Positions 1 through 64,000 of a stretch of DNA of 64,000 nt are shown piece after piece. The position numbers and the translations under genes were made by a program. This DNA comes from Mayamaea pseudoterrestris (Eukaryota), in NCBI GenBank assembly GCA_027923505.1, contig BROI01000010.1, positions 868,001-932,000 of the forward strand, in the 5' to 3' direction. How positions within the stretch are numbered: position 1 is the stretch's first letter; every line of letters begins with the position of its first letter. The notes below the pieces were generated by a model. It was not told the DNA's origin and did no database searches. It saw only the letters and a program-made list of their open reading frames with translations.

Positions 1-23
1 AGCAGCGACCGCAGAATCCTCAT
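1..23 (-). CDS. Possible 5' end of a gene running off the left edge (MRILRSL...)
   Basis: ATG at 23 on the minus strand in a CACCATG context, open to the window edge and divergent from the gene at 395. Too short to verify. Confidence 0.3.
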
Positions 24-394
24 GGTGGAACGAGGAAGTGTGATCGGAAGGTGCGAGATGGTTGATCATCGTGTCGTACTGGTTCACTTTCAGTATTTTG
101 AAATGAGTACAAGAAATGTGCCGTTCTTCATATGCCTCGGATACCTTTTATATATGCCTGAATTTTGTATACGATTTAAAGTAGAGTTTGGATCCCGCAG
201 GACCACTTTGTGACTCGTCCGGCGCGTGCATGTCTTCCGTCACGTGGCCTCGCCAAGTGAGAGGTGCGCTTGTTAATTGTCACCATGCCAATCGTTGCCT
301 CCAACCATTGACGCGATCAACGCATTGCATTCATTCGATCTTTATATTTTGGCTTGGAGGCAGAGAGAGTCTTTAAAATTCATTGTTACCAAGC

Positions 395-3300
395 ATGAAG
401 AGTTTCTTGCTCGTTCTGCTGCTCTCGACAGTGACAGCGACTACAGTCGATCGACAAGATGTTGGTGTCGAGGCATCCGCTGCAATCCAAGGACTGCTGC
501 AGCAGGTTCGCTTCAAAGTCGCAAGTCTACTGGACAATGGAGCCAAAAGAGAAGCGATGAATGACAATGAAGGTCATGCGCAGGCGCTTATTGAATGGGT
601 TCGATCCAAAACCAAGGCGAATGTTTATGAGCATCTAGAAGCTCGGCCATCTTCGTCAGTGCAGCAGCAATATGCATTGTATGCAACAACTACCATTCCA
701 GCGAATACATTATTGTTTGAAATTCCGCAGGATCTCGTCATGACCCCGACTCGTATTGAGATTGATGACCGCGTTCAAGTGGAGTGGAATGATGATCATG
801 AATACAACTACGGTCACGTTACGCGCGATCATGGCGATACTATGGATGTTCACTTTGACGATGATTCCGTTCATTCACTTGAACGAAGCTTGATTGAACA
901 TGAAGCTTTTCCCGTCAATTGCGGAACCATTCAGCGACTAGTCCAAGAGATTCTTCTCGGCGACTCGAGCAAGTTTGCTCCTTATGTCAACTATTTAAAG
1001 AATCAACCACGTGGCCAGTTACCGGCTGATTGGAGCGAAGCAGGCCAGGATTTATTAAAAATGCTGATGGGATATGAAAGTAACAAAGAATTCGCTCTGC
1101 TTCCGCCGGAATCTTCCTTTGACTGGCTCAAAGAAGACTGGCGAGTCCGTTGCGGTCGACGCGGGGACGATGTTTCTAGTCTAGCATACTACACTTACGT
1201 GCAGCGAAGCTCTGACCAGGTTCTTGTTCCAGTACTCGATATGCTATTGCACTCAAATGCTCCTGATGAGCTGAATACGCGGACTGGACCTATTCGCAAT
1301 GGACGACGGCCAGTCAAGGTATTTTCCTCGCGCGAGATACAAGCAGGTGAAGCTTTGTACGCATCCTACAATCAATGCGCGGATTGCCAAAACAAAAACC
1401 ATATTGGCACGCCAGAACTGCTGCGTGAGCATGGCTTTGTGGAGGATTATCCGCAGCGTTGGATCTTGAGCGACGAAAATGTGGTATCCTTTGACCTGGT
1501 GCCTGAGACGATTGTTGGTATGGATGGAGCTACAATGAAGCAGATCTCGGTAAAATGGATTGATAAGCGGCCATCGCGAAAAAGTTTTGCCTATATGAAA
1601 AATCAGCTACAGCGACTGGCCGACTTTTGCGAAACGGAGCTTGTGTCGTTGGATCCGTCCATTCCTCCGCAAGAACTTGACGTGATTCTGCAATATTTGG
1701 ACGCCACCACGACGGCACTCTCACTTGCTATTAATGCATCGCCATCATCCCATACGTCTAGTATAGATTGTCGCGACACGAATACTTGCGATTTGGATCG
1801 CTTCGACCGATACGAGTCACTTGTTCCGAAGCAAGAGGTTTGGGGCGACGAGCGGCCAGCGACGTGCAACTCTAAGCGGGAGTATGTATTTAACACATGG
1901 GAAACAATTGACGAAGTCAATTCGCGCTATCAAGGAGTTACTTTCTCGGTGAATAATCAAATCAATGACATGTGCTTTGACCTTGACAACGTCGTGCAAA
2001 TATGCTCGAGCTATCGTCCCCACTATCACGAAATGATGGTTCACTTTACGGCGCGCTATCTTGATGAAGTCAAGCGAGTCGTCTTTGTCGGGGGCGGCGA
2101 TTCCATGCTACTCCATGAAATTGTCAAGTATCCGACCCTCGAAAAGGTGGTTGGCCTTGAACTGGATCAGCAAGTGACTCGAAGCTCTTTCAAGTACTTT
2201 GGAACACAGCCGCATTGGGACAATCCAAAGGTGGAGTGGTGGTTTGGAGACGCCACCAAAAGTTTACTCACGCTGCCAAAGGAATACTTTGGAAGCTTTG
2301 ATATGGTGCTAGTCGATTTATCCGAGACAGTCATGGCATTGTCGGTAACGGATGAACTTGACGTGATGGAGGCGCTCGCCTTGCTCATTAAACCAAATGG
2401 CATTCTCGTCAAGAACGAGTATATGTACATGCTCAGTCAAGCCGAGATTTTCAAACATACACTGCACGTTCACTGGTACCACGTTCCTGTTGTTTGTTCC
2501 CAGTCTCTCATTCTTGGAAGCAACGGCATCGACTTCATGCGAGGCAAGTACGTTGATCATGGAATTGACCATTTGTACGAACTTCTTGACGACAATAGTC
2601 TTCGGTATTCCATCGTACGCGATTACGAAAAGAATGAGACAGCACGACAGAACCAATGCAAGGACTATAATCCTATCCAAGAGACGCAGCTCCGAAGTCC
2701 AGGTATCTTAATGCTTGTTGACGTAGAAGGCTCAAGGATCGGCGGCGGCGATCTTAATATGCTTCAAGCTACAATTGTGAATGCCCTGTCAAAAGCCGGT
2801 CTATCGGTTGTCCCGAGCGTGGAGCCTTGGCAAGATGACGATAATGGTCTCGTGGCCATTTTGCTACGCGAAGGATATGTTGTCGCCCGAACGTGGGCGT
2901 CGGAAAGTGTTTGTTCCTTGGACATTCACCTATGGAGTAGTCTCGAGAAGCAAGAACCTGCAAAACAGAATATAATCACCGCTTTTGGCAGCAATCTTTC
3001 TTCTGCATATCGCATTGTTGCTGGTGGCATGTTTGGTGTTGGCTCTTGGAAAATCGACCAAGCTAAGAACGGTCCACATTTAAATGAACTTTGTACACCG
3101 CCGATAACCACGACCACACAACCACATAACTCGACAATGGATCCAATGGTCGTCGAAGCCGCTGTAAAGGAAAGCTTTGCAGCAATTCGTGAGAGCGATA
3201 TCAAGGTAGCAGTTCTCTGTCCGTACGAGGACTGCGGAGTCGTCTTTTCGCTCAAGCAGATTTCTATCGTGGGAGAAATCCTAGAACTACGAGCCTGCAA

Positions 3301-4297
3301 TAATGTCACCGACGGCGCCGACTTTGCCAACGAATCATCGGATATTCTTTTTGCTTGTGAGAAGGAGCTTCGACAGACTCTTGCCAATGCATCGGGAAAC
3401 AAAATTCGTGCCATTGTTATCGATCAACATGCGCCATATGCCCTTGGCCAAATTGTTCTCAAATTGTTTCGAAGCTCGATAAAGAACAAGCGATGGCTTT
3501 CGAGAGATATCCTCGTCGTCGCTCCGATTCTTGTGGCAAAGGATGCATGGAAAAAAGTGTTTGTCGAGACGTTTCGCCGTGATATTTATCTGGAGGAACC
3601 AGTATTCAACGCTGACGTTGTGTTTACTGACCCCACAAGCACGCTCACCATGGCGATTGCGTCCACTGGAAATACTTCTTTCTCTGCAACGCTTATTAAC
3701 ATGGCGGAGCAGATGGAGAATACCACAGGTGTCTTGTCCGAAATCAAGAGTCTTCGAGGTGGCGAATTCATCTTTCAGGATGATTTTATACCGGACCGTA
3801 ACTTTGTCCACGCAGACTATGATCGAGCTGATCCTTACAAACAATGGACGTCGCAGGAGCCCTTGGGCTTTCAGACTGTGTTTCAGCTCGAGCTATTGCC
3901 AAACGCCCGCAGCAAGTTGTCGGCTAGTCGCATAAGTGACATGACCATGGCGGCACTCGCGACTGCGAACCTGGAAAGCAGTGACGAGTACAACTGGAAG
4001 CAATGGGACCTTGCTTCATCGAGCAAGTCTGCCGATGGCGTATCCGCTGGTGATGGTTCTGTCATTACGGTCCTGTGGTCAGAAGGCAGTCTGGTGGTGG
4101 TTTGGGACGGCAAGATCCACGTTGACGTCAATCTCTTTATGTATGAGGAGGATTTTGACTTTGCCGATGCGTTTGTTGCGTCCTTCACAAACATGAAGAC
4201 TGTTTTACGCGACGAGCAACCTAGAGGCAAGGGTCGAGTGGTAAATTTTATGTTTGACCTACCAGATGCAGAGGAACAACCACGTTGGATGGCTTAA
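395..4297 (+). CDS. Multidomain fusion: signal peptide + SET (Rubisco-LSMT type) with inserted Tudor domain + aminopropyltransferase (spermidine synthase-like) + two degenerate AdoMetDC-like domains; putative diatom long-chain polyamine biosynthesis protein
   Basis: Intronless ORF, ATG 395, hydrophobic leader MKSFLLVLLLSTVTA. SET motifs: FAPYVNYL..LPADWS, PVLDMLLHS, GEALYASY, LLREHGFV. Tudor-like DRVQVEWNDDHEYNYGHV..MDVHFDD. Spermidine synthase motifs YHEMMVH, VVFVGGGDS, GLELDQQV, GDA, VLVDLSE. SpeD-like LLREGYVVARTW..SLDIHLW and WSEGSLVVVWDG..DVNLF. Confidence 0.85.
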   Translation: MKSFLLVLLLSTVTATTVDRQDVGVEASAAIQGLLQQVRFKVASLLDNGAKREAMNDNEGHAQALIEWVRSKTKANVYEHLEARPSSSVQQQYALYATTTIPANTLLFEIPQDLVMTPTRIEIDDRVQVEWNDDHEYNYGHVTRDHGDTMDVHFDDDSVHSLERSLIEHEAFPVNCGTIQRLVQEILLGDSSKFAPYVNYLKNQPRGQLPADWSEAGQDLLKMLMGYESNKEFALLPPESSFDWLKEDWRVRCGRRGDDVSSLAYYTYVQRSSDQVLVPVLDMLLHSNAPDELNTRTGPIRNGRRPVKVFSSREIQAGEALYASYNQCADCQNKNHIGTPELLREHGFVEDYPQRWILSDENVVSFDLVPETIVGMDGATMKQISVKWIDKRPSRKSFAYMKNQLQRLADFCETELVSLDPSIPPQELDVILQYLDATTTALSLAINASPSSHTSSIDCRDTNTCDLDRFDRYESLVPKQEVWGDERPATCNSKREYVFNTWETIDEVNSRYQGVTFSVNNQINDMCFDLDNVVQICSSYRPHYHEMMVHFTARYLDEVKRVVFVGGGDSMLLHEIVKYPTLEKVVGLELDQQVTRSSFKYFGTQPHWDNPKVEWWFGDATKSLLTLPKEYFGSFDMVLVDLSETVMALSVTDELDVMEALALLIKPNGILVKNEYMYMLSQAEIFKHTLHVHWYHVPVVCSQSLILGSNGIDFMRGKYVDHGIDHLYELLDDNSLRYSIVRDYEKNETARQNQCKDYNPIQETQLRSPGILMLVDVEGSRIGGGDLNMLQATIVNALSKAGLSVVPSVEPWQDDDNGLVAILLREGYVVARTWASESVCSLDIHLWSSLEKQEPAKQNIITAFGSNLSSAYRIVAGGMFGVGSWKIDQAKNGPHLNELCTPPITTTTQPHNSTMDPMVVEAAVKESFAAIRESDIKVAVLCPYEDCGVVFSLKQISIVGEILELRACNNVTDGADFANESSDILFACEKELRQTLANASGNKIRAIVIDQHAPYALGQIVLKLFRSSIKNKRWLSRDILVVAPILVAKDAWKKVFVETFRRDIYLEEPVFNADVVFTDPTSTLTMAIASTGNTSFSATLINMAEQMENTTGVLSEIKSLRGGEFIFQDDFIPDRNFVHADYDRADPYKQWTSQEPLGFQTVFQLELLPNARSKLSASRISDMTMAALATANLESSDEYNWKQWDLASSSKSADGVSAGDGSVITVLWSEGSLVVVWDGKIHVDVNLFMYEEDFDFADAFVASFTNMKTVLRDEQPRGKGRVVNFMFDLPDAEEQPRWMA

Positions 4298-4392
4298 ATT
4301 TTTCAATCGTAGTTGTGATTAATTACATAAAAATTGTCAGTTTACTACTAATCTTTGTTAAAGTCTGCATATCATTCATTTGTAAATAAATT

Positions 4393-7141
4393 TTATAGAG
4401 GTTGCCGTCGCCAAGATGCAGATCGTCCGCTACTGTCAGGCGTGGCGGGTTCTGTTCCATAAATGTGTTGATGAAAATCTTCGCATTGCAACGCGGGAAG
4501 CGGAAAATGGGCATGTTCCATCAGATGAAGGCCGTCAGCGTCTGGACTAAATGCTGCCAAAGCCAGCCCGGATGTGGGTGGCGAAAGGAAGAAAGTTGAC
4601 TGGTAGTTACCGGCCCGTGTCTCTGGCGAGTAGAGTGGCAGGCTATATAAATCTTGTTGTGACGCCGCTGAAGAGGTCACTTTTGCAAGTGATCCTTGCC
4701 TTCGGAGAGGATGGACGACTTGATATCTAGCTCGAGCATCGTCGTGGCCAGTATGATTATAATCTGGATGTTGGCTCCACGGTGGCGTTGTTGGTCCAAG
4801 GTAGTGTTGAGACGCCGAGGCTGGTGGATGCCCATATTGACTATTGTATTCCGCAAAATATCCATCCGTCGTGTACCTCGGTGTCAGGCAGAGCTGGTCT
4901 GGAATGGTAAGCTTACTAATCTTGGGTGAGCTGTATGGTGGCCGAAGAGGAAGAGGCGACTGCGATGCAGGTCCAGACTTCGCTTTCTTGCTGGGTCGGG
5001 CGATTAATGAGGTGTCAGAAGGATGCGTCGGATACCAATGAGCATCGTGATAGCCGGAGGGTGGATAAGGAGCGCTCTCAAAACTAGTGGTAGCCGCATA
5101 CGGCAGTCTAAATGGATGCACATGGTCATGAAGTGAATTGGCGCGAGCCGAACTCGTCGCAGACGATCCGATTGATGAGCGGTGGTCGTCCACGTACCCA
5201 CCCTTGGCAGGAGACGACTCGCGCTTCGTTGCAACAGGAGTAGTAGACGCTTTGCGCTCGACGGCATTAGGTCGAATGAGAAAGACGTTGATGGCGCCGC
5301 AGACTTTTCCAGCAGACCGATTGTACGCAAGCCGACTGTTCAAAAACATTTGGTAGCGCCGAATACCGGCCTGCATGCCTTGCTCCGGATCAGGCACTTC
5401 CAAATTTGTCCCAACAGGAGACGTAATTCCAATTATATTATCCGTTCCGTATAATTCCAGACTTGTAATGTCGGAATAAGAAACGTACAAGTGCCTGCGA
5501 GCGTTCTCAGCACCGCTGACAAAAGCAGAAACGAGTTTCGGGCGTTCAGAAGAGGTGTCTATTGGATACTGAAACTGCTTGGACTGACGCGTAATATATG
5601 CCAGCATGTCATTCAAGTAGCGCTCTTCTTCCCGAAGCAAGTCGACTTCGCTCTGCAAATTTTCGACTTTGCCGGACACGCTGCCATCGTCAGTGTTATT
5701 TTCCGTCGTGGCTCGTATCGGCCCAGCCAGCCCGAGTCCATTCTTTGGCGGGCGCAAATTCCAAGCGATAAAGTTCTTTCCTTCCTTGGTAATTAACCCA
5801 ATTCCTTCCAGTACATTGGTAATATCGTAAATGCGCCGCTTTGGAACATTCAAATCCGCCGCGGCTTGGTTCAAATCGACTCTACGTCCCTGCGAGCAGC
5901 GCAACAATTGAACAAACCGCTGTGTCAAGAGTCCAAGCGACGAGTTTGCCCCGCCTGGTGTTCCAACTGAATGCAATGGACTAGAGCGATATGTTTGCGT
6001 GGATTGTTGTGTCAAATAGGAGTCCTGCGCCGGTGACGAATACAATGCACTCGAAGCGGATGGCGTCATGTCTGTTTCGGAAGACAGCGTCCGTGGAGGG
6101 GTTGGAACAATGCCAAGAGTAAGTAGTGTCATTGTAGGTGAATGGTGATGTGAGTGATCGCCAATGGAATTGCGAAAGGGAGACGATGATGGAGAATGGA
6201 CATGTGTATTGATAGGGTCGTCATGGAACGTTGGGTCGGAGGCGTTGCCGTCATGAACCAAAGATTCATCAACATAATGGTGAATGTCGGAATCACATTC
6301 AGTATTGTTTGTTTGCGTACATGTTTCATAAGGAGAATGAACCAGCAGGTTTTCGCATTTCGGGTTGACATAGTGTACCGTTGGAGTGAGAATGAAGCAT
6401 TTGAGAATGTTATTGGATCGTTTTTGGCGTCGAAAGGTTGATTGTGGAGGTGAGTCATCGGAATCATTACCAGCAGCATACATTACAGCGTAGAGAATGC
6501 GAGATAAGGAGGAATATGTAGAGAAGATTGAGTCGAATGCGAAAATCATTTGCATTTGCTTGCACAACGACAATGCGGACCACGGTTCGTGAACGCCAGC
6601 ACCAAAACCGCAGTTGAACGACATTTAATCGTTGCGTATTCGTTGCACCTCTCTCAATGATCCAACAGAGTCTCTTGCACCTCTTTCACGTACCTGGATT
6701 GGGACGATGTGCGAGTTGATGCTGCTGCGACCAAGACGATGGTGTTCGAAGCGGCGTCATTCCGATCTTGCGAGTGACATCAGGAGTAACACTCTGCGCC
6801 ATTAAATAAGCTGACGAATTGTGATGATAAGCATAGTGACGATGAACTGGTAGAGGAGGATGATGCATGTAATAGTGACGCTGATCGTGATGTTGCTGCA
6901 CCCTGTCGCCTCGATACATAAAAGAGGACTTGTATTCACACGGATGATGCATACTACCGGTAGTACATGGAAAGGAAGGATGACGATGCTGAGGAGCATT
7001 GTATGATTGCAAAGATTGGCGGCTCGCGGACGACAATGGCATGTCGGGAGCAGCTTGCTCTTCGTCCAGTCGTTCGTCTGCCCCTGCAAATGCAAGACTT
7101 TGCTCATCCTCCTTTGCCAAAGATTCCTTACAAGGCGACAT
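4393..7141 (-). CDS. E2F: E2F family transcription factor; predicted exons 7141-6694 and 6071-4393 (708 aa); alternative in-frame starts at 6483 or 6132
   Basis: Winged-helix DNA-binding domain [49 protein letters not shown], followed by coiled coil and marked box ([25 protein letters not shown]). The upstream His/Gln-rich ORF ends at a donor CAG|GTACGT (6693), which splices in frame to ACAG|AC at 6072. The 5' structure is less certain than the family call. Confidence 0.85.
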
Positions 7142-7534
7142 GGTAGGTGACAAGCTATCCTATCGACTTTTCAGCTGCATGCATCAATGTACTTTCGTTG
7201 CTTTGGTGCGTCCGCAAGTCCACCTCAAAGTCGATGGATGAAACGATCGTCCATGGCAGCAGCATTGGCTCGGAAGGTTCGAACGTCCAATGCGCCGAGT
7301 TTTGCAAATAGATATCTTGACACTTTCATATGAGTCATAGCGCCTCACAAATGACATTGTAGTGAGTATTCATGATTGCATGTCGACCCAAAGCCTTTGC
7401 TAGCGGTATGTACCGCTCCCCGGTACTACTCGTACATAACATACTTCACAAGCTAATGTACGAAACGAGACCGATATGTTCATACTCTTATGACCCCGGT
7501 TTTCGGGACTACCGGACTGTAGTGAATAGCAATC

Positions 7535-9251
7535 TTAGCGCACCCGAGCCTTTTTCTTGGCAGGCTCCATTGCTGCCGCCACAGCGGCCGCCACAGCCGA
7601 CGCCGCAGGTATAGCTACTTGCTTTTCGTCAATTAAACACTCCAGCAACTCATATTCCTCCACGTCTTGTGTCTGCAACAACAAGCTTGCATACTGATGG
7701 TGGGATTCCTCGGGAAACACGCAGTGGAATAGACGAGCAGGTTTGCCTGTGCGCTCGGAAACAAAGCCTGGAGCGCCAGCCTTGTCAATGTCTGTTTCGC
7801 TGATCCAACCAACCACCGTTCCTGTCGATAAAATGGATCGATTAGAAAACGAGAAAAAGGCAAGATATTACTCGAAACATGTAGCAGAATAGACAGTCGA
7901 TGCACAAAATCGCATACGCACCAACTTGCTCCACCGTCACAGTTCGACGGGCCGAAACCCTGTGCGTCGAAGTCCAAAACACTTTACGACCAAGGTACTC
8001 ATTGTCGGTTGTCCGCCATGGCGGATCTCCGCTAGAGCTTTGAGCCAAGGCGGCTTCGTACACTTCCAGAGCCTTTTTCTTGCTCGTATACGTGTCTCCT
8101 TCAGGTGATGTGATTTTAAACTTGTTATTCCCCGTCACTACGGCTGACCATCCTTCTCCCAAGCCAATAGCGGCTGCCGTCATTCGCGGATCTTTGCCTG
8201 TCGTCTCGCGGGGACGAATCAAGCGCTCATCGACGCCAGACTGCTTCGTCCGATCAGAGTAGTGCACTTGATAGACAAATCCCTGACTCGCCGAGTGGGT
8301 GGTGCGTCGTAGAACAGTCGCCTCCCACCATTCATCATTGTACAAAACTTGGACCTTGTCACCCTTTTGAAACAGTGGCTGTCGTGCCAGCAAGTGGCCG
8401 CCCGAGAAGTCAAACGGAGTCGACGATTCCGGATCCCACGACTTGGCCGCCTCCATGGCTGCCCCATGGTGGTAAAACATGTCGCAGTCCAGTGCTGGAT
8501 CACCAGCATAGATACGATCAACAATGCATGAATATGACTTGTGTGTATTTGACATGGTTGCAGTTTTCATCGGTGGTGACGGCAGCGTTACACTTTGAAA
8601 CTCCGTCGCGCTTTGCTTGCTCTCGTCGTTCGAGGTCATTTCTGCACCTCCGTCAGCATCAGCCTTGCCATTGGCAGCAAGTTGCTCGTGCTTCTTCTGT
8701 TCACTATCTTGGTCCATTGCAGCTTCTCCATGTTTAGTTGCCAGCGCTACAGGCGAGTGCGAAACTACCGGTCGTTGCGCTCGTGTTTCATCAAAGCCAT
8801 CCTTCGGTTCGCTTGCTTGCTTTTCCATTTGCTGTTCTCCTCCCCTGAATGCAGAGTGAGAATCGTCGCCAGCCTGTGATGCAACTACTGATGCTGACGC
8901 TGTCTCCGCTGACGCTTTCATAAACGGTTGCTGGTTTGGGCCTTGCACATAGACGGCTGTAGAATTGCCACTTTGGGCGTCAGCAGCATGTCCGATACGA
9001 CCCTCCTCCATAGTAGCCGCAACGGCTTGACTACAATCGACTGCAACTGCTTCTGAAAACTCCTTTTCAGCTTGGTAAGTTTCCGTTGCTGTCAAAGGAG
9101 CAAAGACTCGCTCAAGCGTCCGAACAACTCTCCAGCCGGGTGGATATCCAAGCGCCTCGGCCAACTGACACGCCTGTTTGTCGGTAACTGTAGGCTTTGG
9201 ATCCCATAAAGCCTTTCCGATGTAGTCGAGAACTGTTTGATGAGATGCCAT
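7535..9251 (-). CDS. Tudor/Agenet-domain chromatin-associated protein; exons 9251-7922, 7821-7535
   Basis: FQKGDKVQVLYNDEWWEATVL..YQVHYSD..GVDERLIRP is Tudor/Agenet-like, followed by an MBD-like GW..FKITSPEGDTYTSKKKA segment. Intron 7822-7921 (GTGCGT..CTAAT..CAG) joins the two ORFs in frame (EQVG-TVVGW). Confidence 0.7.
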
Positions 9252-9448
9252 ACTGTCAAAAAACGAGCAGCGGAAAGCAAATCAATGGATACTGTAAAAC
9301 GCGACAAAGTAAGCGGCGCAGTTTCTCTCATGGTCGCGGGCGCCGCGCTGCGATAGCGTCACTGAACGTGACACAAAGCGGGAATGAAATTCTATTCGCT
9401 GAGTGCCGTTTGCGCGACGCCACAAATTCCTTTCCCATCATTGCGACC

Positions 9449-11135
9449 ATGGCGTCCTCGCCCAGCGTACAAGTGGCCGACACGAAGTTACGAGCTAAAA
9501 TCACTGACAAGCAGTTTCCATTGCCGGAGAATTGGGACAGATGCCATGCGTTTCTTCCCAAAAAAATGAAATATTGTCGTCAACTACCAGTATTTCCAGC
9601 CAAGAATGATGCAGCAATGTATTGCGGGAATCATTTCTGCTTGCTACAATCAATGGAAGCAGATACGGCATCAAGTAAGCGTGTTCCGTGTCCATTGGAT
9701 CCGACGCATACCGTCTTGGAACGATTGCTTGCGACGCATCTCAAGAAATGTCCAGCGGCGAAGCAGGCTAGGCGACAAGAAGAATCTTACTACTTTGCCC
9801 AAAACATCAACACTGGTGGAAGCGGAACACTGCATCGACAGTCATCCAAAGGGTCATTGGAGTGGGCGCAACAGGTAGCGCTGCGAGTACTGCAGGTGCA
9901 TCAACAAATATTCGCCATTGATGCTGCAACTACGCAGACGCAAGCGATTGATGCAGTTGATCCAACACTTGTTACACTTGCTGACATTTGCGCAGCTATA
10001 CCCACCATTGATTTGTCATTACACGAATACGAGTCTGGCCTAAATCGATCGCTCCAGGAATATCATGTTCGATCCGGGGGACCAAAGCATGTACATCAAC
10101 AGGCAAGTCTCGTTGGTCACTTGCGACAATGCGGTGCATTTGACAGGGACGAACGACACAAACAACACGTATCGACTAGATCGGGATCGAAAACAACAAT
10201 TCTAGAAGTGGGAGCTGGTCGCGGCATGACGGGCTTGGTGGTGGCTGGTGTCGCCGCAGCACTTGCAAAGGAAGCTACAGCGTCATCATCTTTACCTCGC
10301 GTCAAACTCGTCATGGTTGAACGCAACGGCTCCCGGAGCAAGGCCGATACCATTCTTCGAAAGGCATCCATGCTGAATGTCTCGGACAAGAGCTACATGG
10401 ATCTTGACATGGTCGACTATTCTCGGATACACTGCGATCTTTCTCATGTAAATATCGACAAGGTGTTAGAAAAGGAACACTCGCTCGATGGCAAGCTAAT
10501 TGTCGTTGCCAAACACTTGTGCGGCGTCGGGTAAGTGCAAGTCGAAAACTGTATTGATTGAAATGGCGTCTGTGTTTTAAAATTTGGTTTCTTTGTTTGT
10601 TGTAAGCACGGATCTGGCGCTGAAATCGATGGAACCTATCAAGGACCAAGTTTCCGCTTGCATTATGGCGACTTGCTGTCATGGAGCTTGTAGATGGAGT
10701 GACTACGTTGGGCGTGATTTTCTTTGTGCCGACATGGATGATCCCTCGCGCAACTTTGTTTTTGGATCGGCAGAGTTTGATCTGCTTTGTCATTGGAGCG
10801 GAGGAGCTGTTCATGTCGACAATTCTGAAATCAGCACAAGCTGTACTGCAGATCGACCGGATGTAAACAATGACTATCCAAACATAGCAACCAACGGTGA
10901 ATCTGTTGTTCTGGGTGTTACAAGGATAGTCGAATCATTAAACCTGCGATGCGGTCAGCAAGGACTAGGGAGGGCGTGCCAGCGGTTAATTGATTATGGA
11001 AGGTTAGGCTACATTCGCGACGTGCTTTACCCCAAAATGCATGATCGAGCAAAGCTTTTATACTATGTTTCATGCGATATATCCCCGCAGAATGCTGCCT
11101 TGGTAATTCGAACAAGCGATCGGTCACCACATTGA
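9449..11135 (+). CDS. TRM13: tRNA:m4X 2'-O-methyltransferase TRM13; exons 9449-10530, 10607-11135
   Basis: N-terminal CCCH finger (CHAFLPKKMKYC..YCGNH), CHHC finger (RVPCPLDPTHTV..HLKKC) and LEVGAGRG SAM motif. Intron 10531-10606 (GTAAGT..AAG) restores KHLCGVGTDLAL; ATCCH and ISPQNAAL motifs follow. Confidence 0.9.
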
Positions 11136-11442
11136 TTCGAAAGTGACTGCTTGAACAAGTCGCCAGCGATATTTTTGGCGCAACAATCACTTTCAATAGA
11201 ATGCCAACTCGCCAGATACTTTAAAAACTACCAGTTAAGGACAGCTACAGCAAGTAAGTACGTTTCAGTTATGTAGGGCAAAGTGAACAAATTGGTAAGA
11301 ATATATCTTCGTTCGAAAACGTAAATCTCCGCAGTGTATCATAGTCATCTTGCCGACGCCCTTTTTTGGCGATACGAGCCAGCCGAGCCTGAAATCCGCA
11401 CCTCGTTTCGTTCGAGTAAAGTACGACCTGGCCACCTTCACC

Positions 11443-12321
11443 ATGAGTAACAACAGACTGCGATGTCTGCAAGTTATCTCAATAGTAGTTGCGCTAATGC
11501 AAAGTCGGAGTAGAGCACAAATAGATATTGTTCGGCGGAGGCTCGGCAGTAGTACTAGCTCGAGCAATAACAGCCGCAACAGGAACGGCTACAGATCCTC
11601 CTACAACAATCGCTACTACAATTCAGATAGCTCAGAGCAAAACTACTACAATGGTGCACGCGACTTTTCCGTATGTGATGACTCGGTGGTGAAAGTACTC
11701 GAGCTCTACATACTGTGTGACTCGCCATATACGTTCTACTATGGCAATGGAGCGAACCGACATTCGCCGGTGTGCAACTATGGAGATAGAATTTCCTTTG
11801 AAGTGCGATTTCAAGTCCAGGACGATATACAAGAGAACGAACCAATATATGCGACAATAGCATTATACGACGACCAGGGAAACTTCTTGTCGTCGACTGA
11901 TCCGACCAATCTTTGCAACGAGTACGTTGGCAGCGACTGCACGTATGCGGGCTACTACAAGTTTTCCTCGCGCATGCGACTGCCCTATCCATCATCAGAT
12001 GGAAGTTACACAGAGCGATTTCTTCCGCAAATGCATGTTGCCTTTTCCACAAGGGAAGACTCCGGCTATAACCTTGGCGCTATGAACATAGAATGTGATC
12101 AGTGGAATGACATCACAGACGGAGCAACATGGCTTGCAGACAGGCCGCAAAGGTCTCGAATGGAAGGACTAGTTTTGAACTACGGGATGCTTATACTATC
12201 GTGCACCATGCTAATGTCCTTGGCCTACTGTTTGTGGCGACAAGCCAGTCATCAACGAATGGCTAACGGGAACGCGAATTTACTGTTAGAGAGGCAAACC
12301 TGCTTCATTGCACTAGATTAA
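11443..12321 (+). CDS. Cys-rich type I membrane protein of unknown function (ML/NPC2-like fold suspected) with RXL motif; paralog of 12734-13531
   Basis: Hydrophobic N-terminus, RRRL followed by an N/S/Y-rich stretch, FSVCDDS..LYILCDSPYTFYYG..RHSPVCNYGD, and a C-terminal TM helix with short tail. Confidence 0.7.
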   Translation: MSNNRLRCLQVISIVVALMQSRSRAQIDIVRRRLGSSTSSSNNSRNRNGYRSSYNNRYYNSDSSEQNYYNGARDFSVCDDSVVKVLELYILCDSPYTFYYGNGANRHSPVCNYGDRISFEVRFQVQDDIQENEPIYATIALYDDQGNFLSSTDPTNLCNEYVGSDCTYAGYYKFSSRMRLPYPSSDGSYTERFLPQMHVAFSTREDSGYNLGAMNIECDQWNDITDGATWLADRPQRSRMEGLVLNYGMLILSCTMLMSLAYCLWRQASHQRMANGNANLLLERQTCFIALD

Positions 12322-12733
12322 ACGCATCCAGACTGCATATAACCCAATTGTACAGTATATAACTACATTGTCTTTCCTTGAATAGGTATTTGCATGTATG
12401 CATACAGTACGACGTCAATTGAATGCTGGAGTGTGCGGCACAGTAGCTAGGAAAGTAACCCGGTGTAGCAGCCGCCGGCCGAGTCGGCGAACGCGTTCGT
12501 CGCTCACATTATCGCCACTCACGAGAACGAGGTGCAACAAGGCAACAACAACAGTGAAAGTCCCAGCAACTCCCAAAAAAAGAGTTGATTTTACTGCATA
12601 GCGCGACGAACGATAGTACTGTTTGTTTGCGCCTCCGCTATTATTTTCATCGTCTCATAGCTTGCGTCGGTACAGAAGCAATAGCAGCAGGTTCATCAGT
12701 TCCCTCCAAGGTTCCGACGAATCGCAGCAAGCA

Positions 12734-13531
12734 ATGGCAAATCAACTTTTTATACGGCGGAGAGCACTATGCGTACTATATGCACTAGTAATCCTTGTAT
12801 CGTCCCGAGCTGATGATGGATTCCAGCAGTACAATAGGTTCACTGTCTGCGGAAACTCGGCAATCGAGGTGCAGGATCTATCCATAGTATGCGACAGTCC
12901 TGGCGCGTATTACTATGGAAGTAACAAATATCGGAACTCGGCCGACTGCCAAGGCGGCGACAAGGTCAAAATTAGCATTCAATTTTACCTGCAAGAAGCA
13001 TTGGAAGGTGATGCCTACGTAACAATCGAGGCAAAGGGCTACGGATCCGTCAGTAGTCACGTGCTGCATCAAGCCGAGTCGCTCTGCTCAATTTCATCAC
13101 TCAAGTCGCTTGAAAAGCAAAGCTGCGGATCAATTGGCTTGTATTCCATTCAAGAGCAATTTAGCTGGTCGGATAAAAATGATGAGTACGAGTATTCATT
13201 CACGCCCAAGCTCGTCGTCGGTTTTGCTTCCAATGCGAACAAACAAGTGTATGACCTCGGCGGTGCCAACACCAACTCATGTTCCGGTGACACGTTTACA
13301 AATTGGACTAAAGGTCTGCAAAAGTCAGCGGCAAACACTATCAAGACCTTTTTTGCAACCTTTGGGATCCTCCTGGGAGCTATTTTCGGGGTGCTTGTCG
13401 TTGGATGGTGCCTGATGCGGCAAGCGAATGCTAAACCAAAGGAATTCATTGTACAAGAGCCGACAGATGAAAATGAGTACCACAAAATGGCAATGATGGG
13501 GGATCAAATGAACAATTTGGTTGACATTTGA
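12734..13531 (+). CDS. Cys-rich type I membrane protein of unknown function; tandem paralog of 11443-12321
   Basis: Signal peptide ALCVLYALVILVSSRA, FTVCGNS..LSIVCDSPGAYYYG..RNSADCQGGD, P.L.VGF..YDLG.AN..C, and TM helix FFATFGILLGAIFGVLVVGWCL. Confidence 0.7.
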   Translation: MANQLFIRRRALCVLYALVILVSSRADDGFQQYNRFTVCGNSAIEVQDLSIVCDSPGAYYYGSNKYRNSADCQGGDKVKISIQFYLQEALEGDAYVTIEAKGYGSVSSHVLHQAESLCSISSLKSLEKQSCGSIGLYSIQEQFSWSDKNDEYEYSFTPKLVVGFASNANKQVYDLGGANTNSCSGDTFTNWTKGLQKSAANTIKTFFATFGILLGAIFGVLVVGWCLMRQANAKPKEFIVQEPTDENEYHKMAMMGDQMNNLVDI

Positions 13532-14183
13532 GTCGTTGGCAGGTGTCCGTACCGGTATCATACTTGGGCTTGCCGGCGATGCCTGTTTGCGATGCAGCTT
13601 CGATGTTTTGTAAACTGGTGAACATTTATATATAGCGCGTCTTAATCTTTCTTTCCCGTCATTGGCATTTATAAAACTGTATCTCCGTCGGCTTCGAATA
13701 ACAAGGGCACGCTGTGTTTCAAAGATATCCGTGTGCAGCAATAGGCAATGACTTGACAATCACGCCAGGTCGAACGTGGATGTACCGATTCCCTCAGTTG
13801 TACGGTAGTCTTGAATCTGGCAAATCAGAGTTTCAGTTGCCCCGCTACCTCATCGCACTTTCTACCACTGACAGACCCAACTCCATCCAGATCTCAAGCT
13901 ATGTATGTACGATTGTATCAATCAGCATCTGTAGATTGTAGTACATCATGCTGGCAAGGCTGATGGATCACTGGGGATTCCTGGACTATTCCAAAAAAGT
14001 ACGATAGCTAACATAAGTAATTCGTCGTTGACTGTGAGTGACAGTATGGTCAGACCCTGGTCACTTCATTCACGAACATGACGCGACTCCACTTACCGGC
14101 TTACTAATGCTCACCAAGCACTATACCTCGAGGAAGTGCAACGACTTGCCTGTCAAGCAATTACCTCTTGGTCGCTGTCGAAG

Positions 14184-14330
14184 GTGAGCATTGAATTGAG
14201 AGCAACAGTACAGGATCTAGCGAAATGGAATTTCGATTGCAGCCTGCTGATGCAAGCAATGAAACAGTAGCGTCAAGGAATTGCTCAAATTGCTCATTTT
14301 CTCACGCATTCTGGTCTTCCATCTTTACAG
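14184..14330 (+). other. Predicted 5'-UTR intron of RPL32
   Basis: AAG|GTGAGC donor, TGCTCATT/CTCAC branch-like sites, pyrimidine tract and TTTACAG acceptor 37 nt before the ATG. Confidence 0.6.
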
Positions 14331-14367
14331 TCAAATAAGTACTTAGAATAAGTTAGTTGCAGTCATC

Positions 14368-14778
14368 ATGGCCGGTCCAGCTCCACTGAACAAAAAGACG
14401 ATTGTGAAGAAGCGAACAAAGAAGTTTGCTCGTCATCAAGCCGACTTGTTTATGCGCATTCGCGACTCTGGCTGGCGCAAACCCAAGGGAATTGATGGAC
14501 GCGTCCGTCGTCGTTTCAAGGGCGCATTACCCATGCCTTCGATTGGGTACGGATCCGATAAGGCAACCCGCAATATTCATCCTCATGGATTCAAGACTGT
14601 TGTTGTAGCCAATGTTTCCGAATTGGAAATGCTCATGATGCACAACCGAACGTATGCTGCGACTGTTGCGCACAGTGTGTCGAGTCGCGTCCGCAAGTTG
14701 ATTGTACAGCGGGCAGAGCAACTGGCGATTAGAGTCACAAATGGAGTTGCCAAGCTTAGAACTGAGGACGATGCTTAG
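14368..14778 (+). CDS. RPL32: 60S ribosomal protein L32 (eL32)
   Basis: [52 protein letters not shown] signature. Confidence 0.97.
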
Positions 14779-14878
14779 ATACTCGACGAATATAAGACAA
14801 ATACAGCAGCATGAGCACGATGTATGATTATACTAACGAGTGAATCGAAGTCATTGTTGCATTGTACTTTCTCGAACT

Positions 14879-15626
14879 TTATTCCATTGGTTGTAGCTTG
14901 TTTTCGTATTCGGGCCGGTCTTCCATGGACATTGATAGTGGAACGTGTATAGCTAATCGTTCCAAAATGGCATCCAGTTTGGCGTCCACTTGCTCGAGTC
15001 GATCCAAGGTCGCTTCGGCCATGCGTACCTGCGCAGCGTCACCCCGTTGACGCATTCGATGCTTTAGCTCCAACACAATCTCATCGACTCGTCGTTCGTC
15101 GCAGCCGCATCCCGGACTAATTGCTCCCAAAGCGGACTCGACTGAAACGCAGCAAAGGCAATTGCCTCGATCGACGCTTCCTAGTTCAGCATATGGACGT
15201 TTCGACGTATGAGTTCCGCACAAATCGCTGATGGAAATGTCGTAAAATAGTAGTAAAAGTGAGAGAAGATCGAAAGAACAGAGAGCATATTGGTAAACGA
15301 GCGAAACACAAGGTTCGTCGTCATTTGACAGAATACAGAATCACTCACTGACTACTCACTCGTCAGTCTTGGTCACCTCCTCTCGTCCAAAATAAATCTT
15401 CGTCCGATATGGAACTGAGCCAAACGTGCATAACACCGTGCTTAGCCAGAAACTGGAGGAAGTGAAATTAAACCGCAGGTCAGAAAGGAGTGCTGCTGCA
15501 ACATCTATTTTCTACAACGTTCGACATGTCATGAGAAGTGGACTGGGCGACTCACTATAAATTCGTACTGGCATCAATCTCCTTGTCTGGGATTGCTTCC
15601 ACCTTTTCACTGTTCATATCGTCCAT
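14879..15626 (-). CDS. Small Cys-rich protein of unknown function; exons 15626-15556, 15452-15360, 15227-14879
   Basis: CACCATG start. Two GTGAGT..CAG introns (15453-15555, 15228-15359) give a continuous frame MDDMNSEK..STNLYFWLSTVLCTFG..TDDDLCGTHTSKRPYAELGSVD..CLCC..ISPGCGC, with a C-terminal coiled coil. Confidence 0.75.
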
Positions 15627-16021
15627 GGTGTAACGTAACCAAGCTGTTCAAGATTGACTTAACAGTAAAGCACGCGCAAGTGTCACCATGGTGGAGTTGC
15701 AGTGAAATCGAGTGTCAAGTCTTAGCGGTAATCGTGTCGCAGCGTTTGTTTTCTGCACGCACGGCGAGCTTTGACACACGCCGGCATGCCATTGAAACGC
15801 ACATCAGCGATGCGCGCCTCGACCACGCGCTGCGAAAGAACATTGATCGGTTGAAACTCTTTCAGCGAAACAGTTCTTGTAACTGGATGCTTGACCCGCT
15901 TGTTAGCTACGGTTGAACAGTGAACTTGTTCTTCCATATATCCCTGTCAACTGAGGGTTGAAGAAGGGACGTGACAAGCAACGAGTCTACCACCACCGAC
16001 AATCATATCGCACATTGCACC

Positions 16022-18310
16022 ATGGTATCGACGCGCAGCCGATCCACCGCAGCGAGTAGCTCGGGCAGCAGTCGCATGCCCATTGATGCGGAAGGACAAC
16101 GGGGAGCTAGAATGCAGCGAAGTAAAGATGAACCAGAAGTAGAAATTGACGGAAAGGTGGTTCTTTTTGGAAAGCCCGTACTGACAATTGAAGACGGAAT
16201 TAAACAAGAGGAGGATCAGGAAGGCAAAGCAGCGTCGCGGTCTACACATGAGTCAGTGCGCCCCGCAGATGATGATGACAAGCGTGATCCAGTGTTGGAA
16301 GCATTGGAAGAAAGAAAAGTGGACGATGCTAAAGTCGAGCTTAGCGGGTGCGGATGGAGCTTATGTGTCACGTCCGACAGGCCAGATGATGCGAAAACGA
16401 ACAGGGCTAATATTGGACCATTCGGTTGGTGTGGCTCTAGCTCGGAGGAATTACCTGTTGAGGAGCTAGCGGCGAAGATTGCCGTGCCAATGGAGACATG
16501 CAAAGACGACAATACGACTAATCCAGCCGTTGTCACAGCAGTTGTATCACCTCCTACAACAAACGTAGACTCGCCAACATGGACAGGCATGTTCGGATGG
16601 CCGTCATCGCCTTCCTCGCAACAAGATGGTACAGACAAGGGAGATGACGAATCGACAGTCGATGGTCGTCTATTTGGTGAGCTCAGGTCACTGCCTTCAA
16701 TAAATGGCGACGTGACAATTGACGGCAACAGCATTCAATCCACCGACTTTGATGGCCAAGACGACCATTTGCAATTCCATTCCGATTTCAACCAGAAGGT
16801 GCAAGACATTATCGTGAGCAAGGAAGCTTCTCCGGAGCGCATGGACCAATCGTCCTCTACAATCATGTATCGCCGACGCAGCGGAGCGGAAGAGATGAGT
16901 GCAAATAATCGACGACAAATGCTGATAAAGGAATTACGATCGGCGATCGCGACCTATGGACGGTTCGACCTTAAATGTGCAAATGTAAGCGCCGCTTTGG
17001 GTGATTTGCTCAGCGAGACGGATGAGCACGAGCAAGCAGTCAAGCTGCATAAGGATGCCGTTTCCATTTACTCGGTCAAGCTTGGCGATGATCATTCGAC
17101 TACGATTAACGCCAAGTTTCGCTTGGCGACAGTACTTACAGATGCCAAGGAGTTCGACGATGCCATTGCCACTTACTACAGCGTCATTGCCATGCGGCGG
17201 GCGCTCAAAGGCGACAAGGACCCATCCGTGGCGGAAGGACTTGCTCTCATGTCCCAGTGTCTCAAGCGCAATGGAGAGTACCAGCAAGCCATCAAGGAGC
17301 TCAAGAGAGCGCTCAAGATCTACAGAGAATCTCTCGGCGACTCGAACGATAATGTTGCGCGGACCGTGGATGAAATTGCATCACTTTATGTGACACTTGG
17401 TGATTTTGAAAAGTCGGCTGCCATTCTGGAGGAAGTCGTCAAACTCAAAGCAGCGACGCAGGGCATGCAAAGCAAGGCCGTCGCAGAAACTTTACTTAGT
17501 CTGGCCATGACGTACGAATGCTCCGAACAATTTACGCAGGCGATGAAGTCACTGAAGAAGGCTTACAAGGTTTATACAGAAATAGATGGCTATTCTTCGG
17601 AAGACGCTACATCAACTCTCAAGAAAATTGGGTTGCTGTACGAAGCCACTGGTGACTACAATAGGGCATCCATTGCATTTCTCGGAGTACTACGTGGACA
17701 AAAGATTCATCTTGGAGAAGACAGCCTACAAGTGGGCGAGACATACTGCAAGCTCGGTCATTCTCTGCGCCACACTGGACAGCTTGAGAAGGCGCTAAAG
17801 TGCATGAAAGAAGCTTTGCCCATTTTTGTCGGCAGAGGAGTCGAAATGCACGATGTGGAAAAGATCGCCGAGATTATGCATGAGATGGCTCTCATTTACA
17901 AGGAGAAGCGACATTTCAGTGAGGCTGCACGGATATTCAAGCAAGAGTTGTCCGTCAGGCGCAAAATTGGCCAACCTGAGTACCCTTGCATCGCTCGGAC
18001 GTTGAATCTCCTCGGCGTTACGGAGTTTGAAATGAGAAACAATAGCCGTGCACTCAAGTTTCTCGTTGAATCGTTGACTATTTACCAGCAGGAACGCAAC
18101 GGAATGAATATTGAATGCGCCGAAGTTCTCTATAATACCGGCTTAGTATTTAACTCGGTTCGAAACAGCAATCGAGCGCTAGAGGCCTTTACGGAGAGCC
18201 TTCGGATTTTCCGGGAACGAGGATTGTTGGAGAACGACTCGCGCATCGTTCAAACTGAGCATGAAATTTCAAAGATTCGGCAAAGCACCAACACACGCCA
18301 ACCAAGATGA
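16022..18310 (+). CDS. Tetratricopeptide-repeat protein (kinesin light chain / nephrocystin-3-like TPRs)
   Basis: Acidic, low-complexity N-terminus followed by about 10 ~42-aa repeats (A..L..LG....G.Y..A......AL.I....LG..H..VA). Confidence 0.85.
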   Translation: MVSTRSRSTAASSSGSSRMPIDAEGQRGARMQRSKDEPEVEIDGKVVLFGKPVLTIEDGIKQEEDQEGKAASRSTHESVRPADDDDKRDPVLEALEERKVDDAKVELSGCGWSLCVTSDRPDDAKTNRANIGPFGWCGSSSEELPVEELAAKIAVPMETCKDDNTTNPAVVTAVVSPPTTNVDSPTWTGMFGWPSSPSSQQDGTDKGDDESTVDGRLFGELRSLPSINGDVTIDGNSIQSTDFDGQDDHLQFHSDFNQKVQDIIVSKEASPERMDQSSSTIMYRRRSGAEEMSANNRRQMLIKELRSAIATYGRFDLKCANVSAALGDLLSETDEHEQAVKLHKDAVSIYSVKLGDDHSTTINAKFRLATVLTDAKEFDDAIATYYSVIAMRRALKGDKDPSVAEGLALMSQCLKRNGEYQQAIKELKRALKIYRESLGDSNDNVARTVDEIASLYVTLGDFEKSAAILEEVVKLKAATQGMQSKAVAETLLSLAMTYECSEQFTQAMKSLKKAYKVYTEIDGYSSEDATSTLKKIGLLYEATGDYNRASIAFLGVLRGQKIHLGEDSLQVGETYCKLGHSLRHTGQLEKALKCMKEALPIFVGRGVEMHDVEKIAEIMHEMALIYKEKRHFSEAARIFKQELSVRRKIGQPEYPCIARTLNLLGVTEFEMRNNSRALKFLVESLTIYQQERNGMNIECAEVLYNTGLVFNSVRNSNRALEAFTESLRIFRERGLLENDSRIVQTEHEISKIRQSTNTRQPR

Positions 18311-18804
18311 AGCAAGCAGCGCACTAACCCTCTAACCAGTTTACGCCTCATCCTTTAAAAAATGACTAGTTTGGATGATTACGCTCAATTATCTCGTGTT
18401 CCTACTTGTCCCAAAACCCGCCTATGTAATTACTACCATAACTTCACCGCGGGAAAAAACTGTACCAAGTTGTGACTATCCAGTGACTAAAATTGACGCT
18501 ACTTGTATTCTCGGACGACCAAACTCAAAGTCAGAAACTAAAGTAGCACACCTTTGTTATTGTTACGTCCACAGTTCTCCTATGGCCTACTTCGCATGCG
18601 ATTTGCTTGCTGGATTGATGCAGTCAAGCATAGTGCCTTCGACGTCATCCCACGGTAATACTTTTATCAGGACTGAATGGGAAATTGTCTCGACACACTA
18701 ACTTGTCTACTGTAGGTAGTTAACTGCAGTGTTTCGTATCATAGCATGTCAAGTAGAGAGGCTTTACAAAATAAGTGACTATGTCTGAGACTAATATTTG
18801 CTAT

Positions 18805-19254
18805 TTACTCTTCGTGTGTGCGAAAGACAGTTCCAGCGATTCGGTCCAAATCCTGCTGTCCCACCGTCGTCATTCTTCGTCCACCCGACGAAAGTGTTTC
18901 GCAAACCTTCATTTCGGTCAGCTGGGTCAAGACTGATCGAATGACTCCAGAACTGGCCTTTCGAAAGTGCTCCGACCGCGTCCCGTTCCGGTACGAGCCG
19001 CCGTACCACTTTTGCAGCTGACCGATTCCAATCCCTGGACGCAAGTATACTTTGCGAGCAATACTGGCCGCTCGAATGTAGTACCAGTCATCTCCGTATG
19101 GAGCAAGTTCCTTGGCGACGGACGTCTTGATCGTATCGGCCCAAACCGGAAGGTCAAACTTGTCAGAGTTCTTCAAGTGCTCGGCGTACGCCTTGATGAA
19201 ATCAGTCGCTGAAACGTCTCGGACGCATACTCCACGGGCTTCTTCGTCCGCCAT
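18805..19254 (-). CDS. RPS19: 40S ribosomal protein S19 (eS19)
   Basis: VRDVSATDFIKAYAEHLK..KELAPYGDDWYYIRAASIARKVY..GQQDLDRIA signature. Confidence 0.97.
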   Translation of the reverse strand: MADEEARGVCVRDVSATDFIKAYAEHLKNSDKFDLPVWADTIKTSVAKELAPYGDDWYYIRAASIARKVYLRPGIGIGQLQKWYGGSYRNGTRSEHFRKASSGVIRSVLTQLTEMKVCETLSSGGRRMTTVGQQDLDRIAGTVFRTHEE

Positions 19255-19272
19255 TTTAGATAGTCCTTATTA

Positions 19273-19444
19273 CTGAAACAATGAGCAAAAACGGAATGTG
19301 AGCGGCGAGTGTGAAAGCGAAAACGATGGATTCAGCAAGCCGTCCTGCATCATCAATCTTTGCTTGCATTGACTGCATTCTAGATTCTCCTCGTTGATAG
19401 CCACTCTCTCACTTCTCTGTGATGCGCAGAAGACGCCAACATAC
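19273..19444 (-). other. Predicted 5'-UTR intron of RPS19
   Basis: TAG|GTATGT donor, TGCTCATT branch-like site and TTTCAG acceptor 18 nt before the ATG. Confidence 0.6.
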
Positions 19445-19774
19445 CTAAATCACAAGCAGCAAGGCGAGAGAGCAACGAGTTGATGCAGACGACGAAGGAG
19501 CGGTTGAAGAACTTCAAGTAAGACCGGTAAGTTGAAAAGTCGTTCCGTTATTGATGTTTGAAAAGATTCATGTCGTTTCGGTACTAAGCCGCATTGCGAC
19601 CATGCGGAAAAACCTCGACGCCGGACACAACATCGAAGCTGCCACTAGCTCATCGGCTCATCCAATTCAGTTTTAAAAGTATGAGCAAAGCCATGAACAC
19701 TTGCTCTACTGGCTTGTTTGAATCGTGAAAGAGTAACATATCTGGGTGGCGGATAAATCCATTTTCTGAGCGTC

Positions 19775-21176
19775 ATGACGTCGTTGTCTTCGGCAAACGC
19801 AAAGCCAGACGCCTTCACGGACGCGGAGAACCGACGCATGTCTCTCTTTAATCGCTACGCGACGTTAGGAGATGAAGCCAGTGCCATGCGCAAGCGCCGG
19901 AAAGCTCTTGAGGAGGAGATGGAAGCAATTCAGAACAAGCAAGTTGCACTTGACCATGAACAAGTTCGACTTGGTCGAGCCGCGCAAGCGGCGCAAGCAT
20001 CGACGGAAACGTTTCACGGCAAGATTCGCAAGCTTCAAACAGAACATCAGCAAGTCAAGGACGCCATGGATGAAGTAACAATTGCTCGAGACGCGGTTCG
20101 TCGTCGGCGCGACAATATGCAAAGCGAAGGCCGCTTGGAGCGAATTAGATTTTTGGAGTTGTCCAGAGAATTTCGCGCCAGCTGCAAGCGTTTACGAGCG
20201 TCGGCCTTGGCTTGCGGTTTGGAGCAAGCATCAATGCAAGCGTACTTGGAGACGAATGGAGTAGACATTCACAGTCACGATCATGTCGACGACGATAAAG
20301 TCATGTTAGATGATGATGACTTGGATGACGACCCAGCAACCTGGAAGATCGAATCGAATGATAAAGAATTAGCTAAACGACTTGAAATATACACGAATAA
20401 GAAGCAATTCAACGACGAGGCGAGTGACAAGGTTCAGCGGGCAGAAGCTGCCAAGCAAGTCATTTGGAAGCAGCTTCAGAGTCGACAGGCGCAGGAGGAC
20501 AATTTACAAGGACAGGCCGAGCGCATTGCCAAGGATAACGCAGATTTGGAGCAACAGATTGAAGAAATGCAACGATTGACACGAGACGTCGAGCAGAAGA
20601 AGGCAAAGATGCTGCGACAACGTACGTATCACGTTCAAAAATTCAAGTATACATGTTTTGTTCGCGAGGTTGTTCCACCTTGTCAATGCGTATTTCCCTC
20701 GCTAAACGTCATCTTTCTTGATAGGATCCATTACGAACCCTTACGCACAAAAGAAGAATTCATCCGTGACGCCCTCTCCTGCGATGACGGCGCGCTTGGG
20801 TAACAGCGCAAAACGTTTCAACTGGTCTGCCACACACGGCAGTCAACGTGACGATCATGATGTTCGTTGCAGCATAAATACCCTGTCGGACGAGCAGCGG
20901 TACCACATTGAAAGCGTCGCTTTGGGAGCAAGCAGTGTCAGCTTATCGAGTCGCCACCAAACTGTTGGAGGAGGAAAACGACCTCGGCGCAACCAGACCT
21001 TTGGATCACGCCTACAGGTTGACGGTGATGCTCTACCAGCAGCGTTTAGCCAAGATATGGATGGAACAGCGACTCCGCAACGTGCGACGAGTGTCTTGGA
21101 TGACGACGACGATGATGACGATGATGATGGAGCGTTGGATTTTGTCGCATTTGGCGGCAAAAAATCGGCCAAGTGA
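19775..21176 (+). CDS. Coiled-coil hypothetical protein; exons 19775-20621, 20725-21176
   Basis: Long heptad-rich ORF. Intron 20622-20724 (GTACGT..CTAAAC..TAG) joins in frame to the 20718 ORF; poly-Asp tract near the C-terminus. Confidence 0.65.
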
Positions 21177-21297
21177 ATGAATTACTGTGCACTAATGATG
21201 GGCGTCTACCACAATTCGCTCAAAATACGTATCATAATTATAATCATGTATATCAATATGTATATATAAGACATGCTGCTAGTAAAATGTTGCTATC

Positions 21298-22479
21298 TCA
21301 TTCTTGCCGTGGGTATCCATTTCGATGAAGGAGTTCATCCAGCAAGTGCCGCCATTTGGCTCGTTTAGATGGTTCATCTGCTTGCACTGTTGTTGGTCGA
21401 TAACTCCAAAACTCGTCAAAGGCACTGCCTCCTTTGATGCCCATTTGGATAAGAATGCTTGATATGGGGTATATGAGTCGCGTAGAGGATGTGATGATGA
21501 CTTCCTCCCATTGGTCAACTTCGCTCAGCAAAATGGGAGACGGATCAAGTCGCAGTCCACAAGCTGGTGCGCATTCCAATACAAGGTTCCGCACGTACCC
21601 AGACAGGACATCATGTGGTGCAGTTCGAGGCGAACCATCTTTGTAGACGACCAGGACGTTGCTGGAGGAACCTTCCAAAAGCTCCATCTCGTTGTTTTGA
21701 AGCGGCCGTACCATGAGGACTTCTGCGACGCCGGCTGGCTTGTACGCAAGCGGCTGCTCCATCTGCTGTCGTAGACGCGTCCAGGAAGCAATTTTGCATT
21801 GTGCATTGTGGGATCGAGTTGGCATATGGTCGTCAATGGAAATATGGTGTTTGTCGTCGCAACGAGCTGCAATGGCGGCGACGATTGGCTGAACGGACGA
21901 TCGAACGAACATGGGTTTCGCCGTGCTGCAGGCATGTCCTCGAACGATAATTCCTGATAAGTTATCCAAAGACCACAATAGAGTCAATCGAATAAGCTGA
22001 ATTTCAACGTCATCATTGTTGCTATCCCTCTTATTAAAAGGCACATCGAGTAGGATTACGGAAGATTCGGCTTGAGCTAAAAGATGCTTGATTATGGTCC
22101 GCGACTGCTGCAAAGCTCGATCGAATGATACATTTTTGTATTTATCATTCAGCAATGCTCGGAATGAATTTTGCAGTCGATTTATATGGAATTCTTCGCC
22201 CCATATTCTCCATCTATCCTTCGAGTCTTGGTCGCTGCCATTCAGTATAAAATCGCAACGCATAGTGTCATAGGCTCCAGCTCCACCCTCGTCATCCAGT
22301 CTGTCTTCCTTGCGTTCCAAGTATTCCATCCAGCCTGGACTCGTTGTGATGTCAAGCGTGCGTCCGTCCATAATAATCCTCCAGGCAGTCACCTCCGAAA
22401 CAATCACCTCGTCGGACGCAGACGCAGCATCAATTTCCGCTACACAGCACCACCTAGACGCTGGATCATTCGACGTCAT
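21298..22479 (-). CDS. Class IV PLP-dependent aminotransferase (D-amino-acid/branched-chain/ADC-lyase-like)
   Basis: AYDTMR, FHINRLQNS, Schiff-base-region K in AQCKIASW, LLEGSSSNVLVV, VLSGYVR, EEVIITSSTR. Confidence 0.85.
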   Translation of the reverse strand: MTSNDPASRWCCVAEIDAASASDEVIVSEVTAWRIIMDGRTLDITTSPGWMEYLERKEDRLDDEGGAGAYDTMRCDFILNGSDQDSKDRWRIWGEEFHINRLQNSFRALLNDKYKNVSFDRALQQSRTIIKHLLAQAESSVILLDVPFNKRDSNNDDVEIQLIRLTLLWSLDNLSGIIVRGHACSTAKPMFVRSSVQPIVAAIAARCDDKHHISIDDHMPTRSHNAQCKIASWTRLRQQMEQPLAYKPAGVAEVLMVRPLQNNEMELLEGSSSNVLVVYKDGSPRTAPHDVLSGYVRNLVLECAPACGLRLDPSPILLSEVDQWEEVIITSSTRLIYPISSILIQMGIKGGSAFDEFWSYRPTTVQADEPSKRAKWRHLLDELLHRNGYPRQE

Positions 22480-22764
22480 TTAGCAGTACACGATGAATGG
22501 TTCGCTTGGTTACCAGTTGCGCGGGACGGAATGTTCAAAGCTACCGGTATTTGTTACTGTCGAAGCAAGAGCTGCTGTTAGTTGGGCCGAGAAAGATCCG
22601 AAATCCCATCGAAAACGTGAAGGATCGCGATGCGACTCGCACATTTAGTACCGCTATGACGTGGTGAATGCGCCGATGCCCACTCGATCGCTGACGCGTG
22701 TGTTTAGCCTTTCCTCATCATTGTACCGCCAAGTCAACTACTATATCATATATATGCATAAACA

Positions 22765-25423
22765 ATGGAAGATCCAACTTTATTTGGTGTCGCTTTGACG
22801 ACGCATAGGGAGCATGCGACGGATCCCGCGTCAGACGTCTTTTACTTCCAACTTGAGCAAATCATTGCTGCCATTTCCATATGTTTCTTTCGAACAACAA
22901 TCACAGTCAAGGATGAGCCCTTGCCATTGCAAGTCTTCTTTTCGCTTCTGCTTGGCGTAATGGCATATCGAAAGGAGTCTTATGAGACCATTTGCGCCGT
23001 GGAGCTCTTTTCATACGCCCTACCGTTTCTACTCGGCCGATGGAAGAAAATGAAGGAGAAACCACCCATTGCAAAGACGCTGCAATGGATTGCAATTAGT
23101 GCCGCTTTTTCCTTCCTTCTAGCGCAAACGACGATTTCGGGAAAGCTGTTCAAGGCTTCTTCAATCGTGACGCCTCGATTCGTTACTGCAGCACTAAATA
23201 AACTCTTTCCCATTCAGGAAATGAAGGAGGCATATCGCATCATACAAACATTTTCGAATCCAGACATTCTTCGCAAGCAAGTCGGACACTTGCTATTTGT
23301 TACCTTTCACATACAAGCTGGCATGGGATATCTTGGAATTAACTTTCTGCGGACCGAGCAGGAGCGACGGAACCAGTTACTTCGAATGGACATGTACGGC
23401 GACGATCAACACGAAAACGCGAATGGAGGAGCTACCTCCATCACCAAGCAACAGCAAGCAACAAGAAGGGAGGCTCTCATGGAACGAGCGATCAACTTTA
23501 AACGCATGGCTGGTCCATTCATCATCTTTTCGGCTCTTCCGTACATGTTTCAAATTATACTTTACGGCAACATTAACAAATTCGCCTTTACGTGCTTCCA
23601 GCACGACATTCACCGCAACGTGCGGCTACACCAACTCTTTGACCATGACTCACACTTGACGGCAATGGCAATTGAGTCGTCCATGAGTCCGGAATGTACG
23701 TATTGTTGGCAGCCCCAGCTCTACTACGTCAGCGCACCTCTCACTTACATCGTTTCTTTCAACATGCATAGCCTACGCCAGGTCCATGAATAACGTTGTC
23801 AACACCGTATACGAACTCTTTAATCGCAAGATTTTTAGTCTTCCCAAGATCATGCTGCTCCCAACCGTCATGTCAAAGCAGCCACTCTTAGTGGCCAAGG
23901 TTTTCCCACTCATCATTGGATCCGACTGGCTCAAAGCCACGGTTGTTGCCTACATGACCAACAAGATTGAGCATCTGCAAAAAGAAACGCAGGAACTCCA
24001 AGGCATTCGTTCCAAAGTGGAAGCCTTTGACATTAAAAACGCGGAACTTTTGCAGCGAAGCGGATTGGGCGCCACGCAGTTTACCAGGAAGCGTTGGGAG
24101 GAAATGACGGTGAACATTCAGAATAGACTGGTCGTGCAGGACTTGATTTCGCGGTCCAAGGATTTCTTTTCCTTTATGCAGCGCAACTTTGTGTTCGTTG
24201 CACTCATTGACTGCGCGTTGGCCGACTTAATTGCGCTGTCAAGGATCACGGCCGCCGATACATTCGTATACTCGCGAGCATATGAGGACGCGATTGACAT
24301 GTTGCTCATGCGTAGTCGCGGTGAAGCCGAGTTGGCGAGGATGATGACCGAGATTGACAAATTGCAGGATCTAGCTGGCGTGTGGGAACGCAGTCGGGAT
24401 CGCAAGCTTTTACCATGTCGACTTGCATCGCCGGCGGAAGGAAAAAGCCTCGTAATTCGCAATTTACAATACAGTCGCGGCACGGCGCTTGCTAGAGCCG
24501 ATCATTTGGAGTTGCGTCCCGGCTTTTACGCTTTAACTGGCGGCAACGGTAGTGGGAAGAGCACGCTTTTTCGTCTACTGATGAGCTGCGAAACGAACGA
24601 AAAGAGTGTCGACTTGCCTTCGAGTATAAACCTTCTCACTCCAACAAGTGTTTTCACCGAGGAGGATGACATTGTCCGTGAGTCAAGCTGTGAGACTGAG
24701 CATGATATTCCGGTAATTCTTGAGGAAGTCAGCACGCGCTTGGCTTCTCAAGAAATTATTCTAGATATGGATGGGAAAGCGAGTGCCATAGCTGGTGCCG
24801 CATCAGGGAAACCGCGTGCGTTGAACGAGCTGCATCCGCGTTTATCAATTACAATGCCGTCATCGAGCGTGGTTGAGATCTCGCAAACGTTCTATTGGCC
24901 CCTACACAGCCGTCCCATTGACTGGATATACCACGAAGATGTGCTAGGCACTTGTACGCCAGCCGAACGGTTAGACCGAGCACGGGCGATTGCAGTGAAG
25001 CTGCAGGATCTAGAGTTTTTTCAAAAGTCTGCCACAAACTCGACGGAGGGCGACGAGGATGACTTGCTGGAGGGACTCATACGCGAACTTATCGATGAGA
25101 AGGATGACTGGTTTGGCGATCTTTCGGGTGGCCAGAAAAGTAAAGTCGAGCTTGTGCGCAAGGTCCTTCTGCACGACCGCTGTCCCGATGTGCTCTTGAT
25201 TGACGAGACAATGGCACCTTTGGATCCAACATCCAAGTCACTGGTCATGAGCAAGCTAAAAGCGTTTTGCAGGGACAGCGTTGTGATCGTCATTTACCAC
25301 ACAGATGTTGGCGTAGATAAGCAAGTCGAGGGTAAGACGGTGGAATGCATACCGTCCAACGACTTCTTTGACAGAAATATACACCTTGAGAAAGGTATTG
25401 TGCATGTGAGAGGGACATGCTAA
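22765..25423 (+). CDS. ABC transporter (TMD + single NBD, divergent half-transporter); exons 22765-23695, 23772-25423
   Basis: Several hydrophobic helices; Walker A GGNGSGKS, signature LSGGQ, Walker B LLIDE, D-loop APLD, H-loop IYH. Intron 23696-23771 (GTACGT..TAG) joins the two ORFs in frame. Confidence 0.85.
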
Positions 25424-25469
25424 CTTTAGATCTATTTTGTTACTGTTAATGAACGTATCATTTCCAAAA

Positions 25470-28400
25470 TTAGCTCTCCGACGCATAGGTCTGGTTGCGG
25501 TTCGCCGCTGCAATCCGTCGCCTCAGTTCCGCGCGTTGTGCACGCTTTTCAGTCGCGGCCATGATTATTTCGGACGTCGGCTCATTCGAATTGGGCGCAG
25601 CTGACTGCTGTTGTGCGTCAAAGTGCCAAGGGATGAGCGGTGTCGCCCTCGAAACGGTCGGGTCCGGCGGCCAGTCGAAGAATCGATCCTTCTTGAATCT
25701 ACTATATGGGATGGCAACAGATCTGGGCTGAGTCCTGCGATTGGTCACGGATCCCAGCATCGTAGAGCAAAAGACGGGGCGATCGCCCTTCATCTCGACC
25801 GCGTCATCATCTTCCTCTTTCACCTCACGCGCTCCAAATTTTCGCTGCCAAAATGTTTTCTTTTGGGCATCCACCTTTGGCAGTTTAAACTCCCTTTCAT
25901 CAGGCTCGGCCACAACCGGCGCAGCATCACCGTATCCATAATCTACTGCATATCCAAGTCCAACGTCAGCTTCCTCCATTTCCTTTTTAAGCTTGGCTGC
26001 CTTTTCGTCGTCTTCTTTCTGTTTCTTCCTCATGGCTTTCTTCGCTAGGTAGACCCGGACAAACAGATTCTATGAACGGTCTTATGTTAGTCATTGTGTC
26101 TGAATATGTAGCTGGCAACAAAAAACGTTTCCAAGCATACATACCTGAGGACCCACGAGAGCAATGGTCAGAATAGAGAAGAAAGTTCGCCACGGAAACA
26201 TGATTAAAATGATACAAAGCGCACTCAGCGATATAAAGAGCCAAAAGGTCAAGTATGGATCGCGCCATGTTGCCAGGTGAAAGCTAATCCTCACAAAATA
26301 TATGGCGATTCGGATCATACGCATTAAAGGACCAAGGAAGGAAGACGCGATACGGTTAATAGGGTTGGCGCTGCGTTCGTTAAGACCGAGCAGCTTATCA
26401 AAGTCGTCCATCACTTGTTTCCTTGCAGCAGAGCCGCCGAGATTAGCTTCTGTTTGCTTGGGTTGGTCATAAGAAGGTGGCGGATGTATTAGTTCGACAG
26501 ATAATCCAAGCGAAACTTTGTGCAGCCTCGTCTCGACCTTCTTCAGATGCACTTGGGGCGGAGTCTTCGTCTTTCCTTTTGTATCAGTGTTCTGCGGAGG
26601 ACCGATTTTAAGTCGCTTTTTGTTCGCGTCGCGTTCAAACAGGCCAGCTTTTGGTGCTATGACTTCCACGTCGTCGTTCCTCGACTTGTTCTGGAGCTCC
26701 TCGTCCTCATCTTGAGGTTCGTCGTCCAGACCGTACATACCAGTATCCCCGGCCATGCCATCGCCCATGACAGTCTCCTCGTCTCCTTCACTCTCGTCGC
26801 TAGACTCGTCATCCTCTTCTTCGCCACCAGCCGCAACATCCGCTTGCGTTGGTGGTGCGGCCGAGTAATAAACCGACAAGCGACCATGCAGTCGCGTAGT
26901 ATTCTCCCCTGAACGACGAACAAATAGTTAAGTACAAGCAAGTGCGAGTAACAACAACCCAAAAATATGTTGTGTGGCATACCTTGTCGAGCCTTGCTGT
27001 TGGTGCTCGGTGCCAGCGCATCCTCAACGGCAAATTTGGGGTACGAGTCGCGCTCCGAAAAGGGAAATTCTCGATGATCATACTCGGTCACTTGCTCGTC
27101 GCCATCCTTACCATCCTTTTTTGGTGATGATCTTTCCTTGCTCTTGCGCTGTTTCGTCCGCTTGGCTATATAAGCCGGCTCCAAGCAAGGAAAGTCGCGA
27201 TCGGTGCGGTACACGAGTGCCTTGGTGATTTCCCAAAGCGTTACCGGCTTGTAACCCAAATTATAACCATCCCCGCGGACATAGTACTGATGATTTAATA
27301 TCAGTTGAATTAAAAGAAAGCCAACCCAGTACGGAGGAACCAGTCTCGCCGAACTCGCAAGGATGCAGTGCATTCCAGCAAAGAACATGTAGAAGGAAAC
27401 GAGTGGTCGCTCGTATAAAACGGCATCCAGCATCATTACCTTTGCCACTTGCCGAAGATTAAGCTGATAAAGGTTAAACTCCCGCATGGTAGCCCGAAAC
27501 GCCCCTCGTGTATATTTTCCAGGCAGATCAATACCGTGACAAGTGACTGCCACATTTCGAAACGTCTTTGGATCTGCGCACGGAACTGTCGGCTGTCCTT
27601 GGATCAATGGTGACGTTGTAACAATGCTCTTTGGATTCTTAAAGTATGAAATCACTGCTGCTCTCTCATTGAACCAGTGCAAACCAAAGCGCAAGCGAAC
27701 GACCCCTCGTGGTCGTCGGTCATAGATAAAGGTTGAATGTCGAAGCGGGAAAGTCACGTCATATTCCGTATCGGGTCGCAGGGCGGCAATGTCAATAACG
27801 ATGCGTCCACAGAACACGTCATTTTCCTTGTTTTTGCGGCTTTTGCAGTCAAAGACACCAACGTACACCTGCCACATGAAGAAAAAGCAAGCGTTCAGTG
27901 GATTGCTCGTACAACGCGCCCTCAACAATTAATATTTAACGTACCTGAGCATATGCATGGTTGATTGGAAATACAGCGCCTCGTTTTGATGCGCACGGCC
28001 ACATTGGCGATCGATATGACGCTACAACGTCAGTTCCAAATGCCATGTCGGCGCAAACAAAGTAGGCGCAAACGTCTGGTTTTGGACGTGCCAAACCGAT
28101 GCAGCCAAGCAACTCAATCTTAAAGGCTCCCAGACGACCATCACGCTGAGGTGTACCCCATGTTTTCTCTGTCGCCTTTGGAACATTTAATCCCCGATTC
28201 ACCTTGGTTGGTGGCTTAATGTATGTGGTGAGAAAGTCGAAGTGTTTGCTTGGCTTGAGTGAATCCTTATATATTTCCTCCTCCGTCATTTGCACCGGCT
28301 CATCAAAGCAGTGATATGGTCTCACGCGAAACTTGCGCTTGACAGGTTTGGCTGCACCAGTGAAGCCGCCGCTTCCGTGGTAAACCGAGTATCGAGCGCG

Positions 28401-29006
28401 TTCCCCAGGTGCGTGCAGCATGGGCACGGCGCTTAAATTGACGGCCGGAAACTCTGGAGGAAGCTGCGGTGGAGCACTTCGAGTACTGGAGCCGATACCA
28501 TCAAGTGAGAAATCGTTTCGAGCTCCATGATGCGCTGGAAAGGAATGCGCATGTGGCATGGGAGGCTTGTAATTTCGTCCGTTCTCGTACTTGTCGTTGC
28601 TGTTTGTGCTGTTATTGCTGTTGCTCTCCTTGGAAACATTTCGCTTCAAGCTTCTTCCACGAGGAAGATCATTTTCATCTTCACTTCTGCTATTGTTCTT
28701 GAATATTCCGCCAAATTTTCGCATCATATTGTTATTGATTGATGTGTTTGACTGCAAAGCAACGTAGGAATCAACGGATCTTCCTCGAGGACGATTTTTG
28801 GATTTCTTCAAACCTTCCTTCTGCTGCTTGGATTCGAGCAATGCGGAATCGTCCTTGGCAAATCCAACCTTTTTGCCTCCTCGCTTCGCCGCCTTGTTTA
28901 CATGATCATACTCGTCGGGCTCGTCGTCCTCAGATGAAGCAGCATCGCGCTTCTTGTTTCCAAACCGAAAGATTTTGGTGCGAGCTGCAGAAGACTCCAT
29001 GCTCAT
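25470..29006 (-). CDS. C2-domain membrane protein with PRT_C/MCTP-like C-terminal region; exons 29006-27945, 27868-26983, 26908-26145, 26069-25470
   Basis: C2-like FKIELLGCIGL..PDVCAYFV..FGTDVV..SPMW..VYVGVFD..FCGRIVIDI. C-terminal FHLATWRDPYLTFW..FPWR..GPQN TM hairpin. Three canonical 74-76 nt introns keep the frame. Confidence 0.75.
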
Positions 29007-29445
29007 CGCTGAGCTATTCGCGATGCGATGCGACGTACAACCTCACTGTTCCAGCAATCAATTCAGGTTCATTTCTTGATCGTCTCGTCCATTCAATAAA
29101 CTAGGTTGATCATGGAGTGGAGGTCGTGGAGTAACGAAAGATGATGTTGTGTGTGAGTGACAGCGTGACAGCCAACTCGGAGAATCCAAAAAATGTCTTC
29201 GAAATGACCATGACCAAGAAAGCGCTAACTTAGTACCCGAATGTTATGATACGAGTAAGGTACAAGTAGCAGCGACTCATACCAAACATTTGCACGATTA
29301 GCAACTGTAAATATTGATCTTTCTGGTTTAAGCAGAACTTATGTATCATTGTAGCCAGGTTGACGAAAGCAAAGTTGTTGTGCACGCTCATTATAGGACA
29401 CGTGATCCTTGCTCTTTACAATTTTATTCCGCATCCAAACAGAAT

Positions 29446-31494
29446 CTAGAGAGAAAGATCAGGAAGAGGAACGCGCGGTTTGCGAACGCGTCGGTAGCCA
29501 TAGTTGTAAAACTGGTCCAACGAGTTTTTTTGCACACGAGTCTTGCTTTCGCCACCATCCAATGGACTTCCATAGTCTTCAAACGTATCAAAGTTTTGCG
29601 TCACTCGCTGCACCAGCGGCTTGAAGCGGGAATCCGACTTGGGGCAGGTTCTGGTGAGGTGAAAGACGAAGACTTTCGTGAGCGAAGGGTCATATGCAAT
29701 TAGCCTTTCGAGGCAATTTAAGCCGCCGTACATAGCTGCCAAGACTTACTTTAGGTACTCCAACAGCTCCATAAAGTCACGACTGCCGCTTGGCAAAAGC
29801 GGACCAGGTCTATCGCGGATTCCTTCCCAGTCAAAGCCAGCAAACCAGGGGTGCTGCGCCACCTCTTTGAAGCCATTTTTAAAGTCGGCTCCATTCTGCG
29901 GCGATCCAATCCGACTCTCGGGTCCAGCCAGGAGGCGAGACAAAAAATCGATGCACTCAGGAGATAGCTTGTTCTTGGTGTCGGCAGGCATTTCCAAACA
30001 CTGTCGCCAGCGAAGAATCTTGCGGCACGTCGTCACTGGATCGTCGGCGTAAAATGGTGTGTATCCGACCAAGCACTCAAACATGATAACGCCCAATGAC
30101 CACCAGTCTACGGCGCATGTGTAGGAGAAACCGGATGCGCCATTCTGGGCAGCCAGGACTTCTGGACTGATATAGTCCGGTGTACCGACCGTCGAGAACG
30201 CCATCTGTGATGAAAGGCACGACTTTTTGAGTTTCGAGTGTAGTAGTATTGCTTGCAGCAGACGCATTCCGACTACAACATGAATCATACTTACCTCACG
30301 ACGTGTCTGCGGATCTGGTCGATTAGCTCCACCGTCAATGGACATGGCCATGGCATCGCTTTTATCGCGGTGCGTCGCGTCGCTCATCATGCCTCCGTCC
30401 ACAATCGCGTTGTTGAACCCCATGCTTTGGCCTTGCACCATACCTTGCTGACGAAGCATTGCCAAAACGACTTCTGGTTCTTCGTGAGGGATTGGATCTC
30501 CAACCTTTTTGCACAAGCCAAGATCCGTGAGTCTCAAATGACCACTAGCATCGAGTAGCATGTTGTCAGGTTTAATGTCTCTAGCATGGCGAACGGAAAG
30601 TGGTGAACGGATAAGAAGCATGAATAAAAAATGTACTACATCCCTCACCATATACATACCTATGAATGTATCCCAATGCATGAACACTGCTAATCGCTTG
30701 CGCTGCTTCACCCATGAAGAATCTAGTGGCAGCTTCCGGGAATGTATCTTCGCGAATGAGTAGACTCATGAGATCGCCGCCCGGCATAAACGCCATGACC
30801 ATATAGAGGTAATGCTCGTCAAAGAATGAATAGTACAAAGCTGTCAGCCATCGATTTGAATCTTCCGCTGCCGAAAGCGCTTCACGTTCCGCGTTAACGT
30901 GATGAACTTGGTTCTTGACAATCATCATGTCCTTCTTCATACTCTTGAGTGCGAATATTTGGCCAGCATACGAATCTGTGTGCTTGCCCCGTCGTCTTAC
31001 CAATCGAACCTCTCCAAAGGCGCCGCGACCAATCACTGCGAGTGATTCAAAGTCAGCGACGGAAATCTTTTTGCGACTTTCCTTTTGCACCAGAATTTCC
31101 TCGTGCTCAAGGGCACGTCGGAGCTCCTGCTTTTTCATTTCTGGTAATCCGATCATCTTGTGCTCCAGCTCCGTCTTGCGAACGTGTTTTTCGGTCTGTT
31201 GATCGAGATGGAAGGAAATGGAGAAATGGGAATGAGTGAATAAGTGACGACGTTCCGAGACAAGCATTAACGACGCGGTCATTCACACAAAATTCGACAT
31301 TTGCAGAGTCCATCTCCATTCAAATGATTCAATTAGTGCGGATCTTTCATGCCTCTTACTTGATGTTTTTTGAGGCCATGGTATCGCTGCGAAAGCAAGG
31401 CCTTGGCGCGGTTGGCTCGCTCCTCCATTTCCTTGTCAGCGGCAGCGACGGCATCCTCGTCCAACTGCGTACCCAAGCCGACTGGCTGCTGCAT
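29446..31494 (-). CDS. NDR/LATS-family AGC Ser/Thr kinase; exons 31494-31360, 31195-30660, 30580-30295, 30204-29750, 29650-29446
   Basis: MOB-binding-type N-terminus, [30 protein letters not shown] (across an intron), long activation-segment insert ending [29 protein letters not shown], and an AGC tail NFD..FYNYGY. Confidence 0.92.
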
Positions 31495-31652
31495 GTTCAA
31501 CTAATTAAAATGTACGACACACAACAAGGAAGGTTGAAAACGATCCGTTTCCTTGCCTCATCATGGAAGGATCGCGAATGTTGCCACGCCGTCGGTCGCT
31601 GCTCTGTCGCGTCGCACCACGTTTTAAAAATGTTCTGTAGGCCGAAGTGTAC

Positions 31653-31741
31653 TGCCAAAAACTTTGAAAAATTTCAAAGTTTTTGGCACTGTAGGCTATA
31701 TAGTAGTGGCAAAAACTTTGAAAATCAAAGTTTTTGGCACT
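31653..31741. repeat. Two tandem near-perfect palindromes in the divergent NDR/p24 promoter
   Basis: TGCCAAAAACTTTGAAA-AA-TTTCAAAGTTTTTGGCA (31653-31688, 17-bp arms) and AGTG-G-CAAAAACTTTGA-AAA-TCAAAGTTTTTG-G-CACT (31705-31741). Confidence 0.9.
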
Positions 31742-31912
31742 GTCGACTTTAAAGTACTGTCAAGTACAGCTAACTGTTTTCATGATTGGCTTTCACTAAC
31801 AGTCATTTTTGTCGTAGCGCAACTAGCGACCATCCGCCAAGGCAGATCCGTCGCCCGACCACACGAGTCACCATGGAAATTTCCACTTTCGCATAGCTAC
31901 ATTCGCTTCGAC

Positions 31913-32893
31913 ATGATGAAGTTAAACACCTCGTCTCTTGTATTACTAGTAACAATTTTGAACACTGTACATGCCCTTCCGCTACAAGTAGATGTCAATC
32001 AGCGAGGCTCCGAGTGTCTCTACGAGCAATTGAATGACAATGAATCCGTCACACTTTCGGCCTTTATACTGAATGGACCCGAGCTTCGAGCGACAGTCGC
32101 CTTTGATGGACCAGTAGCTCCTGCTGATATCACCTCCGGTGCTCAATTGAAGGAACATTTGGATCAGTTCGATCGAGGAAATTCGGTGCATCAAAAACAA
32201 AACGACGGCAAACTCGTCTTGTTTAGCGACGCGATCGACTTTGAGCATTTGAATATGGGCGACTTTGAACTCATGGAGGACGACGATGATTATATGGAAG
32301 ATGAGAATTCCTCGAGTGATCCAGAAGCAACTGCTCGGAAACGAGCCCAGCAGCGCAAGCGCTCGCTTGAAAAGCGGCAACACAAGGACCATCAATTGCA
32401 CAAGCAGCAACGCAAAGTGCGAGAGGAAGGAGTTGCTTTCCAAAAGACTTTTAAGGTGCAAGCAGCTGGCTGGTATCGATTCTGTATAAAAGCTACTTGG
32501 TACCAAGTTACCGCCGAGATTGATCTACGCAAGGAGAGTGAGTTTGGTGGCTTGAACGAGCACGGTCACGTTTGGACGTACGAGGAGAAGACCATGGCTG
32601 AGGAAGACAAGCTCATGGACGAGGATACAGCGTCGGAGGAAGGCATCAAGGACGAAGATTTCACGGCGACAAAGGATAAGCTTCGTACGCTACGTCGTCT
32701 CTTAGCCGACATTTCCAACAAGCAGCAGCAGGAGCGACATCGACTCATTGTGCATGCGGCAACGAATGAACATTCGCACTCTCGCATGGTACTTGGATCA
32801 CTGTTTGAGACGGTCTTGTTCATGATTGTTACGGGCGTTCAAGTCTGGACTATTCGGCGCTGGTTCAAGGGTGCGCCGGCGCTAGGCAGATAG
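31913..32893 (+). CDS. emp24/gp25L/p24 (TMED) family GOLD-domain cargo receptor
   Basis: Signal peptide, SECLYEQL, AGWYRFCI, coiled coil ending ATNEHSHSRMV, TM LFETVLFMIVTGVQVWTIRRWF. Confidence 0.88.
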   Translation: MMKLNTSSLVLLVTILNTVHALPLQVDVNQRGSECLYEQLNDNESVTLSAFILNGPELRATVAFDGPVAPADITSGAQLKEHLDQFDRGNSVHQKQNDGKLVLFSDAIDFEHLNMGDFELMEDDDDYMEDENSSSDPEATARKRAQQRKRSLEKRQHKDHQLHKQQRKVREEGVAFQKTFKVQAAGWYRFCIKATWYQVTAEIDLRKESEFGGLNEHGHVWTYEEKTMAEEDKLMDEDTASEEGIKDEDFTATKDKLRTLRRLLADISNKQQQERHRLIVHAATNEHSHSRMVLGSLFETVLFMIVTGVQVWTIRRWFKGAPALGR

Positions 32894-33122
32894 AAATGGC
32901 AAGCGTAACCTACATAGTGCTGGAACAACGTGCAGTGTGCAGGTAGCTGAGTAGTTTCGTGTACATGCTGATACTGTAAAGTGACTCCAAAACAACAAAA
33001 GCGTTACAAAATCGTGTAGGAGCGAGTTAAATTGAAATTGACGCGGCAAGTGTTCTTCGTCCCATTCTCGAAATATACCAAAATGTCAAGTGACAATCTC
33101 CATAAAGCTGTAGTAAGTACCT

Positions 33123-33854
33123 TCAAAATCCTTCGTAGCTGCTGCTGCTTCCGTCGTTGCTACTACCGGTACTAGCAGCCGAAGACTGGCGTCTATGATG
33201 CATGCGAATGTGACTGGCCAAGAATGTAACGTCTGGATGGCATGGTCCGAGCAACTGCTGCTGTATCAAGAGAGCTTCCATTCGACATTGTAATCCACAG
33301 TCAGCTGCCTGTAGCTCGGCGCTTGAAGAGTAGTCCAATAGGTCCGCTAGAGAATGTTTCTTCGACTGCATCTCTGGCCGTTCTTCACAGTCGCTCTCGT
33401 AGCAAAGAATCGGAGCAAGGTGAGCTCTTTTCTGGCGAAGTATCGGAAGAGCTTGAGAGTCACATTGGTTCAGTTTGCTGTGAAACAAATCAGTTTCTTC
33501 TTGCGTAGAAGCTGCAGTAGTTTTTGAATCAAAAATGGAGCTACCGGAACTGCAAGTTGAGGAGGACGACGTTACCGAAAGCTTACGCGAGCGACCCTTG
33601 AGGTAAGTGACTGCGCGAGCCAAGGCATTCGCTGAGGCGTCCATGGTGCAAGGATCGTCGTCTAAAATCTTCTTGTCTCTTGGCGTATTTTCTTTATTGA
33701 CATCCACGAACAAATCGCTTACACTGAGACTGCTGCCATGCCAGGTTGCGTCATTCGTGAGCTTGTTGCTGCTTACGCTTCCTCCTCGAAATGTTGGGCG
33801 CGAAAGGTACGCCATCATCGACAGACGCTTCTTGCTGTGCATTGGATCTTTCAT
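33123..33854 (-). CDS. Ser-rich hypothetical protein
   Basis: ORF from ATG 33854. C-terminal EALLIQQQLLGPCHPDV resembles a single KLC-type TPR fragment. Confidence 0.55.
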   Translation of the reverse strand: MKDPMHSKKRLSMMAYLSRPTFRGGSVSSNKLTNDATWHGSSLSVSDLFVDVNKENTPRDKKILDDDPCTMDASANALARAVTYLKGRSRKLSVTSSSSTCSSGSSIFDSKTTAASTQEETDLFHSKLNQCDSQALPILRQKRAHLAPILCYESDCEERPEMQSKKHSLADLLDYSSSAELQAADCGLQCRMEALLIQQQLLGPCHPDVTFLASHIRMHHRRQSSAASTGSSNDGSSSSYEGF

Positions 33855-34280
33855 GCTTTGCTTGTCAAACTGTGAGAGCAATTGAGAGTGCAAGCATATA
33901 CGCAGGCTCTCCCTATGATATCTGGCTTGGTCGGGTCTCCTCTCTCCTCGCATGCGAGTGCAAGCGAAAGCGTTCGAAGAATTTCGCGGAACATTTGCCT
34001 TCGGGCAATGCTTGTTCTGCGTTCCGCGTGGGAAGCTGATTCGTCGAATGCAAGTGCAAGCAGTGACTGACGTGGTGCTGAAACTGCCGGCAGCACAAGC
34101 CGGAGTAAATAATGACACTATACATAGGAGTGACCAGCTGTTCTGTCGTATGGCTATTGGAACAGCAGGCGCGTGCGAGCAGCTTGCCGGTCCGTATCAT
34201 ATGCATCATACTACTCTACGAGTAGTACACTCCGTAAATTACTACCGGTATGCGACAATTTGATGAGACTATGAAAACCA

Positions 34281-35267
34281 CTATAGATGGAAATCTCCAG
34301 CGTGATGCCGCTTTGCCTTTATCAAGGCGTACTGCGCTCGAACCTTGCGTCGCATGAGCTCCATTTCTGCTTGCTCAGCTTGAACATCAGCTTCATCCAT
34401 GCCGGAATGATTGTTGGCAACATTCTTGGCTGCCTTTCGTGGTGTCGCCTTGCGAGGAAGCTGTTTGAAGGATGGAGGTCGCTCCGCTTGCTCGCCAAAT
34501 TGTACTTGCGTCTCCAAAGCTCGCTTGGCGTATGCTTGCTCGCCGGTGACCAATGTGTTGGAGACAGGATGTTTGTCGTCCATCTGATCGCCATTGTCTT
34601 CATCCTCTCCTCCAAACCGGTATGCATGTTGCAATCCTCCCTTCTTTGTCTTTTTCTTATTGTTCAAAAATTCTTTTTTTCGTTTACGCTTGTCAGGATT
34701 GTGGGCCTCCATGGTTTCCCGCCTGATGATCCGTCGGGTTTCGTTGGCGACGCGCTTGCGATACGCATTCTTGCTTTCGTGCTCCATGCGTGGCTGATGA
34801 ATACTTTTGGAGGGTTGTACTTGCTGCTCGAGTTTCAAAAGGCGATTGATAGACGTTTCCTCTTGTAAATTGTTGCTGGCGGGCCGAGTAGGCATTTGTG
34901 TCGGCGTACTTAAAGAATCATTGATTGCATGTGTGACGTTTGTTGCAGATGGAATCGACACGCGAATTATCTCATTGATTGGCTCGTCACTTCTACTCTT
35001 TTTGACGCTCCCCAGCAAGTCCTGCATGTTAAATTCGTCTCCATCAGCCGGAGGCGCATCAAAGGCTCGATCCGTAAACTTGTCAAGCTTTGTCTTTCGC
35101 TTTCGCTGCGCGCGGAGTTTCTCGGCAGTCCGACTTCGTTTCTTGGCTTTTCTGCCATCGTCTCCAATGCCCCACACTGTTTCTCCTCCAATTGTCTTTC
35201 GCTTATTGCCTCCTTTGGCGAACGGATCGCAAGCCTTGATCTTTTTGTAGCGGGCGACGCGTCCCAT
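34281..35267 (-). CDS. Basic nucleolar-type protein, CCDC137-like
   Basis: MGRVARYKKIKACDPF, RMEHESKNAYRKRV, KRKRKKEFL, VQFGEQAERPPSF and R.KV.AQY..IK motifs match the CCDC137 family as I recall it. Confidence 0.65.
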   Translation of the reverse strand: MGRVARYKKIKACDPFAKGGNKRKTIGGETVWGIGDDGRKAKKRSRTAEKLRAQRKRKTKLDKFTDRAFDAPPADGDEFNMQDLLGSVKKSRSDEPINEIIRVSIPSATNVTHAINDSLSTPTQMPTRPASNNLQEETSINRLLKLEQQVQPSKSIHQPRMEHESKNAYRKRVANETRRIIRRETMEAHNPDKRKRKKEFLNNKKKTKKGGLQHAYRFGGEDEDNGDQMDDKHPVSNTLVTGEQAYAKRALETQVQFGEQAERPPSFKQLPRKATPRKAAKNVANNHSGMDEADVQAEQAEMELMRRKVRAQYALIKAKRHHAGDFHL

Positions 35268-35412
35268 GCTCGACTGCAGTAGTTCGAAAAATAATAATGG
35301 ATGGTCGATTGGTCGACGTCTAAAGGAATCGGAGCGGTACTCACACGACCGCGCCGTCGCGGTTCCACGCATCCGTGCCACGAACCTCGTGATGCGTCGA
35401 CATTCTGCGACC

Positions 35413-35823
35413 ATGACGACGCAAGCCGTTCGAAAGGTCTATCGTGAGCTACTCCGGCACGCTCAACACTCCAAAAACAATACATCATCGTTAACTGAAC
35501 TAAGGACAAAATTTCGAACGCCAGTTACTACTGACGATACGCTGGAAGACCGCTTGAAACAGGCCGAGTCACGCTTGGCCTTTCTCCGAATGACATCGGG
35601 TCGACGACGAAAAGTCAATAGCAGCAGTAATAACACTGGCAAGTGGATTTACAAGGACGGGGAGCGATTGGAAAATGTAAATGGAACGCTCCGAGATGGA
35701 CAGGGCCGCGTCGTGAGTAACTGGAGTGGAAGCAACTTGGATCCTGAAAGTATGACGACGCACCGAAAGCAACTTAACCGCATGGGATTTAAGAATAATG
35801 CGCATGCCAAGGGGTTCTTTTAA
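35413..35823 (+). CDS. LYR-motif (Complex1_LYR-like) small mitochondrial protein
   Basis: VRKVYRELLRHA..ELRTKFR..AESRLAFLRM pattern. Confidence 0.6.
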   Translation: MTTQAVRKVYRELLRHAQHSKNNTSSLTELRTKFRTPVTTDDTLEDRLKQAESRLAFLRMTSGRRRKVNSSSNNTGKWIYKDGERLENVNGTLRDGQGRVVSNWSGSNLDPESMTTHRKQLNRMGFKNNAHAKGFF

Positions 35824-35921
35824 TAAGTCGCAAAATTAAAGTGATGTATTCCAATTTATAACGACAACTTTTAACTAACGCAATAAACTTGAGCAAACAG
35901 CAGCGACATGCATGCGACAAA

Positions 35922-38095
35922 TCAGGGTCGACTACCAGTTGTAGCTTCATCAGTACCATCATTCGCCGCTGGACCAAAGATGCGCGTCCTCATGTGACGA
36001 AGCCTTTCACCAATACGACGTTTTGCCTTGTTGCCAAACCTTCGGCTCTCCGACTCGATGATAACGGGAATGGCAACGAGCGAAATCTTTACCGAAGGAT
36101 CCAGCGCCAAGGCGATGCCTTCCTCCACTTTGACGGCCAAGGCTGCCGAAATAAACGACGGGTTCATCATAACATGATGTTCGGCGGCTGCGCTACAAAT
36201 GTAGCTCTGTTAGAATGTATGCATGCATATGAGTCAAAGAAGAAAGAGGCGTCGGTGGATGAAGTTAGTAATCATGGAACATTGCTGCCTTTTTATCATT
36301 CGTTAAAGCCATGCGTTCACACATCAATACATGCACCATTCCAAGCACTCTTTTCGACTCACGATATATGTTCCAAGATGTTCCATCAGATAGTCCGGCG
36401 ACGAGGCTTGAACGGTCAACCATTCAATCTTGTCAATGAATCTTTCCTCGTCCAGCGCGCGATCACCCGACTGGCTCTGCCACAACCGCTGGTTGGAATC
36501 GTCAATCATGAGACGACCCGCCTTGCGGCCTTGCTTGCGAACAAAGGCGGCAAGTATATCGACAATCGTTTGATGGTCGTGGTCGTTGTACTCGGCGACA
36601 ATGCCAACGTCATACAAGACAAACTTTGGCTTCGGACCTAACGTTGTATTGATAGCAACGTTACCTAAAAGCAAATTAGAGGTAGACGTGTCAGCACATA
36701 CGAATAAAAATATTGCATCACCCCCAAATTTGCTAGTCTCTGGCGCATCGTTTATGCCACCCAAATGTGTAGCGTCCGCGAAAGTATAAACACTTCCAAT
36801 ATCCACTGCATGCTCTTTTTACCTCCGTGCAAATCACCGTGCATCATATTATCTAGAAATATCATTTTGCAGACAGCCCGAATTGCCGTCGTGCAAAGGG
36901 TGGTAAGTTGCGCCTGGTTGTGGGCGTTTTTCCGTGCGTACTCCAAGACGGGAACGCCTTCAACGAACGTTTCCACAAGCACATCCTTGGTAGCAGCATA
37001 CCCAGAAACTAGTTTGGGAAAGATGATATCGTCCTGGTTTGCAAAATTCTGATTGAACCTTTCCAAGTTTGCCGCCTCGGTGCGTAAGTCAAGCTGAAGT
37101 TTCAACAAGTCGGCAAACTCTTCGACTACGCCCTCCAGATTCAACCACTTCAAGTTCGAAAAGACGTCAAAAGGAAGCCACCTCGCCACGCGCACTGCAG
37201 CTCGCATCAAGTCCAAGTCAGCTTCCATGTCTGGCTCAGCGTTGGGATGCAGTACCTTGACGGCAACTGGTTTATTATTCTTGGCCGGAAGATATCCCTT
37301 GTAGACTTGTCCAATGCAGCCAGATCCAAGTATGTCACCAAGAGTTATTTTGCTCTCCCAATCGTCTCCAAAAGCTTGCTTCAAAACCTTTACTGTATGG
37401 GATTTGTGGTGCGGCGTCGTATGATCCTGCAATGCCGAAAAGACGGTGCAAAAGTCGTGCCCAAACAAGTCAGGTCTTGATCCAGCCCACTGCATGAGCT
37501 TAATAACAGCCGCTCCACTGTACTCAACGCACGATAGACAAAGTCTCAAGTACCAGCCTATGAATCCTTGTGCATGTTGCTTTTGAAGGTCTTGGGCGAG
37601 AAGAATTTCGTGCGCATCTAAATGTTCACACTCGTCGTTGGTGCTCGACTGCATCATGCGAGCAAGTGGATACAATATTGCCACGGGAGCAAGCGTTAAA
37701 CTGAGCTGAACAATTCGTTTCATCGCTCTCCAGTAGCGAATAATTGCCTTGCGAAGACGCTCCCACTTGCTCGCGTCAATGTGAAACGTTGGGGTTGAGA
37801 TTGAAGGTTGCTTCTGGCGCGTCGGATACGAAACAATGGCATGCTGCTCGCATCGAGTCGTTCTAATTAATTCATGACCGAAAGAAGCAACTGAATAGAC
37901 ACTCTCAATAGCAAGAGGAGCAATCCAAATATTATAGGAAGATGAAGATGATCGAACAGATGCTTGTGATGAAGATTCTCTGGTGGAGATACGTAGCGAG
38001 TTTGACGTAAGTGTTCGCCGACGTGCCGTACTCTGTCCCAAGCAGCCATTGTATCTTTTACTACAAGAATGGCGAATTAAACAAGCCACCGACAT
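35922..38095 (-). CDS. ABC1/UbiB (ADCK2-like) atypical kinase; exons 38095-36823, 36664-36363, 36206-35922
   Basis: IKLMQWAGSRPDLF, LGSGCIGQVYKG, VAVKVLHP, QLDLRTEAANL, FLDNMMHGDLHGGN (across an intron), YDVGIV, VEEGIALALDP. Confidence 0.9.
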
Positions 38096-38351
38096 GCTGC
38101 TGCTCTGTGAGAAGTGATAAACGTGGTTCCAACCAAATCGCTACAAGCTCGCAAGTGTCTCGTGCTTGTCGCCCATGGTCGAATTGGTCGTCCATTGCAA
38201 TCGTGAAAAGGGTTCCGACGAGTACTCTCTACCATGTAGTGACGTGGACGCACGAACACAATGACGTTAATGCGATCTTACAATGTCGAAATTGACAGTA
38301 ACTACTGCGACTATGATGCCCCATACAAGAAGTGCATAGCTAAGGCTTGTC

Positions 38352-39976
38352 CTAGGCTTCTATTGAATGACGAGTCTTGACGAACACACCAACAAGCGAG
38401 GCAATCTGTAGACGCTCGTCCGTTCCATACGCCAGCCGATGCTCAACGTTACTCATACCGTCCAGGAGCATGGCGAGAGGAATCGAGTCCATGTCGAGGC
38501 TCGTCAATCGCTCCGTCAAATCCGTCAAAACGTCTACCAGCGCATAGCCCTTGAGCGTGCACATGGTAGTAATATCATCGCATGCCGCTTTGAAGTCTCC
38601 ATTCATCAAAAGGTTAAAAATTGTTTCAATGTCAGCTGGCAAAGGCGCACCCGACGTGAGATAAACTTGCGCCTCGTCAATGACATCGGCCGACATGGCT
38701 GTTGACTGTAATAGATTAAGGACCCGACGCATGTCTCCTCCACTCAGCGACAATATAGCATTGATTCCGTCTGGAGTCGTCTGGCAATGTTCCGCCGCTG
38801 CAATCTCCTCCAACCGTCCTTGAATATGGTCGCGCGCAAGTGGAGCGAACCTAAAGCGGGTGCAGCGACTCTGAAGGGCTGGAATGATTTTGGAAACGTA
38901 GTTGCAAATCATGCAAAAGCGAGTATTTTTGGTGTACTTTTCAATTATGCGACGGAGGGCGAACTGCGCATCGTTCGTCATTGCCTGTCGAAAGTGACGA
39001 GTGATGCATGGTGAGCAAGGAATTGCCAATTTATTGTAGACACACCATAATGTACAACTAGTGTGCGCTTACATCAGCCTCGTCGAGAATAATGAGCTTG
39101 ATTCCACTGCTAAACAGCTGCTTTGTCGCGGCGAACTCTTTGATTTCGTTACGAACGACCTGGCGAAAAGTTGGGAGGCGCGAGTGAGAAAGCAGTGTTA
39201 GTCGACAAGTGTAGGCATGCAACTCTATTGTCCGGTTTCGTCTGTTTCTTTCAACAGTACATACATCAATACCTCGAGCATCCGAAGCATTGAGCTCCAA
39301 CGTCATGGACTTGTACGCCTTGATTCCGTACATTCGCTTAGCGGCAGCAACAATGGTGGACGTCTTTCCTGCAAATGTGACACAGCAAGAGGCTTGAGTA
39401 AGTAACCTTTATGGCGAATGAAGTTATCATCCAAAGATCAGAACGAGCATCAAACGCACCTGTACCCGGCGGACCGTACCTGTAAATATAAACAAGATTA
39501 TGAATGGCAAGGGATGAAAGACACTGATTCGCATGGGCGCATTGAACGACGAGCGACGTTTACAAATCTCTTGCTCTTCCATAGACGAAACATGAAACAA
39601 TTTAACCAGAAAAAGCGTCAATCTTGCTTTCAATTGGCGCATTTTGAAACTTACAAAAGTAGATGAGGAAGATTGTCGCTGTCAATGAGGCTTGTCAAAA
39701 TGGAAACAATGTCGTCTTGTGCTACCAAATCTTCAAGCCTGCATTTGTTAAGAATATAAGACGCAAAAATGAACCATCAGTCAGTCAATATTCAAATACA
39801 AGTCAATTCATTCATTTACAGCATCGCTCGTATCATGAAACTCACTTTTCCGGTCGATACTTTTCAACCCATGGCAAGTTGGATCGATTGTCGCTTCCTG
39901 GATTCTTCGACGTGACAATCGGATCAACATCCATGGGAACTACTGTTTTGTCGTTACTTGTAACTGCTTCTGACAT
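38352..39976 (-). CDS. RFC5: Replication factor C small subunit (human RFC5 / yeast Rfc3 type); exons 39976-39846, 39738-39655, 39479-39460, 39368-39265, 39159-39073, 38984-38352
   Basis: Spliced product NLPWVEKYRP..NLPHLLLYGPPGTGKTSTI..LELNASDARGIDVVR..KLIILDEADAMTNDAQFALRRIIEKYT..IIPALQSRCTRFRF. All five introns are GT-AG and in frame. Confidence 0.92.
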
Positions 39977-40411
39977 AACTTGTACGAAGAATCTCGAATG
40001 ATGGTTACAGTGATGTAGGCGACTTGCTTAGTCTTTGATCTACCTTGGGCAGGGCCAGATTTCGTCATGGTGACGAAAGGCGCGGCGGCGCGCATTGGTG
40101 GAAGGAAGCGTGTCGCATCAGTCGTGATGCGACAAAGGCTACTTGGCAACACCCAACACAATGAGTTTTAAAAGTCGTTGCATCGTCCGGTCGCAGGGCT
40201 GCATCTTTGCTGCGATTTTGCCAATTTATAGTCTTCCTTCTATTTCTGCCACACCAGCAGAGGCTAATTCAATCCCAAGCTTCAACAGACAAGTTTTGCA
40301 CTTTTATCATTTGAGATTACCCATCGGCCCATTATGGCCTGATTCTCGTCTCACTATTACCCTAATTTCCATCTACAGTAGCTGCATAGGCGGTAGCCAA
40401 GGAAATTATAT

Positions 40412-42070
40412 TTATATCAGCGGAGAACTAGATGACCGCTCAGTATCATCCAATGCAAGACTCGTTCGCACTTCGCATCGTCCTCGCTTTGAGTTGGCTT
40501 CTGGCGGAAGCAAATGGGCGCAGTAAACGGCCACCAGGTACAAGCCAGCCGCTACAATAAACATGCTTCCTGGACCAAGAAAAGCTCCATCCTTGGTGTA
40601 ATGATAGACGAATCGAAGAGTCACAGGTCCGAGTGCCGATGCTAGCGCAGATAGCGAATACAAAGCCCCTTGGATGCGTCCCTGTTCAGATGCTTCAACA
40701 TTGTTTGCCTTGATAGCGGAAATAGTGGGAAACGACATGGCGCCAAAAGAGCTAATGGCCACGGCAACAAAAATGGCAGCCTTGGTTTTGGCAAGTCCGT
40801 AAATGACATTGTGGAGCGACCCGAGGCAAAAGCACAAGGTGACAATGTGCCGCTCTCCAATGAGGTCGTTCATCACCTTCAACACTACTCCCTGCACAAA
40901 AATGCCGAGAATGCCCATGATAAAGAACATGAGCGCAACGTCCTTGTCGTTGAACCCTAGTCGCTCTTCAATATAATAAATGAGCAAAGTTCGGTCGCCA
41001 CTCGAAACTAAACCACTGAAAAAGGCGAGGGCGCTAAGCAAACGAAACAATCGATTTCGGTTCAAAATACTCAGCTCGTAGACGGGTCGTCGAATTGCCC
41101 ACCAAACCTTCTGATTATTTGTTAAACCATCCACCATGTCTCGGCGTATCTGTCGAGCATCAGCAGCTTGAACAGGTGACAGCGTTTCTGGGAAGTAAAC
41201 GACCGTAATCACGAATCCAATTGAAACTAACACGAGTGCCAGCATGGACGTTCGCAAGTGACCTAGCACCATGGCTAGGGTTGGCGCCAAGGCAAATCCC
41301 AAAGAGAATCCAGCAATCAATAGTCCAAAGCTTGGAGCTCTCCACTTTTGAGGCATGACATCTGATAGGGACGATAATGCAACCGTGATCCAGTTAACCA
41401 AGCCCGTGGCCACGCCAGCTGCGTAGTACCAATTGGGACTCACCGACGCATCAAGCTGTATCCAGACGAGCGTCAGAGGCGAGAAAAGTGACAAGAAGAC
41501 TCCGAATACTAGAATTCCTTTGCGACCATATTCGTCACTCAATGATCCAATCAAGGAGCTTGAGAGAAACGTAATACCATTCCCGATAAGTTGCTCCATG
41601 GAAACAGCATTTTGAGCGTCGGCTGACCCTTGCAGACAAGCCAGTGGCTTTTCGTCTGATGCATAGTCGGCGCAGGAGACATCCCCATCGTAACCATCTA
41701 TATATGAATGAATCAGTGAATGAGAAAGGGACTGGCTCTCTACAAGGGTGCTGACACGGCAGACTGCATCGTGAGTCATACGACCGAAAATCATCAACTT
41801 ACAATGCAACCTCGCATATCGATCCGACATGACTGCAGGAACGACTCCAATGGTGGATCCAAATCCAAGCGCCAAGAGCATACAAAGCATGAGTATCTGC
41901 GGAGGTCCTTTGGATTTGACAAAGTCTCTCAGAAAGGATTCACTCACGTCACTCTCCAAAGGTTCCATTTCAGGAAGCTGATCAACGGATATTCTGGCAT
42001 GGTGAAGCTTTGCTTCGTCGTTGAACAATTCATCAGACTCATTGCAATGTTTGTGCAAGGGCGGTGGCAT
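40412..42070 (-). CDS. MFS transporter (TetA/DHA1, MFSD14/HIAT1-like); exons 42070-41803, 41697-40412
   Basis: About 12 TM helices, motif A IGSLSDEYGRK, EQGRIQGALYSLSALASALGP. In-frame 105-nt GTAAGT..TAG intron at 41698-41802. Confidence 0.88.
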   Translation of the reverse strand: MPPPLHKHCNESDELFNDEAKLHHARISVDQLPEMEPLESDVSESFLRDFVKSKGPPQILMLCMLLALGFGSTIGVVPAVMSDRYARLHCKLMIFGRMTHDAVCRVSTLVESQSLSHSLIHSYIDGYDGDVSCADYASDEKPLACLQGSADAQNAVSMEQLIGNGITFLSSSLIGSLSDEYGRKGILVFGVFLSLFSPLTLVWIQLDASVSPNWYYAAGVATGLVNWITVALSSLSDVMPQKWRAPSFGLLIAGFSLGFALAPTLAMVLGHLRTSMLALVLVSIGFVITVVYFPETLSPVQAADARQIRRDMVDGLTNNQKVWWAIRRPVYELSILNRNRLFRLLSALAFFSGLVSSGDRTLLIYYIEERLGFNDKDVALMFFIMGILGIFVQGVVLKVMNDLIGERHIVTLCFCLGSLHNVIYGLAKTKAAIFVAVAISSFGAMSFPTISAIKANNVEASEQGRIQGALYSLSALASALGPVTLRFVYHYTKDGAFLGPGSMFIVAAGLYLVAVYCAHLLPPEANSKRGRCEVRTSLALDDTERSSSSPLI

Positions 42071-42485
42071 GATCTATAATTTAGTCAGCGCGTGATTGTC
42101 GAGAGCGAGAGGGACGACGTGCGACGTGGTGGTTAATGCGTCAATGCAATGCGACAAGCTTCAAGTGCAAGCTCGTCCTTCGTCGCTGGGCGTTCACTGT
42201 TTTGTAAATTGAGTTACAGTATTCTTCTGTCTGTTCAACAATCTTACCAGCTTTGCTACAAGTACAGTATGTATGCTTCGAATCACATCGAACAAGATGG
42301 TGGAAGCCGGACTGATTCATCCGACGCGAATTCCCATCCGTATCGCAGCCTTGAGAACCAGTCAGACAAACAGTTGAAGCCAGTCGGACATAGCTGCATA
42401 ACCAGTCGGACTTTAACTGCAGTCGAAGATCCATCCATTCCACAATTCCGGCAGCGCACTTCGACCTGCCTTGCTCATTGTCAGC

Positions 42486-43524
42486 ATGAACTTGTTTAGC
42501 TCCTCCGTAAAAGTCCTGCGCAGAGTTGGATGGACTGCTGCCCAAGCGAATTCTCCGATCCGGCACCCTCGGTTCATTTCATCGACGAGAATACTTTTGG
42601 AAAAGAAGACGATTGTTGTTCCATCCATGGGAGACTCCATTACAGAGGTAACTGATAATGATTTTTCATGTATCGTATAAAGGTTTTGACGTTATTGGTA
42701 GTGCCTGACAAGCAGCTGGCAGCATGCTGCATACGGTTCGAGTAATACCAGGTGTTACGGACAAACACTACGTCTCACCATTGCCATTGTTGCGTCTTGC
42801 TCAGGGAACCATTGTCGAATGGACCGTACAAGTCGGACAGGCTGTCAAAACCGATGACGTTGTCGCGCTCGTTGAAACAGACAAGGTTACAGTTGAAATC
42901 AAAGCGCAAGTTGATGGAGTTTTGACGCAGCAGTTTGGGGCAGTGTACGTATTACTCGAACTATCTTGTTATTTACATAATACTTTATCAGCCGACAGAT
43001 CAGATTTGACCCATATTTGATGCCAATCATGCAGGGACGAGACGATAGAAGTTGGTGGCCCGCTTTATGAGGTTGAAACCGAAGGATTGGCCTCGGCCTC
43101 GGATGCCGCTTCTAAAGACACATTGGCGGCGGCTCCTGCAAAATCGCCTACCAAGGAGCCAGCATCTGCTGACAATGCAGCATCCAATGATTTGACGGCG
43201 CCCAGTGCATCCACTTCAAAGGATAACATTGCAATTACGACGGAGTCAAGCTCGTCATTGGCCTCGCGCGAACCGTCCATTCATTTCCTAGGAAAAGATG
43301 GATGGGCCGTTCGCAAGGCTGGTGTCGAGGAGCAAGCTTCTTTGGCTCAACAACAAGCAGCTGCTGCTAATACTGGTCCAGGCAAGCCACATGGCGTTAC
43401 GGTCATTCAGGATGATAAGGTGTGTCATCCAATGTATGGACGACCGCCATTTACCGACGAAGAAATGGAAGCGTTGCTTTGGGGTGGAGCCAATTTGGTT
43501 ACGGACTGGAAGATTAAGAATTGA
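42486..43524 (+). CDS. Mitochondrial lipoyl-domain protein fused to a Kgd4/MRPS36-like module; exons 42486-42647, 42805-42944, 43035-43524 (263 aa)
   Basis: Arg/Ser-rich presequence; E2o-type lipoyl domain VPSMGDSITEGTIVEW..VETDKVTVEI..VGGPLYEV; Ala/Pro/Ser linker; REPSIHFLG and GRPPFTDEEMEALLWGGA. Confidence 0.8.
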
Positions 43525-44357
43525 AATAGTATTCATTATCAGTCTACCTTTGGAATAGCATGTTGGAGGTGCACATGCCATCAGTCTATTAATGCGCCAA
43601 CGTGCTTGACAACGCCCCATGCCCCACTGACGAGACCGTTCACATCGCGCATCGCTCCCGGTGCATCTAGCGCGATGCGTCAATTGCGTGTTATGCCCGC
43701 GCCGCTCATTCACATGCTGGTGTAGACGACTGTCTCGTTGGTGTTCCTCCAACGCAGCTCCTCGCTAACGAGTTATTATGTTATACCTCGAGAGTCCATG
43801 GTCCATGAGTGCGTTGTCCATTTGTGTACTACTTCCACCACAGTGGGAGTAACCGAAGCACAGCCGTTGAGTATGCATACTTACTACTGCCAGGCATATA
43901 TAACTGAAAGTTTGTGTTGAAAGGACCTTCTATGTATTCTTAAGGGGCAATAATAATTTGTGCCGCCTATTTCGCCTGTGACGCCGTTGGACGAAGGTGC
44001 CCCGCCGCCAAAACTCGCTTGATCCGACCCAACAAACGCTCTCACACAATCGTTGGGCCTTGCACACTTTGCCTCTCAAGTCAGAGCAAGGGTGCGCTAT
44101 TGCTCGGAGCAAAAGACAAAGAAAAGAGTTCTATTAATCAGGACTGGGCAGGTATGAGCGCTACAGTTGATCCCGAGAGAAGGTGCAGTATTGTTGCATG
44201 CTGCACCTCGCACCTCGTAGGCTTGCTTCTTGCTTGATTACAATTTGTCGCTCCTCGTTGTATTCTAAATTGTGAGCGTCGCTTCCTCGTTGAACCTCTA
44301 TTCATCTCATACTTCTGTTTGTTTCAGCTTCTTTTTCTAGTGATCAGTGCATACATA

Positions 44358-47300
44358 ATGAGAGCATCTTCTTTACACTTCGAGGATCGACATCCGAGAG
44401 GTGAACGTGCTGGTCTTGCTCGCAGCGGTTCGAGGGAAGAGGGATACGGCAGCAACCTTCATGACCGTGGTGGTCACCATCAATACATGCAGCAGCAACA
44501 GCCTCAGTATGGATATGAGCGGCCGGCCAAGAAGTCGTTTGCCTCGTCGCCACAGCAGCAGCCACGAAACCAATACCCCTCACAGTCAAGCTATCCACAT
44601 CCACCGCCACAGTATCCTCGTCACATGTCGTCGCCCAGGACTTCTCGAGGACTACAAGCTGTCGTAACTTCCTCCTTTAGCGAGGAGGAAACCATGCGCC
44701 ACAGAATGTTGTCTTCTGAAGAACATTACGAGACGCGCGAACGTGTTCATGAAATGGAACGAGAAAGTCATGATGAACGCGAGGAAGCCTATTATCACGA
44801 GTACAATGATGGATCAATGAGCACACAGAACCACCCTCATGCGTCCCCAGCGAGTCGTCAGCAGCAATACATTCAAAAGTCGTACTCCGCGGGCTACCAG
44901 AGCAAGGACGGGCCGCTCAAGCGAAGCTACTATCATCATTCGCATTTGAGTGAAGGTCCGTCAACAGCCGCAGTGATCGGCCAACTGCCTGCTGACTTTA
45001 TGCCTCCAGCACTACCACCCAAGCGGATCAAGATAAGCGGTGGGTCAGCAAATAGGGGCGAAATCATTGTCACGCCACGAACGCACCATCATCCGGAGTG
45101 GTATGCGCCTCAAGGATCATGGGAAGCCGAGCAAGATGCGTATTCCAACCTGAATCGACGAAACTCGCGATCATTTCCGCCGCAGCAGCAACCAGCATGG
45201 GCGTATCAGCAGCACACTCCGATGCGGCATCTTCGTGAACACGAATTGGAAAATGTTGTCGTCAGGCCGAAAATGTCGCAGCCTGTGGACGAGAGCGAGG
45301 AGCACCGGTCCTCAGCCTGGCAACCGATGGCTTCACCGCCGCCACAGCAGTGGGACGGTGCCTCGTCAAGAGTTTCGTTGCTGTCGCCACCAGTGTCTAC
45401 ATCAGCGCAAGGCTATCGCTACTGGGAAACAAGACAGGAACAAGCCTTGGATCATTCTCCGCGTGGGACTTTCGAGACACATCATCATCATCATTCGCAG
45501 GAGCATCTGCAACCACCACAGTATTACAACCCGAGTCGGCAGAGAGGTTTGAAAGACAAGATGCAGCTCGTCGTGGATGCAGCCGCCGCCACTGGGGACC
45601 ATATTCCAAGCGAGAATCGTGATGGCTTGTTTCTCCTCGCACTTCCACAGGATCGCGTCTCGTTGAGTGAAACACTTTGCGTCGTCCGAGAGGTACGTGT
45701 GACTGTTTGATAGGGTATTTGATCGTCGCGTGATATGTGACCAAACTAACATTGATTGATACGATGTAAAACAGAACATAGAAGTGTTTACAGCCTCGCA
45801 GGCAGATGTTGACGCCCCAGCGCCAGGCCGCAAGCATGCCGTTGTAGTCGGTCAGGTCGGCCTTCGCTGCATTCATTGCCGTTACACGACCAAATGCAGC
45901 GATCGGGTCAAGCGAGCTGTTTGCTACCCATCATCTATAAAGCGTATCTACCGCACAGTAATCGATATGAAGCTCGACCATTTCTCGCAATGCAAGTTCG
46001 TACCGGAAACTCTCAAATTTAAGCTCCAACAGTTAAAGTCTGTGCAGACGAGAAGTACTGGCACCACGATGCAATACTTTATTCGGGCTGCGCTCGCGCT
46101 GGGAATGGAGGACAGCTCGAATGGTGTGCGACTTGCCCATGGTATTAGCACTACTGACGATACCGATACGAAGAGCTCGCTCGGTTTAAGCTCGCCACAA
46201 ACAGACACCAACGGCCTGTCCCCGAGTTTAATCATTCACCGTACTGACTCAATTGGTTCCAGCCCTTCGGATGCGTCCAAGGCAAACGATTCTATGATGT
46301 CCGTGGAAAGCTTTGACAGCAACGGATGTCCTGACAGCATTGTTTCACTCGACAAATATTATGACGGCTGTGTTCCCCTATCGCTCCCAGAGGATCACAA
46401 TAACCTTAGTCCGTTGCGATGCTTCCTTCGTCAGCAGGTCTGCGCCTTCTCTGCGACAGAAGAGGACATTGCGGTCCGAGTCCCGACAACATTTTCCATA
46501 GCAGTTGGCCAAACTGGCATTGGCTGCATCCACTGTGTGCGATGTCCGCCAAAGCAACGGTCAAATCGAGCCGTCTGCTTCCCTTTCTCCATTGGTCGCA
46601 TCTACCAGTCTGTTGCGGACATTCAGCGCTTCCATTTCACTGAGTGCCGAAATCTCCCAAGTGATGTCAAGGAGAAATTTCTGGAACTCCAAAGTGCAAG
46701 TTCCAAGGGATCTAAAGGGCTTGCCACTCGTCAGTATTGGGTGGCATCGGCCCACAAGATTGGACTCGTTGATACAAGCCGAGGAATTCGGTTTGGCAGA
46801 GATCCATTGAAGCCGGAAGAGACTAAGGCGTTCTCGCTCGATATTCTAGCTCAGGCAGCCTTTTGTGTAACTACTGCTGACAAACCCATTGTGATCCCGG
46901 AAGACAAAGAAGCAATTGCAGAGTTCCTCTATGTTGTCATGGAGCAGTTGCAGCCCTGCCAATTCACCGAAGCTGACCGTAACAAGCGCCGCCTTAAAGA
47001 AGTTGGATGCACCGGAGTCGAATGCAAGCATTGTGCTGGTCAGGTGGACAGCCGAAAATTTTTTTGGTCGAGCGTGAGCGCTGTCGAGTCGAACTTTGTG
47101 TCCGTGCACACACATATGCTCGAATGTCGCATGGTTCCGGATAGCTTGAAGCAAAAACTAATTCATTTAAAATCATTACGAAAGGAGCAGACAGTTGCTT
47201 TGAAAACCGGTTCGCAAAAGGCTTTCTTCGCTCGGGTTTGGCAAAGACTTCACGATGACGACAACAGTTATCATCATGTCTTCGAGGGGGACGCATCACC

Positions 47301-47415
47301 TTCAACGTCAAAGACATCACATGCGGAGGAGGAAGACCGCGATGATGCTCCCTCTCGTGAAAATAAGGAGTTGGAGGAAATAGAAGAATACTGTGAGAAC
47401 GTAGTGGGCGTATAA
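44358..47415 (+). CDS. Diatom-type protein with Q/H/P-rich N-terminus and three Cys/His repeat domains (putative Zn-binding, possibly nuclear regulator); exons 44358-45692, 45775-47415
   Basis: Repeats GQVGLRCIHC..RAVCYP..HFSQC, GQTGIGCIHC..RAVCFP..HFTEC and GCTGVECKHC..HMLEC. Intron 45693-45774 (GTACGT..CTAAC..CAG) is in frame. Confidence 0.8.
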
Positions 47416-47702
47416 TTTCTATTCTTGAGCCTGCTTGAGTCGCTTTTCCTGCTCAAGCAAGGCGGCATAATTTCTAATATACATTAAAATGTCTGCGGGA
47501 GTTTGTAAAGCTTTTTTTATACATACTGGGCCATTAGTAAATGGCTAATGAGTAGTCAACAACGATTCAGCTGCTTGTATCGCTCATCACCACCATCCGC
47601 GGTACTTTCACGAGACGTTTCGGTCGAAGTGTTCATGCCGTCAGCGTCAATACTTTCCGTCCGGCTAAAAATAGCTCAATCTTGCTCTTTATGAGGCTTT
47701 GG

Positions 47703-49937
47703 TCAGTCTGTCGGTTCTTCGCGATAGGGAGTTCCGCCAACTGATCGCTGTGCAACCGATGGATGTGACCTCCAGTAGAAACCGGAAAGGCCACTGATCG
47801 TAGCTTCATTTGAGGACGCCAACTTGGACGCTCTCACATTGATTTTACTAGAGTGCCTTGACAAAACGTCCACGTACATAGTAGTGCCTTCTTCACTACC
47901 TATAGTATTCCAGTGTTGCGAGTGACGCCAAGGCTTCGATTGCGATGCGCCATTGGAATCGAACTTATCGATCAAATCCTTGATGCTTGAAAATGAAATG
48001 TTGGTGTGCTCTGATACGAGCGAGCTACCTACGTCAGACGCTGATGTTGCCTTGAGCTGTTTAATAGCGTGGTCGCCTCGCGATGTACGGGGCTCAAGCG
48101 CTTCTTGATAGTCATTCGCTGGGCAATGTATCGAGTCACGAGAGCAACTGTTCCATGACATTGAAGACAAGCTACTGCTTGTAGGCTGACGTGCCTCTGG
48201 ATGGTCGAATGGATATATTAACCTCTCCCGGCTGTTTGAAATCGTTTTCTTTTGATGTTGCGCCGTGACCGGCTTCGTATCTGACGTTTCAGGGTCGAGA
48301 TCTTTGGAACAATAAATGGATCTAACGTGGCTTACCGCACGAGCGGGAGGTAACGGTGTATGGTCTATAGTGGAAGAGATGTCGCTGCTCCATCGAACCT
48401 TATTCTGACGTCTGCTGATACAATCACCAATTGTCATTGAATGCCTGTGCAGGTCGGACATGTTGGTACTTTCACGTGGCCGCGGAGCACTCATGCTGTA
48501 ATTTTTCGATGACTTGCACGCAACTGGAGGTGGAATCGTCGAAGTGCGTGCATTCGATGATACCCTGGGTATTCGTGTGCCATTGTTCAGCGCTTGCGCC
48601 CGACCAAGGACTGATCTATTCAATAGTATAGCATTTGCTGGGTTCTGCCAGGTGCCGGGAGTTGATACCGATCGAACTCTTTTCACTTTATCCTCCTCAT
48701 CACACGTGTCAATGGATCGAAACAAATCCCGCTTGGAATAATGTGGTTGGGTCCGGGCTGGATCAATGCCCGGTGAGCTGCTCCGAAAATTATGCGATGG
48801 GCGGGTTTCACTAGCATGGAACAATAGTGGGAGCTGCAGCACGCGCTGATCATCGACCGTATCATCGGAATTGTGCCAGCGCATATGATGAAGAGTCTTT
48901 CGTCGTATGGCTGCTTCTTTGTCGTCATGATGCGTACATCGAAATGCTTTATATGCCGTTTCCAAACGGCGCTCAAGTTTTGGAGGTTCCACAAGCATGT
49001 AACGCATGGTCGGTGACGGTGATGCCGGCTCCACTGCATCTTGTTCAAGCAGTAAACTAACATCAGGACAGCAATTCAGATTGACTAATTCTCGCTGATC
49101 TCTCGAAAGAACCTGGTTGCTCTCGAGCTCGGCGATGGCCACATTGTGCAAATTTTGGACTACGCTGTTAACTCGACCCCAATCCTTCATCTCTATGGTC
49201 GTATCATTGTCCGTAGAGCTAGACTCTGATAAGATGGGCGGCGAAAGGTTGGAACTATGTGAAGCGTCGGAAAATGTAGCTTCTAGTTGTGGCAACACGA
49301 ACGGACGAATGCCTATGCGGTGCTCACCAACCGAGACGAGGTCATTGTCTTCGACATCGTCGTGCTCATCGCCACTATATTCACCTATACTGTCGCATGA
49401 GTCGGCATCCATCGTATTGACCTGTAATCCGCTAGAAGCGTTGGATGTTTCATCGTCAGTAAAAAAGGCGTCCGAAACGTCATCTTCCTTTTCATCGTCT
49501 TCGTTATTTTCATCCGCATCCTCCATCACGGCCGAAAGACAAGGCGCAACGCGAGTCGGCATCTTCTTTTTGTTGCTCCGCCTTGTCATGATTGGCAGTA
49601 ACTGCTCTTGAACGTCAAACTCTTGCTCCAAGCTGTCAAAGGCGACCAATGTGCTGCTCCAACTCTTCTCGTCAGTCTCTGCGACCATCTTGTTTGAGGC
49701 AGCTCCGCAGTTCAGCTTGGTTATGCGAAGCAGGAATTTCTGTCTACTTTTCGTTAATGCATCATCACTTGTTGTAATGCGCGCGGCGCGTCGGGGTCTC
49801 TGCTTCTCGAGGCTACGAGGCATCATCATCACCGTGGTTGAAACCGATGACGAAGGACTTTTCCCTTTCATTGTCACCTTCGACTTACGCTCAAGAAGCT
49901 GTTGCGGCACTAGCAACGACGGAAGCATAGATGACAA
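47703..49937 (-). CDS. Low-complexity Ser/Asp-rich hypothetical protein
   Basis: 744-codon ATG-initiated ORF with no recognisable domain. Confidence 0.6.
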   Translation of the reverse strand: MSSMLPSLLVPQQLLERKSKVTMKGKSPSSSVSTTVMMMPRSLEKQRPRRAARITTSDDALTKSRQKFLLRITKLNCGAASNKMVAETDEKSWSSTLVAFDSLEQEFDVQEQLLPIMTRRSNKKKMPTRVAPCLSAVMEDADENNEDDEKEDDVSDAFFTDDETSNASSGLQVNTMDADSCDSIGEYSGDEHDDVEDNDLVSVGEHRIGIRPFVLPQLEATFSDASHSSNLSPPILSESSSTDNDTTIEMKDWGRVNSVVQNLHNVAIAELESNQVLSRDQRELVNLNCCPDVSLLLEQDAVEPASPSPTMRYMLVEPPKLERRLETAYKAFRCTHHDDKEAAIRRKTLHHMRWHNSDDTVDDQRVLQLPLLFHASETRPSHNFRSSSPGIDPARTQPHYSKRDLFRSIDTCDEEDKVKRVRSVSTPGTWQNPANAILLNRSVLGRAQALNNGTRIPRVSSNARTSTIPPPVACKSSKNYSMSAPRPRESTNMSDLHRHSMTIGDCISRRQNKVRWSSDISSTIDHTPLPPARAVSHVRSIYCSKDLDPETSDTKPVTAQHQKKTISNSRERLIYPFDHPEARQPTSSSLSSMSWNSCSRDSIHCPANDYQEALEPRTSRGDHAIKQLKATSASDVGSSLVSEHTNISFSSIKDLIDKFDSNGASQSKPWRHSQHWNTIGSEEGTTMYVDVLSRHSSKINVRASKLASSNEATISGLSGFYWRSHPSVAQRSVGGTPYREEPTD

Positions 49938-50410
49938 TTATTTGGTTGTAGTTGGGTAATAGATGGTAGATCCAAGAGGTGTGACAGAGACTCCTTCCAA
50001 CCGCAATCCATTCCGATTTGTTCCGTGAGATCAAATAGTTGAGTCGTCCGTTGAATATCCGGCTGCCTCGGATTCGGCCGTTTCAAAAATCTCAACGTCA
50101 TCAATCGGTACTCAAACTATCGCCTATTCATGCACTCGTGAAAACTGTCTATGGCTATAACAGAAAGATGCAGCGCTTGTGAAAACGTTACATTAAAGTG
50201 TAGATAGAATAGCTGTTTCGTGAAAAACTGCTACTTTTCATTTTTCCTGTTCCGTTGATCGACAACTTCCGATGGAGCTCGCTAGAAACCGCCGTGCAGC
50301 TGTTGCGCACTGACTGCTCGCTGGCTCTCGCACTTGCATACACCTCAGTATCGGATCACGACTTACTCTCAAGCAACAAGTCAAGCACTGTTTCCTCCTA
50401 CAAAGAAAGC

Positions 50411-52250
50411 ATGCGATACGATTTGTCATTTTTCCTTTGCTGCTGCAAATCCTTTCTCGGTTCCTCCTCAAAAAAGGACGAGGAGAATTTTTACGCCCTG
50501 CTGCAGATTGATTCCGACGCCTCGCCCGATGAAATCAAGCGGGCGTATAAACAGCAATCTTTAATCATGCATCCTGACAAGCTTGCGCAAAAAGGTCTCC
50601 AGCCGACTCCAGAAGACCATCTGAAGTTTACGCGCATGAAGGAAGCGTACGAAGTCCTGTCGGATCCGCACAAGCGCGAAACATACGACGCCATTGGAGA
50701 GCGAGGAATGAAATGGCTGGACGAGCCGTTCAGCATCGATCCCCAGGAATTAGCGCATAACTTTGCAACAAGTAGTGTTTTGGATCGGAGCAAAATATTT
50801 TTGATTTTTGTGGGAATTGCAGTCACCGTCTTGCTGCAACCAATACTAATTTGTCTGCATGTTGATGGAGCCTTTGGAGAGGACGCAAATTGGATGGCAA
50901 CACTGACTCCACTTTGGATATGGAATGTTTTTATTCTAATATACCATTCGAGAGTCATTGGTATGGGACCCATTCCAAAACCCGATCATGTTCCAGCGGA
51001 TGATTGGATAGATCCGCTTCCCATGCAAAAGCGCATTCTCTCCTGCGCTCGCTTCATTTTGCTTTTTCTTTTCGAGCTCCTGGCAGCACTTAAACTTGAT
51101 CAGGTGGTTTTTCTACCATGGACCTTTATATTTGTGCCGCTATACGTTTGGGAGGTCTCATCGCTTTACAAAAAGTTGCCATTGGCTCGCATGAGAATCG
51201 TTACAGTGGAAGACTTGGAGGCGGCCCTTGGCAAGCCTTTCTCGCAATTCTCATTCGCCGAAAAGGAACTTATTGCGAACAGATACTCGGTTGTCCCGTC
51301 GACAGAATCAGCCGAGTTTCTTGCTGCGCAGAAACTGAAAACAAGGGCTCGGCATGACATAGTTCAGTCAATGTTTAGGATCGCCTTTTGTGCCTGTTTA
51401 TTGGTCCGACTCGATTTGCACACCGACTGGAGCTGGTGGATAGTATTTTTACCACTGTGGGTTATGATGTTTCTGATATGCTACACTAATTGGCAAGCCT
51501 TTGCCGAAGTTCAACGCAAGGCGCACGAAAAGGATCCAAACTTGTTCGTGCCTTCGACCGATAATGGGGCTTCGCCCGACGTTGAGGCAGGATACGGAGC
51601 TGTTGCGACGGATGGAACGGCAACTTCTGAACAGACGCAGCAGCAAGCCCCGAAACTGTCCGACCAGGAGAAGGAGGAGCTCAGAGCGCAAGTCGTGGCA
51701 AGCAGCTCCAAACTCTGCAGCAAGTGTTGCTCGCTTGGATTCATATTGATTGTCGTTGTATTGTTTGTTGCCAAGTTACAGGGCGCCCACTATTCAGCCG
51801 TGTGGATTATCAGTCCATTTCTGCTCGTTGTAAGTGTCCATGAGTTGTGTGGAGTAGGTGCGCATATGGTATCTAACCATCGTTCCTCCACGAATGTACT
51901 GTTGCTTTCGACTACAGATAGGCTTGATTCTATTTATTCTTGGATGCGCCATTTTTGGCATTTCTGAAGTGCCTACGGACGGTATAGATTTTGACTTTGA
52001 ACCGTTTGGCACCGACAATAGTCGACAACAACCGAATACTGTGTATGCGGCCACCGACTCGCCTACGATGAGTGATCCAGTCTATATTCCGCCTCCGCCA
52101 CCAACGAATGAAAAAATAAATAGATTAAGTCCCATGGACAAGTCAGAGCATATAGTGGCCATATCTGTCGAAGATAATGCTGCTGCGGCCGTTGTGGCTA
52201 GTTTTAAGCCGGCAGAAACCTCAGACAAGGAGATCAACGAGCTGGATTAG
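50411..52250 (+). CDS. DnaJ (J-domain) protein fused to a TMEM185-like multi-pass membrane domain; exons 50411-51829, 51918-52250
   Basis: NFYALLQI..EIKRAYK..MHPDK..EAYEVLSDPHKRETYD; repeated W..vf.PLW helices; intron 51830-51917 (GTAAGT..CTAAC..CAG). Confidence 0.85.
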
Positions 52251-52359
52251 ATGTGTCGCCGTCACTCAGATCGCTCTTTATATATTATCAAGTGTTTAGA
52301 TAATTAATAACTTTATTGTTATATATTGTTCATGGACAGGCAAAAATGAAATGGAGCAA

Positions 52360-55300
52360 CTACCACCTTCGAGGCAAACGAATGCCTTCCTTCTCGCATA
52401 CGCCCTTAAATATATCGTCCAGTTGGTCAATCATCAATCTGTGTAAAGAATATGGGTAAGTGTGCTGTCCAATTAAAGACATGCAATCATCCGCGACGTA
52501 AACGCACCGAGCAAGCGCAGCAAATTCTGAATCGTCTTCGTTGTATGCAATGCAGTTGTCAAATATGAGCAGCAGATCCACTCGAAGTTGGTCAGCACTA
52601 TGATACCACGGCAAACGATCTTCGCGAATGGTACGAAAATCCATAGGCTCTTTAATTGTTTTTAGATAATCCTTGGCAACTTCTGGAAAAGCCTCTGCCA
52701 CCGGAACAGCAAATATTCCTTCCATATCTTCCGCCTCCTGGAATGGAAAGATACATGAGACGTAGTTTGATCGCCCATTCGGAAATTTTGTTCTAAACGT
52801 ACCAATTTGTCTAGGATGGCAGAGCCGACCGCCGTTATCTTCTTCTTGTCAAGAAAGGCCCATGATTTGCCGCGCGTCATTGCGGGAGCTGGTGAAGGAA
52901 TGGCAAATTTTAGACGTTTCGTTGCTCGATTTGAATTGTCTAAATAAAAACAACAAAATTTGTTAGTGTTAGCATTGTTATAATATAAGAAACCCATATC
53001 ATTCGCGGAGTATACGGCTTACCTGGCTTGTGTCTTTTCGGTGGTTCTGCCTCGTGCGATCCATCAGAGTCGCTGCCGTCTTGGCCTTCCTCGTCAAATT
53101 CTGACGACGACGGATCAACATATGACTTTTGCGTCATGCGCCTTCGACCAACAGCGCAATTTGGAGATGTTACTGCTTCTGGCTGCAACTGGCGGGCCGC
53201 TGCGTCGTTTCGGTGCAAGCGCGTGTTTGCTGCTCTTCCTTTCGTCCGTGTTACTGAGATAATACTATCCGAGCACTTCTCTTCGACTTCATCTCCACTT
53301 TCGTTAGAAGTGCGAGATGCAAATTTCGATCTCGATCGGAGAGTTGTAACAATACTTTTACGCGTGCGATGGACTCGCGTTTTGGATATGCTTTCTTTCT
53401 CCGAGTTTTCGCTGTCACTTTCCTCGACAACTTCCTCCTCGTCGCTGTCGTCATTTGCGCTATCCACTGCTGCCTGAGTGTAAGAAGTAGAAGACCCTAA
53501 TCGACCGCGAGAGGACACGGGTGATTTGTGAAAGCGCGTGCCTCGCTGTCTGTGTGTACTACTTTGACGAGAGCTTCCACTGACAGAACCATTCTCGCCT
53601 TCACTTTCACTGGTGTCGGATGCTTCATCACTATCGCTATTGTCCTCGTCAAGTTCATCGCTACTATTCAGCCGATGTTGATTCCGAAAAGGCGCTGCTC
53701 TCGGAGATGGCAAATCTACATCGCCCTCCGTATGATTAAGGGAAGTACTGCCGTGGCTTCGAAGGGCAACTGCACTTCGACGGCTAGCTTCTAATTGTCG
53801 ACTAGCTCGTCCGAGAGAATCAGCACCATGAGCCGGCTGCCGTACTTGTCTTCGAGAAGACGGTCTGCCACTGACTCTTTCTAAAGTGGTCCTATTCGTC
53901 GCATCTCCGCCTGCTCCCCTTAGTCTGCCATTTCGCATTGTTGATTGACGGGTATCGTCAATATCATGTTGACTGAAATTGTCGACAGTGGCGCTGCGAG
54001 CAGACCCCGTCCGACCCAAGCCCAATCGACTGCGCCCACCACCATGGCCAATCTGCCACAAACTTCCGTGCGCGTGGTCGTTCGCAGCCGCAGTGTCGTC
54101 AAACCTTCCAACCTGACGAGTTGAGCGACGGAGTCCACTACTTTCGTAACCTTGTTCACGTGACTGCTGACGCCTAGCGGCTCGGCTGCTCCTCCTACTT
54201 AATTGGGTCGCAGATGGCGGCGGCAAGGCAAAATCTTCCAGTATAGAGCGGTTGCGAACAGCTATGCGAATAGAACTTTCATTTCTTGTAGCTTCCGCTG
54301 GTATCGGTCCGGCCAAAAGTGAAGCATTCGCTGCAGCGACGGCACGAAAATGCGCCAAACATTCACGTTGCTCCTCCGACAACACCGTCTCTTCAAACTG
54401 CTTGACCATGTCATCAGCCAAACGTGTCATTGGATCATGATCTCCATTATACTTGGCACAATTATCGCGAATTAAACGAATGTCCGATACGAGGCTCAGG
54501 ATGCTCCCGTAATAACCAGCGGCAAGTCTTAGAGAAACAAAGCTTAGATCCATTGGAATTTCAACTCTAGTAGAATAGTCCGAATACTGAGTTTCGTCCA
54601 CTGGGCCTCCAAAAATGTGTTCGACTTGGTACTCGATTCCACTAGCGTTTGAAGAAGCCAACGTCAAAAGTTTCGTCAGCGCATCATGCGCTGTGTGCGC
54701 TTCTTCGTCACTGAGGCGTGGTCGACCGAAATTCCTTGGATCCGCGCCCACAAGAGTTATTTCCCAAGCACTGACTTTGTCTGTGTCGGAGCTACTCGCC
54801 CACGTTACCTCCAATGCGTCGAAACCACTTTCATTCAAATCGTCATCGTCAATAAGGCGCTCTATATGCCCTCGCCATGGCACAAACTCCTCGTCTTCCA
54901 TTGCCGTATTCGCAGTACTATCAGATCTATACATGGCCTCGATTTGGGGATGAGGAACCTCGTCTAAATGAGCTAGTGCGCCATCAACCAGTGCAGTACG
55001 TGCCATGAAGAGCTCAATAGGTATCAAATAATCCGGTTCATCATTTTCGAACAAGCTCACCTGTGCAACATGAAAAACTAGAATGAGGCATTTTTAATCT
55101 CAAAACACAACCGGATCGCGATGATGCATACCTCGAAGGAATGGCGAATCGTCGAACTTGCGAAAGCAGGGCAAAATACGCCCTCCTGCGACAACACTGG
55201 CAATCCTGTCACCTCCAGCGTGAGAACAGCAACAATGCTCTTACACCGAGTATTACTGTTTATGCAATAAAATTATTGAGCACCTTAGACGAACAAGGGC

Positions 55301-58300
55301 GAAAAAAGCGACAAAAAGGATCTCAATAAACTCACCCTCGCTTGTAATACGACTTAAAAGGAAATCGGTATCGCACATGACGTATACAACACTGCAAAAC
55401 TGGCCATGCTGCTCCTTCCGGCCAATTCTGCCATGGCGCTGAAAGACTCGGAAATGCAACAATCGTTTCTTGGTGTGCTCGTGGTATATAGACAACTGTG
55501 TCACCAAGCTGTGGCGAGTAGATTTTTGTGCCAGTGTACGACGAATCTCCTTCTGGGCGACGCAGCCAGGTCCTTGATAATGTGCGGGCTTCTCGCTCGC
55601 TTCCCATCCGGAAAAAGTATGTCTCGTAATCGCCTGCGAATGGTCCCGAAGGGTGATTGTTTGTGCTCATGTACTCGAGTACACCAGCGCCAGAATCGTC
55701 GTCGTCGTCATCGAAAGCCCTGCGTCCTGACCGTCGAGGGGCATTAGAATCGTGACTATCGTCATCATCGTCATTATGCTCGTCATCGTCAGAATCTTGC
55801 AAAATCGATAACCTTCCGAGTCTACCTGACGAACGCCGCTCTGAGCCAATAACAAAATCTTCATCGTCACCATCGGCGTCGTCGTCGTCAATCCCATCGT
55901 CGGGTAGATCATTAAAAGCATCTCCCCAACGCCAATTGCTCGACAGTCGACCGCTATTTCGAGGCGAGGAAGCTTGCGACACGCTCACCCTCCCGCCGAT
56001 CCCTCCCGTCGATGCCGCAACGGCGGTTGCACCAGATCCATCGCTGTGCAGCATGATGGCCGATTTCAAGTCGTATTGGCTGATTATATTGCCTCGAGAC
56101 AGATACTGAACCTGATACGATGCGCTTCTTCGTGCTAGCATCTGCATGCGAGTGCATCTAGCAGCTCGTTCTTCGAGCGGCAACGGGCCGACCATAGTTC
56201 GAAAGCTATCATTGACATAGTCGGGCCAAGAAACATCTCCATGCGCTCGGCGGACTCCTTTCGGCGCCAGGTGGGGCGGCAATCCTGATCCTCCCTCTAC
56301 ACAATATCCATGAGCATCATACTTCAAATCGTAGTAGTCGTTGCTGAAATATTGCTCTTTCATCCATCCAGGAGTTGTCCATTCCTGGACTGCTGATCTG
56401 ACCAGAGCACAATCAAAAAGGGACACTCGCCCGCTGTCGTCGGTTACAACAAGAGACGTTCCATCGGGAGAAAATGCCCCGTCCAGAAAACCACCAGTTT
56501 TCCCACAATCTTGCGCTTCGGCTGGACCAAAGTCGATCTTATTACTAAAAGTGAAAAAACAAGTACCTGCATCAGCATCCCACAGCTTCAGCACGCCGTC
56601 AGAACCAGCAGAGCAGAATATTGTCGAATCGGTAGGATGCGGAACGACCACTGGACACTGCATTGAGTGAGCTCCGTGGATACCAAGAAGACAATCACCA
56701 GTTCTGCTGTCCCAAATAAATAAGTACTGGGAACCAGCTGCAATTTTCGAGATGCGTTGCTTTATCGGTTCACACTGCGAAGTTACTATCTTAGAATCGT
56801 CGCAAACCCAAACAGCGACGTCGCAGGAAATAACAGATGTTCGAACCGGTCTCCGGCGAGGTCCATCCAGCACAGCTGTGGCAGTCGTCGATACTGGATG
56901 GGTAAGCTTGATAACAATATGCGTAGAAGTAACTTTCGTAACCTGAGGCGACGCTGGATCGGCATTCCAGGACCATATGCGTACAATACCATCCTTTTGA
57001 CTAGCTGAAAGAAGGCGATCGCCTCTTGATGAATAATGTAAATCTGTGACCGCACTAAAATGTCCCTTTAAATCGAGCAAATGGCGAGAATTCGTTACAC
57101 CTTCGCGAGCAGTCTGTAGTCGCCGACGTGTGTATCCTTCTTCTTCGTACAGATCAATTCCAAGGTGCTTCATGTCTACCTGCCGAATTCGCTCATCGTC
57201 TTCGTCCTTCCAAATGCGACATATCCCATCATCTGATCCAGTGGCAAAATGCCCACCATGCGGGCAACGGGCGACACATATAACCTTGATAGGTGAACGG
57301 CGCGCTCTTGTTCCCGGTCCAGCAAGTTGTTCTTCCAAGCTTGCTCCGTGACGCAACTTGTCCAATAGCTGCACTCCTTCGTCAAGTGCATCATTGGCTA
57401 CAAATTGACCAAGTTCGGCGAAGTCATTTTGTTGCTCCAGCACGGCACGAATCGGAGAGTCGTTCTCTCTGGGTGAGGGTGGTAAATGCGGAAAAGAATT
57501 GGATACACCAGCACCATTGTTCACAGCAGCTGCATCAATTAACGGTTCATCCAATCGGACAGGTAATGGGGGCAGTGGCGGCTCTGAAAATGCTCCATCA
57601 GCCGCGTCAGATAAAGCTGCAGGAGATGCTTGCAACTCTGCAGTCGTCTCGGTTAAGTTCAATTGATACTCAGGCCGCTTGCCAATGAAACGTCGATATC
57701 GTCTTAAGCACGCCTCACGAACATCCCAGCATCTGGCGTGCCCATCTGCCGCCGCCGTCACCAACCGATACGGCGTTGTTGTCGACCATGATACCATGTT
57801 GCAACCATCCTTGTGACCCCGCAATATTGCCACTGGACAACCATCTGTCAACCCCCAGATGCGGCAATCACCATCCTCCGATGCTGTTGCCAGAAATGCG
57901 TTGTCGGATGAAACGTCAATATCATTGATTACTCCGGCATGCCCACGCAAAGTGCAAACGAGAACTGCGCCGCGATGGAGGCTTGCATGATTTATTGTGT
58001 TGCCTTTTGGCCTTATATTTGCCCCCAAGCAAAATAACTTTGCAAGGTAGTCATCGGCACCCGTGATAAAGTATTGGCCCGTCCGATCGAACCGAAGACA
58101 AAAAACCGGGAATGCCAAATGCGTATTAATTGTTACTGCGTGAGAAAAGCGCGACTTGATGATAGCCAATCGATTCTCGCGCGCGACAGGCTGAGGGTTT
58201 ACGATGCCTATAGAGCGATAACCTTTGCGTCCATTAGGCCGAATAAGACCAGCTTGGCGTGCTAAAATGTTCCGAACAAGTGGATTGCCTAATTTGCCTG

Positions 58301-59582
58301 GCTCCAACGCCTCGGTAGCTAAATCTCGAAAGCAAGCAATAGAATGTTGCAGCACTACAAACATTTCACGTGCAGCAGCTTCCAAATTCACCAGCGCCAA
58401 TGCGTCCAACCTAATCGCAGGTTCAAGTATACCAAGCTGTCGTTCCAATTGCTGAATGACTCTATTTGAATTTTCCTCCGACTCCTTGACTTCATCCAGC
58501 AGTTTGAGTTTCGTAACCATGTCCGACTCACTTCCATCCATACTCAAAATGTTTCCACGCCGCTGTGCCAATAAGTTAAGCGTGTTGCGATGCATGGCAA
58601 TAGACTTGCGCAATGTTCGCCTCAATGTTTGGTTGCGCTGCAAATTGTTGCGTGCATTCAAAAACTCTCGGAGACTGTTCGCCGCAGTGGTGGATTGCGC
58701 GACAATATCTGAAACAAGAGTTACGGAACTAGCATTCTGTGTAGCAACGACAAAACCAGTGCCTGCTGGATTGTATCCTGCAGTAACTTTTCGCTGTCGA
58801 TTGCTGGCGAATCGAACGACCATTGGTCGCTGCAAGGCGCTCGCAACAAATGGTCCGTCCTTATCCAAATTGTCATGCGTTTCATCCTGTGCAATCGCAT
58901 CCAATAGTGTTCTACCCGACTCTGGATAATGTTTTGAGTGCTGAAATTGCTCTTGCGCCGCATCTAGTAAATGAATTGGTTTGGGAAGTGCTTGCTGACC
59001 GGAAACACTTCCGATCGTGGCCCCCTGCACCAATGATTCCAACTGATTTGCCGGCAAAGCTTTTGACCACTGACGCTTGGCATCCGCAAAAGTAGCTTTC
59101 CGGAACTGATGTTGTTGAGGCTCATCATTATCATCAACCATGTATTCGTTTTCGGAAGCGAATGACGACAAGTTTGGCTGAAAAGACATAAAGAGGTGAC
59201 ATGGTTAGCAAAGTGATCCGCGCCAAGTCTCATCACCTAAATTCCTTATGCTTACTCTCAATGCTGTTCCAAAGGCTCCCAAGGACGAAAAAGCGGCTGC
59301 AAGTTCCGATGCAGCGTGACGGATTCGAAGCAATGCTTGCTCATCCATTTCCGCTCGATTCGAATCACTGTCCCTTATTGCTGCTGCAGATGTTCCAGTC
59401 CTCCCTTCAGCTTGTTCATTGCTAGTGTTACTTGCACTTAGAGTCGTTCCATATTGAGCCAGCCAATTTGTTACAAGAAATGGAAGCTCCTGATCAATGT
59501 TCACCTGCACGGCCGACGGAAGAGTACTCGATGCAGCATGGCACGCCGAATTAACCTCTGACGTCTCGCCGCCCTCATCCAT
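52360..59582 (-). CDS. WD40-repeat and double-bromodomain protein (BRWD/PHIP-like); exons 59582-59256, 59177-55336, 55255-55132, 55060-53023, 52939-52803, 52737-52508, 52438-52360
   Basis: N-terminal ELPFLVTNWL; WD40 repeats (FDRTGQYFITGADD, TLRGHAGVINDIDV, LKGHFSAVTDL); EQYFSNDY; YSPQLGDTVVYIPRAH; bromodomains (DYSTRVEIPMDL..NCAKYN; DYLKTIKEPMDF..NCIAYN). Six GT-AG introns keep the frame. Confidence 0.88.
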
Positions 59583-59931
59583 GATGAGTTTTTCCAAAGA
59601 TCCAAAGAAAGCTTGCAGCAATCACAATTTTCACAGTTGGTCGTATATGTTCGGTAACGATGATTCACAGTCAGCACGACCATAATGGCGGCGCAGCGAG
59701 TTCGAGGTTGGCTTCCTTCCATGTGTCGCACTGCGGATCAATGCGCGGACGTCCGTTTTAACTCTAATGACTCCCTGACACGCCATCGGGAGTTGAGTTA
59801 ATGCAGCTATCGGTACAGTATAAACCCAGCGACACTCTGGTCGAATGGACAATGACAGCAGACAGTAACTATGCTATATATACTACCAATAGGCACACTT
59901 TCGCAAAGCTTTGTCCTTGCAAAACATAACT

Positions 59932-61869
59932 TTATAATCCCTTGCGCAGCTCGTTCAATTCGCGCTTGATTGCTTTGGCTTGCTCAAATCGACGCTGACT
60001 CTCCTCCAAATGTCGCTCCTTCTCTCGAACAGTCAAGTAGGTGTCAAACTCTGCTCTCTTCTTGGCGCGAGCCGTACTACGTGGCTCGTAGCCGCTGCTG
60101 CTTGAACGGAACGACGTTGACTCATTCCGTGCTGTTGCTTCAGCAGTCGCATTGGGAAGCTCGTTCTCATTGCCGTTTGAGGAGGAAAACGGAGTTGAAA
60201 GCAATTTGACTCCCAGAAGAGAAGACACGGCAGAGGAAATACTTGCGGCACTCTGGCTTTGGGAAGTGTCGCAGGCATCGTCAGCTGTCGTCGCGGATGC
60301 AGGCACATTTTTACGACGTAAGCCCAACCGGGGCGACCAAGGCACCGTTGTCGGTCGAGTTGGGATGCGAGGAACACCCGAAGCGCCATTGGATCTTAAA
60401 GACTTTGGAATTGGCAAAGCTTTAAAACCAAAACTAGACTTTGAAGTTGGAGGCCTGGCTTTGACGCGCGGAGCATGCGACTGACCATTATCTGCCTCTT
60501 GCCGACGCGGACCCAATATGGGCGAGACTGGATCGGTAAATAGCCTCTTTGGCACCTTAGGTAGACCACTTAAACCACCACGACCAGCCAGTCCGGTAGT
60601 TTTTGGAAGAGGAAGGGCGGTGAACGATTTGACGGCGCCAGTCTCGGAAAGTGGTGCACCCAGACCCATGGACCGGTCAGATGGCCTTGTTAATCGTCGC
60701 AGTCCAAGAAGCGGGGAGTGAGGGACGGTAACTGGTCGTTTGTCCACTTTTGGAACGCCCAAACTCCCCGCCAAATCCAAATTTGGAGCTGGCCTCGCCT
60801 TGAATGTGTACGTGTTCGTAGCTTGCTGCTCCTTGTCCATCTCGTCCGGTTCGACCTCGTGTGGCGCACCATCATATTCAGATTGTCGACGCAGCATTCT
60901 CGCGGCCTCAATTCCTTGCCGATGACTCTTTTCCTTGGCAACCATATCATCTCGAGAATGTACGAGAGCCTTTTTACGTCGAAAGGCGGCTCCTCGAAGC
61001 CGATGTAGAAAGGCCAAGCTTGTCGCACCAAGTTCCTCCTGCGTCCGTGCAATTTCGTCGTCGCGAGCCGATCCAGTCGTCATGACGGACTCATCTACAG
61101 TGTCGAACTGTTCATGGTCTCCAAGTAAGTCAGCGTCCGCTTCATTGATAGCCATTGATTCAATTTCCCAATGAAGCTCTGGCGCTTCAAACTCTTGATC
61201 TGCTTCCACGACTTGCGAAAGGATGGCCTGCCGATGGCGAGTTTGTGAACTCTGGTCGTTTAAATCTTCGTCGAGCCTCTCATGAATGTTTTCTCGTCGT
61301 AACGACTCATGCGCAGTGCCATTTTCTTGGTTCCCTCCAGCAGAATGAAATGCGTCGCCACTACTGGTCGTCGATTCACCCGATACGGATGCTACATCTG
61401 GAGATACCGTCAAGAACCATTCTCCCATGTCGTGACTCGCTCGCAGCTCTCTCGAAAAGGCAATTGGACTGAGCAGGAGTTCGCTTCGATTTAACTGTAA
61501 GTTATCTTCGTTTGTTGCCGAATGAACGAGTCCTATCTTGCTTTCCACTGTGCTGCAATTCATCCACGATGCGCCGCTATTCTCGTGCGGACCAAGGGAC
61601 GTCGGCAGAATCTCACCATCGCTTTGCTCTACTCGTTTGCCGTTCAAGTCTTTGTCGTTACATCCGTAAATTAAGACAGTCTCAGGAAGATGCGCTCCAT
61701 CAGCCAGCAACGATGCATCAGCGATTGCATTGTTTTTAGACTCGTCATTTAGACTTTCGGGATTACATTGCCGCAAAATTTCCTTTCCGTCGTTTGGAAG
61801 TTCCATTGTTGAATCTGAATGCGTCTTTTTGCAAGTCTTACGGCGGTTTCGCCTCGATCGTTTCGCCAT
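59932..61869 (-). CDS. TPX2-like microtubule-associated protein
   Basis: Three FKAxPxP..GxPKxxKRxxTxPxSPxLG repeats and a TPX2-type C-terminus RSTARAKKRAEFD..REKER..ELNELRKGL. Confidence 0.7.
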   Translation of the reverse strand: MAKRSRRNRRKTCKKTHSDSTMELPNDGKEILRQCNPESLNDESKNNAIADASLLADGAHLPETVLIYGCNDKDLNGKRVEQSDGEILPTSLGPHENSGASWMNCSTVESKIGLVHSATNEDNLQLNRSELLLSPIAFSRELRASHDMGEWFLTVSPDVASVSGESTTSSGDAFHSAGGNQENGTAHESLRRENIHERLDEDLNDQSSQTRHRQAILSQVVEADQEFEAPELHWEIESMAINEADADLLGDHEQFDTVDESVMTTGSARDDEIARTQEELGATSLAFLHRLRGAAFRRKKALVHSRDDMVAKEKSHRQGIEAARMLRRQSEYDGAPHEVEPDEMDKEQQATNTYTFKARPAPNLDLAGSLGVPKVDKRPVTVPHSPLLGLRRLTRPSDRSMGLGAPLSETGAVKSFTALPLPKTTGLAGRGGLSGLPKVPKRLFTDPVSPILGPRRQEADNGQSHAPRVKARPPTSKSSFGFKALPIPKSLRSNGASGVPRIPTRPTTVPWSPRLGLRRKNVPASATTADDACDTSQSQSAASISSAVSSLLGVKLLSTPFSSSNGNENELPNATAEATARNESTSFRSSSSGYEPRSTARAKKRAEFDTYLTVREKERHLEESQRRFEQAKAIKRELNELRKGL

Positions 61870-61956
61870 GGTCGATTTTTTGTTGTTGTGAGTGGTCGGC
61901 CGGCGACATGGCCGTTGCGATGCAATGTCGAACCGGTTCACGTTAAAATATTAGCT

Positions 61957-61986
61957 ATTGGGAGAAGGCCAATAAGGGAGGATTGG
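61957..61986. promoter_or_regulatory. Cluster of three CCAAT/ATTGG boxes upstream of the TPX2-like gene
   Basis: ATTGG 61957-61961, CCAAT 61969-61973 and ATTGG 61982-61986, about 90-120 nt before ATG 61869. Confidence 0.4.
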
Positions 61987-62674
61987 CCAAATCTACTTGT
62001 ACCATTGTTTGTAATATGTACTAGTCAAATTATATTAACAAGCTATATATAAAAACAATTTACAATACCTAAAAAACTTGGCTGAAAAGGAAAAGCGAAT
62101 AGAATCTCATACCGACGAATGATGTCGCAGCGGCTTGTTACTTTTTGAAACTGCCGCGCCAGCCTCACAGTTTCGTGCACCTTTTGCAATTGCCATCGGT
62201 GAATAGCCGACCTTCTTTGCATTGACCATGCTGAGGCTAGAAGGATAAGTCTTGGTCTGTGGCAGCGTCAAAGCAAAGGAGGGTTCGATTTGGTGACTAT
62301 TGGTGACAGGTGAGTGACAGGTGACAGGGTGAGACATCAATTGATTCCTCCGTTCTCCGTTCGTCCCCAAAGAACAAATTGCATGATTGCTCTTCATCAT
62401 GAGACTCTTGCCCAGACACTTTGGTATATGAAGGAAGAAATTGTCAATCACAGATACCGGCGTTTTGCTGGTCTGTACCGACAGCCTTCGACTCGCTTTC
62501 CTTAAGGCTGACGTTTCATGACGACTCGTCGGAACGCAAATCGTTTGCTTCCATCGTTGAACGTTGATCGAGTCATGATTGCGATACAATTCTTGCTTGC
62601 TCACTAATTTAGTCAGTATGTGTTCAGGTTCAGGGATAACTAACATTCGCAGCTGCGCTGCGCAATGGCATACA

Positions 62675-64000
62675 ATGCCTTCATCTGGCGGCCGTTCTCG
62701 CCTCGTAGCGGCGGCTCAGTGTATACTTCTCTTAATTCTGCTAAACCTTTTCAGTATAACAACCTTGCGTCAATGGTCACCACTGCAAACTTACGAAAAA
62801 AATGCTGATGCATTACCACGAGAGATCATACTGCAAGAATTCCTCATAGACAACCCCAACTGCCAATATAAGACTATGTTGCTGCGTCAATATCAAGCAA
62901 TTGGCATCAATTTGACGAGAGAGCTTTGCGACGCGCTGCCGAAATGGTCCAAGGTTGTAAGACGACTCGGTGATCGACCATACATCTTGGGGCAAGAAAC
63001 CTGTGCGCGATATTGCCAACGCACTGTGGAGCGAGGAGGGTTGCCGACTATTCGAATCGCCGGCTTACCAAACGCGGCAATGGACATGATGATTGAACTG
63101 CTGCACTGGACTAGCCAAGCTAGCTCTGACCTCAATAGCTCGAACGACCTGCTCGTTCCATGGGGAGTGCATACGCCACTTTCGGCAGCCAGACGCTCCC
63201 GACAATTCGATGACTCCATCTTTACTTTGGTTCTCGTTCAAGATCCACTCCAATTTATGAATTCGCTTTGCAAAAACCCAGACACCTTGCAGTGGAACCG
63301 CGGAAAACATGGACGGTGTCCAAACCTTGTGCCGACGCTAGAGGAGCGCCAATCAAAGCGGGAAACAAACTTTGGCGTCAAGTTACCCATGACGCTTGAC
63401 AACAATCGAACTGCCTGGCGGCACTACCAAAGTATTGCCGATTATTGGGCTTCTTGGATTGAAGAATGGGTAACGGCAGACGTTCCTCGGTTGATTGTGA
63501 GGAGCGAAGATTTGTATATCTTTCCCGAGCAGGTAGCGCAAATTCTTACCGACTGCATTTGCACGAACAGCTCGTTGCGCCAAACACCTGCAAGAGTTGT
63601 CGAATCGTTGCTTAACATACAAAAGCTTAAGCAATTTACTTTGGCGAAACTCGACAACTCAGCGTTGAACTCAGCTGAGCTAATTCACCTTCAAACCACG
63701 TTAAAGTCTTCCATCATGAATGTCTTGCACTACGATGGTGTCGCCGACGGATCTTTCTTGTTGAAATACAAGAGTACGTCGCAGCGCTCGAGTTTGCATT
63801 CTCGCCGTTATTCGCGATGGGAAGCAAAATCGCAACAGGTGGACGGAAATCATTTAATTGAAGATGAGTTTATTTCAAAGTGCGAAAATGTTACTGTTTT
63901 TTTGTCGCAAAACTTACGCTGCGACAATAAGGTTTCCATGATCCAAGAGCTCGCATCAGCAGGAGTGTGCCCGGTGCCCGAATTTTGTGAAGTGCTTCCC
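62675..64000 (+). CDS. Type II membrane sulfotransferase-like protein (diatom family), 3'-partial; absent from the ORF track because no stop occurs in the window
   Basis: Manual translation gives 442 open codons: MPSSGGRSRLVAAAQCILLLILLNLFSI (anchor), LPKWSKV..GQETC..IAGLPNAAM..VPWGVH..VLVQDPLQFMNSLC..CPNLVP..PRLIVRSEDL..PEQV. Confidence 0.75.
   Translation, partial: MPSSGGRSRLVAAAQCILLLILLNLFSITTLRQWSPLQTYEKNADALPREIILQEFLIDNPNCQYKTMLLRQYQAIGINLTRELCDALPKWSKVVRRLGDRPYILGQETCARYCQRTVERGGLPTIRIAGLPNAAMDMMIELLHWTSQASSDLNSSNDLLVPWGVHTPLSAARRSRQFDDSIFTLVLVQDPLQFMNSLCKNPDTLQWNRGKHGRCPNLVPTLEERQSKRETNFGVKLPMTLDNNRTAWRHYQSIADYWASWIEEWVTADVPRLIVRSEDLYIFPEQVAQILTDCICTNSSLRQTPARVVESLLNIQKLKQFTLAKLDNSALNSAELIHLQTTLKSSIMNVLHYDGVADGSFLLKYKSTSQRSSLHSRRYSRWEAKSQQVDGNHLIEDEFISKCENVTVFLSQNLRCDNKVSMIQELASAGVCPVPEFCEVLP

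What the first reader, a model, noticed from the sequence alone, without database searches (positions are those of the whole stretch)
6072..6693. E2F gene: 485-nt AG-free zone inside a long intron that is also an open frame, suggesting distant-branch-point splicing with two N-termini
Seen: the coding (minus) strand has no AG dinucleotide from 6558 to 6074 (no CT on the plus strand), where about 30 would be expected at 1 in 16. The zone opens with a branch-like ACTCAAT (~6533-6527) and a long pyrimidine tract (~6526-6490). Its first downstream AG (6073-6072) is exactly the acceptor that joins the upstream His/Gln-rich exon (donor CAG|GTACGT, 6693) in frame to E2F (..HRPNP-D-MTPS..). This 622-nt intron is far longer than any other here (65-175 nt), yet it has no stop in the E2F frame from 6624, with ATGs at 6483 and 6132. 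Established: long AG-exclusion zones mark distant branch points and regulated splicing in animals. Inference: the segment is dual-use, intron in one isoform and alternative N-terminal coding sequence from an internal start in another, with AG purged so scanning reaches 6072. A slow or arrested second splicing step could act as a cell-cycle switch. I know of no description of this in diatoms.
Basis: partly seen in the sequence, partly recalled or inferred. Interest (0 to 1): 0.85.

Follow-up and report, generated by a model that had tools for sequence, protein, structure and literature searches.

The report
AG-free dual-use segment in diatom E2F
A 485-base stretch of a diatom cell-cycle gene (E2F) contains no AG at all, apparently because it is protein-coding sequence in one transcript and the tail of an intron in another, and this arrangement is conserved across diatoms.

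Summary
The minus strand has no AG from 6558 to 6074, against 17 expected from local composition; 0 of 200,000 shuffles reached zero. The next-longest such run in the window is 138 nt.

The window is Mayamaea pseudoterrestris.

The AG-free part of that intron encodes, from ATG 6483, the N-terminus (MYAA..KCFILTP..HYVNP) found at the start of 51 of 120 listed E2F homologues. All four orthologous genomic contigs recovered have an AG-free run of 426-474 nt there, including two from Phaeodactylum tricornutum. Each run starts 81-126 nt (75 in the window) before that ATG, at a CTNAY motif plus pyrimidine tract. Each ends at a CAG in the same codon position.

An upstream exon (VTPD motif, phase-1 donor) is also conserved. 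Sequences of both forms are on record for P. tricornutum and Extubocellulus spinifer.

Dipeptides that force an AG are nearly absent from this N-terminus: 6 observed against 100 expected over 52 sequences.

So two conserved N-termini and a selectively maintained AG-exclusion zone are shown. A branch point about 385-456 nt from the acceptor is the best inference but is unmapped. The proposed cell-cycle switch has no evidence.

The parts
6694..7141 (-). Exon 1a coding part (149 codons plus 1 base; His/Gln-rich; VTPD motif). It ends in phase 1.
   Evidence: 149 of 149 residues identical to P0001 residues 1-149; aligns with the upstream exons of L002, L004 and E. spinifer P0146, with VTPD invariant.
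6688..6693 (-). 5' splice site GTACGT, after exon-end CAG.
   Evidence: Equivalent phase-1 donors are GTGAGT in L002 and GTACGT in L004.
6072..6693 (-). 622-nt intron of the 1a isoform.
   Evidence: the in-silico splice equals P0001 with 0 differences in 708 residues. X3 contig joint 6071^6694, ends CT..AC on the + strand, side 27 letters.
6559..6693 (-). 5' part of the intron, with ordinary AG density.
   Evidence: 8 AG observed against 10.3 expected in 135 nt.
6074..6558 (-). AG-exclusion zone, 485 nt.
   Evidence: 0 AG against 17.3 expected.
6527..6533 (-). Branch-site-like ACTCAAT. The CTCAA core lies 49 nt before the 1b ATG and 456 nt before the acceptor.
   Evidence: a CTNAY-type motif sits at -49 to -57 from the ATG in all 4 lineages. 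CTNAY-type motifs lie 20-43 nt before the AG in the ordinary introns I judged convincing by eye. Function is inferred.
6490..6526 (-). Pyrimidine tract (30 of 37 C/T) just upstream of the 1b start codon.
   Evidence: The equivalent tracts in L001, L002 and L004 are the most pyrimidine-rich 30-mers of their introns.
6074..6483 (-). Coding sequence of the alternative N-terminus 1b ([41 protein letters not shown]...SSET), contiguous with the common exon.
   Evidence: homologous to the N-terminus of 51 of 120 listed homologues. All K/E/Q codons are A-ending, all Ser codons TCN and all Arg codons CGN.
6072..6073 (-). 3' splice site AG (CAG), phase 1, in codons acA|Gac, one codon before MTPS.
   Evidence: The same codon position holds in L001, L002/L003 and L004.
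4393..6071 (-). Common exon (E2F body, stop codon at 4393-4395).
5758..5946 (-). E2F/DP winged-helix DNA-binding domain (PF02319).
   Evidence: 84.7 bits against a cut-off of 25.7, residues 180-242 of the 696-aa 1b protein. Coordinates computed from those residues.
5275..5658 (-). E2F CC-MB domain (PF16421).
   Evidence: 46.9 bits against a cut-off of 33.9, residues 276-403.

Best explanation
The gene is the E2F of the diatom Mayamaea pseudoterrestris, and it makes two proteins that differ only at the N-terminus.

Isoform 1a joins an upstream exon (7141..6694) to the common exon at 6071 by removing a 622-nt intron. Isoform 1b starts at ATG 6483 inside that intron and reads straight into the common exon. 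It carries the N-terminal module MYAA..KCFILTP..HYVNP, which is conserved in diatoms.

The last 485 nt of the 1a intron are therefore also the 5' leader and first 137 codons of 1b. In 1a pre-mRNA the spliceosome most likely uses the CTNAY motif and pyrimidine tract that sit about 50 nt upstream of the 1b start codon, and then takes the first AG downstream as the 3' splice site. Any AG in between would become a wrong acceptor. Selection has therefore kept the whole 1b coding stretch free of AG, through synonymous codon choice and by avoiding the dipeptides [K/E/Q][G/A/V/D/E], which cannot be encoded without AG.

Shown here: the two conserved N-termini, the splice, and the conserved AG-exclusion zone with its conserved boundaries. 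Inferred: the distant branch point (A to AG distance 456 nt here, 385-398 nt in the relatives), and a separate transcription start for 1b inside the intron.
For: Identity and splice:
- The ORF has E2F_TDP and E2F_CC-MB domains above the Pfam cut-offs.
- Exon 1a joined to the common exon equals public protein P0001 (M. pseudoterrestris) with 0 differences in 708 residues.
- That annotation was built from RNA-seq (PMC9724779, passages of section 2.3).
- One X3 contig joins 6071^6694 with GT..AG ends.

1b is real coding sequence:
- 51 of the 120 listed homologues carry the [KH]CF..[TS] motif within their first 200 residues, most beginning MYAA/MYAS/MIA.
- The region around the acceptor (L..PTPP.S..TPST) aligns as continuous protein.

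The AG-exclusion zone is conserved:
- All 4 of 4 genomic contigs recovered have an AG-free run over this region. L001 has 456 nt, L002 and L003 have 474 nt, and L004 has 426 nt. L002 and L003 are P. tricornutum by their 1-5 differences in 753 residues from P0134/P0125/P0037.
- The next-longest runs in those contigs are 60-141 nt.
- Observed against expected AG in the zones is 0/17.3, 0/14.6, 0/13.5 and 0/11.1. The 5' part of the same introns has 8/10.3, 15/22.3 and 19/24.2, and the exons are at expectation.
- The zones are only 59-67 % identical between lineages. In the window's zone, 196 of 1455 single substitutions, 29 of them synonymous, would create an AG.

The boundaries are conserved:
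- The zone begins 75-126 nt before the ATG.
- A CTNAY-type motif lies at -49 to -57 from the ATG in all 4 lineages, followed by a pyrimidine tract.
- The first AG is a CAG at codon position 3|1, one or two codons before [M/A/R]TPS, in all lineages.

Protein-level signature:
- AG-forcing dipeptides in the 1b N-terminus number 6 observed against 100.3 expected over 52 sequences, and 46 sequences have none.
- All 6 exceptions lie 2-5 residues before the junction column.
- The rest of the same proteins show 1299 against 1173.
- As a control, 43 E2F N-termini without the motif show 258 against 235.7, and only 1 of 43 has none.

Exon 1a is conserved:
- L002 778-1243 and L004 ..199 end in phase-1 donors and align with the window's exon: VTPD is invariant, and KRPRxS ends the exon in two of them.

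Both isoforms are on record elsewhere:
- P. tricornutum has 753-aa spliced forms on 2.4-2.6-kb contigs, plus RefSeq XP_002181488.1, and 714-aa 1b forms.
- E. spinifer MMETSP transcripts P0146 (1a type) and P0147 (1b type) are 616 of 616 identical downstream of different N-termini.

Precedent: verified distant branch points at -351 and -275 inside AG-exclusion zones of 380 and 287 nt, and zones up to 438 nt in human and 590 nt in Fugu (PMC1431707, passages).
Against: - No branch point has been mapped. CTNAY-like motifs also occur near the acceptor in 3 of 4 lineages: window CTTAC at -47, L001 CTGAT at -10, L004 CTAAA at -23. None lies within 70 nt in L002. A proximal branch point is therefore not excluded.
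- In the window itself the most pyrimidine-rich 30-mer of the intron lies inside the coding zone, not in the upstream tract.
- The Mayamaea junction contig has only 27 letters on its short side, below the tool's 31-letter rule. It has depth 4.3, and the run's kind is not on record.
- No direct evidence exists for a 1b transcription start in Mayamaea.
- Only 4 genomic contigs (3 further lineages) could be examined at DNA level. L001 shows no exon 1a in its 561 upstream bases.
- The 52 proteins are related, so the dipeptide counts are not independent events.
- Exon 1a similarity is weak (32-33 % identity to the window's exon, 48 % mean column identity over 84 columns). A search with the P. tricornutum exon found only its own cluster.
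Confidence: 0.6

Rival explanations
1. The two isoforms exist as described, but the branch point is ordinary (within about 50 nt of the acceptor). On this view the zone is AG-free because diatom spliceosomes, tuned to 65-190-nt introns, would otherwise pair the 1a donor with any AG that follows a branch-like motif in this pyrimidine-rich coding stretch. The constraint would be decoy avoidance, not scanning from a distant branch.
For: Proximal CTNAY-like motifs exist in 3 of 4 lineages. The zone is 58-65 % pyrimidine throughout, so many cryptic tracts exist. The ordinary introns I judged convincing here have the motif 20-43 nt from the AG.
Against: AGs are tolerated at near-expected density in the 135-503 nt of the same introns that lie upstream of the pyrimidine tract, so not every intronic AG is a hazard. 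The AG-free boundary falls just upstream of a CTNAY plus pyrimidine tract in all 4 lineages. P. tricornutum has no CTNA[C/T/A] within 70 nt of its acceptor.
Confidence: 0.25
2. Isoform 1b is not made from its own promoter. Instead it is made from intron-retaining 1a transcripts, so the switch between isoforms would be a splicing decision, not a promoter choice.
For: In run X3, contigs collinear with the genome cover 6045-6513 beside the joined contig. No transcription start has been mapped.
Against: A transcript starting near 7234 would carry 17 ATGs, including the 149-codon exon-1a ORF that stops at 6688-6686, ahead of the 1b ATG. Translation of 1b by scanning would therefore be poor; this is an inference. 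P. tricornutum 714-aa forms sit on contigs of 2409 and 3504 nt, too short to hold exon 1a, the whole intron and the ORF. Those contigs could, however, be DNA fragments.
Confidence: 0.15
3. The upstream exon and its splice are transcriptional noise or an annotation artefact. On this view the only functional protein is 1b, and the AG-free zone has another cause.
For: Exon 1a is poorly conserved and polymorphic: the X3 contig shows 6 substitutions and a 3-nt deletion in 538 nt. It has no Pfam family.
Against: Phase-1 donors matching the phase-1 acceptor are present in all 3 lineages where upstream sequence is long enough. The VTPD motif is invariant in 4 species, including a centric diatom. Spliced forms are on record in 3 species. 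No other cause explains why the zone ends exactly at the acceptor used.
Confidence: 0.05
4. The AG-free run is a by-product of composition or codon bias (a G-poor, Ser/Pro/Thr/His-rich region), or of a constraint on the opposite strand, and has nothing to do with splicing.
For: The zone has only 13 % G and a skewed amino-acid content.
Against: Composition still predicts 11-17 AG per zone. The other G-containing dinucleotides are at expectation. The same genes use AAG, GAG, CAG, AGY and AGR freely downstream. E2F N-termini without the motif show no depletion of AG-forcing dipeptides. The zone boundaries coincide with splice signals in 4 lineages.
Confidence: 0.03

Closest known systems
AG dinucleotide exclusion zones with distant branch points in vertebrate exons (PTB exon 11, nPTB, GABBR1 exon 23, alpha-tropomyosin exon 3; Gooding et al. 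2006, PMC1431707; passages read)
   Same: A long AG-free stretch lies directly upstream of a used 3' splice site. A branch-like motif plus pyrimidine tract sits at its 5' end. The zone is conserved in orthologues even where sequence diverges. It is associated with alternative isoforms. The size range is similar (380-438 nt in human, 590 nt in Fugu).
   Different: In those cases the zone is non-coding intron. Here most of it (410 of 485 nt) is conserved protein-coding sequence of another isoform, so the rule constrains codons and dipeptides. The organism is a diatom whose ordinary introns are 65-190 nt. The branch point is not mapped here.
Mammalian E2F3a/E2F3b (E2F3b transcribed from a promoter in the first intron of E2F3a, with different first exons; PMC6318215, introduction passage)
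   Same: An E2F gene gives two proteins that share the DNA-binding and dimerisation body and differ only in the N-terminus. The second N-terminus is encoded inside intron 1 of the first.
   Different: E2F3b's first exon has its own donor and splices to exon 2. Here exon 1b is contiguous with the common exon, and the 1a splice has to jump over it. Nothing indicates common descent of the two arrangements. The internal promoter is not shown here.
Exitrons, or coding sequence that is alternatively spliced out
   Same: The same nucleotides are coding in one mRNA and intronic in another.
   Different: An exitron has both splice sites inside one coding exon. Here the donor is in a separate upstream exon, and only the 3' part of the intron is coding.
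Long branch-point to 3' splice-site distances in budding yeast bridged by RNA structure (PMC3239191; search listing and abstract only)
   Same: The 3' splice site lies far from the branch point.
   Different: The yeast cases rely on a stem that shortens the effective distance. The zone here folds no better than shuffles (z = +1.0; 84 of 100 shuffles fold at least as well).

Membership tests
E2F transcription factors | E2F/DP winged-helix DNA-binding domain (PF02319) | tested here: met
   84.7 bits against a cut-off of 25.7, residues 180-242 of the 1b protein.
E2F transcription factors | E2F coiled-coil/marked-box domain (PF16421) | tested here: met
   46.9 bits against a cut-off of 33.9, residues 276-403.
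AG-exclusion-zone / distant-branch-point 3' splice sites | [quoted passage not shown] | tested here: met
   485 nt with 0 AG against 17.3 expected, and 426-474 nt in 4 orthologous contigs.
AG-exclusion-zone / distant-branch-point 3' splice sites | The AG that ends the zone is a used 3' splice site | tested here: met
   the splice reproduces P0001, and in L002/L003 it reproduces the 753-aa P. tricornutum proteins. X3 joint (27-letter side); the E. spinifer isoforms converge.
AG-exclusion-zone / distant-branch-point 3' splice sites | Branch-site consensus and pyrimidine tract at the 5' end of the zone | tested here: met
   CTCAA, CTCAT, CTGAC and CTCAC at -49 to -57 from the 1b ATG, each followed by a pyrimidine tract. 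These match the motifs seen by eye in the local ordinary introns I judged convincing. This is sequence evidence only.
AG-exclusion-zone / distant-branch-point 3' splice sites | Branch adenosine experimentally mapped at the distal site; an inserted AG redirects or impairs splicing | not testable with these tools
   Needs lariat reads or mutagenesis.
Alternative first exons from alternative promoters (E2F3a/b-like) | Two mRNAs with different first exons and a shared downstream body | tested here: met
   (P. tricornutum 753-aa and 714-aa forms). (E. spinifer MMETSP transcripts with different N-termini and 616 of 616 identical downstream residues).
Alternative first exons from alternative promoters (E2F3a/b-like) | A second transcription start inside intron 1 | tested here: inconclusive
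   No 5'-end data. The only pointers are indirect: 17 upstream ATGs in a retained-intron transcript and short contigs carrying the 1b ORF.
Exitron | Both splice sites lie within a single protein-coding exon | tested here: not met
   The donor (6693) follows a separate upstream exon. The 135 nt after it are closed in the exon-1a frame, with TGA at 6688-6686.

The most novel reading that the evidence does not exclude
Since before pennate and polar-centric diatoms diverged, the spliceosome has removed the E2F 1a intron from a branch site about 400-460 nt upstream of its acceptor. To keep that acceptor the first AG, selection has held about 130-260 codons of the alternative N-terminal domain free of AG. 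A splicing scanning rule is thereby written into a protein's allowed codons and dipeptides. Choice between the two N-termini, by promoter use or by efficiency of this unusual splice, would then be a conserved control point of the diatom G1/S transcription factor.
Probability: 0.45. Interest if true: 0.85.

Novelty: new variant of a known kind. Interest (0 to 1): 0.78.

Why it matters
1. It would be the first indication of distant-branch-point splicing in diatoms. It would also be a rare clear case in which the first-AG rule for 3' splice sites constrains a conserved protein-coding sequence. The effect is measurable as missing dipeptides in more than 50 orthologues.

2. Diatom E2F appears to have two conserved N-termini, echoing mammalian E2F3a/b. 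The public models for Mayamaea (P0001) and Phaeodactylum (XP_002181488.1) show only the 1a form. They therefore omit the most conserved N-terminal module (KCFILTP..HYVNP).

3. Because the same architecture is present in P. tricornutum, a transformable model with abundant public RNA-seq, the mechanism can be tested directly.

4. Long dinucleotide-free runs could serve as a simple genome-wide screen for dual-use sequence.

Tried and rejected
Resources that were not available or gave nothing:
- Whole-genome scan for AG-free runs: no genome is held. Only the 64-kb window and about 18 kb of orthologous contigs served as background.
- Sequencing runs: no RNA holder listed. All four runs are of kind '?'.
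- Parts without cover in the laid contigs (X3: 6540-6656, 7242-7475, 4200-4433; X4: several) are not used as evidence.
- Loose end in X3 at 6363: its 30-letter consensus has 0 matches in the window at up to 3 mismatches. It remains unexplained.
- RNA structure bridging branch and acceptor: z = +1.0, so no support.
- Search with the P. tricornutum exon-1a region found only its own cluster, 1 protein among 204 candidates.
- Pfam on exon 1a and on the 1b N-terminus found no family above cut-off.
- ESM Atlas on the 1b N-terminus gave no usable hit.
- Earlier findings of this scan: none.

Literature searches, with no paper describing diatom E2F isoforms or an AG-exclusion zone in diatoms:
- 'AG exclusion zone' + 'branch point'.
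- E2F + diatom + alternative splicing.
- Phaeodactylum + E2F + cell cycle + isoform.
- P. tricornutum + E2F + retinoblastoma.
- Distant branch point / coding sequence / alternative first exon.
- Huysman et al. 2010 (PMC2872877, passages) mention diatom E2F/DP only as unpublished data.
- Supplements were not opened.

Ideas rejected:
- A short 135-nt intron ending at the AG at 6560-6559. Reading by eye, the exon-1a frame then stops after about 30 codons.
- Recursive splicing at the zone start. No GT follows that AG in any of the 4 lineages.
- An exitron. The donor is not in the same exon.

Technical slips:
- Script error, fixed.
- MAFFT time-out, rerun on shortened sequences.
- Frame slip, corrected.

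The intron heuristic returns 110 candidates, most of them false. The choice of about 17 convincing ones, and the branch motifs read from them, were made by eye.
Full report
**Observation**

The minus strand of the window carries an AG at 6560-6559 and then none until 6073-6072, which gives 485 AG-free bases. The next-longest run of this kind in the window is 138 nt. The longest run lacking any other dinucleotide is 255 nt.

Even so, none of 200,000 shuffles reached zero (minimum 5), and Poisson P is about 3e-8. All other G-containing dinucleotides are at expectation, so the depletion is specific to AG.

**What the gene is**

The ORF 4393..6624 carries the E2F_TDP domain (84.7 bits, cut-off 25.7) and the E2F_CC-MB domain (46.9 bits, cut-off 33.9).

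A protein search returned 175 hits with E <= 0.001 among 7999 scored candidates, and 120 were listed. The best hit is P0001, 'hypothetical protein MPSEU_000574700 [Mayamaea pseudoterrestris]', 708 aa.

Exon 1a (7141..6694) is 149 of 149 identical to the start of P0001. Exon 1a joined in silico to 6071..4396 reproduces all 708 residues with no difference.

**Read evidence in this organism**

Four public runs of one study hold the stretch, and none is on record as RNA.

Laid as contigs, X1 and X2 cover the region continuously with long contigs. X3 contains one 565-nt contig (depth 4.3) that joins 6071 to 6694, skipping 622 nt with CT..AC ends on the + strand, which is GT..AG on the gene strand. 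Its short side is only 27 letters (plus 3 ambiguous), below the tool's own 31-letter rule for bridging. I count it as weak support.

The same run also has contigs collinear with the genome over 6045-6392 and 6363-6513.

**The AG-free part of the intron is conserved coding sequence**

Of the 120 listed homologues, 40 carry KCF[IVL]L[TS] near the N-terminus. With a slightly wider pattern, 51 carry it within the first 200 residues.

Most of these begin MYAAD..SPPQ.SFRRK...N..KCFILTP.VHYVNP. This is the peptide the window encodes from ATG 6483 ([41 protein letters not shown]; alignment A1).

The sequence around the acceptor (L..PTPP.S..[D/E].TPST) aligns as uninterrupted protein in these homologues. 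So the intron of the public model contains the family's most conserved N-terminal module.

**Orthologous DNA**

One scan of JGI metagenome contigs with A1 matched 23 stretches. Four were confirmed, giving loci L001-L004.

L002 and L003 are two near-identical copies (472 of 474 zone bases identical). They are Phaeodactylum tricornutum or very close to it. Spliced in silico at 1243^2222, they give a 753-aa product that differs by 1-5 residues from cluster members P0125, P0134 and P0037. P0134 is XP_002181488.1 / B7G3S6.

All four contigs have a single outlying AG-free run over the same region: 456, 474, 474 and 426 nt. The next-longest runs are 60-141 nt.

Observed against expected AG:

| Locus | AG-free zone | 5' part of the same intron |
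|---|---|---|
| Window | 0 / 17.3 | 8 / 10.3 |
| L001 | 0 / 14.6 | no upstream exon found |
| L002 | 0 / 13.5 | 15 / 22.3 |
| L004 | 0 / 11.1 | 19 / 24.2 |

Exon 1a and the common exon are at expectation.

In the zones every Lys, Glu and Gln codon ends in A, every Ser is TCN and every Arg is CGN. Downstream, the same genes use AAG, GAG, CAG, AGY and AGR freely.

The zones are only 59-67 % identical between lineages. In the window's zone, 196 of 1455 single substitutions would create an AG, 29 of them synonymous. The absence of AG therefore has to be maintained by selection.

**Conserved boundaries**

- The zone starts 75-126 nt upstream of the 1b ATG.
- A CTNAY-type motif lies 49-57 nt upstream of that ATG in all four lineages: CTCAA, CTCAT, CTGAC and CTCAC. 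Each is followed by a pyrimidine tract.
- In L001, L002 and L004 that tract is the most pyrimidine-rich 30-mer of the intron. In the window it is not.
- By eye, the roughly 17 convincing ordinary introns of the window carry CTAAC/CTCAC/CTCAT-type motifs 20-43 nt before their AG. The motif class therefore fits a branch site.
- The zone ends in every lineage at a CAG whose A is a third codon position and whose G is a first position. It lies one or two codons before [M/A/R]TPS: acA|Gac atg acg; acA|Gaa atg acg; tcA|Gaa gca acg; acA|Gta agg acg.

**A protein-level signature of AG avoidance**

Lys, Glu or Gln followed by Gly, Ala, Val, Asp or Glu cannot be encoded without an AG.

Results, over 52 sequences (51 homologues plus the window):
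- In the 1b N-terminus (Met to the junction column) such dipeptides occur 6 times against 100.3 expected from within-region shuffles.
- 46 of the 52 sequences have none.
- All 6 exceptions lie 2-5 residues before the junction column, where they may be the acceptor itself, slightly shifted.
- The rest of the same proteins show 1299 against 1173.

An earlier, narrower set gave 5 against 70.9 over 41 sequences.

As a control, the N-termini of 43 homologues without the motif, drawn from P0074-P0120 (named ones are oomycetes, plants and animals), show 258 against 235.7. Only 1 of those 43 has none.

The sequences are related, so these are not independent events. However, outside the short motif the region is highly diverged.

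**The upstream exon is conserved too**

L002 has an ORF from ATG 778 ending at a phase-1 donor, tcga|GTGAGT, after base 1243. L004, whose contig starts inside the exon, ends at gtcag|GTACGT after base 199, also phase 1. The intron lengths are 622, 978 and 826 nt.

The exon ends align with the window's exon and with the N-terminus of an Extubocellulus spinifer transcript. VTPD is invariant, a His/Tyr/Gln-rich lead-in is shared, and KRPRxS ends the exon in two of them (A2). Identity to the window's exon is only 32-33 %.

L001 shows no such exon in its 561 upstream bases.

**Both isoforms on record elsewhere**

P. tricornutum: the P0037 cluster (34 members, 15 listed) holds two kinds of sequence.
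- 753-aa and 742-aa forms read ..SPTKRPRQS-K-ATPST.., which is exon 1a joined exactly at the end of the AG-free zone. They sit on contigs of 2.4-2.6 kb.
- 714-aa forms begin MDSVDNERASPPQ..KCFILTP. They sit on contigs of 2.4, 3.5 and about 11.7 kb.

E. spinifer (a polar centric diatom): MMETSP sequences P0146 (745 aa, 1a-type N-terminus) and P0147 (878 aa, 1b type) are 616 of 616 identical downstream of entirely different N-termini. The 263-residue 1b part of P0147 has 0 AG-forcing dipeptides against 2.8 expected.

Fragilaria crotonensis also has a named protein with the 1b-type N-terminus (P0136).

**Mechanism**

Shown:
- Two conserved alternative N-termini.
- A splice that removes the 1b coding region.
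- An AG-exclusion zone that starts just upstream of a branch-like motif plus pyrimidine tract and ends at the acceptor.

In 1a pre-mRNA the branch site and tract upstream of the 1b ATG are used, and the first downstream AG is the 3' splice site. The A-to-AG distances would be 456, 385, 396 and 398 nt.

This has precedent in vertebrates. Branch points have been verified at -351 and -275 within AG-exclusion zones of 380 and 287 nt, and zones reach 438 nt (nPTB) and 590 nt (Fugu PTB) (PMC1431707, passages).

The main rival is an ordinary proximal branch combined with purging of decoy AGs.
- In its favour, CTNAY-like motifs occur 10-47 nt from the acceptor in three lineages.
- Against it, the 5' parts of the same introns tolerate AGs.
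- Also against it, P. tricornutum has no such motif within 70 nt of its acceptor.

No RNA structure that might bridge the distance is predicted (z = +1.0).

A separate start of transcription for 1b is inferred, because a retained-intron 1a transcript would put 17 ATGs ahead of the 1b ATG.

**Comparison and novelty**

The arrangement works like a vertebrate distant-branch-point exon combined with an E2F3a/E2F3b-style pair of first exons (PMC6318215, introduction passage). There are two differences:
- Exon 1b has no donor of its own and is contiguous with the common exon.
- The AG-exclusion zone is conserved coding sequence.

Five full-text searches found no description of diatom E2F isoforms or of AG-exclusion zones in diatoms. 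Huysman et al. 2010 mention diatom E2F/DP only as unpublished data.

I rate it a new variant of a known kind.

**Verdict**

The dual-use reading is supported and shown to be conserved across diatoms. The distant branch point is the best-supported mechanism but is unproven, at about 0.6 against about 0.25 for a proximal branch.

Interest is high because the constraint reaches into protein sequence, because the public models of two diatoms omit the conserved N-terminus, and because the same architecture in P. tricornutum makes the mechanism directly testable.

Noticed in passing
window 6363-6392 (run X3): One X3 contig (158 nt, depth 4.7) shares only the 30 bases 6363-6392, which encode the conserved PTVHYVNP. 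It continues on the lower-coordinate side into 128 letters that lie nowhere in 4200-7700. The 30-letter consensus printed for that loose end has no match in the whole window. It could come from a paralogue, an allele or an assembly chimera.
   Followed up: partly
window 6694-7234 against 4510-6074 (run X3): The X3 contig over exon 1a differs from the window by 6 substitutions and an in-frame 3-nt deletion in 538 nt. The X3 contig over the common exon shows 0 differences in 1565 nt. X1 shows two other differences in exon 1a (6797, 6806). Exon 1a seems unusually polymorphic.
   Followed up: no
window 25798-26052, + strand: This is the second most extreme dinucleotide-free run in the window: 255 nt without GA on the + strand, which is TC-free on the minus strand. 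The sequence looks like the reverse complement of a purine-rich, probably Lys/Glu-rich, coding stretch next to a candidate intron at 26144-26070.
   Followed up: partly
window 6549-6557: Two further in-frame ATGs (6555, 6549) lie at the very start of the AG-free zone, upstream of the conserved start at 6483. If 1b transcripts begin upstream of them, a 24-residue or 22-residue pyrimidine-tract-encoded extension ([11 protein letters not shown]..) could be translated. Orthologues do not conserve it.
   Followed up: no
P0053 / P0050 (Fistulifera solaris and a relative), P0096 (Cyclostephanos tholiformis): The public Fistulifera E2F3 model (526 aa) starts only a few residues before the TPST junction region, so it lacks both N-termini. 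The Cyclostephanos model (871 aa) has a His/Gln/Tyr-rich N-terminus with AITPD that resembles exon 1a, and it has no KCFILTP module. Diatom E2F N-termini appear to be inconsistently annotated.
   Followed up: partly
window 377-4297, + strand: A 1306-codon open frame lies immediately downstream of the E2F gene on the other strand. It was not examined.
   Followed up: no
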